Assembly: GCA_965223265.1 (NCBI GenBank) | Contig: OZ244999.1 | Location: forward strand, 6,304,001-6,368,000 | Direction of reading: 5' to 3' | From: Planctomycetota bacterium | Lineage (GTDB): Bacteria; Planctomycetota; UBA8108; SXIK01 | Length of the DNA: 64,000 nucleotides | Part shown: positions 1 through 64,000 of the stretch, piece after piece | How the letters are laid out: every line of letters begins with the position of its first letter | How positions within the stretch are numbered: the first letter of the stretch is position 1 | Notes under the pieces: model-generated | What the model saw: only the letters and a program-made list of their open reading frames with translations | The model's database searches: none | Told to the model about the DNA's origin: nothing | Position numbers and translations under genes: made by a program

Positions 1-103
1 TCAGCTTCGCTCCTGCAAAAATCGAAGCTGCGGGAACACCCACCAAGCCCTCCCCCCTTCTCCTCAATGGCGTCTGCTCAGCCGCGCTCTTCTCCGTCGA
101 GTC

Positions 104-856
104 TCAACGACGCCGGCGACGAAGCTCGACGACAAGCTCGGCAATACCGTCACGCGTCAGAGCACTCGTCTCGACCACCGTCGGGGAACCACCATCGTCT
201 CGCGTCAGGCTTCGGCGGAGCTCGTCAGCCCAGGCACTCGCCTCTGGACGATCGCCCTGGTGTGCAACGTAGATATCCGCCGCCTCCATGTAACCAGCTT
301 TCAACATTTGATAGCCGTCACCGGTCGACGGTGCAAGCACTAGGACGCGAGTGTCGGCCTCTCGGAACACGTTCACTTCGGTTTGGCCCACGCCGACGCT
401 CTCAAAAAAAGTCCAATCATAGCCGGCAGCTCCGAAAACGCGGGCGGCGTCCATAAGATGCGCGGGGGTCGCTCCAGGCGGAGCTCGGTGCCCCCAACTG
501 CGCAGAAACAGGCCGCGGTCACTGGCCAGATCAGCGAAGCGCAGTCGATCCCCGAGAAAGGCGCCGCCACTCGATTCGCTCACCGGATCGACGGCGACGA
601 TACCCACCCGCTCGCCGCTGGCTCGCAGCTCCCTTGCAAGTTCACGCAGGAGCGAGCTCTTGCCCACCCCTGGCGGCCCAAAGACGCCGACGGCAGCGCT
701 GCTCGCGGTCTCGGTCAGGTCGTCGAGCAATGACGCAGCGGCCGGATCATTGGACGCCAGCAACGTCAGTGCCCGCGCCACGGCTGAAGCATCCCCCCGC
801 CTCACAGCGGCGGAACTAACCACTGCGTCGGTAGCGCCACGGTTCACAGGGGTCAT
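104..856 (-). CDS. meaB: MeaB/ArgK-family P-loop GTPase (short form)
   Basis: Walker A GPPGVGKS, plus AVDPxSxxSGGAFLGDRLR and ESVGVGQ MeaB motifs. ATG at 856 overlaps the spoVR stop (ATGA). The upstream part of the 364-aa ORF overlaps spoVR and is not counted. Confidence 0.85.
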   Translation of the reverse strand: MTPVNRGATDAVVSSAAVRRGDASAVARALTLLASNDPAAASLLDDLTETASSAAVGVFGPPGVGKSSLLRELARELRASGERVGIVAVDPVSESSGGAFLGDRLRFADLASDRGLFLRSWGHRAPPGATPAHLMDAARVFGAAGYDWTFFESVGVGQTEVNVFREADTRVLVLAPSTGDGYQMLKAGYMEAADIYVAHQGDRPEASAWADELRRSLTRDDGGSPTVVETSALTRDGIAELVVELRRRRR

Positions 857-2343
857 TTGATGACCTTGTCGGCGTGCCGCGTGCCGTTGTAACTGAGGAG
901 CTTCCGGCGTTTTTCGTGGATCGTCTCGAGGTGTACAGGGCGCTGCCACAGACGAAATAGATTCTCCAGGCAGGCGCGCGCGTGGTCGAGTCGAAGCGGC
1001 ATGCCCTCGGCGCGGTGGCGGAGCAGGAGCTCGCCGCGATTCTCGTAGTTTCCGTCTTCGACGTAGATGTACGGCTGGCCGAAGTTCGACAAACTGAAAA
1101 GGAGTTTTTCCTTCACGGCGCGAAAGTCGCGGCTCGAGATGACATAGTTCTGACTCTGCTTGTTGTACTCGTACGTGAAGAGCTGATGGCGCTCGCAAAA
1201 CTCTGGCGTGAGGAACTCATCTATGAACGTCACGTCGTTGTAGATGCGACGCACCTCGAAGATCTTCTCCCGCCCCAGACCGAGGTTCCGATCCCATGTG
1301 TATTTTTCGGCAGCGCTATCGCAGTTGTCCCAATCGGGTCCGAATCGTCCCTTGTCCCAACGCGACTCGATGTCGCGAAACAGCTCAATCCCGATCTTGT
1401 ACGGATTCAACACGCCAGGACGCGTCCCCATCGTCGCGGCATGATGATCGGCGTAGTCGATGATCTCGGCTGCGGAAGCGGCTTTTTCGGTCATGATCTT
1501 CGAGTGCCAATAGCTCGCCCAGCCTTCGTTCATGATCTTCGTCATGCCCTGCGGAGCGAAGTAGTAGGCTTCTTCGCGGACGATGGCCAAGACGTCGCGT
1601 TGCCAGCGGGCAAGTTTTCCGTGCTCCATGATAAAGAGCAGGACGTCTTTTTCCGGCTGTGTCGGAAACTTCTGCATCTCGTCGAGCTCACTCTGCAGTC
1701 GCTCTCGTTCTTGCTGCAGGTAGTCCGGTGGATTGATATAGCTATCCATGTAGGACTTCGCCTTGAGGCGCGTCGGCTGCACGTGTTCGCGCGCCTTCTC
1801 CTGTTCCTCTTCTGAGGCACGCCGCCGCTTGCTCACGAAAGGCGAATGGCAGTCGATCAGGTTCTCCAGGGAGAGACAACAATCGAGGAAGTCCTCGACG
1901 GTCTCATAGCCAAAACGCTCGGCGTAGCGGCGAATGCGTACACCGTGATTGGCGATCTCGTCCATCATCTTGCGGTTCGTTCTCGAGAACCACATATTGT
2001 TCTTGAAGAAATCCGAGTGGCCGTAGACATGAGCCATCACGAGCTTCTGGTCGACCCAATGATTGCACTTCATGAGGTAGGCATAGCATGGGTCATTGTT
2101 GATCACGAGCTCGTAGATCTTTCCCAACCCGTACGCGTAGGTCTTGCTGAGCTGCCGGAAGTCCATTCCGAAGCGCCAATGGGGGTAGCGAGTGGGAAAT
2201 CCACCGTAGGCGGCGATCATGTTGAGCTCGTCGTAGTCGAGCAGCTCGAAGATGACTTCGAAGAAGTCGAGCCCGAAATCGACGGCGTAGCCGCGCACTT
2301 CGGTAACGAGATCTCGCAGCTCAGGCGTCAGGCTGGTGCTCAT
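853..2343 (-). CDS. spoVR: SpoVR/YcgB family protein
   Basis: [40 protein letters not shown] and [13 protein letters not shown] family motifs; follows prkA-yhbH. Confidence 0.95.
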
Positions 2344-3443
2344 TTGCCCTTCCCAAGAAAAACTTTGATCGACTTGTAGATCTCCTCGCGGCTGTTGATC
2401 TCAGAAAGAATCATGCGGTCGTCGTCGGGAAACGCCTCTTTGAGATCTTTGATGAACTGCCCGCTACCGTAGGCGCTCTTCACCTGGCCGTAGCAAAACA
2501 CGTTTGCCGCCGGCATGATTTTCTCGTTCAGCAGCTGCATGCAGAGCGCGGTATCTTCGCCGCCCCAGTTGTCACCGTCGGAGAAGTGAAACGGGTAGAC
2601 GTTCCAAGCTCCGAGGTCGTAGTCTTTTTCGATGATCTCGTCACACAACCGATAGGCAGACGAGATGCGGGTACCGCCGGATTCACGAATATGGAAGAAC
2701 GTGTGGCGGTCGACTTCGCGAGCGACCGCGTCGTGGATGATGTAGCGAGTCTCGATGTCGCGATATTGCGACCGCAGCCATGTGTCGATCCAAAAGCTCT
2801 CGATCCGGACCATCTCCTTCTGCTCGTTCCCCATGGAGCCGGAGACGTCCATCATGTAGAGAATGACAGCGTTCGACTGCGGCACACCTTTACGGCGCCA
2901 GCCACGGTAACGCCGGTCTTCGCGGATCGGGATGATGACAGGATTCTCAGGGTTGTAGAGGCCCGCGGCAATCTGCCGCTTCAGGGCCTCCTTGTAGGTG
3001 CGTTTGAAGTGCCTGAGGGCCTCGGGGCCGACGCGGTGAATCCCTGTGTATCGATCCGCCTCGGTTTCGATCATGCGTTGACCACGCGGCTCGATGCGCG
3101 GCAACTCAAGTTCTTCGCCGAGAATCTCCGCGAGCTCGTCGAGACTGACTTCGACCTCGAGGACGTGCTCGCCTGGCGAATCTCCCGCCTGTCCTCCCCC
3201 CTCCTCGCCCGGCTGGTTGAGGGGAGTCCCTTCCTCGCCTTCACCCTGTCCGACGCCGCCGGTCTGCTCTTCGCCATAGCGGAACTTCGGCAGCTCGATC
3301 TGAGGTAGTGGAATCGATACGAACTGATCGCCTTCCTTGGCGATGATCTCACCGCGCGTGATGTACTTCTTCAGGTTCTCTTTGACCTTGCCGCGAACGA
3401 TCTGTTTGAAACGTCGAACCTCCGGCTCGATTCGCTGAACCAC
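2340..3443 (-). CDS. yhbH: YhbH/YeaH (DUF444) VWA-like protein
   Basis: GVGQGEG linker, MMDVSGSM (MIDAS-like), [11 protein letters not shown] and [12 protein letters not shown] at 3443 follows GAGGT. Stop overlaps the spoVR start. Confidence 0.92.
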
Positions 3444-3529
3444 GGAGCACCTCACTAGCAGCAATTCTTCGGCCTTCGCCCGATGATCCCGTTCGCCACG
3501 AAAGGGCGATCGGCCTCACGCGGCCCGGA

Positions 3530-5578
<2,049 letters not shown>

Positions 5579-5630
5579 GGGGTACCTCCTGGTACGACTC
5601 TTATCGAACCGCCGCTAACCGGAACTTGAC

Positions 5631-5858
5631 CTCGAGTTTGGCCATTTCGCGCCGGCCTGGCCGGACGAGTTTCGCGGCAATTCAAAGGCCCTCCTTGTGC
5701 ATGTTCAAAAACTCCTGTCCGGCCCTTCGGGGAACGCCAGGAGCGCCGATGCCCGCGCCCGTCCTCCGCCACGACCCGAGCGGGATCGCGCCCGAGTCGT
5801 TCCTTGGCCTCGACGCTCCTGGCGCTGGCAGGCTCGACGCGAAATGGCCAAACTCGAG
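5631..5858. mobile_element. 228-bp MITE (family A) with 21-bp terminal inverted repeats and a 5-bp target-site duplication
   Basis: CTCGAGTTTGGCCATTTCGCG (5631-5651) is the exact reverse complement of 5838-5858. TTGAC flanks both ends (5626-5630 and 5859-5863). No transposase inside. Confidence 0.85.
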
Positions 5859-5862
5859 TTGA

Positions 5863-6039
5863 CAGCCTGTTGAAAAAGTGCCGAGAGCCGAGGATTTGTC
5901 TCTTCGCGTCCAGATCCGCCCGCGGTCAACACAGGTCATCTCCGAGTCCTCTTCCATGTGATAGGCGGTGAGTGTTGACACGGTCGAACTGGGCGTGCAG
6001 GGGCCAGTTTCCGGCCAAATGACTGATTTCGGCGGGCTG
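5863..6039. mobile_element. MITE/hairpin repeat family B, copy 1 (diverged)
   Basis: Starts CAGCCTGTTGAAAAAGTG and ends GACTGATTTCGGCGGGCTG. Collinear with 18336-18495 apart from an insert of about 20 nt. Flanks are TTGA and TCGA. Confidence 0.75.
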
Positions 6040-6372
6040 TCGACTGGCGCCCGGATTGTTCACGAGAGCCAGGGTGAGGTGCCGCAAGTACCCGCGCGCA
6101 CAAGAGAAACGTCCTCGCCGAAACCGACGACGGACTTCGAAGGGCCGCTCAAGCGAGCCGGAGAAGCGGACGTGGAAGGCAGCTTCCGCCACGCGCACGA
6201 GGCGCGTAGAGTCATTATACCGCCTACCGCCGCTCAGAGTGGCCGAAGCGGTGTCGCGGCCGCACTTTGGGCGTGGGTGGAAGCGTGGAGTTCCTTCAAG
6301 CCCCCCATCGGCGGCCTCCCCAGCCAAGGGAGCTGAGGCCGACCTGGCCTCGGCACGGCACCCGGCGCCTCC

Positions 6373-6418
6373 AAAAAGAAAACCCGCCGGCGAGCTCACT
6401 GTTGAGCTCACAGGCGGG
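6373..6418 (-). terminator. Rho-independent terminator of dnaK
   Basis: Minus strand reads CCCGCCTGTGAGCTCA-ACAG-TGAGCTCGCCGGCGGG then TTTTCTTTTT, about 30 nt after the dnaK stop. Confidence 0.8.
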
Positions 6419-6447
6419 CCATCAATTCCGAAGCTTGTGAACAGACG

Positions 6448-8397
6448 TCAGTTCTTCACTTCGTAATCAGCGTCGATGACGTTTTCGTCACCCTTAGTAT
6501 CGCCCTCGCCTTGGGACGGAGGCGGCGTGGAAGCGCCGCCGCCACTCGAAGCGCCCGTTGCGCCCGTTGCGCCAGTCGCCGCACCCGAAGCCGCGGCCTT
6601 CTCGTAGATCGCCTTTCCGACCTCCTGCGAGAGCTGCTGGACTTCTTCCTGGGCTTTCTTCATACCGTCGATGTCATCTTTGTCTCGCGCCGACTTCAGT
6701 CGGTCCAGGACCGCATTGAGGCGAGTCTTGTCGTTGTCGGAGACCGCGTCGGCGTTCTCGCTCAGAAGCTTTTCAGTCGTGTAAATAAGCTGCTCAGAAC
6801 CATTCTTGAGCTCGATGAGCTCTCGCTGTTTGCGGTCCTCGTCAGCGTGCGACTCAGCCTCCTTGCGCATGCGTTCGACCTCGTCCTTGCTCAAGCCGCT
6901 CGACGACTCAATGCGAATCGAGCTCTCCTTGCCCGTGCCAAGGTCCTTCGCCGAGACGTTCAGGATGCCGTTAGCGTCGATATCAAACGACACCTCGATT
7001 TTCGGCACGCTGCGCGGCGCTGGTGGAATCCCGTCGAGCACGAAGTGCCCGAGGAGACGGTTGTCTTTCGCCATCTCACGCTCACCTTGCCAGATCTTGA
7101 TGTCGACAGCCGGCTGATTGTCAGACGCGGTGGTGAACACTTCGTTCTTGGTGGTCGGAATCGTCGTATTGCGCTCGATGAGGCGCGTCATGACGCCGCC
7201 ATATGTCTCGACACCAAGCGATAGCGGGGTCACGTCGAGGAGAAGCACATCGCGAAGGTTTTCGTCGCCCTGCAAAATGCCGCCTTGGATCGCAGCGCCA
7301 AGCGCGACCACTTCGTCTGGATTCACCGAGCGATCTGGCTCTTTGCGGAAGATCTCTTTGACGAGCTCCTGCACGTGCGGAATCCGTGTTGAACCACCGA
7401 CCAACACGACATCGTCGATCTGGTCCGCGGACAGCCCGGCGTCCTTCAGCGCCAACTCGCATGGCTCGCGACAGCGCTCGATGGTGCTTTCAACGAGCTG
7501 CTCGAAGCGTGCTCGCGTGATTTCCATCTGCAGATGCTTAGGTCCGGACTGATCAGCAGTGATAAAGGGCAACGAGATGTCAGTCGCCACCTTCGTTGAA
7601 AGCTCACACTTGGCCTTCTCAGCTGCCTCCTTGAGGCGCTGCAGCGCCATCTGATCGCTGCGAAGATCGATCCCCTGGTCTTTTTTGAACTCCTCGGCGA
7701 TGTAGTCGAGAAGGACTTCGTCGAAGTCGTCGCCTCCCAGCTGCGTGTCACCGTTCGTCGACAGGACTTTGAAGAAACCCTCGTCGACTTCGAGAATCGA
7801 GACGTCGAACGTGCCGCCACCAAGGTCGAAGACGGCAATCTTCGCTCCCGCCGTTTGCTCTTTGAGTCCGTATGCAAGCGCAGCCGCTGTCGGCTCATTG
7901 ATGATTCGCTCGACCGTCAGACCAGCGATCGTCCCGGCGTCCTTCGTTGCTTGGCGTTGGCCATCGTTAAAATACGCCGGCACGGTGATCACTGCGCGGG
8001 TCACCTTTTCACCGAGGTACGCCTCCGCAGTCTCTTTGAGACTCGTCAAGATCATGGCGGAGATCTCGGGCGGGGTGAACTGTTCGCCGTCAACCTCGAC
8101 CTTGACGAGCTCGTCGGGGCCGCCGATCAACTTGTACGGCACTCGCTTCTCGTCCGCTTCGACCTCGCTGTGCCGGCGCCCCATAAACCGTTTGATCGAA
8201 TAAACAGTCCGCTGCGGGTTGGTCACTGACTGACGCTTCGCCGTGACGCCGACGAGGCGTCCTTTTTCGGAAAACGCGACAACTGACGGAGTGACGCGGT
8301 GCCCATCAGCATTCGGCAACACCTGCGGTTCGGAACCCTCCATCACCGCCACCACCGAGTTCGTTGTTCCCAGGTCTATTCCGATGATTTTCGACAT
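6448..8397 (-). CDS. dnaK: Molecular chaperone DnaK (Hsp70)
   Basis: [27 protein letters not shown] and [13 protein letters not shown]; C-terminal DADYE; AGGAGG RBS. Confidence 0.98.
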
Positions 8398-8576
8398 CCG
8401 GTTACCTCCTTCGAGCCTGCGTCGGCTCGACTCGTTTTCGTCAAGCTGAAGTGTTTCTGAGCAGAATCGTCTCGTGATCAGGCTTCGCGACGTCTGGCGA
8501 AAAACTTGAGCCCTTGTCGGAAGACAAGCTCATTCGCCTCGATCGCTATGGCGAAGTGATCACTACCTGAGGTATT

Positions 8577-8592
8577 TGCAAATCGCATACCA
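8577..8592 (-). promoter_or_regulatory. Sigma-54 (-24/-12) promoter of dnaK
   Basis: Minus strand TGGTATGCGATTTGCA has GG-N10-GC spacing and TTGCA, about 180 bp upstream of dnaK. Confidence 0.7.
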
Positions 8593-8668
8593 GCACCCGC
8601 CGAGCGACGTAAACCACCTTAGAAACGGGTGTTAAAAAGACTCTCGGCGTCCGTTGGCTGGGGTGCGA

Positions 8669-8723
8669 CTGCCACTATGACAGAGCGCCATACGCTCGCC
8701 ATAGGTGCCTGCCAGGGTGACAG
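8669..8723. promoter_or_regulatory. Tandem enhancer (UAS) sites CTGCCA-N3-TGACAG
   Basis: CTGCCActaTGACAG (8669-8683) and CTGCCAgggTGACAG (8709-8723), 40 bp apart and 77-131 bp upstream of the sigma-54 site. Confidence 0.65.
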
Positions 8724-8748
8724 CCGCCACTTCCCACCGACGTTGAGA

Positions 8749-10239
8749 TCACGACAGCCCGTAGAGCTTGATTTTGCGGTACAGGGTTCGCTCGCCGATC
8801 CCCAGCACTTTCGCGGCTTCGTGTCGATTGCCGCCGACCTGCTCGAGGGTCAAAGCGATCAGCTCCCTTTCGACATCCTTGAGCGATCGGCCGACCAAGC
8901 TCGATGTCGTGCCGCCCGTCGGTTTTTCGCTTCGGTGGATACTGGCCGGCAGGTTCTCGACGCCGAGCACCGGTCCACGCGCGATGACCACCATGTTCTC
9001 GATCGTATGCTTCAGCTCGCGCACGTTGCCCGGCCACCGGTAGGCCATCAAGATGCTCATGGCCTCACGGGTGATGCCGCTGACTGGCCTCTTGTAAATC
9101 CGCGCGAACTCCTCCAGAAAGTGATGCACCAAGAGCGTGATGTCCTGCACTCGTTCTCGAAGCGGCGGCAGGTGAATTGTCACCACTTTCAATCGGTAGT
9201 AGAGGTCTTCGCGAAACGTGTTCTCACGAATGAGCTCCTCCAGGTCGCGATTGGTCGCCGAGATCAATCGAACGTCAACCTTGATCGGTGCGTTAGAACC
9301 GACGCGCGTGATCTCCCCGTCCTCAAGCACCCTGAGCAGCTTGACCTGAGTCTCCATAGGGATGTCGCCGACCTCGTCGAGAAACAGCGTGCCGTGGTTG
9401 GCGAACTCGAAGCGACCCTTTTTCTGAAACTGAGCGCCGGTAAAAGCCCCCTTCTCGTGGCCAAACAGTTCGCTTTCAACGAGCTGGGGAGAGAGCGCAG
9501 CACAGTTCAGCGGCACAAGCGCACGCTTCTTTCTTCGACTGTTTTCGTGAATGGCACGTGCAATGAGCTCCTTCCCCGTTCCGTTCTCGCCGGTGATCAG
9601 GACGGAAACGTCAGTCTCCGCGACCTGCTTCATGAGCTCGATGATGGCACGCATCGGTTCGCTGTTGCCAATGATGCCGGAGAATCCGAACCTGCTGTCA
9701 AGCCGCTGCTCCAGGTCGCGGTTGACGCGCAGAAGTTCCTGTCGCTCGAGGGCCTTCTCAACCCGGATGCGCAGCCCGTCAATGTTCAATGGCTTGATCA
9801 AGTAATCGCTGGCGCCGCGCTTGAGCGCTTCGACGGCGTTCTCAATGGTGCCGTGGCCAGTGAACACGATCACACCAACGAACGGGTTGATCTGCTGAGC
9901 CTGACGCAGGACGTCCATGCCGTTGAAGTCGCCCAAGACAAGATCTGTGATGACGAGGTCGTACTGCCTGTCGCGCAGCTTCTGAAGAGCATCGTCACCC
10001 CGCAAGGAGACCTCACACTCGTAGCCGACCGCCCGCAGAACATCGGCGGTGCTCTCTGCGTGGTTTCGGTCGTCGTCGACAACCAAGATCGTCTTCGTTT
10101 CCGAGGCTTTCGTCCCACCAGCCTCCGATTCGGCCTCGGAGTTCGCACCTGCGGCGGCGGACTCATGAGAGTCGTCGACAGTGGCGTCGGGATCTGTGGT
10201 GTCAACGTCGGCTGGAGATGAGCGGGTTGGTTGAATCAT
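8749..10239 (-). CDS. NtrC/AtoC-family sigma-54 response regulator (REC-AAA+-HTH)
   Basis: REC domain (ILVVDDD, DLVITDL), GENGTGKE, ESELFGHEKGAFTGA, FLDEVGD, WPGNVREL and a C-terminal Fis-type HTH. Exact start uncertain. Confidence 0.93.
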   Translation of the reverse strand: MIQPTRSSPADVDTTDPDATVDDSHESAAAGANSEAESEAGGTKASETKTILVVDDDRNHAESTADVLRAVGYECEVSLRGDDALQKLRDRQYDLVITDLVLGDFNGMDVLRQAQQINPFVGVIVFTGHGTIENAVEALKRGASDYLIKPLNIDGLRIRVEKALERQELLRVNRDLEQRLDSRFGFSGIIGNSEPMRAIIELMKQVAETDVSVLITGENGTGKELIARAIHENSRRKKRALVPLNCAALSPQLVESELFGHEKGAFTGAQFQKKGRFEFANHGTLFLDEVGDIPMETQVKLLRVLEDGEITRVGSNAPIKVDVRLISATNRDLEELIRENTFREDLYYRLKVVTIHLPPLRERVQDITLLVHHFLEEFARIYKRPVSGITREAMSILMAYRWPGNVRELKHTIENMVVIARGPVLGVENLPASIHRSEKPTGGTTSSLVGRSLKDVERELIALTLEQVGGNRHEAAKVLGIGERTLYRKIKLYGLS

Positions 10240-10311
10240 CGATCACATCGCGCTCGAAGCGCAGCCTCACGAAAGATGCTTTCGCGGCGGTAGAATATGA
10301 ATAGTAACACC

Positions 10312-11037
10312 TCAGCCAGCGCTCTCCGCCGCGCGGTCGGTCAGCGGAAGAAAAACACTGAACAGACTGCCCTTTCCTTCTTCGCTCTGGACGTCGATGG
10401 TGCCGCCGTGCTCTTCTGTGATGCGCTGGCACGTTGCCAGCCCCAATCCGGTCCCCTCTTTACGGGTCGAAAAGTACAACTTAAAGATGTTCTCACGGAT
10501 GTGTGAACTCATGCCACTTCCGGTGTCGACGACGTCGCCAACAATCCAGCTCGACCCGTCCCGCTCGACGAGACGCGTCCTCAGAATCAACTCGCCACCA
10601 CCGGGCTCCATCGCATGAAGGGCATTCAGAATCAAGTTGAGAAAAACTTGGCGCATCAGGTCAGGGTCGAAATGAGTCAGCGGCAACTCCGCATCGAGCC
10701 CGAGACGCGTCTCAACCGCACCCCGCCGCGCCTCGGGACCGATGAATTCCTCGAGCTCAGTCAACAAATCATTCAGCGAGCCAAGGCTCAGGTGCAGCTC
10801 ATGGCGCTCCGTGAAACGAAGAAACGACTGCACGACCCGCTCGAGACGCTCGACCTCGGCGGCCATGATCTTCAGACGTCTGACGGTGCGCAGCTCACGC
10901 GGCGATTCCGCGTCGTGCCACTCTTCCAAGAGCAACTGGGCGTTGATGCTGAGAGTGCTCAACGGGTTCTTGATTTCGTGGACGAGACTCCCCGCCATGG
11001 CAGCCACGTCAACCTGCCAGTCCTTCGCGCGCGACAC
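10312..11037 (-). CDS. Histidine kinase core (HisKA + HATPase) without a sensor domain
   Basis: HEIKNPL H-box at about residue 20, NLILNA, DTGSGM, YFSTRKEGTGLGL. GGAGG RBS before the GTG. Confidence 0.9.
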   Translation of the reverse strand: MSRAKDWQVDVAAMAGSLVHEIKNPLSTLSINAQLLLEEWHDAESPRELRTVRRLKIMAAEVERLERVVQSFLRFTERHELHLSLGSLNDLLTELEEFIGPEARRGAVETRLGLDAELPLTHFDPDLMRQVFLNLILNALHAMEPGGGELILRTRLVERDGSSWIVGDVVDTGSGMSSHIRENIFKLYFSTRKEGTGLGLATCQRITEEHGGTIDVQSEEGKGSLFSVFLPLTDRAAESAG

Positions 11038-11116
11038 CGTCAGATCCTCCCCACAGGACTAAGATCCTGGCCCGGGCTGAGACCCTCGGGGCCGAGGTTC
11101 CTCGTCCGGGTTGGAC

Positions 11117-11190
11117 CAGCCAAAATGGCACTGAGACGAGATTATACGGAGTTCATTGCGCACCTCCAGGCCAATCCGCCAATTTGGCAG
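11117..11190. promoter_or_regulatory. Putative sigma-70 promoter of the kinase gene, flanked by two GCCA-N3-TGGCA sites
   Basis: Minus strand CTGGAG-N17-TATAAT (-10 at 11141-11146). CAGCCAaaaTGGCAC at 11117-11131 and CCGCCAattTGGCAG at 11176-11190 resemble the dnaK UAS. Confidence 0.5.
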
Positions 11191-11201
11191 AAAGAGTTCG
11201 C

Positions 11202-12179
11202 ATGAGGGCGAGTGTCGTCTTCGCACGGGTGGGCCTACTCGTTCTCTTGCTCGGCCGGCTGGTGGCCGCCGTCGATGCAGCGCCGACGCTGCAGCCGGAG
11301 GGATACCGTACCGCGGCGAGTGAGGTCGGACCCGTGTACGCTCTGGGCTGGTCTCAAGGCGAGATCGACGCCATCGCGACTGGACTCCCCGCTGTTGTCC
11401 GCAGCGTGGAGACGCGCCTTGGGCAGCGGCTCCAACGACAGATCACGACGGTCCTGACTCCGAACAGGACGGAGTTCCGACGCCTTCTAGCCCAACTGAG
11501 ACCCAACGCTGAGATCGCCGACTCCGTGCTCGGAGTCGCGCTCCCTCACGAAAACGTGCTACTCATGCGCGACGATCTCTCGGCGAGTTTCCGTGAAACT
11601 CTGCGTCACGAAATCGCCCACCTCGTGGTGCATAGCGGCCGCCCCGGACCGATCGCACGCTGGCTCGACGAAGGCCTCGCCATGTGGGCCTCAGGACACA
11701 TACCCACTCCAGCGGACGAAAGCTACCTCACTCTTCTAGCGCGCATGGGCGGCGTGCGGAAACTTGCAGATCTTGAAGAACGGTTCCCAAGGTCCCACGC
11801 CCTGACGCAGACGGCGTATCTTCAAAGCTACTTCGTCATCCTCTGCCTCGTCGAGAAGCACGGCGAAGCCACCATCCCGCAGCTGCTCGATGCCCTCCGC
11901 GATCAACCATTCGAAGCGGCCTTTGAACGCACAGTCGGCATCAGCATCCACGAGTTCGAAGCAGGATTCCGCACATGGATGTCCATGCGCTCCTCGCTCT
12001 TCTGGGCCGTCATCGGCGCCACAAACATTTGGCTCGTCGTGACGCTGCTCGCGCTCGTCGCGATCGCGCGGTCGGTCCTCAAGCGACGTCGAGGGCTGCG
12101 CCTGCTCGCGGAGATGGAACCGGAGGAGCCCGATCGCGGCGAGCGTGAGGGCGACCACGGCGAGAGCGCTTCGTCGTAG
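11202..12179 (+). CDS. Peptidase MA-like zinc metallohydrolase, exported, with C-terminal membrane anchor
   Basis: Signal peptide, HEIAH (HExxH), WLDEGLA and a C-terminal TM helix. ATG at 11202; alternative TTG at 11184. Confidence 0.85.
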   Translation: MRASVVFARVGLLVLLLGRLVAAVDAAPTLQPEGYRTAASEVGPVYALGWSQGEIDAIATGLPAVVRSVETRLGQRLQRQITTVLTPNRTEFRRLLAQLRPNAEIADSVLGVALPHENVLLMRDDLSASFRETLRHEIAHLVVHSGRPGPIARWLDEGLAMWASGHIPTPADESYLTLLARMGGVRKLADLEERFPRSHALTQTAYLQSYFVILCLVEKHGEATIPQLLDALRDQPFEAAFERTVGISIHEFEAGFRTWMSMRSSLFWAVIGATNIWLVVTLLALVAIARSVLKRRRGLRLLAEMEPEEPDRGEREGDHGESASS

Positions 12180-12212
12180 CTCGGAGCTTGGCCGCAAGGC
12201 GAGGCGGAGCCC

Positions 12213-12494
12213 ACGTTTGCGTTTGCGTTTGCGTTTGCGTTTGCGTTTGCGTTTGCGTTTGCGTTTGCGTTTGCGTTTGCGTTTGCGTGGGCGTTTGCGT
12301 GGGCGTTTGCGTGGGCGTTTGCGTTTGCGTTTGCGTTTGCGTTTGCGTTTGCGTTTGCGTTTGCGTGGGCGTGGGCGTGGGCGTGGGCGTGGGCGTGGGC
12401 GTGGGCGTGGGCGTGGGCGTGGGCGTGGGCGTGGGCGTGGGCGTGGGCGTGGGCGTGGGCGTGGGCGTGGGCGTGGGCGTGGGCGTGGGCGTGG
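12213..12494. repeat. Hexamer tandem array, about 47 units of GCGTTT/GCGTGG
   Basis: ACGTTT, (GCGTTT)11, five alternating units, (GCGTTT)8, (GCGTGG)22. Lies between convergent genes. Confidence 0.97.
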
Positions 12495-12540
12495 GCTGTC
12501 TTTGTCTCTGCGTGCCGCACGCGCCCACGCCAGTCTTCAC

Positions 12541-12581
12541 AAAAAAAACGAGCCTGCCCAGGAGGCCGGGGCAGGCTCGTT
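12541..12581 (-). terminator. Rho-independent terminator of the actin-like operon
   Basis: Minus strand has an ACGAGCCTGCCC / GGGCAGGCTCGT stem followed by a T8 run. Confidence 0.88.
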
Positions 12582-12616
12582 CAAAAGACCTTTGACGAGT
12601 TGAGTGAACTCAGCTG

Positions 12617-13690
12617 CTACACGTCCGACAGCGCGGCGACCAAGCAGCCTTTGGCGACGCTGAAGAGAGGATCTTCCGCGCGCCGAATATTCTTCACCTC
12701 GATCGGGAAATTGATCGATTCAAACTCATCTTGGAAGATATCAATGAAGCCACCGATCATCGACGTACCACCGGCACACACGATTTCGATCGGTTCGGGG
12801 AAGGATGGCATCCCTTCCGCCGACTCGAAACGCGCCTTGATCGCTTCAAGCGCGTAGGAGATCAGGTTGCGATAGTAGATCTCCACCGCTTCTTCCTCGC
12901 GGTTCCGCGGACTCAAGAGATTGACTCCGCGCTCTTTGATCGCCGTCGCTCGGCTTGCCTTGATGCCGAGAACCGTCGACACGTTGCGGTCGATCCAGTC
13001 GCCGCCGCGGCTGGTCGAAAACGCCAGGGCGGGAATCGACTTGTAGGCGACGCAGATGTTGAACATACCGCCACCGCAAGAAATCCCGATGCCCGTGAAG
13101 TCATCTTCGGCGAGCTCGGAGAAGACCACAGCGTGCCCTTCGAGAAGAGGCTTCGGGCCGTAGCCGAGTTTCTTCAGCATGCTACCGAAGACACCCTTGT
13201 GATAGACAACGTTGAACTCCGCGTCGATCGGATCGGCAGGCACGGAGTAGTAGACGTTTTCCTTCGGGTAGTTCGGTTCACCGAGAAGATTCGCAAGGAG
13301 AATCTTTTCGATGGGCATGGCGTCGTTTTCGTTGGGGCTGATCACACCATCCTTCATAGGACGGCGAGTTTCCTTATTGAGGATGTTCGCCAGCTCGAAA
13401 GCTGGATCGCCGACAACGATCATGCGTCCGTCGATCACGACGTACTGCACGTTGAGCTTCGTCAGCATGTTCCGGGTGTAATCATCGGCATTGACCTCGA
13501 TGAACGCATTGCGTTGAATCTTGATCGTGACGTTGCCGCTGTTGTCCTGGATGCTACTGACGAGATTCGCCGTACCGACGTCAAGCCCTCGACCCGGTGC
13601 GAACTTACTCGCTCCTGCAGCCGGTGCAGCTGCGGCGGCTGTGGCGCCGGTTCCGACGTCCATGGCGCTCCCTTCACTGCTTTCCACCAT
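12617..13690 (-). CDS. Actin-like ATPase, volactin-like family
   Basis: Phosphate-1 GLDVGTAN, phosphate-2 GISCGGGMFNIC, adenosine IVCAGGTSMIGGF, connect-2 EDPLFSVAKG. Family segments ANILNKETRRPMKDGVIS, YYSVPADPID and SRGGDWID. ATG at 13690 overlaps the upstream TGA, with an AGGAGG RBS. Confidence 0.85.
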   Translation of the reverse strand: MVESSEGSAMDVGTGATAAAAAPAAGASKFAPGRGLDVGTANLVSSIQDNSGNVTIKIQRNAFIEVNADDYTRNMLTKLNVQYVVIDGRMIVVGDPAFELANILNKETRRPMKDGVISPNENDAMPIEKILLANLLGEPNYPKENVYYSVPADPIDAEFNVVYHKGVFGSMLKKLGYGPKPLLEGHAVVFSELAEDDFTGIGISCGGGMFNICVAYKSIPALAFSTSRGGDWIDRNVSTVLGIKASRATAIKERGVNLLSPRNREEEAVEIYYRNLISYALEAIKARFESAEGMPSFPEPIEIVCAGGTSMIGGFIDIFQDEFESINFPIEVKNIRRAEDPLFSVAKGCLVAALSDV

Positions 13691-14643
13691 CACTCTCCTC
13701 CTTTTTGAAGCTCTTTCAACTTGTCGAGAGCACCTTTAACGTCTCCCGCGGTCTTTTGTTTCACATTCACTGAGCTGAGATTGGTCTCCAGCTTCGAACT
13801 CTGATTGAGCAGAAAATCCAAACTAACCTCGTCCATTTCGACGGGCGCAGGGCCGCGGCCACCACCACCGCCGCCGCCAGCCGGAAGATTCTCAATTTTC
13901 TCAGAAAGAGAATTGAGCGCCTTCAGGATGTCGCCGTCGGCAGCGCGTTGCCCACTCGCCTTCTGCATCTGCGAACCGAGCGCAGCGAGAAGCTGAGCCA
14001 CGGCCGCATCTTGTTGCGGCGGCTGCGGCACCGCAGCGGCCTGTGCCTCAGCGCGCAAGTTGGTCAGTTCCGCCTGTAGCCGTCCGTTTTCGGCCTCGAG
14101 CTCGACGGCACGCTCACGAGCGTTCGTTTCGCCGGCGGCGGTCGAGCGCAGCTGCGCAAGCTCGGCTTTCAGTCGTCCGTTCTCAGCCTCAAGTGCTGCA
14201 TTCTGCGTCGAGAGTTGCTCTTTTTCACTTTGCGAGGCGCCGGCCTGAGCTTCGAGCCCCTTGAGCTTCTGAAGCGCCTGGTCGCGCTCCGCCTGTGTTT
14301 CGATCATCGATTGCAGGCGCTGACGAAGGCCGTCGGCCTCCCCCGAGAGCTTCTCGTTGACCTGCATGAGTTGTTGGATTTTCTGTTGCCCCGCTGTCTG
14401 AGCCTGCTGCGCGATCTGATCGACCCGCGCCTGGGCCTCTTCGATGATGCGCTTACGCTCCTTGCTCGTGATCTCTTCAGCACGCTGCGCGAGCACTTCG
14501 TCGACAGTCTGAGCGATCAGTCGCGTGATTGTCTGTTGATTGACAACTTTGACCTGCTTGACCCCCTTTTTTGTGAGGGAGTCGAGGCTGACCTCGCACG
14601 TGCTTCCCCGGATGACTTTTTTTATGTCAATGGAATTCGTCAT
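13690..14643 (-). CDS. Coiled-coil protein, translationally coupled to the actin-like gene
   Basis: Long Q/E/A-rich heptad region with a repeated LEAENGRL(K/Q)AEL, a poly-Gly linker and an amphipathic C-terminal helix. ATG at 14643. Confidence 0.8.
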   Translation of the reverse strand: MTNSIDIKKVIRGSTCEVSLDSLTKKGVKQVKVVNQQTITRLIAQTVDEVLAQRAEEITSKERKRIIEEAQARVDQIAQQAQTAGQQKIQQLMQVNEKLSGEADGLRQRLQSMIETQAERDQALQKLKGLEAQAGASQSEKEQLSTQNAALEAENGRLKAELAQLRSTAAGETNARERAVELEAENGRLQAELTNLRAEAQAAAVPQPPQQDAAVAQLLAALGSQMQKASGQRAADGDILKALNSLSEKIENLPAGGGGGGGRGPAPVEMDEVSLDFLLNQSSKLETNLSSVNVKQKTAGDVKGALDKLKELQKGGE

Positions 14644-14748
14644 AAGAAGCCTTTTCAGTCTTCGCGGAAAAACACTCTTTGAGTTGGTCGTGGTTGGGTA
14701 CTCCTCGCGAGCTGCAACAGGGAGAACTGCCCAGCGAAGAGTCGCTGA

Positions 14749-14778
14749 AGCATAGCATCGGGTTTTCGGCAGCGTCAA
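14749..14778 (-). promoter_or_regulatory. Sigma-70 promoter of the coiled-coil/actin operon
   Basis: Minus strand TTGACG-N18-TATGCT with an extended -10 TG, about 105 bp upstream of the ATG at 14643. Confidence 0.6.
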
Positions 14779-15008
14779 ACTGGCCGCAAGTGCTGCTGTA
14801 GGCGCATCATCTCAACGATGTGGAACGCGCGGCTGGCGACTCGAGCTCCCATGCATCGACCCGGAGGGGTCTCCACACAGTCCGATAACTGCAGCCCGAA
14901 CGCCCGCGCGCATGCGAACCTGTTGCGAGGCGTGCGTGCGGCGTTCGAGTCGAGCGCAGCGTCGTATCTCTGCGCTGTGAGAGAGTCTCAGAGGCGGACG
15001 CGCCCCTC

Positions 15009-15749
15009 TCAGTTTCCAGGTTGACCGCTAGATCGCTCGCGGCGCAACTCTTCTTCAAGAAGATCCTCGTCCTGCTGGATGATCTTGCGCTGCCATTCAC
15101 GCCGAACTTTGGCAAGGTTCGCGCGACCAGTTTCGGAAATCCGCGCGGCGGCAGCCTGCTCGGTCAGATCGAGATACTGAAGCGCGCTCCGGTAATCTTC
15201 CAAGTTCGCGTAGTTATCCGCAACAGAAGCGTAGTGCTCGAACTGATCGCTGCCTTGTGGACTGTGATTGAAATAGATCAGGAAAAAGCGGTTCGACCGC
15301 GTGTAATACTCGCGGAACGCTCGGCGGTGCTCCTCCTTCTCGGACGGGGGACCCAAGAGGAAGTCCACTCGGTGGAAATTGCCCAGACGTCTGAGCGCTA
15401 GCGCGTAGCGCAGATAACAAACAGGGCAAGAATCTGGACGCGCTACCTTGGTCGTCTCCTCTTCGTACGACGCATACTCCTCCAAAGCGGCGAGTCCTGC
15501 CCGTCGCGCCCGATTGTCACGTTCTTCTTCGCTGAGCGCTCGCCAATCGCCGTTGGGATCGGAGGGGGTCCCAGCTTGTTGGAACCGATCATAGGCGTCC
15601 GCCGCTTTCTCACGCATTTCACGAATATACCGGGCCGTCTCCATCGGACCTTCGGGACGGTCCGGCTTCGACTTACATCCCAAGATGCCCAGCGCAGAAA
15701 CGGTCAAGACGACAAAACAACGAGACGGTACGGCTATGACTTGCTTCAT
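15009..15749 (-). CDS. Hypothetical lipoprotein (helical, TPR-like)
   Basis: Signal peptide ending in lipobox ILGC; helical body with a CPVC motif. ATG at 15749; alternative TTG at 15755. Confidence 0.65.
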   Translation of the reverse strand: MKQVIAVPSRCFVVLTVSALGILGCKSKPDRPEGPMETARYIREMREKAADAYDRFQQAGTPSDPNGDWRALSEEERDNRARRAGLAALEEYASYEEETTKVARPDSCPVCYLRYALALRRLGNFHRVDFLLGPPSEKEEHRRAFREYYTRSNRFFLIYFNHSPQGSDQFEHYASVADNYANLEDYRSALQYLDLTEQAAAARISETGRANLAKVRREWQRKIIQQDEDLLEEELRRERSSGQPGN

Positions 15750-15934
15750 CTGCAACCTTCGGCTGAAGTGCCAGCGGGGGTCTACGGCCAGAACGCTGAG
15801 GCTGCGCAGGTGGCCGGCGATCGGGCGGAGCGACGGGAATCGCTCCCGATGTAGAAAGACGGTAATCTACACCTTAACGTTAGCACGAGCCGGGGCTGGG
15901 GTCAATGCGGCGGAGGCGCCCATTCAGCGTCGAA

Positions 15935-17491
15935 CTACCGAGCGACGGGTGCATCTGTGAGCCGCTGCAAGCGCACCATCTCGAAGCGTAGACGGATCGT
16001 TTTGTGCTGAGCCAGCAGCACGAGTCCCGGAGCCGCCCCCTTCGGTTTACGGACATACTTAGCTGCGGTGTAATCGACGTCGAACCCTGCTCCGTCTTGC
16101 AGCTGCGACCTCGCTCGCGAGGTGGAGCTAAAGTAGACCGCCAAAGTTGCCGCATCGAGTAGCGTCTCCTGCGGCATCACCTGCCCCTTTTGCAGCCTCA
16201 CGATCACATGCGCTCCCGGGCGGCCGCTCACATGCAGAAACATGTCGTTGCCGCGAGCGATGCGCGTTGAGAGTTCGTCGTTCGATCTCTGGTTGCGTCC
16301 GACCAGGATCTCAAGTTGGTCCGCTGAGACGAATCGTTTCGGACCAGCAACCGCAGCCTCCTGGCTTTTCCCGGTACCGCGGTGGCGCGGCGGTCTACAA
16401 AGAGATTCCAGACGCGATCTCAGTGAATCCAGCGCCGCCGTGCTCGCAGCGTCCTCAAGCTCCGCAGCCAGGCCCCGGAGCTCGGCCTGCTCTGCTTCCA
16501 GTTTGCCGAGCCTCTCGAGGATGATCGGTAGCCCACGCTTCGACTTTCGGTAGCGCTTGAAATAGCGCTCAAGGTTCTGCTGCGGCGTCAGCGTTGGGTC
16601 AAGCGGAACGCGCACCGTCGCCACGCCATCGACCGAGTAGTCGGGCAAGTCAACGAAGTCTACGCCGCGCTTGATCTTGCCGACAAACGGCTTGAGCAGC
16701 TCACCAAAACGCCGGGCTTCCTCGCCAGCCTGAGCGCGATCGCGATCGGTGCGCACCTTCGTCAACAGGCGCTCGCGGCGCTTGCGCTCCTTCTTCAGGC
16801 GCCGACTGATCACAAGTCGCTCAGCAGCGAGAAGAACAGGCGCGGCGACACGCTCGAATCGCCTCATCACCGCAGCGTGGTGTGGCGGCAAGCCCGCATC
16901 CGGCGTCGGCACCGACGCGGTCACGTTCACGTCCGGGCGCGTCGGCTCGGCACTAGCAGCCCCGCCGTCCGCCTCGGAGTGCGGCCCCGCCGCGCTTGGA
17001 CTCGCGGAACCAGACATCATGTCTTTCGACGTCAGCTCGACGGCCGGGCTTGGCGTCGCACTCGAGGTGAGCGCATGCAGGACCTCGCCGGTCGCCGACA
17101 GACAAGAAAGCTGCGGCTTGCGCCCGATCGACCGCAGCTCCAAGACGACCTCAGCCCTCCCTTCTCCGGGAGGCGAGACAGCGAGCCTCATAGCGCGACC
17201 GCCCTCCGCCGCCGCAACGCCAAGGACATGTCCCCCTTTGAGTTGTCGCCGCAGCGCGAGACAGAAGGTTGACGGCTCGGAGGAGGCACGCGGTCGCACC
17301 GCGATCAGATGAAAACGCGTCAGGTCAGGGTGTACCGAGAAGAGGAGAAAGCGCTTGCCCGTATCCCGTCCGTAGAAAGAGAGAATGACCTCATCGTCGC
17401 CGCTTTGGTGAACATGGTCGACCCGGGCGCCGATCAGAAACGGGCGGCACTCTCGGACCAAGGTTTCGGTTTCGTCTGCGCGCAGGGCCAT
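15935..17491 (-). CDS. NFACT/RqcH (Rqc2/FbpA) family protein
   Basis: NFACT-N segment (FCLALRRQLKG), LDPTLTPQQNLERYFKRYRK, and NFACT-R motifs ILVGRNQRSND, LHVSGRPGAHVIV, YVRKPKGAAPGLV. Likely ATG at 17491. Confidence 0.88.
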   Translation of the reverse strand: MALRADETETLVRECRPFLIGARVDHVHQSGDDEVILSFYGRDTGKRFLLFSVHPDLTRFHLIAVRPRASSEPSTFCLALRRQLKGGHVLGVAAAEGGRAMRLAVSPPGEGRAEVVLELRSIGRKPQLSCLSATGEVLHALTSSATPSPAVELTSKDMMSGSASPSAAGPHSEADGGAASAEPTRPDVNVTASVPTPDAGLPPHHAAVMRRFERVAAPVLLAAERLVISRRLKKERKRRERLLTKVRTDRDRAQAGEEARRFGELLKPFVGKIKRGVDFVDLPDYSVDGVATVRVPLDPTLTPQQNLERYFKRYRKSKRGLPIILERLGKLEAEQAELRGLAAELEDAASTAALDSLRSRLESLCRPPRHRGTGKSQEAAVAGPKRFVSADQLEILVGRNQRSNDELSTRIARGNDMFLHVSGRPGAHVIVRLQKGQVMPQETLLDAATLAVYFSSTSRARSQLQDGAGFDVDYTAAKYVRKPKGAAPGLVLLAQHKTIRLRFEMVRLQRLTDAPVAR

Positions 17492-17593
17492 GACGAAGAT
17501 TCTGCGTGGTAACCCTCGCGCCGCAAGGCTGAAGTACAAACCCCATGTCACGGCCCGCAGCGCCCTCGCCGTGCGCCACTGGCGGACTGAGGT

Positions 17594-18049
17594 CTACGGC
17601 GTGCGTGACCAACGTCCGTCGGAGTGCGGAAACTCGAGGACCTCGGACGGGTCGAAGAAGATGTTGATCTCGCGCTCGGCAGCCTCCGGCGCATCAGATC
17701 CATGTACCAGGTTGAATTGCCCGGAGATGCCAAAATCTCCGCGGATGGTCCCGGGATCAGCCTCGGCGCAGTTGGTTTTCCCCATCAACCGGCGAGCAAT
17801 CGCGATGGCGTTCTCTCCACTCAGAACCAACAAAACGACCGGACTGCCAGTCATGAACGCAACCAGGTCCTTGTAGAAGTGCCGTTCACGATGTGCCGCG
17901 TAGTGCTCGGCTGCCTGTTCAGGGGAGATCATGCCGAGCTTCATGGCTGCGATCTGCAGGCCCTTGGATTCGAACCTGGAGAGGATAGTGCCGACGAGGT
18001 GGCGGTCAACGGCATCCGGTTTCAAGATAATCAGCGTTCGTTCGGTCAT
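17594..18049 (-). CDS. ndk: Nucleoside-diphosphate kinase
   Basis: ERTLIILKPDAV, PGTIRGDFG and NLVHGSD (catalytic His). ATG at 18049. Confidence 0.97.
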   Translation of the reverse strand: MTERTLIILKPDAVDRHLVGTILSRFESKGLQIAAMKLGMISPEQAAEHYAAHRERHFYKDLVAFMTGSPVVLLVLSGENAIAIARRLMGKTNCAEADPGTIRGDFGISGQFNLVHGSDAPEAAEREINIFFDPSEVLEFPHSDGRWSRTP

Positions 18050-18335
18050 AGGTGTGCTCTTTTCAGCGTCATGGATTCTAGCGATGCCGCGCCCGAAGCG
18101 ATGAGGGTCGACGGCCAAGCGGCGAGGTCACGTCAAAGATCGCTCGGGCCTCCACCAATCTTTTCGACGTTAGCGGTCCAAGACTTTAGCGGTCCTCGCA
18201 CTCGGTCTACGCGAGGCGAAAGTTGTCGGCAAAGTGGCGGGGACCTCACCCGCTCACCTGGTCGTCGTCACGAAGGTCATTCCGTGATCACGTACTCAGC
18301 CGTGACCATCGCGCCGCAGCTGTCGATCCCGATAA

Positions 18336-18495
18336 CAGCCCGTTGAAAAAGTGCTTCGAGCCGAAAACTGGTCTCTTCGCGTCTAGGTCGGCCGCGGCAA
18401 ACGCAGGCAATCTTCGGGATTTTCGAGTATTGACGCGGTCGAGCTGGGCGTGAAGAGGCCAGTTTTCTCGGCCGAATGACTTTTTCAACGGGCTG
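18336..18495. mobile_element. 160-bp MITE/hairpin repeat family B, intact copy
   Basis: Perfect 17-bp TIR CAGCCCGTTGAAAAAGT / ACTTTTTCAACGGGCTG. ATAA duplicated at 18332-18335 and 18496-18499. The interior is self-complementary. Confidence 0.9.
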
Positions 18496-18784
18496 ATAAG
18501 ACAAAACCGACTCGGTTGGAATCGGTTCACCGACGACCGGATACGCTGGCGGTCATGCGGTGGTAATCCAACTCTTTAATCTATAGCCGCCCGCGGGCCG
18601 AAACAAGGTACAGGGAGTGGTCACTCTGAAGCGATTCCGAACGATTCAATACGCTAAGAGTCGCTGCTCTGTTGAACGTCAGAACTCAATCCACTGACCG
18701 TCGATACCAGGAACACGACTCAACGCCGACAAAAAGAGTGGCGAGCAGTGCGCCTCGCGCGCAATTTCCCGCCACCACTTTTGT

Positions 18785-20557
18785 GTGAGCATTGGGGAGA
18801 GCCGCAAGTTTCGGATTCGGAGACTAGACTTGGATCACCAAAAGGTGGAACAGACCACGGCCCTGATCGAGTCAGACGCCGAACTGGCCGAGTGCTGGAG
18901 TGGTGAGACCGAAGACAAATCCGCCGACACGTTCGTGAACTGCGCCGTCGACGCCATGGAGCTCTTGAGCGACGCAGAGCGTCACCCGGTCGAGAGCTGC
19001 GAGGACGAGGACTCTCGGCTCAACAAAGCGGCGATCGACATTCTAGGACGCCTTATAACGCTCTTCGCGGCGGAACGTGGCTTTGCGTTTCGCATCGAAC
19101 GCGACACCACCGGCCAGGAATCGCAGCTCAAAACCGTACCTTGGATCACCGCGGACCTCGACGGCGAAGAAGTGCAGCACCCTGAAAGAAAAGCGCCGAT
19201 GGATGCGGTGCGAAGTGTCGCCGAATCGGGCATCCCGGCACGGGCACCGATCGAGCATTCTAACGGCACGACGCTTCCCGGAGATGAGTCGCATCAGTCC
19301 ATCTTGCTACCACTCAAGATCCGCAGCGCCGTCTGCTGCGTGCTATTTCTGGAGAATCGCTTCCGCCCGATGTCACTGTCGCGCTCGAACATCCTCACGG
19401 CGAGGTTCTACGCTCACGTTCTGGAATCGTTCGTATGGACGCACGAGCTCCGAAAGGAGAATCGGTCGCTGTGGAACGATGTCTCTCTCCTGCGCGAAAC
19501 GCCACCGAGTCAGGTCCAGACACTTGCGCTCGCCTCCTCGTCCTCGGCACACGGAAAACGGCGCCAGAAAAACGCGCAGCGAAGCGACCTCAGGGGCGAC
19601 TACTCCATGATCGTCGGCAACAGCCCTCGCATGATGGAAATCTTTCAGGTGCTCGATCGGGTCTCGAGCTCCAATGCCCCAGTTCTGATCAACGGGGAGA
19701 GCGGAACCGGAAAAGAACTGGTCGCGAACGCGATCCACACCAATAGTGGTCGCAACGATCGCCCTTTCGTGTCGGAGAACTGCGGAGCGCTCACCGAGAC
19801 ACTCTTGGAGAGCGAGCTGTTCGGCTACATGAAGGGTGCGTTCACTGGCGCGACGAAGGATCGAAAGGGTCTCTTCGAGCTCGCCGCCGGAGGCACGCTA
19901 TTCCTCGACGAGGTCGGTGACATGAGCCCGACCATGCAGAAGAAGCTGTTGCGCGTGCTGCAGGAAAAAGTGGTGCGCCGAGTCGGAGGTAAAGAACTCA
20001 TTCCGGTCGACGTTCGTATCATTTCGGCGACCAACAAAGACCTCCAGGAGGAAGTCCGAGCCGGCGCATTTCGAGAAGACCTCTACTACCGGCTCAACGT
20101 GATCAATTTGAAGCTGCCTCCCTTACGTGAACGCAAGGACGACGTGGAGGAGATCGTTCACTTCTTTCTCAAGGGCCTCGCTGCCGACAACGACGTCGAG
20201 AAAAAGATCGAGCCCGCCGCGATGACCTATTTGACCGAGTACGACTGGCCGGGGAACATTCGCGAACTACAGAACGAGGTGAAACGCCTCTACGCTTTGG
20301 CGGACGGTGACATCCGCGTCGCAGACCTCTCCGAGAATGTCCTGCGCGGCGATGACCGTCGTCCGGAGATGCAAAACCTCGAGCGCGATCTTGCAAATAT
20401 GACACTCAAGGAAGCCGTCGAGAGAGTTGAGGAGTTCCTCATCCGAAACGCTCTCATCGAGTGTCGCGGCAACAAGAGCCTCGTCGCAAAGAAACTCAGC
20501 GTCCCCAAGACAAGCCTGTACAACAAGATCAGCCGCTATCAGCTGGGCCGCCTGTGA
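18785..20557 (+). CDS. Sigma-54-dependent enhancer-binding protein (GAF-AAA+-HTH)
   Basis: GAF-like SILLPLKIRSAVCCVLFLEN, GESGTGKE, GAFTGA, FLDEVGD, WPGNIREL and an HTH. Start uncertain. Confidence 0.92.
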   Translation: MSIGESRKFRIRRLDLDHQKVEQTTALIESDAELAECWSGETEDKSADTFVNCAVDAMELLSDAERHPVESCEDEDSRLNKAAIDILGRLITLFAAERGFAFRIERDTTGQESQLKTVPWITADLDGEEVQHPERKAPMDAVRSVAESGIPARAPIEHSNGTTLPGDESHQSILLPLKIRSAVCCVLFLENRFRPMSLSRSNILTARFYAHVLESFVWTHELRKENRSLWNDVSLLRETPPSQVQTLALASSSSAHGKRRQKNAQRSDLRGDYSMIVGNSPRMMEIFQVLDRVSSSNAPVLINGESGTGKELVANAIHTNSGRNDRPFVSENCGALTETLLESELFGYMKGAFTGATKDRKGLFELAAGGTLFLDEVGDMSPTMQKKLLRVLQEKVVRRVGGKELIPVDVRIISATNKDLQEEVRAGAFREDLYYRLNVINLKLPPLRERKDDVEEIVHFFLKGLAADNDVEKKIEPAAMTYLTEYDWPGNIRELQNEVKRLYALADGDIRVADLSENVLRGDDRRPEMQNLERDLANMTLKEAVERVEEFLIRNALIECRGNKSLVAKKLSVPKTSLYNKISRYQLGRL

Positions 20558-20836
20558 CCTTGAGGCGCGAGCGGCGCGGACCTGGCTTCCAGCCAGTGTC
20601 ACATTCTTGACACAACTCATTGGGAACCGAGCACGCCACCCCGTATGCTCAGACGGGGGATGGTGGTGTTCACCCGCATTCGGCCCAGCCCGACTTCACG
20701 CCGCTTGAGGGGGAAAACATCCCCCTAGCAGCTTCAGCAAGCCCAGCGACACGCGTGGCCCGACGACCGCGGCGACGGAAATCAGAACCGAAGTGGTGAC
20801 CCCCTGTCGCTCTCGAGGTTTCCCGAGGTTCGATCG

Positions 20837-23800
20837 ATGTCTCGGCTCTCCGCTCTTCGAGGCAGATATCAGCTGAAACGCGAACTATCGCGGCACCGCG
20901 AAAGCTGCGTCTACGCCGCCGAGGATCGTCTGCTCGGCGAGCGCTGCGCCGCGAAGATCTTTCGCTGCACCGACTCAGCAAGCTATGAACGCGCTCGCAA
21001 GGAGTATGAAACCCTACGGCGCGTTCAGCACCCCGGCGTTGCGCACGTCTACGACTTCGGTCGCCTTGACTCGGACGACGCGCGCGATACGGGCCCCCTG
21101 TTCGCACCGCAGGAAGGGAGCGCCGAGCCGCGCACCGAAGCCTGCGCCTACTTGATCACGCAGTTTTACGACGGCCTCAACCTGAGGAACGCATTCCTAC
21201 GCTTGGGCAACTCCGCCGAGCACAACGGCGAGCATCCGAGCCATCTCGACGACGCAGCCTGGGAGGTCTTTCTTCGCAGCGTCGCCGACCTCTCCCATGC
21301 GCTCCACGCCATCCACCAAGCCGGATTGATCCACTACGACATCAAGCCGGACAACCTCATCCTTGCCGGCGAAAGCCCGAAGTTTCAGCCCAAAATCATC
21401 GACTTTGGACTGTCGAGCGAAACGACGACGCCGCTCGGAGATCGGGTACCCGGTACAGTTCCATTCATCGCACCCGAAGTCCTGCTCCGGCGAAACCCCG
21501 ATCCCCGGAGCGACCTCTACTCCCTCGGCGTGTCGATCGCATTCGCCGTCAGCGGACGCTACCCGTACTCCGGGCCGAATGAGGAAGAATGGTTGAAAGC
21601 AGCGATGAGCGGCGATGTGCTATCGCTCGACGAACTCTGCCCAGAGGCTCCGGGTGTGCTTACGGAGGTGGTTTCTGATCTCCTGGCGCCAGACCCTCTG
21701 CTCAGACCGAAGAACGCGCTGGCGGTCGCTCGTCGCCTGACAGCGCAGAGCGACTCACCTTGGACACCACCGGCTGCGGCTGCCAGCCGGCGTGCGCCGG
21801 CGGTTGGCTGGGAGTCCCAGCTCGGCAAGGTGCGTGTCGAAATCGAGCAGCTGCGACGTGACGAACACGAGAGTGGACTGATTCTCGTCGAAGGCGGACA
21901 CGATCAATTCGCGGACGAATTCATGGATGCCGTCGAAACGCTCGCTCGTGGCGAAGGCGTCACGGTCTTCCGCGCTTGGTGCCATTTGCCGCGTCGCTTC
22001 GCCTACCAACCGTTTGCGGAGCTGGCAAGGCAGTTACAGTTCGATGTGGAGCTCAACGCCCCCCGTTTCGCGCACTTCGCCGAGGCGGTCGCTCGCATCA
22101 CCCCGGTGGCGACGGCACCGGCTCCCCTCCCTCAGCTCCCACAAGAGACTGATTCCGTCCGCTTCCTCGCTCTACTCACGGACTTTTTCCTCGCTGTCAG
22201 CGCCGACAGACCAGTCATCTTTTGCATCCGCGATCTCGAGTCAGCCGGGGCCGAGTCGCTGGATCTCCTGACGTCGATTCTACGCAACCTCAAACCGGCT
22301 GTGGCGCCGGAAGCGGGGCTGTCAGGTCAGCTCCAGCGTCCTCCAGCACGGCTCATGATCGTCGCAACCTTTGCCGACGAGGACTCGGAGCGAGATGGAG
22401 ACCCGCGGATTGCCACCGCCGCGCAGCGAGTCCGGAAGCTCGCGGACGAGCCCCGCGCACGCCTCCTGGCACTCGAGGACCTTACGCTTGAGCAAACCGA
22501 CGAGTGGCTCCGAACTCGATCGCCGCAAATCCGATTGCCGGCCGAATCGCTCCGGCGGATCCATGAAGTGACGATGGGAGCGCCGCGCAGGCTTGACGCC
22601 GCGCTCCGCCGACTCGAAGCCTCCGCTTCGGAGTGCTCGTCCTCAGCAGACCGCGGCCGGGAGGCAGACGACCCTGCAGCGCTGCATCGCCACGTGCTGA
22701 GCCTACCGCCTACGTCGAGCGCGTCTCTTCAAGCCCGTGCGACCGACCTGCCCCCGGCTGCAGCCGCGCTCCTGGAGCTCCTGCTGGTCGCACGTGGCGC
22801 GGCCCCTTTCGCCATGTTGTCCATGGCACAGCAGGGCGGATCGACGAAGTCCGACGGGCAAGGCGCAGCGAGCGACACCTCTGTCGCCAACGCCGAGCGC
22901 GGAGCACCAGACGTCAGCCTGGACGAACATGCCGTCGCAGCGCTCGTTGAAACAGGCTTCGTCCGGGTTTGGGACGGAATCGAGGGAAAGGAACTCCACC
23001 TCACATCCAGAGAGTACCGCTACCAGGAGTATCGACGGATTCCGTTCGAACGTCGCACCGAGTTACACCGGAGTCTCGCCAAGGCGGCGCGCACCCTCAG
23101 TGCGAGCTGTCGCTGTCGGATCTCGGAGGACGCCATCTACCATGCCCGGCTCGGAGCGTGTCCAGTTCTCTTTTACGATCAGTCGCTCCGCGGCGTGGAA
23201 AGGCTGGCCAAGGTTCACGCAACGAACGCTGCGATCGATCTCGCCGAAGCGGCGCTCGGGGAACTCAGCGTCGTTGTCGGCCAGGTAGATGCCACATCGG
23301 GGATGAGCCTCGCCGATGGCGACGACCACGACAGAAGCGATCAGTCCTTTCCCGCCGGGCACACCTCCCACGCGCGTACGGTGCTCAATGAGCTCCTGGC
23401 AACCCTCTACTCGGCGCACGGTAACGGCACCAAGTCCCTCGAAAAATTGACGGTGCTCTCGTCGCTTTTCGACGCTTCGACAAACCCCGAAGGCTTGGCG
23501 TCCGTCTATCGCAGGATCGGCGAGCTCTATCTAGAGGGATCTGATCACACCAACGGCCTCTTTTTTCTCGAGCGAGCACTACTCATTCTGCGCGGACCTG
23601 ACGGCGAGTCGTCGACACAGACCAAGTTTCGGATCCGCGACGAAAAGATGAAGACCCTCCTTTTGATGGCACGTCATCTCCTGAAGAGGGAGGAGACCGG
23701 GCGAGCAGTCGACGTGCTCGAACAGTGCTTACGTCTAAGCGATGATGCGACCCAGACGCACCGCAATACTGTCGAGCGGTGCCGTGCTCTGCTCCTTTTG

Positions 23801-26800
23801 GCCGGAGTCGCGCATTCAGGAGCAGAGCGTGAGCGCGCCAAGGCGTTGCGCTCCTCGGCTGCGGCCGTTGCCAGCGCCTCGCATCTGCCATGGCTACGGA
23901 TGGAAGTTCTCGGTGTGCTTGGTGCGCACGCCAAAGACGTCGGCGAGTTCGACGCTGCAATCGCTCTGCTCGAAGAGCGCATCGCAATCGCGGCGGAGTG
24001 CCACAGCAAACTAGATCTTGCCTCGTCGCACACGACGTTGGGAACCGCGTACTACGGCAAAGGGAATCGACGTCAGGCGCTTGATTGCTACTTTCAAGCC
24101 CTACAACTGAGCCACGAAACCGGGGACACGAAGGGACTCGCCGACAGTTACATAAACCTTGGCAACGTCCATCGATTGACGGATGACCTGACACAAGCGC
24201 GAGGCTGCTACACCGAAGCAATCAGCCTCTACAGCCGTGTCAACGACCAGCTGGGCATGGCGCGCGGCATGAGCAATCTGGCCTCGATACTCGAACTCGA
24301 GGGCAAGTACAACGAAGGCATCGACTACGCTTATCGCGCGCTCCAAAAACGGAAGAAAAACGGGGTCGTCACTGACATTGCGTTCTCGTACTACAGACTT
24401 GGACATCTCTATCAGTCAAAAGGTGAGTTGTCGAAAGCCCTAAACTATGCCGAGCGCAGTTTCCGTATGCGCCAGCAAGCAAATGAAAGGCTTGGACTCG
24501 CCAACTCGCAGCTGCAACTGGCGCAAATTCATCTCGCGCAGTCCAAGCTCACTGCCGCGCTCAAGTACTGCTATCGCACCTATCGAGAGTTTCAATCTCT
24601 GAAAAATGAAGTCGGGGCGCTATTCGCCCGCGACGTGTTCGCGCGCGTTCTCCTCGAAATCGGTCGACATGAGAGCGCGCGGCGAATCACTCTCAAGGTG
24701 TTGGAAAAAGCAAGACGGCTGCAACAGCCGGTGCTCGTGGCATCATGCCTCATGCAGTTGGCACGCATCTCATCGTATCTGGGCGACGAATTCCGCGCGG
24801 AGCGTGAGCTCTCAGAAGCAGAGACACTTTTTCGCAGCGCCGCCAATCAGCGAGAGCTTGCGACGGTTTTGTTGGCTCAAGCGCATCTACAGTTCGATTG
24901 TGGCCACACAAAAAAAGCGGAGCGGCTCGCGTCGGAAGCGTACGAGATCTTGGAGCGGCTCGGCATTCGTGATCTTGTGCCCCGTTACTTTCTGCTCCGA
25001 GGACGCATCGAGCTTCGGCGCAGCGGGCGGCGCGACCCCGTGGAGGCAGAGAAACTTTTGACCCGCGGACTTTTGGAAGCACGCGAGTCGAATCTGCCCG
25101 ATCTCGTGTGGCGCTTTCATTTCTTCTTCGGCGACCTCGAAGCTGTCAACGGACACATCGCCCGTGCACGCCTGCAGTATGAGAAGGCAGCGAGCGTCCT
25201 CGACGACATCGCCACCGGACTGCCGCCGAGCGGTGCTCGCAGCTTCCGCCAGGAGCGCCATCGCCACGCGGTTTGGGAGCGCCTCGACTCACTGGAGACG
25301 CACGATGACCCTGCAGCTGAGCAGAGTATAGATTCCGAGAGCGAAGGGACTTCTCAAGGCGCGGCGGATTTTCTGGAAATCCACCGTGAGATCCTCAAGC
25401 TTCACGAGGTTGCCGGACTGCTTGGTGACGAGAGCGACCTCGAGAAACTGCTGGAACAGATATTGGATGCGGTTCTCGAACTCGTCGACGCTGAACGCGG
25501 CTTTATTCTCTGGCACCATGGCACGGCCGCGACAGACTACGTTGTGGCTCGCTCGGTCCGGGGACGCGAAATCGACAACCCACGCGCACTCGTCAGTCGA
25601 TCGGTCGCTTCTCAAGTGCTTGAGAGCGGTGCTCCATTGGTCGTCCGTGACGCAATCGTCGACGAAGGACTCAAGAGCTCAGAGAGCATTCGCAATCTGC
25701 ACATTCGCTCGCTGATCTGTCTGCCGCTCCGCTTTCGCAAGAAAGTCATCGGCGTCATCCACCTCGACAACACCAGCAGGAAAGACGCGTTTCTGGAGTC
25801 CGACGCTCGTCTCCTGCAGGCGTTCGCAGATCAAGCCGCTGTCGCCATCCAAACAGCGCTTCTCTTCGGGGAGAACAAGCGCCAGACGGCAGCTCTGCGA
25901 GCGGCGAACGCAGAACTGGACCGATTGAATCTGAAACTGCAGCAAAAGGTTCACCGCCAATCCACCCAACTAGCGATCGCCGAAGAGAACTTGAGGGACC
26001 AACAGCTGAAACTCGAAGAGCGCTATCGCTTCGATACGATCGTCGGACGCTCGCGACCGATGCAGCTGCTCTACCACCTGCTTGAGCGCATCTCGCCAAC
26101 CGATCTGTCAGTGTTAATCGAAGGAGAGAGCGGCACAGGAAAAGAATTGATCGCACGAGCGATTCACTACAACAGCCATCGAAAAAGCGGTCGGTTCGTC
26201 TCCGTCAATTGCGCCGCGCTCTCTGACGACTTGTTGGAGACGGAGCTCTTCGGTCACGTCCGCGGAGCTTTCACTGGCGCGCTCTCCAATCGACGCGGCC
26301 TATTCGACGAAGCACACAACGGATCACTGTTTCTCGACTCCGTCGGCGACATGAGCCCGCAGCTACAAAACAAACTCCTCCGCGTCCTGCAGGAAGGCGA
26401 ATTCCGACGCGTCGGCGCTAAGGAGGTAACCCAGGTCAACGTACGGATCATCTCGGCGTCGGATAGCGAACTCGACCAGGCCGTCAACTCCGGCGCCTTC
26501 AGGAAGGATCTCTACTTCCGGCTCAACGGTGTCTTGATTCCCGTTCCGCCGCTACGCGATCGCGCGGAGGACATTCCGCTGCTGGTCGAGCACTTCTGCA
26601 ATGAAGCACGCGGCGACAACAGCATCAAGTTCACGCGTGGAGCCATCCAGCAACTGATGGGCTACTCGTGGCCTGGCAACGTGCGGGAGCTGAAGACGAC
26701 TGTCGAGAAGGCCGCTGTCATGCGCGACGGTGAGCCGGTCCGCGCGCAGGACCTCGGACTCGCCGCAGGTCAGCAAGTCGACCTTCCGAAGCTGCGGGAG

Positions 26801-26968
26801 GCGCGCGATCGCTTCGAGCGCGACTACCTTCTGGCTTGTCTCGGGCAGAATCAGAGCGTCTCGAAGGCGGCTCAGCGCTGCGGCATTTCCCGGGAGACGT
26901 TTTATCGGCTCATGCGTAAGCATGGCCTGACGACCGAGCCCCGGGGAGGCAGCAGCCCCCTCTCATGA
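20837..26968 (+). CDS. Multidomain Ser/Thr kinase-(degenerate AAA)-TPR-GAF-sigma-54 activator, 2043 aa
   Basis: Kinase motifs HYDIKPDN, DFG, GTVPFIAPE, SDLYSLG; many TPRs; GAF (RSLICLPL); GESGTGKE, GAFTGA, WPGNVREL; C-terminal HTH. Confidence 0.92.
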   Translation: MSRLSALRGRYQLKRELSRHRESCVYAAEDRLLGERCAAKIFRCTDSASYERARKEYETLRRVQHPGVAHVYDFGRLDSDDARDTGPLFAPQEGSAEPRTEACAYLITQFYDGLNLRNAFLRLGNSAEHNGEHPSHLDDAAWEVFLRSVADLSHALHAIHQAGLIHYDIKPDNLILAGESPKFQPKIIDFGLSSETTTPLGDRVPGTVPFIAPEVLLRRNPDPRSDLYSLGVSIAFAVSGRYPYSGPNEEEWLKAAMSGDVLSLDELCPEAPGVLTEVVSDLLAPDPLLRPKNALAVARRLTAQSDSPWTPPAAAASRRAPAVGWESQLGKVRVEIEQLRRDEHESGLILVEGGHDQFADEFMDAVETLARGEGVTVFRAWCHLPRRFAYQPFAELARQLQFDVELNAPRFAHFAEAVARITPVATAPAPLPQLPQETDSVRFLALLTDFFLAVSADRPVIFCIRDLESAGAESLDLLTSILRNLKPAVAPEAGLSGQLQRPPARLMIVATFADEDSERDGDPRIATAAQRVRKLADEPRARLLALEDLTLEQTDEWLRTRSPQIRLPAESLRRIHEVTMGAPRRLDAALRRLEASASECSSSADRGREADDPAALHRHVLSLPPTSSASLQARATDLPPAAAALLELLLVARGAAPFAMLSMAQQGGSTKSDGQGAASDTSVANAERGAPDVSLDEHAVAALVETGFVRVWDGIEGKELHLTSREYRYQEYRRIPFERRTELHRSLAKAARTLSASCRCRISEDAIYHARLGACPVLFYDQSLRGVERLAKVHATNAAIDLAEAALGELSVVVGQVDATSGMSLADGDDHDRSDQSFPAGHTSHARTVLNELLATLYSAHGNGTKSLEKLTVLSSLFDASTNPEGLASVYRRIGELYLEGSDHTNGLFFLERALLILRGPDGESSTQTKFRIRDEKMKTLLLMARHLLKREETGRAVDVLEQCLRLSDDATQTHRNTVERCRALLLLAGVAHSGAERERAKALRSSAAAVASASHLPWLRMEVLGVLGAHAKDVGEFDAAIALLEERIAIAAECHSKLDLASSHTTLGTAYYGKGNRRQALDCYFQALQLSHETGDTKGLADSYINLGNVHRLTDDLTQARGCYTEAISLYSRVNDQLGMARGMSNLASILELEGKYNEGIDYAYRALQKRKKNGVVTDIAFSYYRLGHLYQSKGELSKALNYAERSFRMRQQANERLGLANSQLQLAQIHLAQSKLTAALKYCYRTYREFQSLKNEVGALFARDVFARVLLEIGRHESARRITLKVLEKARRLQQPVLVASCLMQLARISSYLGDEFRAERELSEAETLFRSAANQRELATVLLAQAHLQFDCGHTKKAERLASEAYEILERLGIRDLVPRYFLLRGRIELRRSGRRDPVEAEKLLTRGLLEARESNLPDLVWRFHFFFGDLEAVNGHIARARLQYEKAASVLDDIATGLPPSGARSFRQERHRHAVWERLDSLETHDDPAAEQSIDSESEGTSQGAADFLEIHREILKLHEVAGLLGDESDLEKLLEQILDAVLELVDAERGFILWHHGTAATDYVVARSVRGREIDNPRALVSRSVASQVLESGAPLVVRDAIVDEGLKSSESIRNLHIRSLICLPLRFRKKVIGVIHLDNTSRKDAFLESDARLLQAFADQAAVAIQTALLFGENKRQTAALRAANAELDRLNLKLQQKVHRQSTQLAIAEENLRDQQLKLEERYRFDTIVGRSRPMQLLYHLLERISPTDLSVLIEGESGTGKELIARAIHYNSHRKSGRFVSVNCAALSDDLLETELFGHVRGAFTGALSNRRGLFDEAHNGSLFLDSVGDMSPQLQNKLLRVLQEGEFRRVGAKEVTQVNVRIISASDSELDQAVNSGAFRKDLYFRLNGVLIPVPPLRDRAEDIPLLVEHFCNEARGDNSIKFTRGAIQQLMGYSWPGNVRELKTTVEKAAVMRDGEPVRAQDLGLAAGQQVDLPKLREARDRFERDYLLACLGQNQSVSKAAQRCGISRETFYRLMRKHGLTTEPRGGSSPLS

Positions 26969-26975
26969 ACAGAGA

Positions 26976-28061
26976 ATGAGTTTGCACGACCCAAAAGTCA
27001 GCCGTACGATGAACCCGTCGAGCGGGGCCTCCCGACGTCGGATCGCCCGATTTCGGGTCGCGCCCAGTCTGCAGCCGTGGAATGACGAGAAGGGATGTGT
27101 GGCGATGGGGCCAATCGCGACACCTAATGGGCCGATGCGACCACAGACCTCCGCCGCGTGGCGGGTCGCGACAACCAGCGCGTCAAGACAGCGCCTGGCA
27201 TGCCGCCGATTCCCTCGCCCCGCCGGGGCTGCCATGGCAGTGGCACTGACGGTGTTCACGACCCTGCTGCTGGTGGTCGGCGCTGGGCTCTGGAGCGGAC
27301 GCGCGGTAGCAAAGCCGGCCACGGGTTGGGGGCAGCTCCCCCCGATCTACGAGGCCATGCTCGAGGAGGCCGCAGCCGCTGAGACCCTAGAGGTCGTACA
27401 GCGCACAGAGCTCGTCGTTCGCGGCCCGAACGATGGCGAACCGGCGGGAAGCCGGTATCTCGAGCTGACAGCGACCACAAACTACCAGCGTAGTGCCGAG
27501 ATCAACGCGTACATGGAGAACGTGCTCGTTGGCTCTGTGGTCTTACCGCGCAGCGATGGCGACGGCCGCGTCACGGTCGAGGTGAGACTTTCGGTACCGG
27601 AGCTGGAGCGCCAACTCGGTCGTCAACTCACGAGTCCCGACGGGCCAGCACCGAGGTTTTCGGTGACGTTGATTGACCGTGCGACGCGCTCCCTCAAGGC
27701 TGTGGCAGCATGGCGCATGCCGCGGTCGAAGCCTTGGCTCGAGCCTCGAGAACTTAGCGATTGGAACGAACTACGCATCGGATCGGATTTCGACGTGGCG
27801 GCATGGGCACACCTGCCAACCGGCGTGACTTATTTCGTCGTCGCGGCCGGGGCTGACGCCGAGTCGCTGCATCTCTCACCCGAGCGCCCCGAGCTCTACG
27901 AAAAGGCACGGATCGTTGTGGGCGGCATGCCTTCGCCGGAGATTCAGGACGCCGGAGGACTTGATCTGTCGCTAAGGGTCAGCCGAGGGACGTACGTCGT
28001 TCTGTGGGCGCTCACGCCCAATGGCTGGAAGCGATCGACCGTTTACAAAGTGGTCCCCTGA
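26976..28061 (+). CDS. Hypothetical exported/membrane-anchored protein
   Basis: Long ORF with a hydrophobic segment (MAVALTVFTTLLLVVGAGLW). The true start is probably downstream, e.g. 27235. Confidence 0.6.
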   Translation: MSLHDPKVSRTMNPSSGASRRRIARFRVAPSLQPWNDEKGCVAMGPIATPNGPMRPQTSAAWRVATTSASRQRLACRRFPRPAGAAMAVALTVFTTLLLVVGAGLWSGRAVAKPATGWGQLPPIYEAMLEEAAAAETLEVVQRTELVVRGPNDGEPAGSRYLELTATTNYQRSAEINAYMENVLVGSVVLPRSDGDGRVTVEVRLSVPELERQLGRQLTSPDGPAPRFSVTLIDRATRSLKAVAAWRMPRSKPWLEPRELSDWNELRIGSDFDVAAWAHLPTGVTYFVVAAGADAESLHLSPERPELYEKARIVVGGMPSPEIQDAGGLDLSLRVSRGTYVVLWALTPNGWKRSTVYKVVP

Positions 28062-28322
28062 CATCCCCGCCGCCGCCGCAGGCTGCCGATGAGAGGTGTG
28101 AACTCGCCCACCTCGTCTGAGGTAGTGCGGCCCGAATCGTGGCCGCAAACGTGGACCGGGCGCCGCCACCGCGGCCCGACGACGATTTCCGAGCAATGAG
28201 CCCCCCGGAAATCGCCGAGAAGCCGGCGGATCCGCAGCCACGGCAAGCTACCCGCCAGACTCCCCGTGCGCTGCAGCGAACGAGAAGCGACCCGCGCTCA
28301 ACCCGAAGCGTGTGGCCGCCGG

Positions 28323-28373
28323 CTGTTAAATCGCTTTAACAGAATCGTCCGGATTGTGTCATTAAACTGACAA
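28323..28373. promoter_or_regulatory. Palindromic operator-like sites upstream of the sigma factor
   Basis: CTGTTAAA-N4-TTTAACAG (28323-28342) and GTGTCA-N6-TGACAA (28356-28373) in an AT-rich patch. Confidence 0.4.
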
Positions 28374-28596
28374 CTTTTGGACATTCCCTTCGTCGCGCTG
28401 CCACCGGGATGACCCGTAACCGCCTGCTACCAAGGGAAATACGCCGCTGTACGGGTGTTTTCCAGAATCTGGCCTAGGGTTTGCTCCTTCGTCCCCCGTG
28501 ACTCGTCTCTCCCGTCGCGTTCAGTGGAACGGTCGCGACCCTCCCCGAGCTACGGTCATTCGATCGTGACGTAGCGCCCGCCCCACCAGGAGGTGA

Positions 28597-30171
28597 ATGT
28601 TGAAGATCGAATCGATTCTTCCGCGCCTGATCAAAGCGTTCGCCGAGCAGAAGAAAGCCAGCGTTGATCAGATCATGGACCAAGCGCCGGACGTTGAGCC
28701 TGATTCTCCGGAATTCCGGCAGATTCTCGCCGCCCTCAGCGAAGAAGGAATCCGCGTCACTGACGACGCCGACGAAGAGAACTCACCTCTGGAAGACAAT
28801 CGCGACGACGAAGCGGCGGCGATCCGGAAGTTAGACGATCCGATCCGGATGTACTTTTCGCAAATGGCACGCATCCCGCTTCTGACGCGTGAGCAAGAGA
28901 TCACGCTCGCCAGGGAGCTCGAGGAGTCGCGCAACGCACTCCGTGTTCTCATCTACTCAACGCGACTCGGTCAAACGCAAGCCCTCGATCTTCTCGAGCT
29001 CGTGCTCAACAAAGAGATCTTCGTCGAGAAGGTATTGGACGTGAACCTGTCGCGCAAAGGTGAGCGACACGAGTTCTTTCAGAAGCTCGCGAAGTCAGCA
29101 GACGATCTCCGCCGCCAGTTGGAACGTAACACCGCTGATTTCGCTGAGCTCCACCAGCTCCCAAGCCGTTCCCCCAAGCGTGCGGTTGTCGAAAAACGGC
29201 TACGTCGACGCATTCAACGTGTCGTCAAACTTCTCGACGCCTATCAGATCAAGACGAAGTATCTAACGCGCTGGAAAACGATGATGGTCCGATTGGCCAA
29301 GGATGTCGGCCAATCCTTTCCGACCTCCGTGCCCCAAAAAGGGCTCTCTCAGCTACCAGCGATGACTCATGTCAACAAGGCGCTTTTCGAGTCCTATCCG
29401 GAATTCGTCGAGCGGTCCCAGCGTGTTGACGAGGAGTTTCATCGCTACGAGCGCGCCAAGAGCGATCTATCGTCGGCAAACCTGCGCCTCGTCGTCAGCG
29501 TCGCCAAGAGGTATCGCAAGCGCGGACTCTCGTTCTTGGATTTGATCCAAGAAGGCAACACCGGGCTCATGCGCGCGACCGAAAAGTTTGAGTACCGCAA
29601 GGGTTATAAGTTCTCCACCTATGCCACGTGGTGGATTCGACAAGCGATCTCACGTGCGATTGCTGAAAAATCCCGCATGATTCGTCTACCGGTCTACATG
29701 TCCGAGACGATGTCGAAGCTGATGACCGCGACGCGGGAACTTGATCAGACGACAGGCGAAGCCCCCGACATCATGGACCTCGCCGACGAGCTGAACCTAC
29801 CGCGCGAGGAAATCCGCAAGGCGCTCAAACTGTCACGGCCGCCGATCTCAATGAACAGCCCTCTCGGTGACGACGACGACTGCACGTTCGAAGAGTTCAT
29901 CGAAGATCCAAGCACGGACTCTCCGACTGCCAATCTCAACCGAGACATGCTCAAAACTCGGTTGGAGGACGTGCTGCAGTCGCTCAGCTTGCGAGAGCGT
30001 GAAGTCGTCAAGATGCGTTTCGGCATTGGGCGCGACAGCACCTACACGCTTGAGGAGCTCGGCAAAAAATTCAAGGTGACGCGGGAACGTATCCGCCAGA
30101 TCGAGATCCGCGCTCTCAAGAAGCTACAGCACCCAGTTCGCAGCCGCATGCTGGAAGGGTTCCTGGAGTAG
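28597..30171 (+). CDS. RpoD/SigA-family sigma-70 factor
   Basis: Region 1.2 [51 protein letters not shown] and [10 protein letters not shown]; AGGAGG RBS. Confidence 0.95.
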
Positions 30172-30187
30172 GACTCGATAGAGCACC

Positions 30188-30793
30188 TCAGCACTCGCGG
30201 AGCAGACCGCTGTAGAGCTTTTCGAGCTGCTCGAGGTAGCCACTGCAGCGAGTAGCGGCACGCTCGGCTTCCGCTGCCGTGAGAAACGGCAGGTTTGCGT
30301 CGACATTCAGACGCGTTGCGCGGTAAGTCGCACGGGTAAACTCTACTGCAGCCCAGAGATCGCTCTGCGCACGCAAAGGCGACTCGGCGTCGAGTTCGCG
30401 CAAACGCACTGCTAGTTTGAGCAGGGAGAGGCAATTCTCCAGCGTCGCAAGGGGCACACGTGTGGCTTCCGTCGCGGCAGCCGACTTTGCAGCCTCACGC
30501 TTGGCGCGTTCGGTGTCGCTTCGCCGTGGAAGCCGCAGCGCCGCCATAAAACCTTCGAATGCCCGCATGTCCTCGCCTTCGAGCTGCTCGAAACGGCGGC
30601 TGATCTGTACGGCGTCGTCGAGCAACGCTTCGAGTTCCCGACGACGGGCCTCATCGCCAGTCTTCGGCAGGGTGATTCCAACGACCATCTGGAGGAGCGA
30701 GCTGGCGAAACGCCCCACCCGCGCCGCCGCCGCGCCGCCGCCGGGAGTGGCGGTAGCGGCGGCCAATCGCTCCTCGAACGCGCTGTCAGCCAT
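30188..30793 (-). CDS. Cyclodeaminase/cyclohydrolase (FTCD_C) family protein
   Basis: ATPGGGAAAA, EDMRAFEGFMAALRLPR, ATRVPL and LNVDANL; start overlaps the truD end. Confidence 0.85.
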   Translation of the reverse strand: MADSAFEERLAAATATPGGGAAAARVGRFASSLLQMVVGITLPKTGDEARRRELEALLDDAVQISRRFEQLEGEDMRAFEGFMAALRLPRRSDTERAKREAAKSAAATEATRVPLATLENCLSLLKLAVRLRELDAESPLRAQSDLWAAVEFTRATYRATRLNVDANLPFLTAAEAERAATRCSGYLEQLEKLYSGLLREC

Positions 30794-32129
30794 GAGCTGG
30801 TCCGCCCTCCACGTCTACAGTCGTACCTGCGGCGCCGACGGGACCTTGCCACAATTCGTGCCGTGATCTCTCGCCACAAGCGTAGAGTTCAGGCGGAAAG
30901 AACTCGTTCTTTGTAATCTCCCGCAAAACCGTTGTCGCGTAAGCTCCCTTCGGCAAGAAGAAGCGGATCACGAGATCACCGCCGTCAAGATGCCACGATA
31001 GCTCCTGGGGCACCAATCGGATCGCTCGACGCTGCCCTTCCAGCACATCGCTCGGCACCAGCTCCCTGAGCTCCTCTATGTCCACTCCCTCACGCTCGAG
31101 GATCGCCGTCTCGATCGCGGCGGCGTCAAGACCTGGCGCCGGCATCTTGCGGCCGAAGAGCGGCCCACTAGCGCTGATCTCGAATTCGTCCGCACGCTGC
31201 TGCTCGTCCGCAGGGTCCTCGACACGAAACACGGCTCCGTTGCGATGCAGATAGGCGAGATCTCCGCGAAGGAGCCGCGCCAAATCCCCGTCCACACGAC
31301 GCAGTCGCTCCGCGAGCACGAGGTTGAAGAGGTATGACTGGTACGCGGAAAGATACATCTTAAATGCCACGGGAGACAACCGACGGATGGCGCCACTGTA
31401 GTCGTCCGGCCGCTCGACAAGCAGCTTGAGCATGCGCAGTTCGTCCCGGAATCGACCTGGAAACGTTTCGTACGCTGCTTGCACGTCCCCATTCATAAAA
31501 GCCTCCCGAGCCTTGATCACGAGATCATGACGTTCGACGGAAGACGGGCTGCCGAGAAGCAGATCCAGTGCTTCACGCGATCGCTTGTGAATCAGAAGGC
31601 GACCGACGAAATGCGCGTCCATGCGGGTGCCGAAGCGCTGATGGCCGAAAAAGTTCGGCACGCCGTGGCGCTGGATGCGATCGAGAAGCGGTGGCAAGAG
31701 CTGGCTAGCATCTGGGTCGACGTCACGGACTCTGATCGCGAAACGGTTGCCGCGAAGATGCCCAATCCTCAGCTTGTTGCGGTGGAGCTTCGCGCTGCGC
31801 ACCGTGATACCACGCAGGTCCAGCTCAAGGGCCGTCTCCGGCGCGACCCCGCGAAAGGATAGAGTTTGCCGCGTCACGCCGCGGCGGTCCTTCAACCCCG
31901 CGTAGCCCACCGCGCCCTGGCGAACGCGCAGCGCCCCTGCCAGGCGGCGGATCGCCTCAGACGTCGCAATGTCTCGTTTTTCGATCTCGACGTAGCAGTG
32001 CTCGCCGCGGCCTTCAGGGTCGTAAAGCGGGACCTCCTCCACCTCGAAGTCTTCGACGAATCGTTTAATCTCGCCGCCGATTCCGGGGAGATTCACCGTA
32101 AAATACTCGTGAGGGATTCCCGGTAGCAT
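30786..32129 (-). CDS. truD: tRNA pseudouridine(13) synthase TruD (long form)
   Basis: EDFEVEE, YAGLKDRRGVTRQ, LRGNRF, PNFFGHQRFG, SAYQSYLFN and LPKGAYATTVLRE. Confidence 0.95.
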   Translation of the reverse strand: MLPGIPHEYFTVNLPGIGGEIKRFVEDFEVEEVPLYDPEGRGEHCYVEIEKRDIATSEAIRRLAGALRVRQGAVGYAGLKDRRGVTRQTLSFRGVAPETALELDLRGITVRSAKLHRNKLRIGHLRGNRFAIRVRDVDPDASQLLPPLLDRIQRHGVPNFFGHQRFGTRMDAHFVGRLLIHKRSREALDLLLGSPSSVERHDLVIKAREAFMNGDVQAAYETFPGRFRDELRMLKLLVERPDDYSGAIRRLSPVAFKMYLSAYQSYLFNLVLAERLRRVDGDLARLLRGDLAYLHRNGAVFRVEDPADEQQRADEFEISASGPLFGRKMPAPGLDAAAIETAILEREGVDIEELRELVPSDVLEGQRRAIRLVPQELSWHLDGGDLVIRFFLPKGAYATTVLREITKNEFFPPELYACGERSRHELWQGPVGAAGTTVDVEGGPAHG

Positions 32130-32313
32130 GGCGCCGCCAATCCTGCCACGAAGCGCTGTGGCTGGCAAGCCGGCGAGCTCGGGCCTCGGACCGCGCGCCG
32201 CGAAGCATTCAGAAGTCTGTCCGAATTTCCGCTCGAGGGGGTACTTACATTGCGAGGGAAAACCTCGTGCCCAAAGGCCCCTTCGCGATGGACCTAAGGA
32301 TGAAGAGCCGCCT

Positions 32314-32455
32314 GGCTTGGAGCTGAAATCCTGGGCGTCTGCGTCGATATCAGCTGCGGCGAACGCGCATGATCTCCGAGATTTTCGAGTGTCAGCACGG
32401 TCGAGCTAGGAGTGAAGGGGTTGATTTCTCCGTCGAATGACTTTTTCCAGGACTG
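32314..32455. mobile_element. MITE/hairpin repeat family B, degenerate copy 3
   Basis: Shares GATTTTCGAGT..CGGTCGAGCT..GTGAAG..CGAATGACTTTTTC with 18336-18495; left TIR eroded. Confidence 0.65.
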
Positions 32456-32596
32456 TTAAAAGGGATCCATCAGCCGTCTCCCATGTGATAGGATTTTGTT
32501 GGTAGCTTGACCAATCAACCGCACCCGCGGATCAGATTCCGTTCGGCTGCCGGGGCATTTGACATTCTCACCCAATCGCTGAATTGCTTGAGGTAA

Positions 32597-33754
32597 ATGA
32601 TGTACGTCTCTAGTCGTTTTCCAGCTGTGATCGCAGCCTCCCTTCTGGCCGTGTTTGCGACTTCAGTGGCTATCTCCGCGCCCGACGACAATCGTCCGGT
32701 GGGTTCAGATGCCAAGACGGCCGCCGCGACCAAGAAAGCACCGAGCGGTACGTACTCCCTGCCGATACCTCCGAAAGATTTCGCGCCCCCCAAGCTTGTG
32801 GTCGAAGAGGCCGTCTATGACTGGGGCGCAGTGGTCCGCGGTACCGTCGTGACCCACACCTTTCAACTTCACAACAAAGGTGGAACACCGCTGATCATCC
32901 AGCGCGTCAAGCCCGCTTGTGGCTGCACCGCGGTCGACGAACCGAAAGAAGCCATCCCTCCGGGAGGATCGGCACCGGTGACGCTGAAGGTTGATACGAC
33001 CAAATTCAAAGGTTCGATCAAGAAGACAGCGCAGGTGTGGTCGAACACTCCAAGCAGCCCCGACGTGTTGACCCTCCAAGGCGACGTCGACACCGTTTAC
33101 AAGATCGAGCCCGAAAGGCCTCAGATCGAGGTCGTGCGCGGATTCCCCGTTCAGCCCTACAAACTGACGCTCCGGCGCGCTGTCGAGAGTGCCGCGAAGG
33201 TGACAGACGTCACGACAGCGAGCACCGTGTTGACGCCGACGCTCCGAGAGGTCGAGGCGGGACAGCTCTATGAAGTCGATCTCAAGGTCGAGCTCAGCGA
33301 CAACAAGCGCAGCTACTTTTGGGAAGACCTCGTCGTCAAAGTGGCGACCGACGGTCAGGAAGTCGAGATGCCGGTGAAGGTGCAGGTGCGCGTCAAGGAT
33401 CGCATCGACATTTCCCCCAAGTCAGCGTATTTCGCCCATAAGGACACGGAAAAACTGAAAGGCGCCGACGCCCAACCGATCACCAAGACGGTCGATATTA
33501 AGAGCCTAGGTGGCCCTGACCACACGTTCAAGATCGCCGGACTCAAGAACACCAATAAGGCGTTTCAGACGAAGCTCATTACGGTCGAGGAAGGCAAGCA
33601 CTACCAGCTGCAAGTCACGCTTCCGGCTGCGCCCTCCGACGGCAGCAAGATGATCCGTGAGCAGATCATCCTCGAGACAGACGACGATCAGCAAACTGAG
33701 CTGAAAGTCACCGCCATGGCAATGTTCCGCGTCACTCCGGCGAAAAAGAGGTGA
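32597..33754 (+). CDS. DUF1573 domain exported protein
   Basis: Signal peptide, YDWG..HTFQLHNKGGTPL..KPACGCT motif and Ig-like repeats. Confidence 0.85.
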   Translation: MMYVSSRFPAVIAASLLAVFATSVAISAPDDNRPVGSDAKTAAATKKAPSGTYSLPIPPKDFAPPKLVVEEAVYDWGAVVRGTVVTHTFQLHNKGGTPLIIQRVKPACGCTAVDEPKEAIPPGGSAPVTLKVDTTKFKGSIKKTAQVWSNTPSSPDVLTLQGDVDTVYKIEPERPQIEVVRGFPVQPYKLTLRRAVESAAKVTDVTTASTVLTPTLREVEAGQLYEVDLKVELSDNKRSYFWEDLVVKVATDGQEVEMPVKVQVRVKDRIDISPKSAYFAHKDTEKLKGADAQPITKTVDIKSLGGPDHTFKIAGLKNTNKAFQTKLITVEEGKHYQLQVTLPAAPSDGSKMIREQIILETDDDQQTELKVTAMAMFRVTPAKKR

Positions 33755-34911
33755 ATCGGAACACCAACTGGCTGATCGTGACGTTGATCTCGACGCTGGC
33801 CACAATTCAATGGTTCATCCTTCAACCATTGGCTGCGGCCGGCGTCGAGATCAACCGACCTGCAGCGCTCGAGAGCGTCGACTCGGAGCTTGAACTCGAC
33901 GAGGGCGCGGAAGAGGGTACCGAGGAGCCCGGCGAAGAGTCGAATTCCAGCCTTCGGCCGGAGAGCGCCGTGTACAACTGGGGCACTCTCTTTCGCGGCG
34001 AAGAGATCGGCCACACTTTCACCCTGATCAATCAGGGCGACCGCCCGATTCGAATACTCGAAGTCAAGCCAGCATGCGGTTGCACATTGGTGCAGGAGTC
34101 CCTCGCCGGGAGCACTGTGGATCCGGGCGCAAAAGTTCGCATTCCGCTGCGCCTCGACACCAGCGCCTTTCGTGGCGGCTTGAAAAAGTACACAGAAGTA
34201 TTGACCGACGACGCGCGCGTCGGGATCAAGCTGTGGATGCGCGGCGAAGTGGTCGACCTGGTCAAGCTCGACCCCGAGCAGCCGGTCGTCGACGTGGTTT
34301 GCGGCTCAACAGAAAGACCAGAACCCTTTGCACTACAGATTCTGCCGCAGGCAAAGGGGCAAGCCCGTGTCCAGCGCGTTAAGGCGCGACACGGCCTTCT
34401 GCACGTCGAGCAGCAGCAGCTGGAGACCGACTCCCTCGAGCTGGCGCGCTTGCGGCTTTCCGTCAACGCCAGCGACGAGAAGACACCAGGAATCGAAACC
34501 GAGATCCTCGAGTGCGACATCACCCTCGATGGCCGAAAGCACAGAATCAGGCTCCCCGTTACCGTCAAACTGAGACCTCGCATCGCGCTCACGCCACTGA
34601 AGTCAGCATATTTTCGCCGAAAAGAAACCGCAGAATTGAAGAAGAACCCGGAGGCTCACGTCGAGAAGACGCTCGAGCTGCAGAGCATCGGCGGAGCAGG
34701 ACACAAGTTTCGTATCGTCAGTGTCGCTGAGCTGAAAGCGCCTTTCGCTGTGCGACTCCTCGAAGCGGAGGCAGGAAAGCGGTACGCGCTGACGATCACG
34801 GTAGCGCGCCCTGCAGGACAAAACGTACGTTTCGCAAAAGCGGTGGTCGAGATCAAGACCGACGACCCGCTCGTGCCGCTGATCAAGGTGCCGGTGCGCG
34901 CTCAGTTCTAG
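33751..34911 (+). CDS. DUF1573 domain exported protein (paralog)
   Basis: YNWG..HTFTLINQGDRPI..KPACGCT; GTGA overlap with the previous gene. Confidence 0.85.
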   Translation: MNRNTNWLIVTLISTLATIQWFILQPLAAAGVEINRPAALESVDSELELDEGAEEGTEEPGEESNSSLRPESAVYNWGTLFRGEEIGHTFTLINQGDRPIRILEVKPACGCTLVQESLAGSTVDPGAKVRIPLRLDTSAFRGGLKKYTEVLTDDARVGIKLWMRGEVVDLVKLDPEQPVVDVVCGSTERPEPFALQILPQAKGQARVQRVKARHGLLHVEQQQLETDSLELARLRLSVNASDEKTPGIETEILECDITLDGRKHRIRLPVTVKLRPRIALTPLKSAYFRRKETAELKKNPEAHVEKTLELQSIGGAGHKFRIVSVAELKAPFAVRLLEAEAGKRYALTITVARPAGQNVRFAKAVVEIKTDDPLVPLIKVPVRAQF

Positions 34912-34958
34912 TGCGTCGTGGCTACAGACTTGGCGGACGAAAGATGATCCCAGGACGA

Positions 34959-36983
34959 TCAAGGTCGTTCCGGACGCTCCAGCCGAAACTCATTTCGCTG
35001 TGCGTCGATCGTGTACTTGAAGTGTTGCAGAAAATTCAGTCCGAGCAGAGCCGTGTCGGCACCAACACTTGCAGGTAAGACGAGAACCCGCAAGTTACGG
35101 ACACTGTAGCCCTGTAAGCTGACCGAACGCATCTGGATGAGTGGAGTGCTGATGACCCCCCCTGCCGTTCGGACATTGACGCGCTCTGCACGGCGTAGGT
35201 CATAGCCCAACTGTTCTGCTAGCTGCCACGGAATCGCCGTGTAAGTCGCGCCCGTATCGATGATGAAGCTGAATTCGTCACGACGGCCATCGACGACAAC
35301 ACCGGCGCGAAGGGTTGAGCTCCCCGGTGCGATCGGAATCACGACGGCATCGCGACGACGCAGCGCGTCGTCGATACGACGCAGCAGCGTGTCGACGGCG
35401 TCAGCAACCCCGGAATCTAAAGCCCTTGCTTGCTGCAGAAGCAGCACAGCGTCGTCAAAGGCTTCAAGGTCCACGTAGAGGCGCGCCAGCTCGACTTGCA
35501 AAGCCGCGGAGTTTGGCAGCTGCTCGATCGCTTCGATCAACGCCAACTCCGCGAGACGAACGTCTGACACCGCGATCGCCTCTCTTGCACTTAAAAGATA
35601 GGCGTGTTCGACAAGCTGTTCGAGCGTTGCGCTCGGTCGCAGCTGGCGCGCTTGAAGCAACGCTGCGATGGCCTCGTCAAACTGACTCAAGTGGAGACAC
35701 GCTTCGCCGTAGGCTTGCCACAACCCCGGGGCGTCGTCGTAGCGGACGAGTGCAGCATCGGCGACCGCTAGCAAGTCCTCCCACATCGCCAAGCGGGCCA
35801 AACGTGCGATTTCTTCGCCATAACTCGTGCGCAGCAGACGCTCGGCCTCCTCAATCGTCGAGGCGTCGGGTGCGTCCACAAATCGCCGTTCGAGTGCGCG
35901 CACCATGAGACTGACGGCGTCCGCCCATTTCTTCTGACGGATCGCTTCCTTGCCGCGCTCGAAGAGATCGGAGAAAGTGCCGGCATAGACACGGTCCGTG
36001 AGCTGCTGCAGCGTCATAGAGACAGGAAAATCCGCCAGGCGAGCGAGGGCCGCGGCGGAGTCGACTCTCACATTCGGCTGATCAGGTACTGCCACTCCGT
36101 CCACGGCGCCGCCGTCTTCGCTCTTGGCGACGCGCCCACAGAGCCCTATGAGCGTCGCGTTGCGATCCACCACGGCGAAAGCGTCGTCGAGCGATGCGCC
36201 AGAGCTTGAGACGATCCCACGCGGAACGCGGTCGATGGCGCTGCGCTCAACACGCTCGAGGCTGGCTCTGATGGGCGTCGCCGCGCCTCCGAACGCGACC
36301 ACGTCGGCCGGCGTCTCGATCATCTCCAAACTCAGGCTGAGAATCTCTACCCAGGGATCGTCACGCGACTGACCAGCAAGCCTCACGAGTGCCTGATTCG
36401 AATCGTCATCACTGCCTACGAGGCCGACGACATCGACCGACTCCGACTTGCGACTCAGGAACCTCGCGGTGGCGCTGTACGCGCCGAGGAGAGGAGAGAA
36501 ACGACACAAAACGACTCCCCCGGCGCCGACCACGACGCCGCGCATCTCGCGCAGAGGCTTCCCGTTCGCGTCGCGCAATTCGAGAACGACGACGCTCGGG
36601 ACAACGGTTTCGCCCACCTGACGCAGAGACAGAGGCGGCGCTTCCTGCTCCTCGACCGACTCAATGGTGACACCCTCACGCCAATTCTCAGGGATCTCGT
36701 CACCGTCCGGCTTGAGCGCGGGTCGCTCGGTTGAAACCCGGTTACTGTCGTTGTGCAGTGAGGCGGATGAGCTGTCTTCTACGGCTCCATTGCGCAAGAC
36801 GTAGAGGGCGCCACCAAGAAGCAGCAGGAGAACCGCGAGCAACGCGAATGGCCAAACGCCACGGTTCGAACGGACCGCCGGCTGGCGCGGTTGCGGCTGC
36901 TGAGGTGTCGGGATCCGGACCCCGCAGAAGCTGCAGTAGCGCGACGATTCCGCACACGTGTTTCCGCAGCTCGGACAGCGCAT
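34959..36983 (-). CDS. Zn-ribbon/TM/TPR protein with C-terminal retropepsin-like (clan AA) aspartic protease
   Basis: CPSC..CSFC, a TM helix, TPR helices, FIIDTGATYTAI and ALLGLNFL. Confidence 0.85.
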   Translation of the reverse strand: MRCPSCGNTCAESSRYCSFCGVRIPTPQQPQPRQPAVRSNRGVWPFALLAVLLLLLGGALYVLRNGAVEDSSSASLHNDSNRVSTERPALKPDGDEIPENWREGVTIESVEEQEAPPLSLRQVGETVVPSVVVLELRDANGKPLREMRGVVVGAGGVVLCRFSPLLGAYSATARFLSRKSESVDVVGLVGSDDDSNQALVRLAGQSRDDPWVEILSLSLEMIETPADVVAFGGAATPIRASLERVERSAIDRVPRGIVSSSGASLDDAFAVVDRNATLIGLCGRVAKSEDGGAVDGVAVPDQPNVRVDSAAALARLADFPVSMTLQQLTDRVYAGTFSDLFERGKEAIRQKKWADAVSLMVRALERRFVDAPDASTIEEAERLLRTSYGEEIARLARLAMWEDLLAVADAALVRYDDAPGLWQAYGEACLHLSQFDEAIAALLQARQLRPSATLEQLVEHAYLLSAREAIAVSDVRLAELALIEAIEQLPNSAALQVELARLYVDLEAFDDAVLLLQQARALDSGVADAVDTLLRRIDDALRRRDAVVIPIAPGSSTLRAGVVVDGRRDEFSFIIDTGATYTAIPWQLAEQLGYDLRRAERVNVRTAGGVISTPLIQMRSVSLQGYSVRNLRVLVLPASVGADTALLGLNFLQHFKYTIDAQRNEFRLERPERP

Positions 36984-37119
36984 CGCTCACCTTCGTTCGT
37001 CGTACCTCTTCTCAAGTATGGAGTCCGACCGCTCGGCGCACAAGGCTTCAGGGAAGTTCCGGAATCATCCAAACTTCACGACGACGTTGCCCAGAACGTC
37101 GACTCTCGGCGCGACGGGG

Positions 37120-38313
37120 TTATCGCGCAGCGGAAAACTCAAGCGTACCCGCACCGACGAGAAACGCGCTGTATCTCCCATTCTCGGGCCGATTGAGATC
37201 GAGCTCGAACTTCATGGGCTGAAGCGCATCCACGCCAGCACGCAGCCACTCTGCAAGATCACGAGCCAGCAGCACGACGCCGGCTGGCTCCTGGCCACGA
37301 TCGGGGGCTGGAATCAAGGCGCCCAACTCCCGGTAGAGAATCGGAACCAGGGTGCCATCCTTTACCGGATCGAGGATGGCCTCCCGCACCGTACGGGCAA
37401 GCTCATCGCTGCTACCCGAGAATTCAGTGCGAACGGTGAACGAGACATGTCCGTCGCCATGAAAATCACCGACGGCCTCGACACTTTTCCACCCGGAGAG
37501 TAACACGTCATCGCTCGTTAAATCCACGAAGAGCGGGCTCGGTCGCGCAGCAAACTCGAATCCTGCACGGCGTCCCTGTGGCGCGCCTGAGAGGAACGAA
37601 GCTGCGAACTGCGACTTCGGCGCAAGGTTTTTCAGACTCAAGTCGTCCGGACGTGCCAAGGCGAACGGCAAGGAGCGGGCCCTTTGACGCTCGAGCTGAA
37701 GAGCCGCGCGCAAGTAATGCCGAGAGGTCGAGAGGAAAACGAAATCACCCGCCCCAGTAGCACAGAACTCGATCGCTGGGTTGATCAGAGAATACAGGCA
37801 GGTCAGCTCGACGTCACGACGCAAGGCGGCGTCGAGCTCTGCAGCTGGGATTCGCGTTGCCGCAGCGAATAGCGCCTCGCGAAGGGAGCTAAGGATCTTG
37901 TCACGATTCTCCGATCCGACGTCAAAGGCAGCGAGCCACTCGCGGTGTCGGCCGTTGAACCGCGCTGCGACAACAAACTCCCTAGAAATCAGTGGCCACC
38001 AGTCGGTCTGCGCGAAAACGCCTCGGAAGAGTTGAATCTCCTTCTTGCGCAGCTTTAGCTCTTCGCCGCCCGCACGCTGGAGCAGATACCGCCCCCAACC
38101 GTCCAGAAACGACGGCTGTGCTAGAGCATCACGCAGGGCGGTTATGCGAGCCTGCACTTCTTCCTGAGGTGCATCCGGGAGAACAACACGAAGGTAGAGC
38201 TCAGAATCGGCTGGAACGACGTGCGCCAGGGACGCCCCGGCAGACACTGCGGAGCGCGTCGCCGCGACGATGAGAATCGCAGCGAACAGTTTTTTGACGC
38301 CGCTTGGTGACAT
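37120..38313 (-). CDS. Hypothetical exported protein
   Basis: Signal-peptide-like N-terminus (MSPSGVKKLFAAILIVAA), then LAHVVPADSELYL. GGAG RBS before the ATG at 38313. Confidence 0.6.
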   Translation of the reverse strand: MSPSGVKKLFAAILIVAATRSAVSAGASLAHVVPADSELYLRVVLPDAPQEEVQARITALRDALAQPSFLDGWGRYLLQRAGGEELKLRKKEIQLFRGVFAQTDWWPLISREFVVAARFNGRHREWLAAFDVGSENRDKILSSLREALFAAATRIPAAELDAALRRDVELTCLYSLINPAIEFCATGAGDFVFLSTSRHYLRAALQLERQRARSLPFALARPDDLSLKNLAPKSQFAASFLSGAPQGRRAGFEFAARPSPLFVDLTSDDVLLSGWKSVEAVGDFHGDGHVSFTVRTEFSGSSDELARTVREAILDPVKDGTLVPILYRELGALIPAPDRGQEPAGVVLLARDLAEWLRAGVDALQPMKFELDLNRPENGRYSAFLVGAGTLEFSAAR

Positions 38314-38417
38314 ATCATCGCTCCATAGTCCACGCCGTGAACATCTTGTCGTGATTCTCCGACTCAAGCGTGCATTTGCAGACAGTGTCGCGAGCTTCAC
38401 GCGTGCGAGAATCTTGA

Positions 38418-39410
38418 TCAACTGTACATCCATTCAAGAATCGCTTTTTGCGCATGCAGGCGGTTCTCCGCTTGGCGCATCACCACCGACTGTTGAGAGT
38501 CCATCACCTCGTCCGTGACGACGACGTTACGCCGCACCGGTAAGCAATGCATGAAATACGCCCGCCGCGTCAGCGACATGACCTCCTTGTCGACGATCCA
38601 GTCACCGTGTCGAGCGCGGAGTTCGCTCTCCGCCTCCGCATCTTCGTAACGGGACAGTCCAGCCCAAGCCTTGGCGTAGATCACGTCTGCGTCGCGGGCC
38701 CCTTCATGTCGATCGTGGGTCACCCGCACACTTCCTCCCGCCTTCTTCGTGAAGTCTCGCGCTAAATCCATGATGCCGTCGTGCAGTTCGAACCCAGGAG
38801 GATGCGCCAGCGTTACATCCATGCCGACGCGCGTGGCGGCAAGAAGGATAGAGTTCGCAACCGCCATCGGCAACGCACGTGGATGGCTAGCCCAGGTGAT
38901 GCTGATCTTTCGCCCCTTGAAGCCTTCAAACAGCTCGCGGACCGTAAGCAAGTCTGCCATCGCTTGACATGGATGGTAGACAGCCGACTCCATGTTGAAC
39001 ACGGGAATCTTAGCGTGCTCCATAAAGGATGAAAACGTGCGGTCGAGCAAATCGTTCTCACGGTTCACGCCACGTGCAAAGCAGCGCAGACCGACCCCAT
39101 CGAAATAACGTGACAGCACCCCCATGGCCTCTTGCACGTGCTCGGAACTCTCGCCATCCATTCTCTTTCCGAACTCAGTTTCGAGCTTCCAGAGCGTCTG
39201 CCCTTCCAGATTCGTCACACCAGCGGCGAGTTGTCGGATGGCAACCTCGAAGGAACACCGTGTCCGCAGAGATGGATCGAGAAAAAGGAGGCCGATTTGC
39301 TTGTTCTCGAGTCCCCGGGTGTACCGATTCTCTTTGTGATAGAGCGCACGATCCAAGAACGTGTCGATCTGAGCTGGAGAGAACTCGTTCAGACTGTAGA
39401 AGTGACGCAT
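38418..39410 (-). CDS. argF: N-acyl-ornithine carbamoyltransferase (ArgF' type, probably N-succinyl)
   Basis: PSLRTR, MDGESSEH, NMESAVYHPCQ, HPRALPMAVANS and HCLPVRRN: AOTCase/SOTCase-family motifs rather than classical OTC. Confidence 0.9.
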   Translation of the reverse strand: MRHFYSLNEFSPAQIDTFLDRALYHKENRYTRGLENKQIGLLFLDPSLRTRCSFEVAIRQLAAGVTNLEGQTLWKLETEFGKRMDGESSEHVQEAMGVLSRYFDGVGLRCFARGVNRENDLLDRTFSSFMEHAKIPVFNMESAVYHPCQAMADLLTVRELFEGFKGRKISITWASHPRALPMAVANSILLAATRVGMDVTLAHPPGFELHDGIMDLARDFTKKAGGSVRVTHDRHEGARDADVIYAKAWAGLSRYEDAEAESELRARHGDWIVDKEVMSLTRRAYFMHCLPVRRNVVVTDEVMDSQQSVVMRQAENRLHAQKAILEWMYS

Positions 39411-39532
39411 GAGTGTTTCCTCTCACGGTCATACGGGGTACGACCGCTTCTTTTCCGTGTACGGGAGACTCGGCAATGTGCTCCACGCGGCGCAGGGAGC
39501 TCCCAGGGGAGCGGCCCCGAGCCAAACCATGA

Positions 39533-39560
39533 ATTATACTCTCGTGCGACGACGCGCAAA
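39533..39560 (-). promoter_or_regulatory. Possible internal sigma-70 promoter for argF'
   Basis: Minus strand TTTGCG-N16-TATAAT in the 170-bp argD-argF' gap. Confidence 0.4.
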
Positions 39561-39580
39561 AGCACCAAGCAATCCGCCGC

Positions 39581-40759
39581 TCACGCAGCGAAAGCCTCGA
39601 ACGCATCAAAGAAGGCAGACCATTCCGCCGCTGTCGCTGTCAGCGGTGGCAGCAGGCGCAAAGTGTTCGGTTCGTCGGCTTTGCCGACCAAAATGCGCCG
39701 CTGCACAAGATGTTTATGGAGCTCCGACGCGGGCTGCTCACACTCGACGCCGATGAGGTAGCCGAGACCGCGCACGTCACGGACGACGCCGCGCCCGATC
39801 ATGCCTCGAAGGCGCTCGATCGCTTCAGCTCCGAGGCGGGCCACCTTGGCGAGGAGCTCTTCCTTGATGATCGTTCGATAGGTCGCCGCCACCGCGGCTG
39901 CCGCGAGCGGTCCACCGCCGAACGTGCTGCCATGGTCGCCTACCTTCACCGCCTCGCTGATCTCGCCGCTTGCGAGTACAACACCGACGGGAAAGCCTCC
40001 GCCGACGCCCTTGGCCGTGGTCACCAGGTCTGGCTCGACGTCCCAATGTGCTCCGGCGAACCACTTTCCGGTTCGACCTGTGCCCGTCTGGACCTCGTCG
40101 AAGATCAACTGGATCCCGTGGGCTGTGCAGTAGTCCCGAAGACCGCGGTAGTAATCGGGCTCCGCCATGTAGACGCCCCGCATGCTCTGCACGGGTTCGA
40201 GCAACACGGCGGCAACGTCGTCGGGTGGCAGCCGCTGGACTGCATCGAGATCACCGAGTTCGACGAAATGCGTGCAACCGACGAGGTTTTCCTGAAACAT
40301 GTTTCGCAATCGCGGACTCCACGTCACGCTCAAACTTGCGATGGTGCGGCCATGAAACCCTCCCTGCATGGCGACCACGGTCGAACGAGCGGTGTGCTTG
40401 CGTGCCAGCTTGAGCGCAGTCTCGTTCGCTTCAGCGCCCGAGTTACAGAAAAAAACGGTGCGCATGGACGTGTAGGAATGTTCGACCAGTAGCTCCGCCG
40501 CCTCGGCACGTTTGGGATGAAAGCAGACGTTCGAATAGAAATCGAGCTCGTCGAGCTGACGCTTCAAGGCGGCAACCCAGGCTGGATGCGAGTGCCCGAG
40601 AAGGGAAACCGCATGGCCACCGTAGAAATCGAGGTAACGATTGCCGCTATCATCCCAGACGTAACAACCCTCTCCCCGCACAAGCGCGAAAGGGAACTTG
40701 CCATAGGTCGGCAGGAGAAACTGTTTCTCCTGTTGGTAGGCTTCTTTGCTTTGGTTCAT
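39581..40759 (-). CDS. argD: Acetyl/succinyl-ornithine aminotransferase (class III)
   Basis: FCNSGAEANE, FHGRT, IFDEVQTGTGRTG and TTAKGVGGGFP; located in the arg operon. Confidence 0.92.
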   Translation of the reverse strand: MNQSKEAYQQEKQFLLPTYGKFPFALVRGEGCYVWDDSGNRYLDFYGGHAVSLLGHSHPAWVAALKRQLDELDFYSNVCFHPKRAEAAELLVEHSYTSMRTVFFCNSGAEANETALKLARKHTARSTVVAMQGGFHGRTIASLSVTWSPRLRNMFQENLVGCTHFVELGDLDAVQRLPPDDVAAVLLEPVQSMRGVYMAEPDYYRGLRDYCTAHGIQLIFDEVQTGTGRTGKWFAGAHWDVEPDLVTTAKGVGGGFPVGVVLASGEISEAVKVGDHGSTFGGGPLAAAAVAATYRTIIKEELLAKVARLGAEAIERLRGMIGRGVVRDVRGLGYLIGVECEQPASELHKHLVQRRILVGKADEPNTLRLLPPLTATAAEWSAFFDAFEAFAA

Positions 40760-40896
40760 TGTTTTTCATCCTGATCGATCGAAGCGCGCTTGGGTACGCA
40801 CGTCGAAAAGTCGTCGTTCAAGGAATGATCGGTACCGACGGAGACACGAACCGCGACGGCAACAGGAAGCTGCTGCGTCAGCCGGCGGTCGCGATT

Positions 40897-41958
40897 TCAT
40901 ACGTATCCGGCAGGAAGTCTCAAACCGGTCGTCTCCGGCAAACCGAAGGCATAGTTAAAGTTTTGAACTGCTTGGCCGGCAGCTCCTTTACCCAGGTTGT
41001 CGATGGCGCTGAAGACGACGCTGCGGTCTGTCTCCCCGGCGATGCCAATCACTGCACGCGGACCTCCTTGCACCCAGCGCAGCTCGGGCGATCCAGAGAC
41101 GACGGACACGAGAGGTGCGTCGTCATAGGCCGCGCGAAATAGGCTCTCGACAGCATCTCGCCCTAGGCCAGGAACGAATGTTGTCGCGAAGATGCCGCGC
41201 ACGAGCGGGCCGGACTGCGGCACAAAGTGGATCTTGAAATCTGTGTCCGTAAGCGTTTTCAGAAGCCCCTCGACCTCGAGCAGATGTTGATGCACGAGCG
41301 GCTTGTAGGCTCGGACGTTGCTCGCACGCTCAGGGTGGTGCGTTGTCTGCAGCGGCTTGTTTCCGGCACCCGATGACCCCGTGAGCGCCGCAACGAAAAC
41401 GTCGCCGCGTAGTTGACCGGCCGCCGCGAGTGGCGCCAAAGCGAGATTGACTGCCGTCGCAAAGCACCCCGGATTCGCAATCAGCCGTGCGCCCGCAAGC
41501 TGTTCTCTACGGTACTCCGTGAAGCCGTAGACGAATTCGGCGAGTTGATCAGGCGCGACGTGCTCACGGCCATAAAACTTCTCGTACGCCGCAGCGTCTT
41601 CACTGCGGAAATCACCGCCGAGATCGATGAAGACGACACCCTGGTGCTCGCGCGCAAGCCTTGGGATGACATCCTGCGAGCTATTGTGCGGCAAGCAGAC
41701 GAACACCGCCTGCGTCTCGCTAATTCGCGCCGACGCCGAGTCAAGATCGATGAACGTCAAATCCAGAAAGTCGCGGAGATTCGGCAGCACACCGCTCACG
41801 TGATTGCCCACCCGCGCATTCGCGCTGATCCAGCGCACGTCGACGCGCGGATGGCCGACCAAGTAACGGAGGATCTCTCCACCGATGTAACCCGAGGCTC
41901 CCAGAACACCGACCGGAATGACCGCGCCGGGTTCGTTCGTCGTGTTTGTCTGTTGCAT
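40897..41958 (-). CDS. argC: N-acetyl-gamma-glutamyl-phosphate reductase
   Basis: GASGYIG, IANPGCFATA, GSSGAG and IDNLGKGAAGQAVQN. Confidence 0.95.
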   Translation of the reverse strand: MQQTNTTNEPGAVIPVGVLGASGYIGGEILRYLVGHPRVDVRWISANARVGNHVSGVLPNLRDFLDLTFIDLDSASARISETQAVFVCLPHNSSQDVIPRLAREHQGVVFIDLGGDFRSEDAAAYEKFYGREHVAPDQLAEFVYGFTEYRREQLAGARLIANPGCFATAVNLALAPLAAAGQLRGDVFVAALTGSSGAGNKPLQTTHHPERASNVRAYKPLVHQHLLEVEGLLKTLTDTDFKIHFVPQSGPLVRGIFATTFVPGLGRDAVESLFRAAYDDAPLVSVVSGSPELRWVQGGPRAVIGIAGETDRSVVFSAIDNLGKGAAGQAVQNFNYAFGLPETTGLRLPAGYV

Positions 41959-42039
41959 CAAGATTCTCCAGCATCGAATGCGACATCACCCGAGTGGGTG
42001 CCGGCGATCGTGCGCCGGTTGTCATTCGTGCGAATAGCG

Positions 42040-43071
42040 TTAGATTCCGAGCTTGCTCCTGACGAAGCGAGCCAGCTCTTCGGGGCGTTTGTACGCGTTG
42101 ATGGCCGGTGTCCCAAGCTCACGATCAAGCAAATCGACGCCGGCGCGATTGTCGGTGCAAGGCCCGGAGAAGAGATCGATCCCGATCCCCCGCTGCGCCA
42201 GAAACTGCGCGCCTCCCCACGCACCCACAAGATCGGCGGCGCAAAAGGCGTGCATCTGAACGAATCGCTTCAGCTCCTCGTCTTGCAGAATATCGGTGAC
42301 CCCATAGTCACCGAGGATTCCGTCTCCGAGCTCAAGTGCGACCAGATCCGGAGCCCCGCGTGAAAGCGAAGCAATCAACGTCTTTGCGATGGTGACCAGC
42401 TCGGCGGCCGCCAAGCTAGCGGTCGACGCGTAGCCGACGTCGAGAAACGAGGCAGTCGCCGCAGCGCCATGGTCCTCCATCGCGATGAGATCTCTCAAGC
42501 AGGCGATCCCGGTGACCTTACCACCGGCAATCGCCAGGCCCTCCTTCGAAAGCTCTTGGATGAGCTCCGCCAAGAACAGCGTCTTCCCGGAGTCCATCCC
42601 TGTGCCGCTGACGGCCAGAATCGGGGGCACGTCGAGATCCGCGATCGTCTGCGCCGCTTCGATGCTGCCGTCACTTAGCCGCACGATGCGTCCATCACGA
42701 ACAGGCATGCCCAGCACCTCACAGGCGACTGGGACGCCGAAGTCCATATGGTCGCTGGAGCTGACCCCAAGAACGCCACCGCGGTTGAGCAGCTGCAGCG
42801 TATCACCGACTGCGAGTGTCGCCGGTACGTCGCCGCAAAAACCGCGCAGCGCACGACGACGACCGAGCGCGCCGACGAAGAGGTCGCCGCGAAAAATCTT
42901 CGCCATGCGGCCATCCGCTAGCTCGAGTTGGCTGTAGACGCGCTTTTCGCGGAGTGCCCGTACGACAACCGTGTGACCGGCGTGCGCCTCGAGATCGTCT
43001 GTCAACTCGATTTCCTTGTCGAAACCAAGTCGCGACACGACAGACGCAATTTTGTGAACTTTGATCTTCAT
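42040..43071 (-). CDS. DUF1611-like P-loop protein within the arg operon
   Basis: GTGMDSGKT Walker A, GGKVTGIACLRD, LELGDGILG and N-terminal LELADGR..GDLFVGALGRR. ATG at 43071; alternative 43083. Confidence 0.75.
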   Translation of the reverse strand: MKIKVHKIASVVSRLGFDKEIELTDDLEAHAGHTVVVRALREKRVYSQLELADGRMAKIFRGDLFVGALGRRRALRGFCGDVPATLAVGDTLQLLNRGGVLGVSSSDHMDFGVPVACEVLGMPVRDGRIVRLSDGSIEAAQTIADLDVPPILAVSGTGMDSGKTLFLAELIQELSKEGLAIAGGKVTGIACLRDLIAMEDHGAAATASFLDVGYASTASLAAAELVTIAKTLIASLSRGAPDLVALELGDGILGDYGVTDILQDEELKRFVQMHAFCAADLVGAWGGAQFLAQRGIGIDLFSGPCTDNRAGVDLLDRELGTPAINAYKRPEELARFVRSKLGI

Positions 43072-43138
43072 CGCTGCATCCATGCATCGGCGCTACGGCG
43101 ACGACGCGTACGGAAAACGAGTTGCACCGCGCGTCAGC

Positions 43139-44368
43139 TCATCCCGTTGCGTCCGTGGTGTGGCCCCCCGCCTGGCGATAGAGCCGCGAGGGAATCGCCA
43201 TCATCGTGCTGAATCCGCGCACATCTTCGCCGCTCCAGAGTTTTGGCATCTCACCGTAGACCCCTGATGCGCCGTGCATCATGCTGTTGGGACTGCGCAC
43301 GGCTTGGACGTCGAACGCTCCCGCCGCGAGTCGCACGCACGCATCGCCGTCGACGCGATCTTGCGACGAGTCAATCAGTGCTTCGATGTCACGCAGCACC
43401 GGCTCAAACGCGTTGCCTTCATGGATCAGCTTGCCGTAGAACTCCGCCATGTGATCTTTCCAGAAACGCTGCCAAGCAGTCGTGGTAATCTTCTCAAGCT
43501 CGCGGTGCGAGTGGATGAGCACCTGGGCAGCGCCGGCTTCGAACGCGATGCGCCCCTTGATTCCGAGCACCGTATCGCCAATGTGAATCCCAAGGCCGAC
43601 GCGATGCCGCCGGCACAGGTCGCCGAGCTTCTGTACGAGTGTGACACCGTCCATGTCGACACCGTTCAGCGCCGTCGGCACGCCGCCCTTGAACGTGATT
43701 TCCACGATCTCCGTTTCCGTCGTCGCCGGCACGCTGACCGCTTGATCATAGAGCGAGTCGGGAATCTTGCTCCACGGGTCGTGCGTCTCGCCGCCGCCGA
43801 TCGTCGCACCCCAGAGCCCGCTGTTGATCGAGTACTGGCGCACCGACTTGTCGATTTCGACGCCACGTTCGGCGAGAAAATCGAACTCTTCATCACGTGT
43901 TAGCTTCTCGTCACGAATCGGCGTCAGAACCGGCACCCCCGGCAGCAGCACCGCGAAGGCAATGTCGAATCGCACTTGGTCATTGCCCGCACCCGTGGAA
44001 CCATGCGCCACGGCCGCAGCGGCTTCGCGCTGGGCGACCTCGGCGATGATTTCCGCCTGCACGACGCGCTCCGCCGCGACGGCGAGCGGATAGACGGCGC
44101 CCCGGAGAACGTTCCCTTTGATCAGGTAGCTGACGTAGCGATCGAAGACTCGGCCGCGTCCGTCGATCGTCTCGTGCGCCAGGACACCGAGACGCCGCGC
44201 GCGCGCCTCAATCTCTTCCAGCTCTTCTGCGCCGAACCCGCCCGTATCGACCGTGACGGTGACGACGTCGTAGCCCTTCTTTTCCCGCAAGTAGGGAATG
44301 CAGTAAGACGTATCCAGTCCGCCGGAATACGCCAGGACGACCTTCTCTTTCCTAGTCATTGTTGTCAC
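43139..44368 (-). CDS. argG: Argininosuccinate synthase
   Basis: VLAYSGGLDTS, HGSTGAGNDQVRF and GIKGRIAFEA. Confidence 0.96.
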   Translation of the reverse strand: MTTMTRKEKVVLAYSGGLDTSYCIPYLREKKGYDVVTVTVDTGGFGAEELEEIEARARRLGVLAHETIDGRGRVFDRYVSYLIKGNVLRGAVYPLAVAAERVVQAEIIAEVAQREAAAAVAHGSTGAGNDQVRFDIAFAVLLPGVPVLTPIRDEKLTRDEEFDFLAERGVEIDKSVRQYSINSGLWGATIGGGETHDPWSKIPDSLYDQAVSVPATTETEIVEITFKGGVPTALNGVDMDGVTLVQKLGDLCRRHRVGLGIHIGDTVLGIKGRIAFEAGAAQVLIHSHRELEKITTTAWQRFWKDHMAEFYGKLIHEGNAFEPVLRDIEALIDSSQDRVDGDACVRLAAGAFDVQAVRSPNSMMHGASGVYGEMPKLWSGEDVRGFSTMMAIPSRLYRQAGGHTTDATG

Positions 44369-45770
44369 CTATTCCTTCGCTGGCTGTGTCTTCCTCATGC
44401 GCCGACTCTGTTAGAAGCTTGCGCACGCGCTGGATCTGACTGCGCACCTGCGCCGGTGCCGTGCCGCCGACGACGGTCTTGTCCGCCAGCGCCGCTTCGA
44501 TGCGCAGCGCGTCGAACACGTCTGCGGCGAACTCTTTGTGAACATCCTGGTAGTCACTGAGCTGCAGCTCCTCGAGTTTCGCGCTCCGCGCCTCGGCGAG
44601 TCGAACGACCCGGCCGACGACGCCGTGGGCCTCACGGAACGCCACGCCCTTGCGCGTCAGGTAGTCCGCCAGCCCCATGGCGTTGAGGAACCCGCCGTCG
44701 AGCGCTGCTTCTGTCCGCTGGCGATCGACCTGCAAGGTTTCGATCGTGGCCCGAAACACCGGCAAGATCAGCTCGATCGTGTCGACGGCATCGAAGAGAC
44801 CTTCCTTGTCTTCCTGGAGATCCTTGTTGTACGTGAGCGGCAGTCCCTTGAGCGTCGTCAGCAGTCCCAGGAGGCTGCCGAACACACGCCCACTCTTTCC
44901 CCGGGCAAGCTCGCACGCATCCGCGTTCTTCTTCTGCGGCAACATCGAGCTGCCCGTGGTCACCGAGTCGTCGAGCGTGGCAAAACCGAACTCCGCCGTC
45001 GACCAAAGGATCAGATCCTCACTCCAGCGCGACAGGTGCACCATCAAAAGCGCCGCAGCGTGAAGAAAGTCGCAGACGAAGTCGCGATCACTGACGGCAT
45101 CCATGGAGTTGTGCGTCAGGCGCTCGAAGCCGAGCTCGGAGCGCAAGAGATCTCGATCGATGCCAAACTGATTGCCAGCACACGCGCCCGATCCGAGCGG
45201 ACACGCATCGCTCTGGTCCGCGGCCCACAGAAACCGCGTGCGGTCGCGCTGCAGCATCTCGGCGTAGGCGAGAAGATGATGCGCAAGGAGTACTGGCTGC
45301 GCGCGCTGCAGGTGCGTGTAGGCTGGAATGACGACGTCGATGGCCCGCTCGGCGGCATCAGCAGTCGCCAGTATGAGGCTGCGCAGTGAAGCGGCCACCT
45401 CCTTGCTCACACGTTTGACGTAAAGCCTCAAGTCCGTCGCGACTTGGTCGTTCCGACTGCGTCCGGTGTGGAGTTTTTCCCCCGCGGCGCCGGCAATCTC
45501 TGTCAGCCGCGATTCGAGGTTCATATGAATGTCTTCGAGCTCGCGCGAGAACGCGAAGCTGCCCGCTTCGATCTCTGCGAGCACTTGACGCAGACCTTCG
45601 CGAATCGAGGTCGCCTCCGCCGACGAAATGAGCCCTCCCTGCTCGAGCGCTTTCGTCCACGCCAGACTGCCCGCGACGTCTTCGCGGTAGAGTCGCTGGT
45701 CAAAATCGATCGACGCGTTGAGTCGCGCCATCGCTCGAGTGAGGCTCTTGCCGAATCGTTCGCTTCGCAT
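44352..45770 (-). CDS. argH: Argininosuccinate lyase
   Basis: LHTGRSRNDQ, YTHLQRAQP, TGSSMLPQKKN and YNKDLQEDKE. Confidence 0.97.
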   Translation of the reverse strand: MRSERFGKSLTRAMARLNASIDFDQRLYREDVAGSLAWTKALEQGGLISSAEATSIREGLRQVLAEIEAGSFAFSRELEDIHMNLESRLTEIAGAAGEKLHTGRSRNDQVATDLRLYVKRVSKEVAASLRSLILATADAAERAIDVVIPAYTHLQRAQPVLLAHHLLAYAEMLQRDRTRFLWAADQSDACPLGSGACAGNQFGIDRDLLRSELGFERLTHNSMDAVSDRDFVCDFLHAAALLMVHLSRWSEDLILWSTAEFGFATLDDSVTTGSSMLPQKKNADACELARGKSGRVFGSLLGLLTTLKGLPLTYNKDLQEDKEGLFDAVDTIELILPVFRATIETLQVDRQRTEAALDGGFLNAMGLADYLTRKGVAFREAHGVVGRVVRLAEARSAKLEELQLSDYQDVHKEFAADVFDALRIEAALADKTVVGGTAPAQVRSQIQRVRKLLTESAHEEDTASEGIGDNND

Positions 45771-45774
45771 GAGG

Positions 45775-46782
45775 TCAACTCTCCCCCGTCGGCGGTGACT
45801 CTGGTGACGATGACGGTGGTGCGGCGGATGCGTCGTTCGCTCCCGACTCGGCAGTCGCGTCGAGATCCTTCAAGCGATCGCGATAGATCCGCTCCTCGTC
45901 GCGATCGAGAATCATCGTGCCGGTGCCGCGCACGGTGAACACCTCGCACAGCAGAGCGTTCGGCTCGAGACCGTTGATGATGTGCGCTCGCTTCACCCCA
46001 CCACGCACAGCGGCGGCGGCCGTCGTCAACTTAGGGATCATCCCATCCGAGGCTTCGCCACGCTGAATCACGGCGTCGATGTCTTCGAGCGTGAGGTACG
46101 AGTAGCGCGTCGAGGGATCGTTCAAGTCGCGGTACACCCCACTCACATTAGAAAACAAGAACAACTTCTCAGCAGGGAGCGAAGCGGCGATCTCACTGGC
46201 GATGGTGTCGGCGTTGATGTTGAGCACCTGCCCGTCATCGCTACAACCAAGCGAAGCGACGACCGGCACGAATCGCTCCTCGAGAAGAACGCGCAGGACA
46301 TCGGGGCGCACGCTCTGAATGTCGCCGACGTTCTGGAAGTCGACTTCACGCTCGCTCCCGCTAGCATCGTCGTACACTTTCCGGGGCGGCCGTTTGATCG
46401 CTTGGACGAGATCGCCGTCGACGCCAGAGAGTCCGACTCCTGGGGTGCCGTAGCGACGCAGCGCCGCCAAGATATCGGTGGAGATCTGGCCGGCAAAGAC
46501 CATCTTGGCGAGCTCGAGCAGACGGTCATCGGTGATGCGCCGTCCCCCAACCTTCTTGGCTTCGATGCCGAGGCGACCAGCGATGTCGGAGAGCTGCGGC
46601 CCACCGCCATGGATGATCACTAGCCGGATGTTGAGCTCGTGGAGCAAGGCGATCTCTTCGGCCAGAGCGCTGAGGCGCTCCGGATCGGAGACCACTTCGC
46701 CGCCAAACTTGATCACGAAGATCTTGTTGCGGTACTCCTTGATATAAGGGAGCGCCTGCTTGAGGAGTTTGATGTCTTCCAT
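45775..46782 (-). CDS. argB: Acetylglutamate kinase
   Basis: QALPYI..FVIKFGG, IHGGGPQ, LNINADT and GMIPKL. Likely ATG at 46782. No C-terminal GNAT domain. Confidence 0.94.
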   Translation of the reverse strand: MEDIKLLKQALPYIKEYRNKIFVIKFGGEVVSDPERLSALAEEIALLHELNIRLVIIHGGGPQLSDIAGRLGIEAKKVGGRRITDDRLLELAKMVFAGQISTDILAALRRYGTPGVGLSGVDGDLVQAIKRPPRKVYDDASGSEREVDFQNVGDIQSVRPDVLRVLLEERFVPVVASLGCSDDGQVLNINADTIASEIAASLPAEKLFLFSNVSGVYRDLNDPSTRYSYLTLEDIDAVIQRGEASDGMIPKLTTAAAAVRGGVKRAHIINGLEPNALLCEVFTVRGTGTMILDRDEERIYRDRLKDLDATAESGANDASAAPPSSSPESPPTGES

Positions 46783-47279
46783 AGTATCGAGCCGATTGCC
46801 GGCGAATTCCAACGATTGGACAAGGACGAAGCCCGCATGGTGGCGAATGCACCGCGTTAGGTCAAGGTGACGAGCTCGAGTCGGCCGCGCCGCCTTGAAT
46901 GGGTCCGAACCGCGGCAGAATCGATCCGCGGCGAACCAATCCTCCGGGTGAGGATCGAGCCCCCCGGTAAATTCAGCGCCGCAAGTCAGCGCCCGTTGGT
47001 CAGCGCCGGTCACAGAGACCGCCGGCGGGCGGGCCACCCGTTGCCGAGCGCGACAAGCCGCACTTGCTCTGAGATCGATTCGTCATCGTCGCGATCGGCG
47101 ACGCAAAGGACAAACAAGCTGACGACTTGCCGGAGGTCCGCTCCGGGCGCGGCACCGGTTCCACGCCGCACACTACAGTCGCGCTCTGCAGTGACGTGAG
47201 TGGCCGACACCCACGGCCGCGCGGGCGCTGAGAAGCTTCGCTGCACCCACGAGTGAGGCCGCGCGCGCTGCTCGCGCTC

Positions 47280-47345
47280 TTATCGACGACGTCTAAGTCG
47301 GTTACGTCTAAATCGGTGCAGTCGAATCGACCGTCGTGTCAGCAT
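47280..47345 (-). CDS. Putative Arg-rich leader peptide of the arg operon (MLTRRSIRLHRFRRNRLRRRR)
   Basis: ATG to TAA ORF of 21 codons with 11 Arg, between a promoter and argB on the same strand. Confidence 0.7.
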   Translation of the reverse strand: MLTRRSIRLHRFRRNRLRRRR

Positions 47346-47399
47346 GGCTCGGGTCGCTTGGTGGGTTCTTCGGCGCACCGCGCCGGTCGGAAACCCCAC

Positions 47400-47428
47400 G
47401 TTATATCCGTGCTCTCGAGTCACTCCAA
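47400..47428 (-). promoter_or_regulatory. Sigma-70 promoter of the arg leader/operon
   Basis: Minus strand TTGGAG-N17-TATAAC; the -10 is about 55 nt upstream of the leader ATG. Confidence 0.6.
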
Positions 47429-47588
47429 GACTTTTCCGGGTAGTCGCGCCTGCGGCCAACGTGATTCTGCTGGCGCCGGGCGTTAAAAAAGGAGAGTGAG
47501 CGGGTAGAATCCGTCTCCCAACAGAGAGCAAACTCGGCGCCCGCGCGCAGAGCGAGTAGCGCAGATCCCCGAGCAAAAAGGAAACCCC

Positions 47589-48365
47589 ATGGCCCACAAC
47601 CTCCTGGCCGGTAAGAAAGGTCTCGTTCTCGGTGTCGCCAACAAGCGAAGTATCGCCTGGGCAGTCTCGCAAGCTGCAAGCGACAACGGTGCGGAGCTGG
47701 CGTTCACGTATCTGAACGACAAACTCAAGGACAAGGTCGCAGCGCTGGCGAAGGATCTTCCGGGCAGCTCCCCTCTCTATCCGTGTGACGTCACGCGCGA
47801 CGAGGAGATCGACGCTCTCGGCGAGAGCGTGCGCCGGGACTTCGGCACGCTCGATTTCGTCATCCATTCGATCGCTTTCGCCGACCGCAAAGACCTCGAA
47901 GGCCGTTTTGTCGACACCTCGCGCCAAGGTTATCACTTGGCGCAGGACGTCAGTAGCTACTCGCTCACCGCCACCGCACGCGCCACCGCGCCGCTCATGG
48001 AAAGCGGCGGCAGCATCGTCACCATGACCTACCTTGGAGCCGAACGCGCCATCAAGAACTACAATGTCATGGGAGTCGCCAAGGCGGCGCTCGAAGCGTC
48101 CGTGCGCTACTTGGCATCAGAGCTAGGCGAGCGTCAGATCCGCGTCAACGCCGTCTCGGCAGGCCCGATCAACACCCTGGCAGCACGCGGCATCGCCGGC
48201 TTCACCGACATCCTCGACCATGTCGCACAGGTCGCGCCGCTGAGGCGCAACGTCGAGGTCGAAGAGGTTGCCAACACGACCGTCTTTCTCGCCAGCCCAC
48301 TCGCCAGCGGCATCACCGGCGAGACGGTCCATGTCGACGGTGGCTTCAACATGGTAGGGCTTTGA
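47589..48365 (+). CDS. fabI: Enoyl-ACP reductase FabI
   Basis: GVANKRSIAW, HSIAFA, YNVMGVAKAALEASVRYL and SAGPINTLAA. Confidence 0.96.
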   Translation: MAHNLLAGKKGLVLGVANKRSIAWAVSQAASDNGAELAFTYLNDKLKDKVAALAKDLPGSSPLYPCDVTRDEEIDALGESVRRDFGTLDFVIHSIAFADRKDLEGRFVDTSRQGYHLAQDVSSYSLTATARATAPLMESGGSIVTMTYLGAERAIKNYNVMGVAKAALEASVRYLASELGERQIRVNAVSAGPINTLAARGIAGFTDILDHVAQVAPLRRNVEVEEVANTTVFLASPLASGITGETVHVDGGFNMVGL

Positions 48366-48513
48366 GCTGCGAGCTCGGGTCAGCGTGAACGAGCCCAGCC
48401 GCGCGCCCGTGAGCTCCGCTGGTGTTGGCCACTGATTCGAATCTTTCGCGACGTCTCCGCCGTTTCTGAAACCGGCGGAATCGGTGCAAGAGGGAGGCGC
48501 GTCACGGGCATAC

Positions 48514-48570
48514 GCGATTGCGATTGCGTGTGCGTGTGCGTGTGCGTGTGCGTGGGTCTGGGCCTGGGCG
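48514..48570. repeat. Short hexamer array (GCGATT)2(GCGTGT)4GCGTGG plus degenerate units
   Basis: Read directly; same GCGNNN register as the other arrays. Confidence 0.8.
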
Positions 48571-48909
48571 CCTGCTAAAGTAGCAGGCACACTCCTGTGT
48601 GCCGTTCCGGAGGTGACCGTGGACCGTGGACCGTGACCGTGAGTTTCGAGCGCACGCTTAAGATTCACAGCCTCGGAATGTGCCGCCCGGTCTTGCGACA
48701 ACCGCAGACGTTGCTTGACCCTTTCGTGACGGGCTCTGAAGGGGGTGCTGGCAGCTCCCAACGGGTGCGCCGCCGTTTCTAACAAGTTTCTAAGATCGGC
48801 CGGCTAAGCTACCTGCGTCGAAGAAAAGAGCGCCGCAGCGGGCGGTGCTCGCCGTATTCTGGTTCTCAGGATGCGGCGTCTGCAGCACGAAGCGCAGCAG
48901 GAGGCAGGT

Positions 48910-51900
48910 ATGAAACTCACGGGCACGATCGCAACGCTGGGTCTTTTGTGGACGACACTCGCCCCGACCCTCGGGGCACAAGAGGTGGCTGCGGACAAGA
49001 AGTCCGCCCGCGACGACGCTGAAACTCGCCTGCTCGAAGCCGAGCTGCTCGAAGTCTCGAGCGGCGATCTGGAGCGTGCGCTCCGCATTTACACCGCGCT
49101 CGCCGAAGCCGAGGAGACACCGGAGCCAACGAAGGCCCGGGCTCTCCTTTACATGGCGCGCTGCCATCGCAAGCGTGGCCAGCTGGAAGACGCGCGACGC
49201 ATTCTTGACACCATCGTCAAGCAACACCAACGCGAAGCTGCCGTGCTGCGCCAGGCGCGCACGTTTCTGCGCGAGCTTGATGCGGGCGGCCAGCGCGCCG
49301 AGTTCGACTGGCTGGGTGAGCTAGCGCGCAGCCCGGAGATCCGCGCCCGCGTCTTCGACCTGGCGATGGATCTGGTCGACGTGACGAGCGATGAGGCCCA
49401 GCGCGCCCGACGTCAGCTCCTCGCGCTCGGGACGATCAGCGTGCCTGTGCTCGAGCAGATGGCGCAAACGTCGCGCGACGCCCGCCACCGGCGGCACCTG
49501 GCGCTCATCCTCGCCCACCTCGGCGCGCACGAATGGCTGCGCGTCGCGCTCGGTGCCGAGGGCGCACCGCCTTTCTTTTCCGGCAACGGCCGCAGCACCT
49601 TGGGTCAGAACTTTCGGGAATTCATCGGTTACGTCGTCGAACTGCCAGCGGCGGGCCGCCAACGTTTTCTCACCACGCTCGAATCCATCGCGGCGGATTG
49701 CCCGGCGGCGTATGTCGAGTGCCTTCGCTTCGTCGCCGGCGACCATGGCCGCCTGCAGACACGGCTTCCCATCATGGAAGAGGTACTCAGCGTCGAGACG
49801 GACCAGCGCTCCATTTTCGGACTTGCAAAACGTCTCGGCGACATCGCCCGGGCAGATGCAAGCCAAGCTAGGATCATCGCGGCGCGCCTGCTGGAGGCGC
49901 CGCCGAAGTTACGCGGCATCTATTACGATCTCCTCGACAAAACAGCCCCTAAGGTCCTCGGCGTGACGCATTGGCGGCGGATGCTCGAGGATCATGTGGC
50001 GGCGGACGAGCAGGCGACGACGCGGCCCATATTCAAGGAACGAAGACCAACATCCCGCACGTCGGTCAGAGTCGCAACGCCAAGACAGATGCGACCCGGA
50101 GTCGACGTTCGCACCCTCGTCGCCAAGCTCGAAGCGGCGACGGCCTGGCAGGTGCTCGAGGCGTTCACGGAAAGCTCAATCGCCACGGAGCTGTTGACGT
50201 ACTTCGCGAACAAGTACCTCGCGCAGGATGGTCCCACCGCAGCGCCTGTGGAGTGGGCTGGAATCCTTCGGAACTGCGACGCGGATTTCGAGATTGACTG
50301 TCCGGTCAACTCAGGCGGGACACACCGCCTCAGGGGTAGCAACTTCGCCCTCCTGCACCTTCTGGCGGAAGAGCGCGACGAGTTCCTCGACGAGTTTCTC
50401 GACGTTCTGGACCACCGCCGCCAGGAGGCACCGGAGTTCCACGGCTACGGCTCGCGGCCTGAGCATTGGGCCTGGCGCCAAGAACAGTGGACGCCTTCAC
50501 CGCGCTACGTCGCCGCCATGACGGCGCGCCTGGGCAGTGACGACAACGTCACTCTCGCCATCGCCCTCGAGGCGTTGTCGCTTTCCGCACCTCTAGCTGC
50601 CGAGGCGCAGCAAGCGATCGAGTCGCTGCTGGACACATCAACGAGCAATGCGATCCGCGAGCTGGCGCTCTACGCGCTCCTACGTCACTTCGAAACCGAG
50701 CCGCGTTACGGAACACGCGCGGCGGAGCTCTTGATGGTGGAATTCCTGCGGCGATCGAACCGCGGTAAAGATTTCAGAGCTGACGGCGGGAGTCAGCGCT
50801 TCGAACAGCTGGAGCAACTACGGGCCGGAATCAAGGATCTCCCTGACGACGCGAGGCGCCAGATTCAAGAAGCGATCGGAAGTCCTGATCCCAGCGCGCA
50901 CACGGTGAGTCCCGTCGGTGCTAATCAATTGGGTCACCTTTCCTTGCCGTGGCAGCAAACCGTTGAGTCCCGCCGGTCCTTTCGTCGAAGAGTCGTAGAC
51001 CAGCGACGCTCACGTCGTAGTTCGCGTCATTCTACGTCTGGGTCCGGTGGTCTCGAGGTGCTCGGGTGGATCATCGCTCGCCCGGTCTACGGCCGGACGT
51101 CGTCTCGTAGGGAACAAACCGACGAACTCCGAGACGCGCTCTACCCTCACGTTCTGAAGTTTCTCGGGACGGAACAGGGACAGGCGTTTCACTCCTGGTA
51201 CGGCGTCGCGTCGCAAGATCAGCTCCTCGACTTCGCCGCGGCAACGAAAGACCGCGCCGCTCGCGCGTATGTGATTTCGCAGAGGCTGATTGAAAAGCGA
51301 GCGGAACCAGACTGGGAAGTGAGGCGGCTCGAGATCCTTCGCCACGTCGCGGTCGACAGGAATTTACCGACGGAAGCCCGACGCGCCGCGGTCGAAGTCG
51401 CGCGTCAGCGAAGCCTCGACTGGTTCTCCCTCGAGGCGCTACTGAGTGATGACCCCTTCATCGACCGTCTCATGGCAGTCCAGCTGGGAGGTCCCGAAGC
51501 CCCTTTCGGAGAAACGTACTTCTCTCGCCTCTGGCGCGACACGCGCGATGACCACACCAAGAGATCCAGCGCGTTCAAAAACGCCTTCAAGAGCCCTCAC
51601 GCCGCGGTCCGCCGCGCCGCCTACGACGCGTATCGGGATTCTGCAGCCGACGCTGTCGAGGTGTACCGTAGTGGCCTTCAAGACGACGACGAAGAGGTCC
51701 GCGGTGAAGTCATCGACCACCTGACGCACACCTCACGCACCGACATGGCGCCGCTCTTCCTCGAACTGCTCGCCTCGGGCGAACGCTCGCAGCAGCTGAC
51801 GGCGATCCATGGACTGAAGAAGTTCGCGCTCGCCGACAGTCTGCCGGCGATCGGCGCGCTCCTCAACGATCCGAACAACGACGTGCGCGTCGAAGCGCTC

Positions 51901-51996
51901 AAGGCACTCAACAGCATCCGCGACACGCTGAAGGAACGGAAGGAGTGGCAAACGGTTCTGCAGCGGCTCGCTGACCCGGCGATCGAGAATCTGTAA
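48910..51996 (+). CDS. Exported TPR + HEAT-repeat protein
   Basis: Signal peptide (MKLTGTIATLGLLWTTLAPTLGA), N-terminal TPR and C-terminal HEAT repeats (LQDDDEEVR, LNDPNNDVR). GGAGG RBS. Confidence 0.8.
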   Translation: MKLTGTIATLGLLWTTLAPTLGAQEVAADKKSARDDAETRLLEAELLEVSSGDLERALRIYTALAEAEETPEPTKARALLYMARCHRKRGQLEDARRILDTIVKQHQREAAVLRQARTFLRELDAGGQRAEFDWLGELARSPEIRARVFDLAMDLVDVTSDEAQRARRQLLALGTISVPVLEQMAQTSRDARHRRHLALILAHLGAHEWLRVALGAEGAPPFFSGNGRSTLGQNFREFIGYVVELPAAGRQRFLTTLESIAADCPAAYVECLRFVAGDHGRLQTRLPIMEEVLSVETDQRSIFGLAKRLGDIARADASQARIIAARLLEAPPKLRGIYYDLLDKTAPKVLGVTHWRRMLEDHVAADEQATTRPIFKERRPTSRTSVRVATPRQMRPGVDVRTLVAKLEAATAWQVLEAFTESSIATELLTYFANKYLAQDGPTAAPVEWAGILRNCDADFEIDCPVNSGGTHRLRGSNFALLHLLAEERDEFLDEFLDVLDHRRQEAPEFHGYGSRPEHWAWRQEQWTPSPRYVAAMTARLGSDDNVTLAIALEALSLSAPLAAEAQQAIESLLDTSTSNAIRELALYALLRHFETEPRYGTRAAELLMVEFLRRSNRGKDFRADGGSQRFEQLEQLRAGIKDLPDDARRQIQEAIGSPDPSAHTVSPVGANQLGHLSLPWQQTVESRRSFRRRVVDQRRSRRSSRHSTSGSGGLEVLGWIIARPVYGRTSSRREQTDELRDALYPHVLKFLGTEQGQAFHSWYGVASQDQLLDFAAATKDRAARAYVISQRLIEKRAEPDWEVRRLEILRHVAVDRNLPTEARRAAVEVARQRSLDWFSLEALLSDDPFIDRLMAVQLGGPEAPFGETYFSRLWRDTRDDHTKRSSAFKNAFKSPHAAVRRAAYDAYRDSAADAVEVYRSGLQDDDEEVRGEVIDHLTHTSRTDMAPLFLELLASGERSQQLTAIHGLKKFALADSLPAIGALLNDPNNDVRVEALKALNSIRDTLKERKEWQTVLQRLADPAIENL

Positions 51997-52103
51997 CTCG
52001 CCCGCGGTTGAACGCGTGTCGTGGCTGAAGACGCGCGAGGGATCTCCCTCTTGGTGGAGGCACACCCCATTGTTGCAAAAAGAGAAGCGCTCACGGGCCA
52101 TGC

Positions 52104-52255
52104 GCGATTGCGATTGCGATTGCGATTGCGATTGCGTGGGCGTGGGCGTGGGCGTGGGCGTGGGCGTGGGCGTGGGCGTGTGGGAGTGGGAGTACTCTGC
52201 TTCTGCCTCTGATTCTGTCTCCGTATCCGTATCCGTATCTGTATCTGTATCTGTA
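52104..52255. repeat. Compound hexamer array (GCGATT)5(GCGTGG)7...(TCYGTA)6
   Basis: Read directly; intergenic, between the HEAT protein and the sensor kinase. Confidence 0.9.
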
Positions 52256-52383
52256 GCCCGCACCACCGTACGGCGCAGGTCGTTACGCAACTGTAGGGAC
52301 CGACACACTCATGACCAAGGCTACATGTCGCGGTTCATGAACCCGGTGCCGCGGCGGCCTGGCGCACGTCAATTCGAGGTAAT

Positions 52384-54636
52384 ATGTACCGCCCTCTGAT
52401 CGCCTACTTGCTGCTCATTCTGGTGCCCTCGGCCGTGCTTGGGTGGCTGGCGTGGCGCGCCTCCGGGCAGGATTATGCCGCCCAGACGGCGCAGGAATCC
52501 GCGCACGCGCGCGATGAGGCGACGGTGTTAGCACACCGCGTGGAGACAGCTCTGTCCGACCGGCGCCAACACGCCAAACGCTTGGTCGTCTCGACCCTCT
52601 CGGACGCTGACAGCTCCGGGCTTCTCGAGGCTGCTGTCGCCTTTGCGGCAGACGGCAAATGGCTCGGTTACACGATTGCTGCCCGGCGCGCCGGTCGCGA
52701 AAAACGATCCACGGAACAGCGTGAACTCGCTGCTGATCTCAACGCGCAAGTTCACGCGGAAGACGCACGCCTCTACGAGCTCGCGCGGCGCGGCGGCGAA
52801 GCGTATGAGTTCGTCCACCGCGATCCCCATCGCGCGCTCGATGCCTATGCCTTCTATTTGCCGCGACTGCGCGCGCCGCACCTCCGCGATCAGCTTCGCT
52901 TTGCCATCGCCAGGACCGCACTTGCCGCCAGCCGAGCCGACCTTGGCGCCCCGATCCTCAGGCAACTGGCGGCCGGCGACGGCGCGCGCGAAGGCGCGGC
53001 GAGCCTGCCAGGTCGGTCAATCCCGGTCGCGGGAGGCACCCGAGTGCCGCTGGATTTAGCAGCCGCGCTGCGACTCGCCGAACTGGAAAAGAAACAGAGC
53101 GCACATGACGCACACGCCGCGCCACCTGCCGCGTACGACGGCGAACGGTTAGCGCGCGCAGCTCTCCGCCGCCGCGCGCGCGGACTCTCGACGCCGCTCC
53201 TGGCGCTACTCGTCAGTCGACTGCCGACTCCCGATCCCGACCTCGCACGCTACGTCGATCATCGCCGCCAGCTCGAAGAGCTCGTGGCGCGGCACGCATC
53301 GATCCTGTCGCACCACGACGCGGTCCTCGATGGCGACGACCTACTCGTAGCGATCGATGGACAGGAGATCGAACGACCAAACCCGCAGCTGGCAGCTACG
53401 ACACGCGGTATCGTTCGCGTCCCCGCGGCACTGCCGCGCTTGCAAGCGAGCAGCGGCTTGATCGTGGGCATCGTCAGGAGCGGCAGCGACACGCCGGATG
53501 CCAAAGTGTTCGACGTCCGTCCGACCAATACGGCGGCGACGAAGTCCACGAGCGTGCGCCTCCCCGTGGCGATCCGCGACGGCGGCCGCCCAGTATGTTA
53601 TGTCGTCGTCGAGGACGCGACGTTGCCGAAGCGCCTCGCCACGCTTCGAGAGCGCCGTGACGTCCAACGCACGGCGGTAGGCCTCTTGGTTCTCCTCAGC
53701 CTCGCCGGCGGCGCCGTGCTCGTGGTCTACCTAGGCCGTGAGCGCCGGCTCGCGCGCCTGCGCGCGCGCCTCCTTGCCAACGTCTCGCACGAACTCAAAA
53801 CGCCGACGACGTCTGTCCGCTTGTTCAGCGAGATGTTGACCAAAGAGAAGCTCGACCGCGAGCAGACGCGCCGCTTCGCCTCGCTCCTCCACAACGAGAG
53901 CCTTCGTCTCAGCCGCATCATAGAAAACGTTCTCGAGTTCGCGCGCGGCGGCAAACGGCGCGACGTCGAGCTCGAGGAGGTCGACGTGTATGAGTTAGCC
54001 AAGCGCCTCATCGACAGCTTCGAGTACCGTGCGAGCGAACTCGGCGTGCGCCTCGAGTTCAGCGGTGAGGCGCCGCGGCGAGAGGACTTCTCAGTGCAGG
54101 CTAACGGCGCGGCAGTGGAGCGCATTCTCTACAACCTGATAGACAACGCCATCAAGTATCGCGCCTCCGATGATCCGTATGCTCTCGTGCACTTCAGCTG
54201 CGATGCAGACGCCGCGCTCGTCACGGTCACAGACAACGGCGTCGGCATCACACCGCGGGATCGCAAGCGGGTGTTCGAAGAGTTCTATCGCGCCCGTTTT
54301 GATGATTACGCCGTCCAAGGGACAGGCCTCGGGCTGTCGATTGCACGCAGCCTCGCGCGTCAAATGGGTGGCGAGCTGTCGCTGATCGCGACGAGCACCA
54401 AAGGCAGCACCTTCGTGCTTCGCCTGCCAGCGATCGAGTCGAGGACTGGTCACGCCGCGACCGAGCTGGAGACACCAAAGAAGCGGGGCGTTCATCCGAT
54501 TGCACAAGAAAAAGATTCAATAACTCCGGCGGACGCAGCGTCGAAGCTCGACAGTACGGCGCCAGACGCGGCGAAGTCGACGACTCGGCGCGAAGCGACC
54601 GATTCATCCAACCGAGGAGGACGCCATGCCGGGTGA
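52384..54636 (+). CDS. Membrane sensor histidine kinase
   Basis: Two TM helices, NVSHELKTP, NLIDNAIKY, DNGVGI and GTGLGLSI. Confidence 0.92.
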   Translation: MYRPLIAYLLLILVPSAVLGWLAWRASGQDYAAQTAQESAHARDEATVLAHRVETALSDRRQHAKRLVVSTLSDADSSGLLEAAVAFAADGKWLGYTIAARRAGREKRSTEQRELAADLNAQVHAEDARLYELARRGGEAYEFVHRDPHRALDAYAFYLPRLRAPHLRDQLRFAIARTALAASRADLGAPILRQLAAGDGAREGAASLPGRSIPVAGGTRVPLDLAAALRLAELEKKQSAHDAHAAPPAAYDGERLARAALRRRARGLSTPLLALLVSRLPTPDPDLARYVDHRRQLEELVARHASILSHHDAVLDGDDLLVAIDGQEIERPNPQLAATTRGIVRVPAALPRLQASSGLIVGIVRSGSDTPDAKVFDVRPTNTAATKSTSVRLPVAIRDGGRPVCYVVVEDATLPKRLATLRERRDVQRTAVGLLVLLSLAGGAVLVVYLGRERRLARLRARLLANVSHELKTPTTSVRLFSEMLTKEKLDREQTRRFASLLHNESLRLSRIIENVLEFARGGKRRDVELEEVDVYELAKRLIDSFEYRASELGVRLEFSGEAPRREDFSVQANGAAVERILYNLIDNAIKYRASDDPYALVHFSCDADAALVTVTDNGVGITPRDRKRVFEEFYRARFDDYAVQGTGLGLSIARSLARQMGGELSLIATSTKGSTFVLRLPAIESRTGHAATELETPKKRGVHPIAQEKDSITPADAASKLDSTAPDAAKSTTRREATDSSNRGGRHAG

Positions 54637-55303
54637 ACGCATCCTCATCGTCGAGGACGATCCTGCTATTCTCATCGGCCTGAGGGAAAAACTGGCGATC
54701 GAGGGTTACGACACGGTCTCCGCCAAGGATGGCGAAGCGGCGCAGCGGGCACTCGACGAAGCGGCACCCGATCTTGTCATCCTCGATCTCATGCTGCCGA
54801 AGATCGATGGATTGACCCTGCTGCGATGGCTCCGCCAACGTGATCGCGAGCTGCCGGTCCTGATTCTGAGCGCTAAGGGCGCCGAGGCCGACAAGGTCGC
54901 GGGACTGCGGACTGGGGCCGACGACTACCTGGCCAAGCCTTTCGGCCTCGACGAGCTCATCGCGCGCGTTGAGGCGCTCCTGAGACGCACCTGGCACGGC
55001 GCCGAGAGCATCGAGTTCGGCGACGTGCGGGTCGACTGCGAGCGGCGCCTCGTCTTTCGGGCCGGCGCCGAAGTCAACCTGTCTCGACGCGAGCTCGAGG
55101 TGCTCCTCTATCTTTTGCGTCATCGCCGCGGCGTCGTCTCACGCGAGCAGATTCTCGAAGGCGTTTGGGGCTATGAGCCGTCGAGCGCCGCGCGCTCCGT
55201 CGACTTTCACATCCTGAATCTGCGCCGCAAGCTCGAGAAGGATCCGAAAAATCCGGTCCATCTCGTCACCCGTCACGGCATGGGCTTTCAGCTCGTGGTG
55301 TGA
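54626..55303 (+). CDS. OmpR-family response regulator
   Basis: ILIVEDD, DLVILDLMLP, GADDYLAKPF and a winged-helix C-terminus. Confidence 0.95.
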   Translation: MPGERILIVEDDPAILIGLREKLAIEGYDTVSAKDGEAAQRALDEAAPDLVILDLMLPKIDGLTLLRWLRQRDRELPVLILSAKGAEADKVAGLRTGADDYLAKPFGLDELIARVEALLRRTWHGAESIEFGDVRVDCERRLVFRAGAEVNLSRRELEVLLYLLRHRRGVVSREQILEGVWGYEPSSAARSVDFHILNLRRKLEKDPKNPVHLVTRHGMGFQLVV

Positions 55304-55507
55304 CGTCAGCGCCTGCCAAGACATGACGGCAACAAAGGTCGAAAGTCTTTGGCTGCCCCCTTTGTTGCCTTCGTTCTCTTCTGTTCGATTCTTCACGTGA
55401 CCGGGTAGCTTGAGGCTTGCACTCATGCTTGTTCTTGGACAGAAAGCAGCCAGGAAAACGAAGGAAGAAGAGCGGAGAGCTCTCGTGCGCGCGGCGCGAT
55501 CCTTCGC

Positions 55508-56485
55508 TCAGTGCCGCTTCATCCGCTTGCTGACGCGATGGAGAAAACGGCGTTCCTTACGCGTCAGCGACATCATGCCATGCTCCTGAATCTTCTTGAG
55601 CAGCGCATCGAGCTCACGGCGCTCCTCGGGCGTCGCCTCGCTCGCCTCGGCTCGACGCTGGCGCAAGCGGTCGAGGAACGACGGCCGATCGCTCGTGCGG
55701 CGACGCGAACCCTCGAGACTCGTGTAGCCGCGCGAAAAATCGTAGCCGAACGTGTCGTCGCCGATCTCTCCCTCGCGCAGGCGCACGTAGAGCTGCTCCG
55801 TTCCAAACCAGGCCCAGATCAGAATCAGAACGAGCCAGAACTCTCCCGTCACGATCGCAAACAGCGCACCGACGATCGCGCAGCCGCGCGAGACGTAGAT
55901 CGTGATCAGAGTGGCGCGACCGTAGGCGCCGGGCGCGCCCTTCTTCGACATCCATCCCCACAGGAGCGAGTGAAAAATACGCCCACCGTCGAGGGGATAG
56001 AGCGGCACGAGATTGAAGATGAGAAGGATGAGCTGAAAGTTGACCAACGTGCGGCGCACCTGCCCAACGTACACGTTATCGCCAAGAGAGGGGTCGAGCC
56101 GAAGCATCACCGTGAACGCAATCCACGAGAAAAGAATGAGACCGAGCGTCACGGCAGGCCCTCCGGCCGCAACGATGAACTGGCTTCGCGGCACGTTCGG
56201 CGCACTACAAAACGCCAGGCCTCCGAGCGGCCACATGAGGATGTCCTCTGCATCACCGCCGACAGCCCGAGCAGCGAAGGCGTGGCCGAATTCATGCAGC
56301 AGAATCGCGACGAAGATGATGCCGGTCGTCAGTAGCCACCAAAGCAGCAATTCGCCACGCCGAAATCCATCGCTATACAGTTCGCTAAGCTGCATGACCC
56401 AAAAGGCAAGGAGCAGCCAATGGATGCGGACGCGAATTCCCGCGATGCGTCCGATGGGAAGTCCCCAGGAGTAAAACTCGTTCAT
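55508..56485 (-). CDS. Site-2 protease (M50) with C-terminal DUF6576-like helix
   Basis: LLHEFGH, AAGGPAV, FNLVPLYPLDGG and a C-terminal LDALLKKIQEHGMMSLT. Confidence 0.9.
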   Translation of the reverse strand: MNEFYSWGLPIGRIAGIRVRIHWLLLAFWVMQLSELYSDGFRRGELLLWWLLTTGIIFVAILLHEFGHAFAARAVGGDAEDILMWPLGGLAFCSAPNVPRSQFIVAAGGPAVTLGLILFSWIAFTVMLRLDPSLGDNVYVGQVRRTLVNFQLILLIFNLVPLYPLDGGRIFHSLLWGWMSKKGAPGAYGRATLITIYVSRGCAIVGALFAIVTGEFWLVLILIWAWFGTEQLYVRLREGEIGDDTFGYDFSRGYTSLEGSRRRTSDRPSFLDRLRQRRAEASEATPEERRELDALLKKIQEHGMMSLTRKERRFLHRVSKRMKRH

Positions 56486-56855
56486 CGCGCTGCTTCGAAA
56501 GGAATGAATGATCGGTACGTCTCAGTAGCGCGGCGTCGGCTCTGCACGAGACCGTCAGAATCGGCGCACCCGATCGCCACGTTTGATCAGCCTGACTATA
56601 CCGTGAAATACCGAAAACCCAACCCGCAGGCAAATCGAGAGTTCGTCGACGTGTGAGCGCCGGAGAATTCTGTAGTTTCACTTGCCGCGTGCCTGCAATT
56701 GTTGTTGCTGGCCCATTGACGCCGCACTATGATGCGGAGCCAGAGATGAGAAGGACCCGTTCTCGGTGGCGGCGGGGGAATCCCCCCGCGGAGAGGCAGA
56801 CCGATGAGCCAACACGGGCCAACAGGATCGCGGCGAACCGAGTTCACTTGCGAGC

Positions 56856-58037
56856 ATGGTAGTGAGTTCACTCGCGCCGAGGGCGCTGGATCAAGCCGCC
56901 CGCTGGCGTGCGCGAACGGCGGCTGGGGCAGCGGTGCGATGGTGGGCGCTCGTCGCAGTTCTTTCAGCCACATTTTCAGTCCCACTCGCGGCGGCCGAAG
57001 AAAAAACGCCCGATCTGCCGACGGCGAGACGAGCGCTACGAAACGCGCTCAGAACTCTGCGACGCGAGAAAAACTACGCACTCACGCTCAGGTACGAGCG
57101 CGGCATCGCCGAAGATGCGACGCACCGCGCGAAGTCGAGCGTGTCCCGAGCCACTTACACAGGCAACGTCCTTCGCAACCGCTTCATGCACGTACCGAAG
57201 TACAAAGCATACCGAACGCCTACTCGAGGCGTCTGGTGGGAACCAGATCGCATCAAGCAGGGCGGCACGTTTCGCGAGCGAAAGAAGCAGAAAGTCAATG
57301 GGGGTTGGCGCGCCATCGTCTTTCCGGCTCAATCGGTGGGCGGAAACAAAGCCTTCATAATGCACTCGCGCTTCTATTTCCCCACCGAGATCCTCGAAGA
57401 CGCAATGACACACGTAGGCTCTGCGCGTTGGGTTGATCAGTCTCTGATCCCGGAAGCAACGCCCCAAGACGATGACGGCGACGCTGCGGACGCGGATACC
57501 GATCCAGACTTGGACAGACGCGACAAGAAGAAGAAGAAGAAGAAGAAGAAGAAGAAGAACAGCACCGCTGAGAAGAAGCAGCTGGACGGCGAGAGTCAGC
57601 GCAGCAAAGGGCGCACCCGAGTCGACCGACCGAAACACTCTACGTCTGCGGTCAAGCCCGAAAAGCTCATTCGCGTGACCGTGCCACCGAAGCTTGCGCA
57701 GAAGAAACGCGTCTCCTGCGGCGGCTGGGGGTGAGGCTGGGGACGCGACTTGGCCGGTCTGGACAAGAGTCACGACAACGCGTTTTACGAAATTTGGATC
57801 GACCCTGAGACGCAGCGCCCCGTGCGTATCCGCTACCTCGTCCTGGTGGCGCCCATCGGTGGGCGCACGAAGGCCGCCGCGAAGATCAAGAAAGGCAAGA
57901 TCCTCGACGGCAAGCACTACGTGTTCCATTTTGATTTCACCATATCCGACTTCGGAGAGATCAAGCCGTTCTCCGTCCCCAAAGAGGCTCGTGCGGTCCT
58001 GGCGAAGATCAAAGATCTCGATCGTTCGGCATTCTGA
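56856..58037 (+). CDS. Exported protein with in-frame UGA at 57732-57734, probable selenoprotein (393 aa if read through)
   Basis: The 56856-57734 and 57750-58037 ORFs are in the same frame, separated only by TGA. The sole Cys is five residues before the UGA. A SECIS-like hairpin follows. Confidence 0.65.
57525..57557 (+). repeat. (AAG)11 encoding poly-Lys
   Basis: Read directly. Confidence 0.9.
57747..57771 (+). promoter_or_regulatory. Putative bacterial SECIS element
   Basis: GACTTGGCC-GGTCT-GGACAAGAGTC hairpin. The GGUCU loop begins 22 nt after the UGA and resembles E. coli fdhF GCAGGUCUGC; both encode AGL. Confidence 0.55.
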
Positions 58038-59101
58038 TGCGACCGCTTTCGAGTTCCACACAAAGAGTGAGTGCCGCAGCGATCGTGTGCGTTCTCTCCT
58101 TGAGTTCAGCAGCACACCCGGATGAGGCGAACACCGAGCCGACGCTCGCCAACTCTGTCAAACTGGGCGAATGGCGGCACGGTCCGAAGGTCAAGTTGAG
58201 CCGTCTCAAAGGGCGCGTCGTGGTCGTCATGACGATAATGTCGCACCACCTGTATCTGCGGAACGCGCGCCTCCATCACCTCGACAATTGGAACAGAAAG
58301 TTCGCGGCACGAGGGGTGACGGTGATCGTGACAGTCAAGCCCCGCGCGGAACACGCTCTGCGCGTCTGGCACACTGTGTGGACGAGTGATTGGCGATTCA
58401 CGATCACCGAGGGCGGTTCGGTCTCCTTGCCAGACTACAACCCTTCCCAGACGACTCTCTTCGTCTTCGGTGCCGACGGCAAGCTCGTCGACGCAGGATC
58501 ACTCGGAGAGCTGCAAAAGACGGTCCTGCAGCTATTCGAGACCGAACCACATTTCGTCATGGCAGACCGCAAGTACGAGCACTTCGCCAAGTATGACGCG
58601 GCGCTCAAGCGAGGGCTGAGCTACGGCGCAGCAATCGCGCGCATAAAAAAGGAGGCTGGCAAAAAGCGTGAGACGCTGGAGGAGGCCAAGCATCTCGTCA
58701 AGCGCATGCAACGTCTTGGTAAAAGCCGTCTGTCGCGGGCACGAAAACTTGAGAAGGCCGATCTCACCGAGGCGATCGAAGCCTATGAGTTGGTGGCGCG
58801 TGAGTGGAAGGGGGAAAAAGTCGGAGCGCGCGCCCGCAGCCGCGTCGACAAACTCCGCAGTGACGCCGACGTTCAGCGCCAGCTCAAGTCACTCAAAATC
58901 GCGGCAGCGATTCTGAAACGCTTCGAGGACTTCAGGTTCATCGGGCACGAAATCAAGCCCGAAAACCCCCACAACCAGCGCGTCCGCGCCCGCATTGAGG
59001 CGGATGCCAAAGCCATGCTCAAGCACTACGCGGGCACGCAAGGTGCGCGGAAAGTGAAGAAACAGCTCAAGCGGTACAGCATCGAACTGCCCGCACCGTA
59101 G
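58037..59101 (+). CDS. Exported TlpA/redoxin-like thioredoxin-fold protein lacking CxxC, with helical C-terminal domain
   Basis: KLSRLKGRVVVV..LDNWNRKFAARGVTVI..FVFGADGKLV pattern; TGATG coupling to the upstream gene. Confidence 0.7.
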   Translation: MRPLSSSTQRVSAAAIVCVLSLSSAAHPDEANTEPTLANSVKLGEWRHGPKVKLSRLKGRVVVVMTIMSHHLYLRNARLHHLDNWNRKFAARGVTVIVTVKPRAEHALRVWHTVWTSDWRFTITEGGSVSLPDYNPSQTTLFVFGADGKLVDAGSLGELQKTVLQLFETEPHFVMADRKYEHFAKYDAALKRGLSYGAAIARIKKEAGKKRETLEEAKHLVKRMQRLGKSRLSRARKLEKADLTEAIEAYELVAREWKGEKVGARARSRVDKLRSDADVQRQLKSLKIAAAILKRFEDFRFIGHEIKPENPHNQRVRARIEADAKAMLKHYAGTQGARKVKKQLKRYSIELPAP

Positions 59102-59238
59102 TCGAGGCGCTGATCGGGGGTACGCGCGTCTCAAAACGGCACTCGGAAGACCTCTTCGCCGCGCCTTTTCGTCATTTTTCGCAGGCGTTTGGGAGTGGAC
59201 TCTTTCTGAGTCGCCCCTGAGCCGCTAACCTTCAGACT

Positions 59239-59892
59239 ATGTGGCCCGACCACGACAACACGGCACGTCTTCTCGAGCGCGCTCGAGAAGGTGACAGCGA
59301 GGCAGAGAATCAGCTCCTGGCGCGGCATCGCGACGCCCTCAGGCGCGTCGTCGCGCTGCGACTCGATCCCGCCATCGCGGGCCGCATCGACGCCAGCGAC
59401 ATCGTGCAGGAGGCGCTCGTCGAAGCGAGTCGGCGGCTGCCGCAGTACATGGCGGATCCCGCCATGCCGTTTCATCTTTGGCTACGTCAACTAGCGAAAG
59501 ATCACCTGATCGACGCTCATCGAAAACACCGCGTGGCGCAGAAACGAAGTGTCGACCGCGAACGCTCGCTGACGGATCCAATCGCGAGCGACAGTTCATC
59601 GATCGCCCTTCTCCAGCAGCTGGCGGCAGAAGGCCTGACCCCGCAGGCCGCCGCCATGCGCAAGGAGATTCAGGCACGATTCCGAGGCGCGCTTGACGAG
59701 CTTAAGGAGACGGATCGCGAGGTTCTCCTCATGCGCCACTTCGAACAGCTGACCAACCAGGAGGTGGCCACGGCTCTCGACCTCAGCGAGCCTGCCGCTG
59801 CCATGCGCTACATGCGGGCCATCCGGCGCCTTGGTGAGCTCATCGGTGGTGATGGTGACGCAAGTGGGGGTCGGGAGAGCGGCGCCGAATGA
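59239..59892 (+). CDS. ECF sigma-70 factor, planctomycete type
   Basis: RIDASDIVQEA, FHLWLRQLA..HRKH..KRSVDRE and DREVLLMRHFEQLTNQEVA. Confidence 0.92.
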   Translation: MWPDHDNTARLLERAREGDSEAENQLLARHRDALRRVVALRLDPAIAGRIDASDIVQEALVEASRRLPQYMADPAMPFHLWLRQLAKDHLIDAHRKHRVAQKRSVDRERSLTDPIASDSSSIALLQQLAAEGLTPQAAAMRKEIQARFRGALDELKETDREVLLMRHFEQLTNQEVATALDLSEPAAAMRYMRAIRRLGELIGGDGDASGGRESGAE

Positions 59893-61652
59893 CGCAGGAG
59901 CCACACGGAAAGCGCGAGCATTCGGCGGCGGCTTCCGACGGCGACGCCAACGACGCGAATCTCGCCGCCGAAGTGACCGCGGGAGAGCGCGACGCGGCGC
60001 TCGCCCAACTGCTCGATCGTGCCGTTGCGGAGCTCCGAGCCGGTCGACACCCGGACGCTGCAGCGCTGGCGGCGGAACGACCGGAACTGACAGACGAGCT
60101 GCGCCACCTTCTGGGGACTCTCGTGATCACCGAAGAGCTTGCCGGATCCAGCTCTGCACTCGACCCGGCGGCGACCGGCTCTGTTCATGGTGTTGACATC
60201 CTCGCGGGCGGAACACCGCTGCCTGAGCGCTTTGGCGGCTTTGACATCGTTCGCGAGCTCGGCCGCGGCGGCATGGGCATCGTCTATGAGGCGCGCCAAG
60301 CGACGCTCGACCGCACCGTGGCGCTCAAGGTACTGATCGGCGGCGCGCGGGCATCAGCGAGCGACAACGAACGCTTCTACACCGAGGCGCGGTCTGCCGC
60401 GCGGCTCCAGCATCCCAACATCGTTGCTGTCTATGACGTCGGAGAGCACGACGGGCAGCCTTACTTCACGATGCGCCGCGTCGATGGTGAAACGCTCGCG
60501 CAGCGACTCATCGCCGGACCACTCGCACCGCGCGACGCCGCGCAGCTCCTGGTGCTGGTCGCACGCGCCGTACAGCACGCGCACGAGATGGGCGTCCTCC
60601 ATCGCGATCTCAAACCGTCGAACGTCCTGCTCGATCGACGCGGCGCACCCCACGTCACCGACTTCGGGCTCGCCAAACCTCTGGACGCCGACAGCGGTTT
60701 GACGCAGACAGGAGCCATCCTCGGGTCACCGAGCTACATGGCACCCGAACAAGCAGCGGGCAAGCGCGGCATCGTGGGCGCCGCTACTGATGTCTACGGA
60801 CTCGGCGCGATTCTCTACCACGTTCTTACCGGGCGCCCACCCTTTCAAGCGGCGACGCCTTTCGACACGGTGCTGGCGGTTCTCGAGCAGCAGGTCGTGC
60901 CGCCGAGGGTTCTCCAGCCGAACATCGATCGAGATCTCGAGATGATTTGCCTGCGGTGCCTGCAAAAGCCCCAAGATTTGCGCTACGCGTCAGCCGCGAC
61001 GCTCGCAGACGACCTCGAAGCCTACTTGCGCGGCGAGGCAGTGTCAGCGCGCTCGACCGGCATCATGGACGTCATGAGCCGCGTCTTTCGCGAAACGCCG
61101 CACGCACACGTGTTGGAGAACTGGGGGCTGCTGTGGATGCTCCACAGCTGCGCGCTGCTCGCACTTTGCCTCGTAACCCACTACATGCGCTATCACCGCG
61201 GCATCATGTCGCCGGGCCCTTACATCGCGCTGTGGACGATCGGGCTCGGCGCTTGGGCGGCCATCTTCTGGGGCCTGAGGCGCCGGGGCGGTCCGATCAC
61301 ATGGATCGAACGGCAAATCGCACACCTCTGGGGCGCCGGCATCATCTGCAGCTCTCTGCTCTTCCTCCTCGAGATCATCCTGCGGCTGCCAGTGCTGACA
61401 CTCTCGCCGGTCTTACCCCTCATCAGCGGCAGCGTCTTTCTCGCCAAGGCCGGAATTCTGTCAGGCATATTCTACATTCAGGCGGGATGCCTTTTCGCGC
61501 TCAGCGCCCTGATGGCCTTCCACCCCACCAGCGGACTCGTACTCTTCGGGTTTGCCTCGGCAGCCAGCTTCTTCATTCCAGGTCTCAAGTACTATCGCCA
61601 GCGACGCGCGCAAGAGCGTTCGATCGCCGACGACGCTCAACATCCAACGTAG
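59889..61652 (+). CDS. Ser/Thr protein kinase with C-terminal multi-TM domain
   Basis: LGRGGMGIVY, VALK, HRDLKPSN, DFGLAK, GSPSYMAPEQ and about 6 TM helices; ATGA overlap with the ECF gene. Confidence 0.93.
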   Translation: MTQEPHGKREHSAAASDGDANDANLAAEVTAGERDAALAQLLDRAVAELRAGRHPDAAALAAERPELTDELRHLLGTLVITEELAGSSSALDPAATGSVHGVDILAGGTPLPERFGGFDIVRELGRGGMGIVYEARQATLDRTVALKVLIGGARASASDNERFYTEARSAARLQHPNIVAVYDVGEHDGQPYFTMRRVDGETLAQRLIAGPLAPRDAAQLLVLVARAVQHAHEMGVLHRDLKPSNVLLDRRGAPHVTDFGLAKPLDADSGLTQTGAILGSPSYMAPEQAAGKRGIVGAATDVYGLGAILYHVLTGRPPFQAATPFDTVLAVLEQQVVPPRVLQPNIDRDLEMICLRCLQKPQDLRYASAATLADDLEAYLRGEAVSARSTGIMDVMSRVFRETPHAHVLENWGLLWMLHSCALLALCLVTHYMRYHRGIMSPGPYIALWTIGLGAWAAIFWGLRRRGGPITWIERQIAHLWGAGIICSSLLFLLEIILRLPVLTLSPVLPLISGSVFLAKAGILSGIFYIQAGCLFALSALMAFHPTSGLVLFGFASAASFFIPGLKYYRQRRAQERSIADDAQHPT

Positions 61653-61707
61653 CTGGGTCAACTGACGATTGTGTTCGGCGGCATCGCATTCGCGATGACA
61701 CTCACAC

Positions 61708-63114
61708 TCAGGGTGAGAACGCAATCCCGCTCACGGGAGCGCCAGCATCGAAAGGGCTCCCCGTGGCGGCCGTCAGTTCGCCCGCGGCGCCGACGACGAA
61801 AATCTCGAGTGCCTCCGACGTCGTCGTCCCGACGACAACGATCGGTCCGGCCGTGGCAATCGCGAACGCCGGACCGCCGAGGCCAAACGGCGACAGGACG
61901 GCCTCTGAGGGCGCACCCAGGGCGTCCGTCACCAGGGACACCACGGCCGCGACGCTACCGCGCACCCCGACGATGGTGGTGCCGCTCACCGCGAGCGCCT
62001 CCACGGCCGCGCCCGAAATCGTAAATGGTGAACCGGCGAGAGCAGTCAACGCCCCGCTCGATTCCATCGTGAACGCACTGACCGAGCTAACGTCCCGGTG
62101 CGAAGCGTAGAGAGTCGTCCCGAGCTGCGTCAGCGCGATAGGGGAATCGAGCCCCCCACCCGTAAACGGCGATGCCGCGTTCGTCAGTAGCTGACCTTCC
62201 GAGCCGATGTCGAAGATCAAGATTTCGTCTGTGATCTCGCTGGCGGCGTAAAGCGTACCCGCACGCCGAGCGAGAGCGGTGGCACCGTCGGCCAAAACAC
62301 CACTATGAGGGCTGAGTGAGAGGGCGCCGGTGCTACCGTCGAAATCGAAGACCGTAATCGTCTCGCTCCCGGAGTTAAGAACGAAGACGTGGTCGTCGGC
62401 CGCTGCGACGTGACTCGCCTCGAGGCCGTCGGTTGCAAACGGCGATCCGAGCACAGGCGAGAGCTCACGATTGAGTTCGTCGAGAGCCAAGACCGCGACA
62501 TCGCCCGAGTCGGTGTGCGTGATGAGAAAGTAGTCACCGACGAGCAGGATAGAGTGGGCTGCGTTGCCGCCCGTCCCGAGGCCGCTAAGGAACTCGGTTT
62601 CGCCCGTTGCGACGTTGGTCAAATAGAGACTCGCAAACCCCGTCACGCCTTCATCGGCGACGACCATGAAGCGACTGTTGTGGAGCTCCATCCCATCGGT
62701 CGTATCCGAGAAACCGTTGTTCGGTTTGACTCGGAGGAAAACCGCGTCGAGACGTTCGCCTGGCAGATCGCTCTGCGAGTCCCAAACGAACGAATACGAT
62801 TCTCCAAGCTCACTCACCATGAGGCCGCTGGTCGGATCGCCGCCGGCGCCCGGAGTCGCCTGTTGAAACACCGAGCCGTTGGTGCTGTAGGTGACGTCGA
62901 CGTCGACGAGGTTGCCGTCGTCGCCTCTCAGCGTGTACGCCAGCACGACATCACCACTCTGCACGCCAGCCGGCGTTGTGACGCTCGCAGAAGAACGGGC
63001 TCCACTGCCGAAGAGGCTATCGGAATCACAGCCGACGTGAAGACCAGCGAAGCAAAAAACAGAGAGCAAAAGTCGAACCCTGACTTGCTGGCGCTTCACG
63101 TCACCCTTCCGCAC
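61708..63114 (-). CDS. Lipoprotein with lactonase-family beta-propeller
   Basis: Lipobox-like LHVGC and repeated (G/S)SPF blade motifs. Alternative start is GTG at 63099. Confidence 0.78.
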   Translation of the reverse strand: MRKGDVKRQQVRVRLLLSVFCFAGLHVGCDSDSLFGSGARSSASVTTPAGVQSGDVVLAYTLRGDDGNLVDVDVTYSTNGSVFQQATPGAGGDPTSGLMVSELGESYSFVWDSQSDLPGERLDAVFLRVKPNNGFSDTTDGMELHNSRFMVVADEGVTGFASLYLTNVATGETEFLSGLGTGGNAAHSILLVGDYFLITHTDSGDVAVLALDELNRELSPVLGSPFATDGLEASHVAAADDHVFVLNSGSETITVFDFDGSTGALSLSPHSGVLADGATALARRAGTLYAASEITDEILIFDIGSEGQLLTNAASPFTGGGLDSPIALTQLGTTLYASHRDVSSVSAFTMESSGALTALAGSPFTISGAAVEALAVSGTTIVGVRGSVAAVVSLVTDALGAPSEAVLSPFGLGGPAFAIATAGPIVVVGTTTSEALEIFVVGAAGELTAATGSPFDAGAPVSGIAFSP

Positions 63115-63633
63115 TGTCCTTGGTCTCTTGACGATACCCTCACCTCCAGCACATGTATCGGCTCGATCAAGACGAGCCCATGGCCCTTCGGGAAAGCGCA
63201 GTTTTATCGCTCTCGCGGCGACGAAACCTGAGTTCGCGCCTTGTCTGGGCGGGCTCAGTTGCCCCCTTTCGAGTGCTCGGCTCCGTCGCAGGCCTGTCTA
63301 CGACTGTGTGTTACGACAAGCGGTCGCCGCCGGTGCGGCAACGGACTCGAGAACCCGGCGAAGGATGCTGGTCGCACGGGGGCCGGAGCGGTTAAAATGC
63401 GCATCGGTTATGGGTTGGATGCAGGCCTTCAGCGATTGCGGCTCGCGGGGTTATCGACCGCAATCGAAGCCCGCGATGTCGTGATTTTCGGGTTGGAGTC
63501 GGGAACTGATCGTCCTCGTGCATCAGTGGCCAGCTTGGCCACGGCGCGCGAGTAGGTCGCTAGCTCGTCGGCGGGTCGCGCCATAGACGTTTTGGCGGTG
63601 TCACGAGTTCGTGGCTTCTTGCGAGGAAGAAAA

Positions 63634-64000
63634 ATGAAAACGACCAGTGTGTCGTGGTATGCGCTGATCTTAGGTCTGGGTCTCGGCTGCAGCGGTTTCC
63701 TGGTTCCGGTGTACGGTCAGGGTGGATACGTTGACGTGCAAGGTCCGCCAGTCGTTGGTAATGGATTCACCAACGGCGCCGGGGCTACGCTCGGACGTCT
63801 GTTCGTTCGTGTTGGTGGCGTGGACGCGGACGCGGAACCGGGCGCCCCCACCATACCGCTAGAATTCAATCTGACGTCAAGCCAATTGAGGGTCGAGCCA
63901 ACCACGTGCGCCTCCGCGGCGGACAGTCGCTGTGACCCCTCTGGAGTCGGCAAAGCGGGTGTCATGGGATACCCGACAGGCACGTCAACGGCGTTCATGT
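63634..64000 (+). CDS. Secreted protein, 5' fragment running off the window
   Basis: ATG at 63634 after GAGGAAG; signal peptide MKTTSVSWYALILGLGLGC; frame stays open to the window end. Confidence 0.7.
   Translation, partial: MKTTSVSWYALILGLGLGCSGFLVPVYGQGGYVDVQGPPVVGNGFTNGAGATLGRLFVRVGGVDADAEPGAPTIPLEFNLTSSQLRVEPTTCASAADSRCDPSGVGKAGVMGYPTGTSTAFM

Follow-up and report, generated by a model that had tools for sequence, protein, structure and literature searches.

Arginine biosynthesis through N-succinylated intermediates is known from Bacteroidetes (PMC7311316), and GNAT proteins of the BT3761/ArgA2/Cabys_1732 type are given, in the parts of the papers at hand, as the N-succinylglutamate synthase of that group (PMC7311316, PMC9026213). 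The same parts record that the first enzyme of the pathway could not be named in Bacteroides (PMC7311316) or, in the corresponding part of a later paper, in Steroidobacter (PMC13759103). For the latter, GapMind 2026 predicts that ACG33_RS14135 acts as an 'alternative ArgA', and the available portion of that paper describes it as a hypothetical protein encoded in arginine operons that is structurally a distant relative of DgcN (7XRJ), does not occur alongside classical ArgA and is accompanied by ArgF' proteins without Glu92 (PMC13759103). This portion holds no comparison with ArgJ or with BioD, and Planctomycetota and Acidobacteriota are named neither in it nor, by a word search, in the supplements (PMC13759103). 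Across the literature on N-succinylglutamate synthase or synthetase that we covered (GapMind, Ashniev 2022 and the B. thetaiotaomicron genetics), a P-loop enzyme was assayed in no study. DgcN (PDB 7XRJ, EC 2.3.1.312; PF07755 plus PF17396) is a D-glutamate N-acetyltransferase by its PDB title; our literature search turned up no paper that pairs DUF1611 with N-acetyltransferase. BioD, by comparison, forms a C-N bond through a mixed anhydride made with ATP.

The window, the whole 64,000-nucleotide stretch of Planctomycetota DNA analysed here, carries an arginine operon on its minus strand in the order argB-argH-argG-X-argC-argD-argF', where X denotes the gene under study. Family matches identified argB (N-acylglutamate kinase, 45775..47037; PF00696, and TIGR00761 at 208.8 bits against a cut-off of 151.3), whose kinase domain spans residues 105-355 of a maximal ORF 420 aa long, argH (argininosuccinate lyase, 44352..45770; TIGR00838, 569.7 bits), argG (argininosuccinate synthase, 43139..44368; TIGR00032, 304 bits), argC (40897..41961; TIGR01850, 333.2 bits), argD (N-acylornithine aminotransferase, 39581..40759; PF00202, and TIGR00707 at 398.7 bits) and argF' (N-acylornithine carbamoyltransferase, 38418..39410; NF003384, 395.5 bits against a cut-off of 288), all on the minus strand. 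The ArgF' protein also matches the X. campestris AOTCase structures at E about 1e-78. These matches agree with the gene content read in the initial annotation, and a domain search upheld its statement that neither ArgB nor ArgH carries a GNAT fusion. Its description of X as the only unassigned gene of the run holds in part: the flanking ORFs 47280-47936 and 37120-38433 likewise match no family, but X alone recurs in all 80 loci, whereas the flanking ORFs recur only in close relatives (4/80 and 1/80 loci, respectively). ORF 47280-47936 has an Atlas value of 0.76.

The absence of argA and argJ, noted earlier for the operon, extends to the whole genome, a single contig of 9.18 Mb, in which ArgJ (PF01960) gave no match, while the model of classical ArgA (TIGR01890) scored 153 bits, below its cut-off of 202.85, on the kinase portion of ArgB and matched nothing else. 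The NAT domain PF04768 had no match in this genome and none in the control genomes either, which makes this search uninformative. By elimination and genomic context X is most likely the missing first-step enzyme, and we put a probability of roughly 65% on its forming N-acyl-, most likely N-succinyl-L-glutamate. In that role X would stand in for ArgA and for the synthase activity of ArgJ, taking over their step; it has no sequence or fold relation to either. With the BT3761-type GNAT it shares the proposed reaction and a succinyl-type pathway with argF'; in contrast, BT3761 has a GNAT fold, uses acyl-CoA and, in the accessible text, has genetic support in B. thetaiotaomicron, whereas X is a P-loop protein without a GNAT domain. 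The further suggestion that X defines a new arginine pathway variant has to be dropped, because the N-succinyl route was already known from Bacteroidetes, as the same partial source states (PMC7311316).

Gene X, the candidate N-acyl(succinyl)-L-glutamate-forming enzyme, is an ATG-started ORF at 42040..43083 on the minus strand that encodes 347 aa (P0001). P0002, an identical record in the protein collection, is 343 aa long, and translation may therefore begin four codons further on, with the ATG at 43071. The P-loop placed between argG and argC by the initial annotation is present as GTGMDSGKT (residues 160-168; 42580..42606, minus strand). Relatives of X numbered 2069 among 8000 candidates scored, 1264 as cluster representatives (E<=1e-3) and at least 570 in each of three genome scans, and the AlphaFold model has a mean pLDDT of 97.3; X is a real, conserved gene. 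Searches of Pfam and NCBIfam assigned it to no family at E<=1e-3 and matched no GNAT or ArgJ domain in it, and precomputed Pfam domains were absent from all 120 relatives listed.

The protein comprises two domains. The N-terminal all-beta domain (residues 1-148; 42640..43083, minus strand), modelled alone with a pLDDT of 93.3, contains in the family alignment the invariant residues S14, G36, E54, G58, G74, R76, P87 and N100. Its best PDB likeness is to LexA/signal-peptidase-like proteins (Z 4.0 by VIA-align), which is not convincing, Foldseek returned nothing among solved structures at E<=1e-3, and 47 members of the family showed no Pfam family in this region. The domain thus lacks a solved counterpart, a weak or missing match being no proof of a new fold. 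The C-terminal domain (residues 149-347; 42043..42639, minus strand) was recognized by VIA-align and hhalign as a BioD/DUF1611-like P-loop domain. It superposes on the DUF1611 structures 2g0t (Z 16.7, 176 residues, rmsd 3.1) and 2obn (Z 15.7) and on DgcN 7xrj (Z 14.9, 183 residues), and comparably on BioD (3of5, Z 16.7; 1a82, Z 16.5) and CTP synthase (Z 16.2), so that in the modelled fold BioD and DUF1611/DgcN appear equally near and tie. Profile comparison, however, suggests that the P-loop domain is nearer to BioD than to DUF1611: hhalign of the X family alignment against a profile of BioD (PF13500; 1A82, 3OF5) made from a 25-sequence alignment gave E 2.4e-4 with a probability of 44% over 160 columns, the best profile-profile match, as against E 0.022 and 2.1% for DUF1611.

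Several motifs of X align with those of BioD. In an alignment to residues 5-37 of E. coli BioD the P-loop, of the form GTxxxxGKT and more narrowly GTxMxxGKT, falls on G8-T16; K189, within GKVTG (codon 42517..42519, minus strand), aligns with Lys-37 of the E. coli protein, after strand 2, and in hhalign also pairs with the lysine in the WKP motif of BioD; and E251, a Walker-B-like acidic residue within LELGDG (42319..42336, minus strand), matches the glutamate of BioD IEGIGG in an xEGxGG context. A G-P motif near the base site is also aligned. Across 64 sequences G166, K167, K189 and E251 are invariant, and T168 is kept in at least 90%. X differs from BioD in its substrate and pathway, in the extra 148-residue N-terminal domain and in an invariant P-loop Met that is unusual for an ATPase and stands where BioD has Thr11. 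Window X itself matched neither PF13500 nor TIGR00347, weak AAA_26 (PF13500) matches occurred in 14/64 relatives, and the genome's own BioD is encoded elsewhere (TIGR00347).

The DUF1611 label of the initial annotation did not survive comparison, since HMM, motifs and architecture all speak against membership. The HMM check proposed with that label gave no PF07755 match of window X even at E<=10 (the gathering score is 25 bits), and the genome-wide PF07755 search matched another gene (C1:9121336-9121908, 219 bits). True DUF1611 relatives carry the N-terminal domain PF17396 (DUF1611_N) in 120/120 cases, whereas the all-beta N-domain of X is unrelated to it and, compared by profile, does not resemble the DUF1611 alignment (E 0.64). 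The invariants of DUF1611 (G-x-D-C-x-x-G-K, T-G-Q-T-G and E-G-Q-G) have in common with those of X (GTGMDSGKT, GKVTG and ELGDG) only G..GK, TG and E-G. Where X has GTGMDSGKT and K-x-T-G, DUF1611/DgcN has GxDCSVGKM and T-G-Q-T-G, and it therefore has neither the Thr of the P-loop (GKM in its place) nor the lysine of the next motif (TGQTG), both of which X retains. X and DgcN share the fold of the P-loop domain, the order of the motifs (P-loop, xTG, E-G-x-G) and, if X acts as proposed, the glutamate amino group as substrate; their contexts differ, X lying in L-arginine synthesis and DgcN in D-glutamate catabolism.

From the motif likeness to BioD we tentatively favor an ATP-dependent ligation of the BioD type, a mechanism to which we give less than even odds. 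Mg-ATP would be bound by the P-loop (K167, T168) and E251, phosphorylation of the free acid (succinate) would give an acyl phosphate, which K189 would stabilise, and attack by the glutamate amino group would yield N-succinyl-L-glutamate, ADP and phosphate. The roles assigned to the P-loop Thr, the lysine and the Glu are those that we take the aligned residues to have in BioD. The N-domain, with its invariant Arg, Glu, Asn and Gly, would probably hold the carboxylates of glutamate and of the acid. X might on this mechanism represent a new class, a CoA-independent, ADP-forming ligase of BioD fold with a previously unseen all-beta substrate domain that would couple succinate, or some other small acid, to glutamate, a proposal as tentative as the chemistry itself.

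Within the same first-step role, X could instead be a DgcN-like acyl-CoA N-succinyltransferase that converts succinyl-CoA and L-Glu to N-succinyl-L-Glu and CoA, the P-loop holding the ADP part of CoA and not ATP. GapMind 2026 takes this view, arguing, in the part of the paper available, from a Foldseek match to 7XRJ at E 1.4e-7 (PMC13759103), and the superposition of the C-domain on 7xrj, 2g0t and 2obn is consistent with it. DgcN is, moreover, the sole characterised structural relative that acylates glutamate, and it is named an acetyltransferase; 35 of 64 X family members match PF07755 weakly (best E 1.3e-5), fewer than give weak matches to CbiA (40/64) or MobB (37/64). We nevertheless regard an acyl-CoA transferase as somewhat less likely than the ATP-dependent ligase, given that X keeps the GKT Thr and the BioD-type lysine, lacks the invariant D-C of the DUF1611 P-loop as well as PF17396, and is placed nearer to BioD by profile comparison.

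The genomic context of X was compared over 288 unique loci, which span more than ten phyla. By record titles these belong to Planctomycetota, Acidobacteriota, Chloroflexota, Elusimicrobiota and Gemmatimonadota, and further to Cloacimonadota, Wallbacteria, Bdellovibrionales and Alpha- and Gammaproteobacteria. Among loci with room for the neighbour in question, argC lies directly downstream of X in 224/259 and argG directly upstream in 237/262; an arg gene is near X in 232 of the 236 loci with room on both sides, and this almost constant residence in arginine clusters is shared with the 'alternative ArgA' of GapMind. Many clusters take the form argG-X-argC-argD-argF'-argB-M20-argH: of 24 argB-argH gaps inspected, 23 contained an ORF, which in every case (23/23) encodes an M20 peptidase of the ArgE/DapE type. 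With the M20 deacylase in that gap, only the first step is left without a gene in such clusters, and no GNAT gene was seen to travel with X in the neighborhoods listed.

The distribution of X complements that of ArgJ. Among 201 Planctomycetota genomes, in which X was called at E<1e-90, X occurs in 65 and ArgJ in 82, and only one genome has both; this one (G099) has a divergent copy of X that is not beside arg genes. The pattern recurs in 151 Acidobacteriota genomes, with X in 38, ArgJ in 36 and both in none, and in the Planctomycetota families f9 and f25 X and ArgJ take turns from genus to genus. These counts include related genomes, which are not independent samples. The anticorrelation foreseen in the initial annotation is thus observed for its ArgJ half (co-occurrence in 1/65 Planctomycetota and 0/38 Acidobacteriota genomes with X). 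Its ArgA half is uninformative in Planctomycetota, where classical ArgA exceeded the cut-off in 0/201 genomes. All 65 X-bearing Planctomycetota genomes contain argC, and 18 genomes with argC have neither X nor ArgJ, which implies that other solutions exist. X paralogues with 26-31% identity occur in ArgJ-bearing Planctomycetota, among unrelated neighbours that give no functional lead, and one paralogue adjoins M20 and amidohydrolase genes. Because BioD acts on a carbamate, we also considered X as a maker of carbamoyl phosphate, and set this role aside because CarB is present in the genome (1487.6 bits), so that carbamoyl phosphate is covered, and because the ArgJ complementarity would then be left unaccounted for.

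An anticorrelation with ArgJ would also be expected if X served another step of the argF' route and a GNAT elsewhere made N-acylglutamate. X might then perform an ArgJ-like transfer or recycling of the acyl group between N-acylcitrulline or N-acylornithine and glutamate, or act as an ATP-dependent deacylase helper. Without ArgJ, which acts as both synthase and deacetylase, two roles are left to fill, and the window operon contains no deacylase gene. PF00583 has 17 GNAT matches elsewhere in the genome, any of which could be a stand-alone ArgA, and this counts against the role proposed for X; one X paralogue (L331), in addition, lies directly after an M20 peptidase gene. Set against this, an M20 deacylase is already present in the X clusters scanned and no GNAT accompanies them. 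ArgE-like M20 genes are also present in the genome, the best scoring 263.6 bits to TIGR01892 (cut-off 297.7), although at 25-31% identity to the cluster-borne M20 proteins none is a clear orthologue of the cluster-borne deacylase. To our knowledge, moreover, no P-loop enzyme moves acyl groups between amides. We judge a role in another step improbable, and the formation of N-acyl-L-glutamate by X, as the initial annotation had proposed, is the reading best supported by synteny, elimination and the ArgJ anticorrelation, though it stands as a predicted role. Less probable still is a regulatory or assembly SIMIBI NTPase of the MinD/HypB/UreG kind, for example one loading metal into the M20 deacylase or controlling the enzymes of the operon, for while SRP GTPases, HypB, UreG, ApbC and MinD superpose at Z 13-15 (Foldseek, VIA-align) and MobB (E 0.045) is the sole Pfam match of window X at E<=10, the P-loop, GTxxxxGKT with the lysine further downstream, is of BioD type and not of G3E or MinD type, the many invariant polar residues of the N-domain resemble a substrate site, an M20 gene on which X could act is absent from the window operon, and the first step would be left without a gene.

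The acyl group handled by the N-acylglutamate-forming enzyme can be approached through ArgF'. In AOTCase the position of Glu92 decides between acetyl and succinyl specificity, and this column is the sole difference between 3m4n and the PDB mutant chains 3l05 and 3l02. Structure alignment and translation place Ser89 of the window ArgF' (codon 39144..39146, minus strand) at the position of Glu92 of X. campestris AOTCase. In 221 neighbouring ArgF' proteins, from loci that were not deduplicated, the residue is Ala in 115, Thr in 94, Ser in 5, Pro in 3 and Gly, Val or Ile in 1 each, with one gap, and Glu in none (0/221). Substitutions reported to switch AOTCase specificity are Ala, Pro, Ser and Val in the part of the paper available (PMC13759103); Thr, found in 94/221, is not among them. 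The Ser89 of the window, and the lack of Glu in its relatives, point to N-succinyl intermediates, and the acyl group is most likely succinyl, judging by this residue.

For many bacteria that evidently make their own arginine, no first enzyme can be named. A P-loop family with this role would fill the first-step gap for many soil, sediment and water bacteria, and naming the step would allow better prediction of arginine requirements and better metabolic modelling of phyla with few cultured members. Should the BioD-like ATP chemistry be correct, it would be a new reaction type in amino-acid biosynthesis, and biotin, cobalamin, CTP and arginine enzymes would all derive from a single P-loop scaffold; in hundreds of species, spread over more than ten phyla, arginine synthesis would then begin with chemistry unrelated to that of GNAT or ArgJ enzymes, and DgcN would be a derived, CoA-using branch. 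Since the role is in print only as a prediction, the value of the window lies in confirmation from a second, distant lineage, and to what the available part of that paper contains (PMC13759103) our analysis adds that X and ArgJ are complementary in distribution, that the clusters include an M20 gene and that the catalytic residues are of BioD type. That ACG33_RS14135 and X belong to the same family is suggested by the published description and not by alignment. S. denitrificans itself is absent among the 80 X matches listed, and members of the X family in Steroidobacteraceae and Woeseiaceae lie in argG-X-argC clusters. A cultured carrier of X is Lentisalinibacter salinarum X77 (locus L300). 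Another copy, labelled 'Pseudohongiellaceae', is 82% identical to a Phycisphaerales copy, and its contig is for that reason probably mis-binned.

The 347-aa product X, encoded between argG and argC, is our candidate for the first enzyme of the arginine pathway, a role to which we assign a probability of about 0.65 on the basis of context, elimination and complementarity with ArgJ. The missing-first-step claim of the initial annotation stands as the best available reading, although it is unproven and has appeared in print before. The gene lies at 42040-43083 on the minus strand, as had been described, and starts with ATG; because an identical protein on record has 343 aa, the ATG at 43071 may be the true start. 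It belongs to a run of seven co-directional genes on that strand in the order argB (45775-47037), argH (44352-45770), argG (43139-44368), X, argC (40897-41961), argD (39581-40759) and argF' (38418-39410), the last matching the N-acetylornithine carbamoyltransferase model NF003384 with 395.5 bits. Neither ArgB nor ArgH of this operon has a GNAT domain, and the reported lack of argA and argJ extends to the whole genome, a single contig of 9.18 Mb, in which ArgJ gave no match and the ArgA model TIGR01890 hit nothing but the kinase region of ArgB (153 bits; cut-off 202.85). The genome encodes CarB, and its top ArgE-like gene lies distant from the operon and scores 263.6 bits with TIGR01892, below the cut-off of 297.7. 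The maximal argB frame gives 420 aa from a GTG, and the ~104 residues that precede the kinase domain have no match; as relatives align over only ~300 residues, the true start is probably internal.

A Steroidobacter protein (ACG33_RS14135) was predicted as an alternative ArgA in GapMind 2026 (PMC13759103; PLoS Genetics, 12 Nov 2026; also bioRxiv), where the passages concerned call it 'a very distant homolog' of D-glutamate acetyltransferase, 'virtually always' in arginine operons, and a table lists the prediction as lacking experimental confirmation. We infer that it is of the same family as X, since X members in Steroidobacteraceae and Woeseiaceae hold the same cluster position; the assignment comes from shared taxa and position, not from alignment. 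Other ArgA replacements, ArgA2 (GNAT) and ArgA3 (M20-like), were proposed by Ashniev et al. 2022 (PMC9026213), an X-type protein not being among those in the passages on this subject. A full-text literature search for N-succinylglutamate synthase or synthetase returned nothing beyond these lines of work. To the GapMind 2026 passages the window adds a planctomycete member of the family, and our analysis adds the X/ArgJ complementarity in two phyla, an M20 gene completing many clusters, and BioD-type catalytic residues that suggest an ATP-ligase alternative.

Membership of DUF1611, as initially annotated, did not survive an HMM check. Searched against Pfam and NCBIfam, X fell into no family at 1e-3 and matched MobB alone at E<=10 (E 0.045), and the PF07755 profile picked out a different gene of the genome with 219 bits (G000:C1:9121336-9121908, locus L002:1453-2736, minus strand; PF07755 plus PF17396). 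Both domains occur in 120 of 120 relatives listed for that gene, unlike the relatives of X, of which 120 of 120 among the matches listed have no precomputed Pfam domain. Weak Pfam matches in 64 diverse members of the X family were to CbiA (40), MobB (37), DUF1611 (35, best E 1.3e-5) and AAA_26 (14), and by the usual tests X is not a DUF1611 protein. The genome's true DUF1611 gene is a 427-aa frame with ~80 additional N-terminal residues; it scores 193.6 bits to DgcN (7xrj), and its relatives are called D-glutamate N-acetyltransferase in some sources. Two Aspergillus proteins of the X family (P0188 and P0191, from A. melleus and A. avenaceus) are ~30% identical to X over almost the full length, and one source names a copy 'P-loop containing nucleoside triphosphate hydrolase protein'.

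The all-beta N-terminal domain of X (residues 1-148; pLDDT 93.3 when modelled alone) has no convincing solved counterpart: VIA-align gave at best Z 4.0, to LexA/signal-peptidase-like chains, Foldseek gave no match at E<=1e-3, no Pfam family was found, and a search for likeness to the DUF1611 N-domain found none. For the P-loop domain (residues 149-347) the top structural scores are tied between DUF1611 (2g0t, Z 16.7) and BioD (3of5, Z 16.7; 1a82, Z 16.5), followed by CTP synthase (Z 16.2), DUF1611 2obn (Z 15.7) and DgcN 7xrj (Z 14.9). By profile-profile comparison the family is closer to BioD (E 2.4e-4, probability 44%, 160 columns) than to DUF1611 (E 0.022, probability 2.1%, 172 columns). Residues G166, K167, K189 and E251 are invariant in the 64 sequences and T168 is present in at least 90%; the P-loop aligns with G8 to T16 of E. 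coli BioD, K189 with K37, and E251 with the Glu of IEGIGG. DUF1611 proteins, including DgcN, carry GxDCSVGKM and TGQTG at the corresponding positions and therefore lack the BioD-type Thr and Lys. The BioD residues matched by X (P-loop, Lys and Glu) bind Mg-ATP and the activated carbamate.

Because X has the full BioD-type catalytic set, absent in DgcN, lacks the N-domain and the P-loop D-C of DgcN, and scores better against BioD, we tentatively and slightly favour an ATP-dependent ligase over an acyl-CoA route. In such a ligase a free acid would be phosphorylated by ATP, the acyl phosphate would be stabilised by K189 and by Mg held by T168 and E251, and the glutamate amino group would attack it. 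Equal structural scores to DUF1611 and BioD, an odd invariant Met in the P-loop of X, and the name acetyltransferase borne by the sole assayed glutamate-acting relative speak against a ligase. Use of an acyl-CoA, with succinyl-CoA as donor, is suggested by analogy with DgcN and is the reading already in print, but we hold it slightly less likely than a ligase given the catalytic set complete in X and lost in DgcN, the missing N-domain and D-C, and the better BioD score.

The position that sets ArgF' specificity, identified from the PDB mutant chains 3l05 and 3l02 as Glu92 of the Xanthomonas enzyme, aligns with Ser89 in the window's ArgF'; passages of GapMind 2026 (PMC13759103) and GapMind 2020 (PMC7311316), citing Shi et al. 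2007, state that A, P, S or V there gives preference for the succinyl substrate. Across 221 neighbouring ArgF' (not deduplicated) the residue is A in 115, T in 94, S in 5, P in 3, and G, V and I in one each, with one gap and E in none. As the position is Ser89 here and never E in the 221, the alignment favours a route via succinyl intermediates, the Thr of 94/221 lying outside the residues reported to give this preference.

X is a real, widespread protein: 2069 relatives were found among 8000 candidates scored, 1264 cluster representatives (50% identity) matched at E<=1e-3, and the AlphaFold model has a mean pLDDT of 97.3. Four overlapping scans of one-genome-per-species contigs gave at least 585, 289, 570 and 571 relatives, and 317 loci were kept, with 288 unique copies. 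Among the matches listed, these copies had argC directly downstream in 224 of 259 with room, argG directly upstream in 237 of 262, and at least one arg gene nearby in 232 of 236 with room on both sides; argG-X-argC is constant between phyla and the remaining arg gene order varies. The window's nearest relatives among the matches listed are labelled Planctomycetota, and locus titles further include Acidobacteriota (several classes), Chloroflexota, Elusimicrobiota, Gemmatimonadota, Cloacimonadota, Wallbacteria, Bdellovibrionales, Alphaproteobacteria and Gammaproteobacteria (Woeseiaceae, Steroidobacteraceae). A few of these labels are probably bin errors, as where titles disagree with gene relationships (L052/L091, L183, L038/L073): the copy on a 'Pseudohongiellaceae' contig shares 82% identity with one from Phycisphaerales, another contig bears the title Woesearchaeota, and several titled Clostridia group with Acidobacteriota. 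One Planctomycetia MAG copy (L013:8001-8426) has an in-frame stop in the N-domain, owing either to a sequencing error or to disruption of the gene. Blastocatellia and Pyrinomonadaceae loci (e.g. L042, L069, L088) have a different ArgG subtype, 29-33% identical to the window's versus 44-71% elsewhere, and argH on the opposite strand in an otherwise similar cluster.

When we examined 24 clusters with ~1.1-1.4 kb between argB and argH, 23 had an open reading frame there, all 23 encoding M20 peptidases of the ArgE/DapE type. These clusters encode kinase, reductase, aminotransferase, carbamoyltransferase, deacylase, synthetase and lyase together with X, and the first step alone is without a gene. 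Anti-correlation of X with argJ, proposed earlier as a check, is seen in both phyla sampled. Among 201 Planctomycetota genomes at least 80% complete, argC occurred in 161, X (E<1e-90) in 65, all with argC, ArgJ above cut-off in 82, and classical ArgA in none; X and ArgJ coincided in one genome (G099), whose X is only 40% identical and has unrelated neighbours, its argC and argB being on the ArgJ contig. In families f9 and f25 the two alternate by genus. Among 151 Acidobacteriota genomes X occurred in 38, ArgJ in 36 and both in none, assuming the same 151 genomes in both searches; leaving out the unpublished G225 and G250 (X) and G348 (ArgJ) gives 36 and 35, still with no overlap, and since related genomes are not independent the counts describe a pattern and carry no test statistic. 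The same pattern would result if X acted at any step found only in the argF' route, and a different arginine-linked role for X is nevertheless improbable because the M20 genes point to step one. A non-enzymatic NTPase is very unlikely, and some other function takes the remaining probability.

Because 18 of the 201 genomes have argC and neither X nor ArgJ, a further first-step solution likely exists in Planctomycetota. These genomes, also without classical ArgA, are G008, G027, G028, G037, G040, G058, G066, G082, G090, G094, G135, G145, G149, G172, G178, G185, G186 and G190, several of them in a single contig or 99-100% complete. Planctomycetota also have a paralogous subfamily, with 26-31% identity to X, whose members lie in genomes that mostly have ArgJ or accompany X as a second copy (L328-L333; G126:C1:2317553-2318431, G107:C13, G007:C112, G090:C10, G002:C238 and G085:C37). 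The neighbours of these paralogues are not arginine-related; in L331 the paralogue comes immediately after an M20 peptidase gene, and genes for an amidohydrolase and a flavin reductase are close by.

Three other minus-strand frames flank the operon. The 437-aa frame at 37120-38433, of no assigned family, overlaps the argF' end by 16 bases, has a signal-peptide-like stretch from Met41 (MSPSGVKKLFAAILIVAATRSAVSA) and recurs in one of the 80 loci compared, that of the closest relative (L014, 30% identity); it is probably the gene of a secreted protein, not connected with the operon, that begins further inside the frame. Upstream of argB, a 218-aa frame at 47280-47936 has no family (best Atlas score 0.76, not recognised) and is kept at the same place, at 33-40%, in four related Planctomycetota loci (L014, L017, L022 and L027). 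Downstream of the operon, a 674-aa protein (34959-36983) combines TPR repeats with a C-terminal clan AA (retropepsin-like) aspartic protease domain, and L014 has a counterpart at the same place with 42% identity.

Follow-up and report, generated by a model that had tools for sequence, protein, structure and literature searches.

A conserved arginine-dense leader ORF upstream of the arg operon in an ArgR-less order of Planctomycetota, a probable arginine attenuator of non-classical build

Textbook leader-peptide attenuation governs operons that respond to tryptophan, histidine, leucine, threonine, phenylalanine and isoleucine/valine, and its enterobacterial forms include the leaders trpL, hisL, leuL, thrL, pheL and ilvL/ivbL. 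In the same accounts, arginine biosynthesis in bacteria is controlled by the ArgR repressor, or by T-boxes in some Firmicutes. In fungi, the arginine attenuator peptide encoded by the arg-2/CPA1 uORF senses free arginine through its nascent chain; it is not rich in arginine, and it acts on eukaryotic scanning. Other leader ORFs are reported to work by different routes. Pausing at Arg codons of orf34, in the long leader of Salmonella speF, acts through Rho and an RNase-sensitive fold, according to Ben-Zvi et al. 2019 (PMC6386406). Mycobacterial polycysteine leaderless sORFs, recognised only recently, work as sensors without terminators (Canestrari et al., bioRxiv 10.1101/834739), and T-box regulation of arginine genes in some Firmicutes is described in PMC1262725. 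A leader-peptide attenuator for bacterial arginine biosynthesis was not found in the open full-text literature searched, which included passages of PMC8632094, PMC4833913, PMC2965389, PMC9723704 and PMC1262725.

The window analysed here is a 64,000-nt stretch of a Planctomycetota genome assembled as one 9.18-Mb contig (60.8% G+C; 91.65% complete by marker count), and the stretch is present in four DNA sequencing runs, all from one study; no RNA run is listed for it. On its minus strand, an arginine biosynthesis operon is preceded by a short upstream ORF (uORF) in which 11 of 21 codons specify arginine. A preliminary description, made from the letters of the window, had proposed this uORF as a ribosome-mediated arginine attenuator. 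The features needed to follow the argument are these.

47423..47428, minus: -35-like hexamer TTGGAG, read directly, with a 17-nt spacer to the -10-like box
47400..47405, minus: -10-like hexamer TATAAC, read directly, from which the putative transcription start is placed
47361..47399, minus: predicted 5’ stem-loop (MFE fold), GUGGG...CCCAC with an inner GGCGC/GCGCC helix
47280..47345, minus: leader ORF of 21 codons plus TAA, read directly
47289..47318, minus: in-frame tandem duplication of 15 nt within the ORF (repeat family D1)
46783..47279, minus: untranslated spacer of 497 nt from the uORF stop to argB, without a coding signature
45775..46782, minus: argB, encoding acetylglutamate kinase and opening the operon (Pfam AA_kinase; NCBIfam TIGR00761)
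38418..45770, minus: argH, argG, a 347-aa gene, argC, argD and argF (Pfam)
47589..48365, plus: fabI (enoyl-ACP reductase), divergent (profile matches)

Like the enterobacterial leader attenuators, the window places a short ORF, packed with codons for the end product, at the 5’ end of a biosynthetic operon. Those systems respond to amino acids other than arginine, whereas the window comes from the Planctomycetota, has no intrinsic terminator, has no Rfam leader match, and separates the uORF from the first structural gene by 498 nt, far exceeding the spacing in classical attenuators. ArgR/ARG-box repression and arginine T-boxes share its target, the arginine biosynthesis genes, but no ArgR domain was found in the genome or the order, and no T-box match in the window. 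The fungal attenuator peptide also links arginine-pathway expression to arginine through a uORF; the proposed signal in the window is instead the charging of tRNA-Arg at Arg codons. With the polycysteine sORFs (bioRxiv 10.1101/834739), the window shares a putative single-amino-acid sensor ORF in a high-GC bacterium and the lack of a classical terminator. It differs from them in that its ORF has a ~50-nt leader and sits 498 nt from argB, and in that masking the ORF barely shifts the predicted accessibility of the argB start. In PMC6386406, speF orf34 is a uORF in a long leader with Arg-codon pausing under low arginine and no intrinsic terminator, a layout that the window resembles; Rho and RNA structure are its effectors. 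The conserved peptide of orf34, however, contains just one pair of consecutive Arg codons, and its target is ornithine decarboxylase, as against 11 Arg codons of 21 and an arg operon in the window. By analogy, we regard speF orf34 as the best working analogue for the long leader of the window.

Direct reading of the minus strand agreed letter for letter with the sequence given in the preliminary description, both for TTGGAG-N17-TATAAC and for the frame from ATG to TAA. The uORF begins at an ATG (47345) ~50 nt 3’ of the -35/-10-like pair, ends at a TAA (47282-47280), and encodes MLTRRSIRLHRFRRNRLRRRR (47345..47280, minus). Arginine occupies codons 4, 5, 8, 11, 13, 14, 16 and 18-21, and a recount reproduced the earlier tally of five CGA, three CGT, two AGA and one CGG codon. 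The absence of CGC despite its common use was also borne out: in a sample of 340 long ORFs with high GC3, the genome encodes 51% of its arginines by CGC, more than by any other codon, versus 0 of 11 in the uORF. Third-position GC content is 0.32 in the uORF as against 0.76-0.78 in argB, argH and fabI. The tRNA-Arg genes cover every codon family (ACG and TCG twice each, and CCG, CCT and TCT). Repeat family D1 consists of two adjacent copies (87% identity, spacing 15) that encode R-F-R-R-N and R-L-R-R-R; the unit is exactly five codons and lies in frame. The Shine-Dalgarno element is weak, as had been remarked, with only a GAG 5-7 nt 5’ of the ATG; clearer elements precede the uORFs of relatives, namely GGGAGAG in L109, GGAAAGGA in L010 and AGAGG in L009.

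Pfam and NCBIfam profiles confirmed the arg operon that had been assigned downstream: argB, argH, argG, argC, argD and argF were all identified, in the order argB-H-G-x-C-D-F. ArgB scored 209.6 bits against TIGR00761 (cut-off 151.3), and its start, the ATG at 46782, was chosen by agreement with relatives; the OTCase match that marks argF lies at 38427-38861. The divergent fabI/argB layout recurs in the order, and a frame antisense to fabI is seen upstream in relatives. The spacer between the uORF and argB shows no coding GC3 pattern, its ORFs have no Pfam match, and there is no second copy of it in the genome.

Several other genes at this locus drew our attention. The 347-aa gene between argG and argC (42040-43083, minus) belongs to no Pfam or NCBIfam family; clusters similar to it are labelled ‘hypothetical’, with DUF1611, MobB and CbiA in 16%, 14% and 11% of members, respectively. 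No ArgJ (PF01960) was found in the genome, and this gene is therefore a candidate for a missing acetyl-transfer step of the pathway. A 437-aa ORF (37120-38433, minus) without a Pfam family shares 16 nt with the 3’ end of argF, and it may be part of the arg operon; it is similar to hypothetical proteins of Planctomycetota, and DUF3352 occurs in 32% of one such cluster. Downstream of the arg cluster lies a gene for a 674-aa protein (34959-36983, minus) that contains TPR repeats and ends in a retropepsin-like aspartyl protease domain (PF13975, PF13650).

The promoter-like pair that had been described is present in the window. A consensus promoter scan returned no minus-strand site there, and support comes instead from conserved register. 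When 16 leaders were anchored on the -10-like box, TTGGAG fell in the register of the relatives’ A/T-rich block ending in TTTCTTTGCC. An A/T-rich block resembling ATTTTTCTTTGCC ends ~19 nt 5’ of the -10-like box in all 16, and the window’s AAAAGTCTTGGAG is in register with it. The position of TATAAC is taken by TATAGT, TATATT, TATAAG or TATACA in the 15 related leaders. Conservation of these elements across 16 leaders would make the uORF the first ORF of the transcript. The predicted 5’ stem-loop just downstream has a positional counterpart in L109, a GCCGCC/GGCGGC hairpin; the whole-region fold z-score was not significant.

Two side observations concern the DNA around this promoter. The A/T-rich block at 47423-47445 (minus), with a consensus near AAGATTTTCTTTGCC, recurs between fabI and argB throughout the order; an extended -35 element, an UP element, or an operator common to the divergent genes are possible identities for it. 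An exact 10-nt repeat, GGAAACCCCA, occurs at 47389-47398 and 47580-47589 (plus); one copy is directly 5’ of the fabI start codon, and the second is complementary to the predicted 5’ end of the arg leader. The repeat is probably due to chance.

No argR had been seen in the window, and extending the check to the genome gave the same answer. Neither ArgR domain (PF02863, PF01316) had a match in the whole 9.18-Mb genome; the control searches gave matches in 8-9 of 14 genomes. None of the 21 genomes of the order has a match to the C-terminal domain, as compared with 34 of 121 genomes in a phylum-wide sample. The lack of ArgR, together with the presence of similar frames in relatives, makes the uORF probably a ribosome-based arginine sensor.

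We asked how readily such a frame arises by chance. The density score, the thresholds and the leader boundaries (drawn by eye) were set after the data had been seen, and the related genomes are not independent of one another; the following counts are to be read in that light. When the 618-nt leader was shuffled 2000 times with dinucleotide frequencies kept, the Arg-density score of the window uORF was never reached. For raw count, 147 of 1000 shuffles produced an ATG ORF (12-60 codons) that had 11 or more Arg codons. The unusual trait of the uORF is its Arg density, not its raw Arg count. Genome-wide, 64 of 67,401 ATG ORFs of 12-45 codons are at least 50% Arg, a rate that by arithmetic predicts ~0.002 such ORFs per 620-nt single-strand leader; because the leader is CpG-rich, the local shuffles are the fairer null. 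Among other leaders, Arg density was reached by 0 of 2000 shuffles in L109, by 1 of 2000 in each of L009, L010 and g5 (L013), and by 23, 77 and 80 of 2000 in L113, L003 and L006, respectively. Three more genera of the order carry an Arg-dense uORF at p ≤ 0.001 in the shuffle test, and in these a hairpin and T-run terminator follows the uORF. Nine of the 17 leaders have no significant Arg-dense ATG uORF, and in four of these every ATG ORF is shorter than 12 codons or absent. None of the reverse complements of the tested leaders gave a comparable score.

Conservation was assessed in the order, which comprises 21 genomes from 11 genera in the collection searched. All 20 genomes with argB were inspected, and a metagenome scan contributed nine more close argB loci. 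The search for Arg-rich small ORFs in related genomes that had been proposed yielded homologues in the two nearest relatives by ArgB, L109 (77% identity) and L003 (75%), beside the Arg-dense uORFs of the three further genera. In L109 the uORF, MNLFRRHRFRPVRRLVRRRP before the stop, contains 9 Arg in 20 codons and begins ~55 nt after the -10-like box, behind its GGGAGAG; the L003 uORF reads MHPTDHSFHRGRPRRGRGGRRR. The pattern H-R-x-R-[P/R] ... R-R-R just 5’ of the stop is common to the three, and L003 retains it as H-R-x-R-P...RRR-stop. When the ~800-nt leaders of the window and L109 were compared by local blastn, the top match coincided exactly with the 3’ half of the uORF and contained two gaps of 3 nt; its E value of 0.098 in this small search is marginal alone. 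Within the match, aligned Arg codons differ synonymously (CGT/CGC twice, CGA/CGT and CGA/AGA). Aligned globally by MAFFT to the leader of L003 and to that of L109, the window leader gave nothing informative either time, a DNA search with the leader in 40 relatives found only the self-match in its own genome, and three-frame tblastn against the L109 and L003 leaders was noisy and gave no other conserved peptide.

Farther afield in the order, the uORF of genus g5 encodes MKPLRSRPRSTRRRSRAFCARCRLARRFRI, with 12 Arg in 30 codons. Across 13 g5 sequences all 12 Arg codons remain Arg, two of them varying synonymously (AGA/AGG), and residues change at 6 of 17 non-Arg codons. The uORFs of L009, L010 and L113 contain 12 Arg in 27 codons, 12 in 31, and 6 in 20-23, respectively. 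By a criterion chosen after the data had been seen (8 or more Arg codons making up 35% or more of the frame, within 700 nt of argB), no ATG uORF was found at any of 71 argB loci outside the order. Upstream of carA and argS, no Arg-rich uORF was found. We conclude that the uORF is real, non-random and conserved. A separate observation concerns Blastocatellia loci from Acidobacteriota MAGs (L037, L083, L059, L079, L068), in which a TTG-started frame (MPxGAPQRRRHRRRARRA-like) recurs 60-260 nt 5’ of argB; it may be an off-frame reading of some conserved element.

The leaders of related genera carry a second conserved element. In 7 of the 11 genera, a hairpin with a CCCAC...GTGGG base and a run of six or more T after it lies 25-150 nt 5’ of argB; the T-run is degenerate in two genera (L004, L005), and the terminator is absent in two (the window and L003). 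In L109 a T8 is present, but no convincing hairpin goes with it. The CCCAC...GTGGG stem base is constant across genera (loci L004-L013, L110, L112, L113 and L183), while the loop and inner stem differ. Leaders L004, L005, L007, L110, L112 and L183 retain a terminator-like hairpin and have no significant Arg-dense uORF; the hairpin is therefore not strictly dependent on the uORF, and it may have a role beyond the uORF or receive a second input.

The relation of this hairpin to the ribosome was explored with a simple simulation, an MFE fold of only the RNA 3’ of the ribosome at each codon, which replaced an earlier masked-fold version with the whole 5’ leader that was confounded by 5’-leader pairing in g5. 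The terminator base formed only with the ribosome past the first Arg cluster in four of seven leaders (g5, L009, L010 and L006), and the other three (L012, L113 and L110) showed no attenuator behaviour. In those four relatives, as in the enterobacterial attenuators, a hairpin and U-tract terminator is thus combined with predicted formation that is tied to ribosome position. By eye, the 3’ end of the uORF in g5 and L012 (GGCUGGC..CGAAG) is complementary to a stretch abutting the 5’ arm of the terminator, and in g5 both substitutions in that stretch preserve G-U pairs.

A classical attenuator model fits these relatives as far as their sequences go: a similar uORF stands before a hairpin and U-tract terminator, and its parts could work as follows. 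With a ribosome stalled in the Arg cluster, the 3’ part of the uORF would be exposed and could base-pair to the terminator’s 5’ arm, giving read-through; a ribosome reaching the stop codon would cover that 3’ part, so that the terminator would form and transcription end.

The window offers no such terminator. Standard and relaxed scans, and folding, found no intrinsic terminator between the uORF and argB, and folds of the leader in pieces gave z-scores near 0 throughout. Rfam had no match at gathering score in the whole window, T-boxes included, and none at E values up to 10 in 46900-47700. The sole find of the relaxed scan, a CCGGAG/CTCCGG hairpin 13 nt before TTGTTTGTC, was rejected as a terminator. 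A pairing of the uORF core with 46844-46860 had a high predicted probability, but its duplex energy was no better than that of shuffles (521 of 1000), and we took it as chance. Masking the uORF barely altered how accessible the argB start is predicted to be. The genome encodes a Rho RNA-binding domain; a C-rich, G-poor rut-like stretch is absent from the 200 nt after the uORF stop, where the C/G ratio is 0.68-1.15.

The preliminary description had further held that a shortage of Arg-tRNA stalls ribosomes in the uORF and so allows read-through. The sensing half of that proposal gains from the conserved Arg-dense leader ORF, the absence of ArgR, and the uORF and terminator of relatives. The read-through half fares less well: no terminator or antiterminator pair was found in the window, and 498 nt separate the uORF stop from argB, so that read-through upon stalling is carried over to the window by analogy. 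For the window itself we infer that the uORF is translated, that ribosomes stall on it, which way regulation runs and how it is coupled to the operon. Because its Arg codons are dense and mostly non-preferred, transit of the ribosome would depend on charged tRNA-Arg, which would make the uORF a cis-acting arginine sensor in an ArgR-less lineage. The lineage of the window, L109 and L003 (three leaders) would have lost the intrinsic terminator as its leader grew to 300-560 nt, and the stalled or released ribosome would act through something else. By analogy with speF orf34 of Salmonella, the likeliest routes would be Rho-dependent termination, or a switch in mRNA folding or stability within the long leader.

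We consider the window a probable arginine attenuator of non-classical build. That this conserved leader ORF acts as an arginine sensor seems to us somewhat better than an even bet. The fuller scheme comes a little short of even: in it, an uncultured, ArgR-less order runs its arg operon by an Arg-codon leader peptide, with terminator output in most genera, and the lineage of the window has switched to a terminator-independent route across a 300-560-nt leader, through Rho, RNA folding or decay.

These readings have to be weighed against others. The uORF might be translated and conserved without sensing arginine, either setting basal expression, by blocking Rho termination or opening leader structure, or encoding a very basic micropeptide. 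With rho present in the genome and no terminator/antiterminator pair in the window, this could hold, and in speF translation of orf34 as such counteracts Rho, according to PMC6386406. It is the Arg codons, however, and not the peptide sequence, that are kept across genera; the uORF is associated only with arg biosynthesis genes; and A/T-ending, non-preferred Arg codons suit a sensor of decoding rate better than a peptide product. We judge this explanation unlikely. Less likely again is a chance open frame, devoid of function, in a CpG-rich non-coding leader. High-GC DNA of this kind gives many CGN codons, as the 147 of 1000 shuffles with at least 11 Arg codons and the 64 ORFs of at least 50% Arg in the genome illustrate, and the weak Shine-Dalgarno element, the missing terminator and the 498-nt gap speak for it as well. 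Against it stand the 0 of 2000 shuffles that attain the density, the ~0.002 ORFs expected per leader, and the homologous ORF in L109 and L003, where Arg codons change synonymously and indels stay in frame within leaders that are otherwise unalignable.

Two further explanations appear more improbable still. The window might itself hold a classical attenuator whose intrinsic terminator was overlooked by the scans. Relatives possess one; a pyrimidine-rich tract, UUCGUCCUUGUCC, lies ~45 nt 5’ of argB, where L004, L005 and L183 have degenerate T-runs; and the uORF core is complementary to 46844-46860, just 5’ of that tract, at 14 of 17 pairs with a pairing probability of ~0.97. The hairpin before UUCGUCCUUGUCC is weak, though (-13.7 kcal/mol, z 0.27), the long-range duplex does not outdo its shuffles, and the accessibility of argB hardly responds to uORF masking, all of which makes an overlooked terminator very unlikely. 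To our minds the least probable account, by a small step, is that the two 15-nt direct repeats at 47289-47318 form a DNA or RNA operator for an unknown protein and that the frame is incidental. The repeats are adjacent and 87% identical, and since no known arginine regulator was found, another may exist. But L109 and L003 retain the Arg-rich frame without the tandem repeat, the unit is five codons in frame, as expected of an Arg-adding duplication, and the repeats lie ~80-110 nt 3’ of the -10-like box, not over the promoter.

If the fuller scheme is true, arginine biosynthesis would gain its first ribosome-mediated attenuator, and one that changed its output mechanism yet kept its sensor. The leader is small enough for synthesis and reporter constructs. 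Within the order, the contrast between a uORF with a canonical terminator and a uORF with a long, terminator-free leader would form a natural series for attenuator evolution. A conserved Arg-codon leader would add arginine to the list of amino acids with attenuation and extend the mechanism to the Planctomycetota, in which gene regulation is little studied, and it would explain how arginine is sensed in a lineage that has no ArgR.
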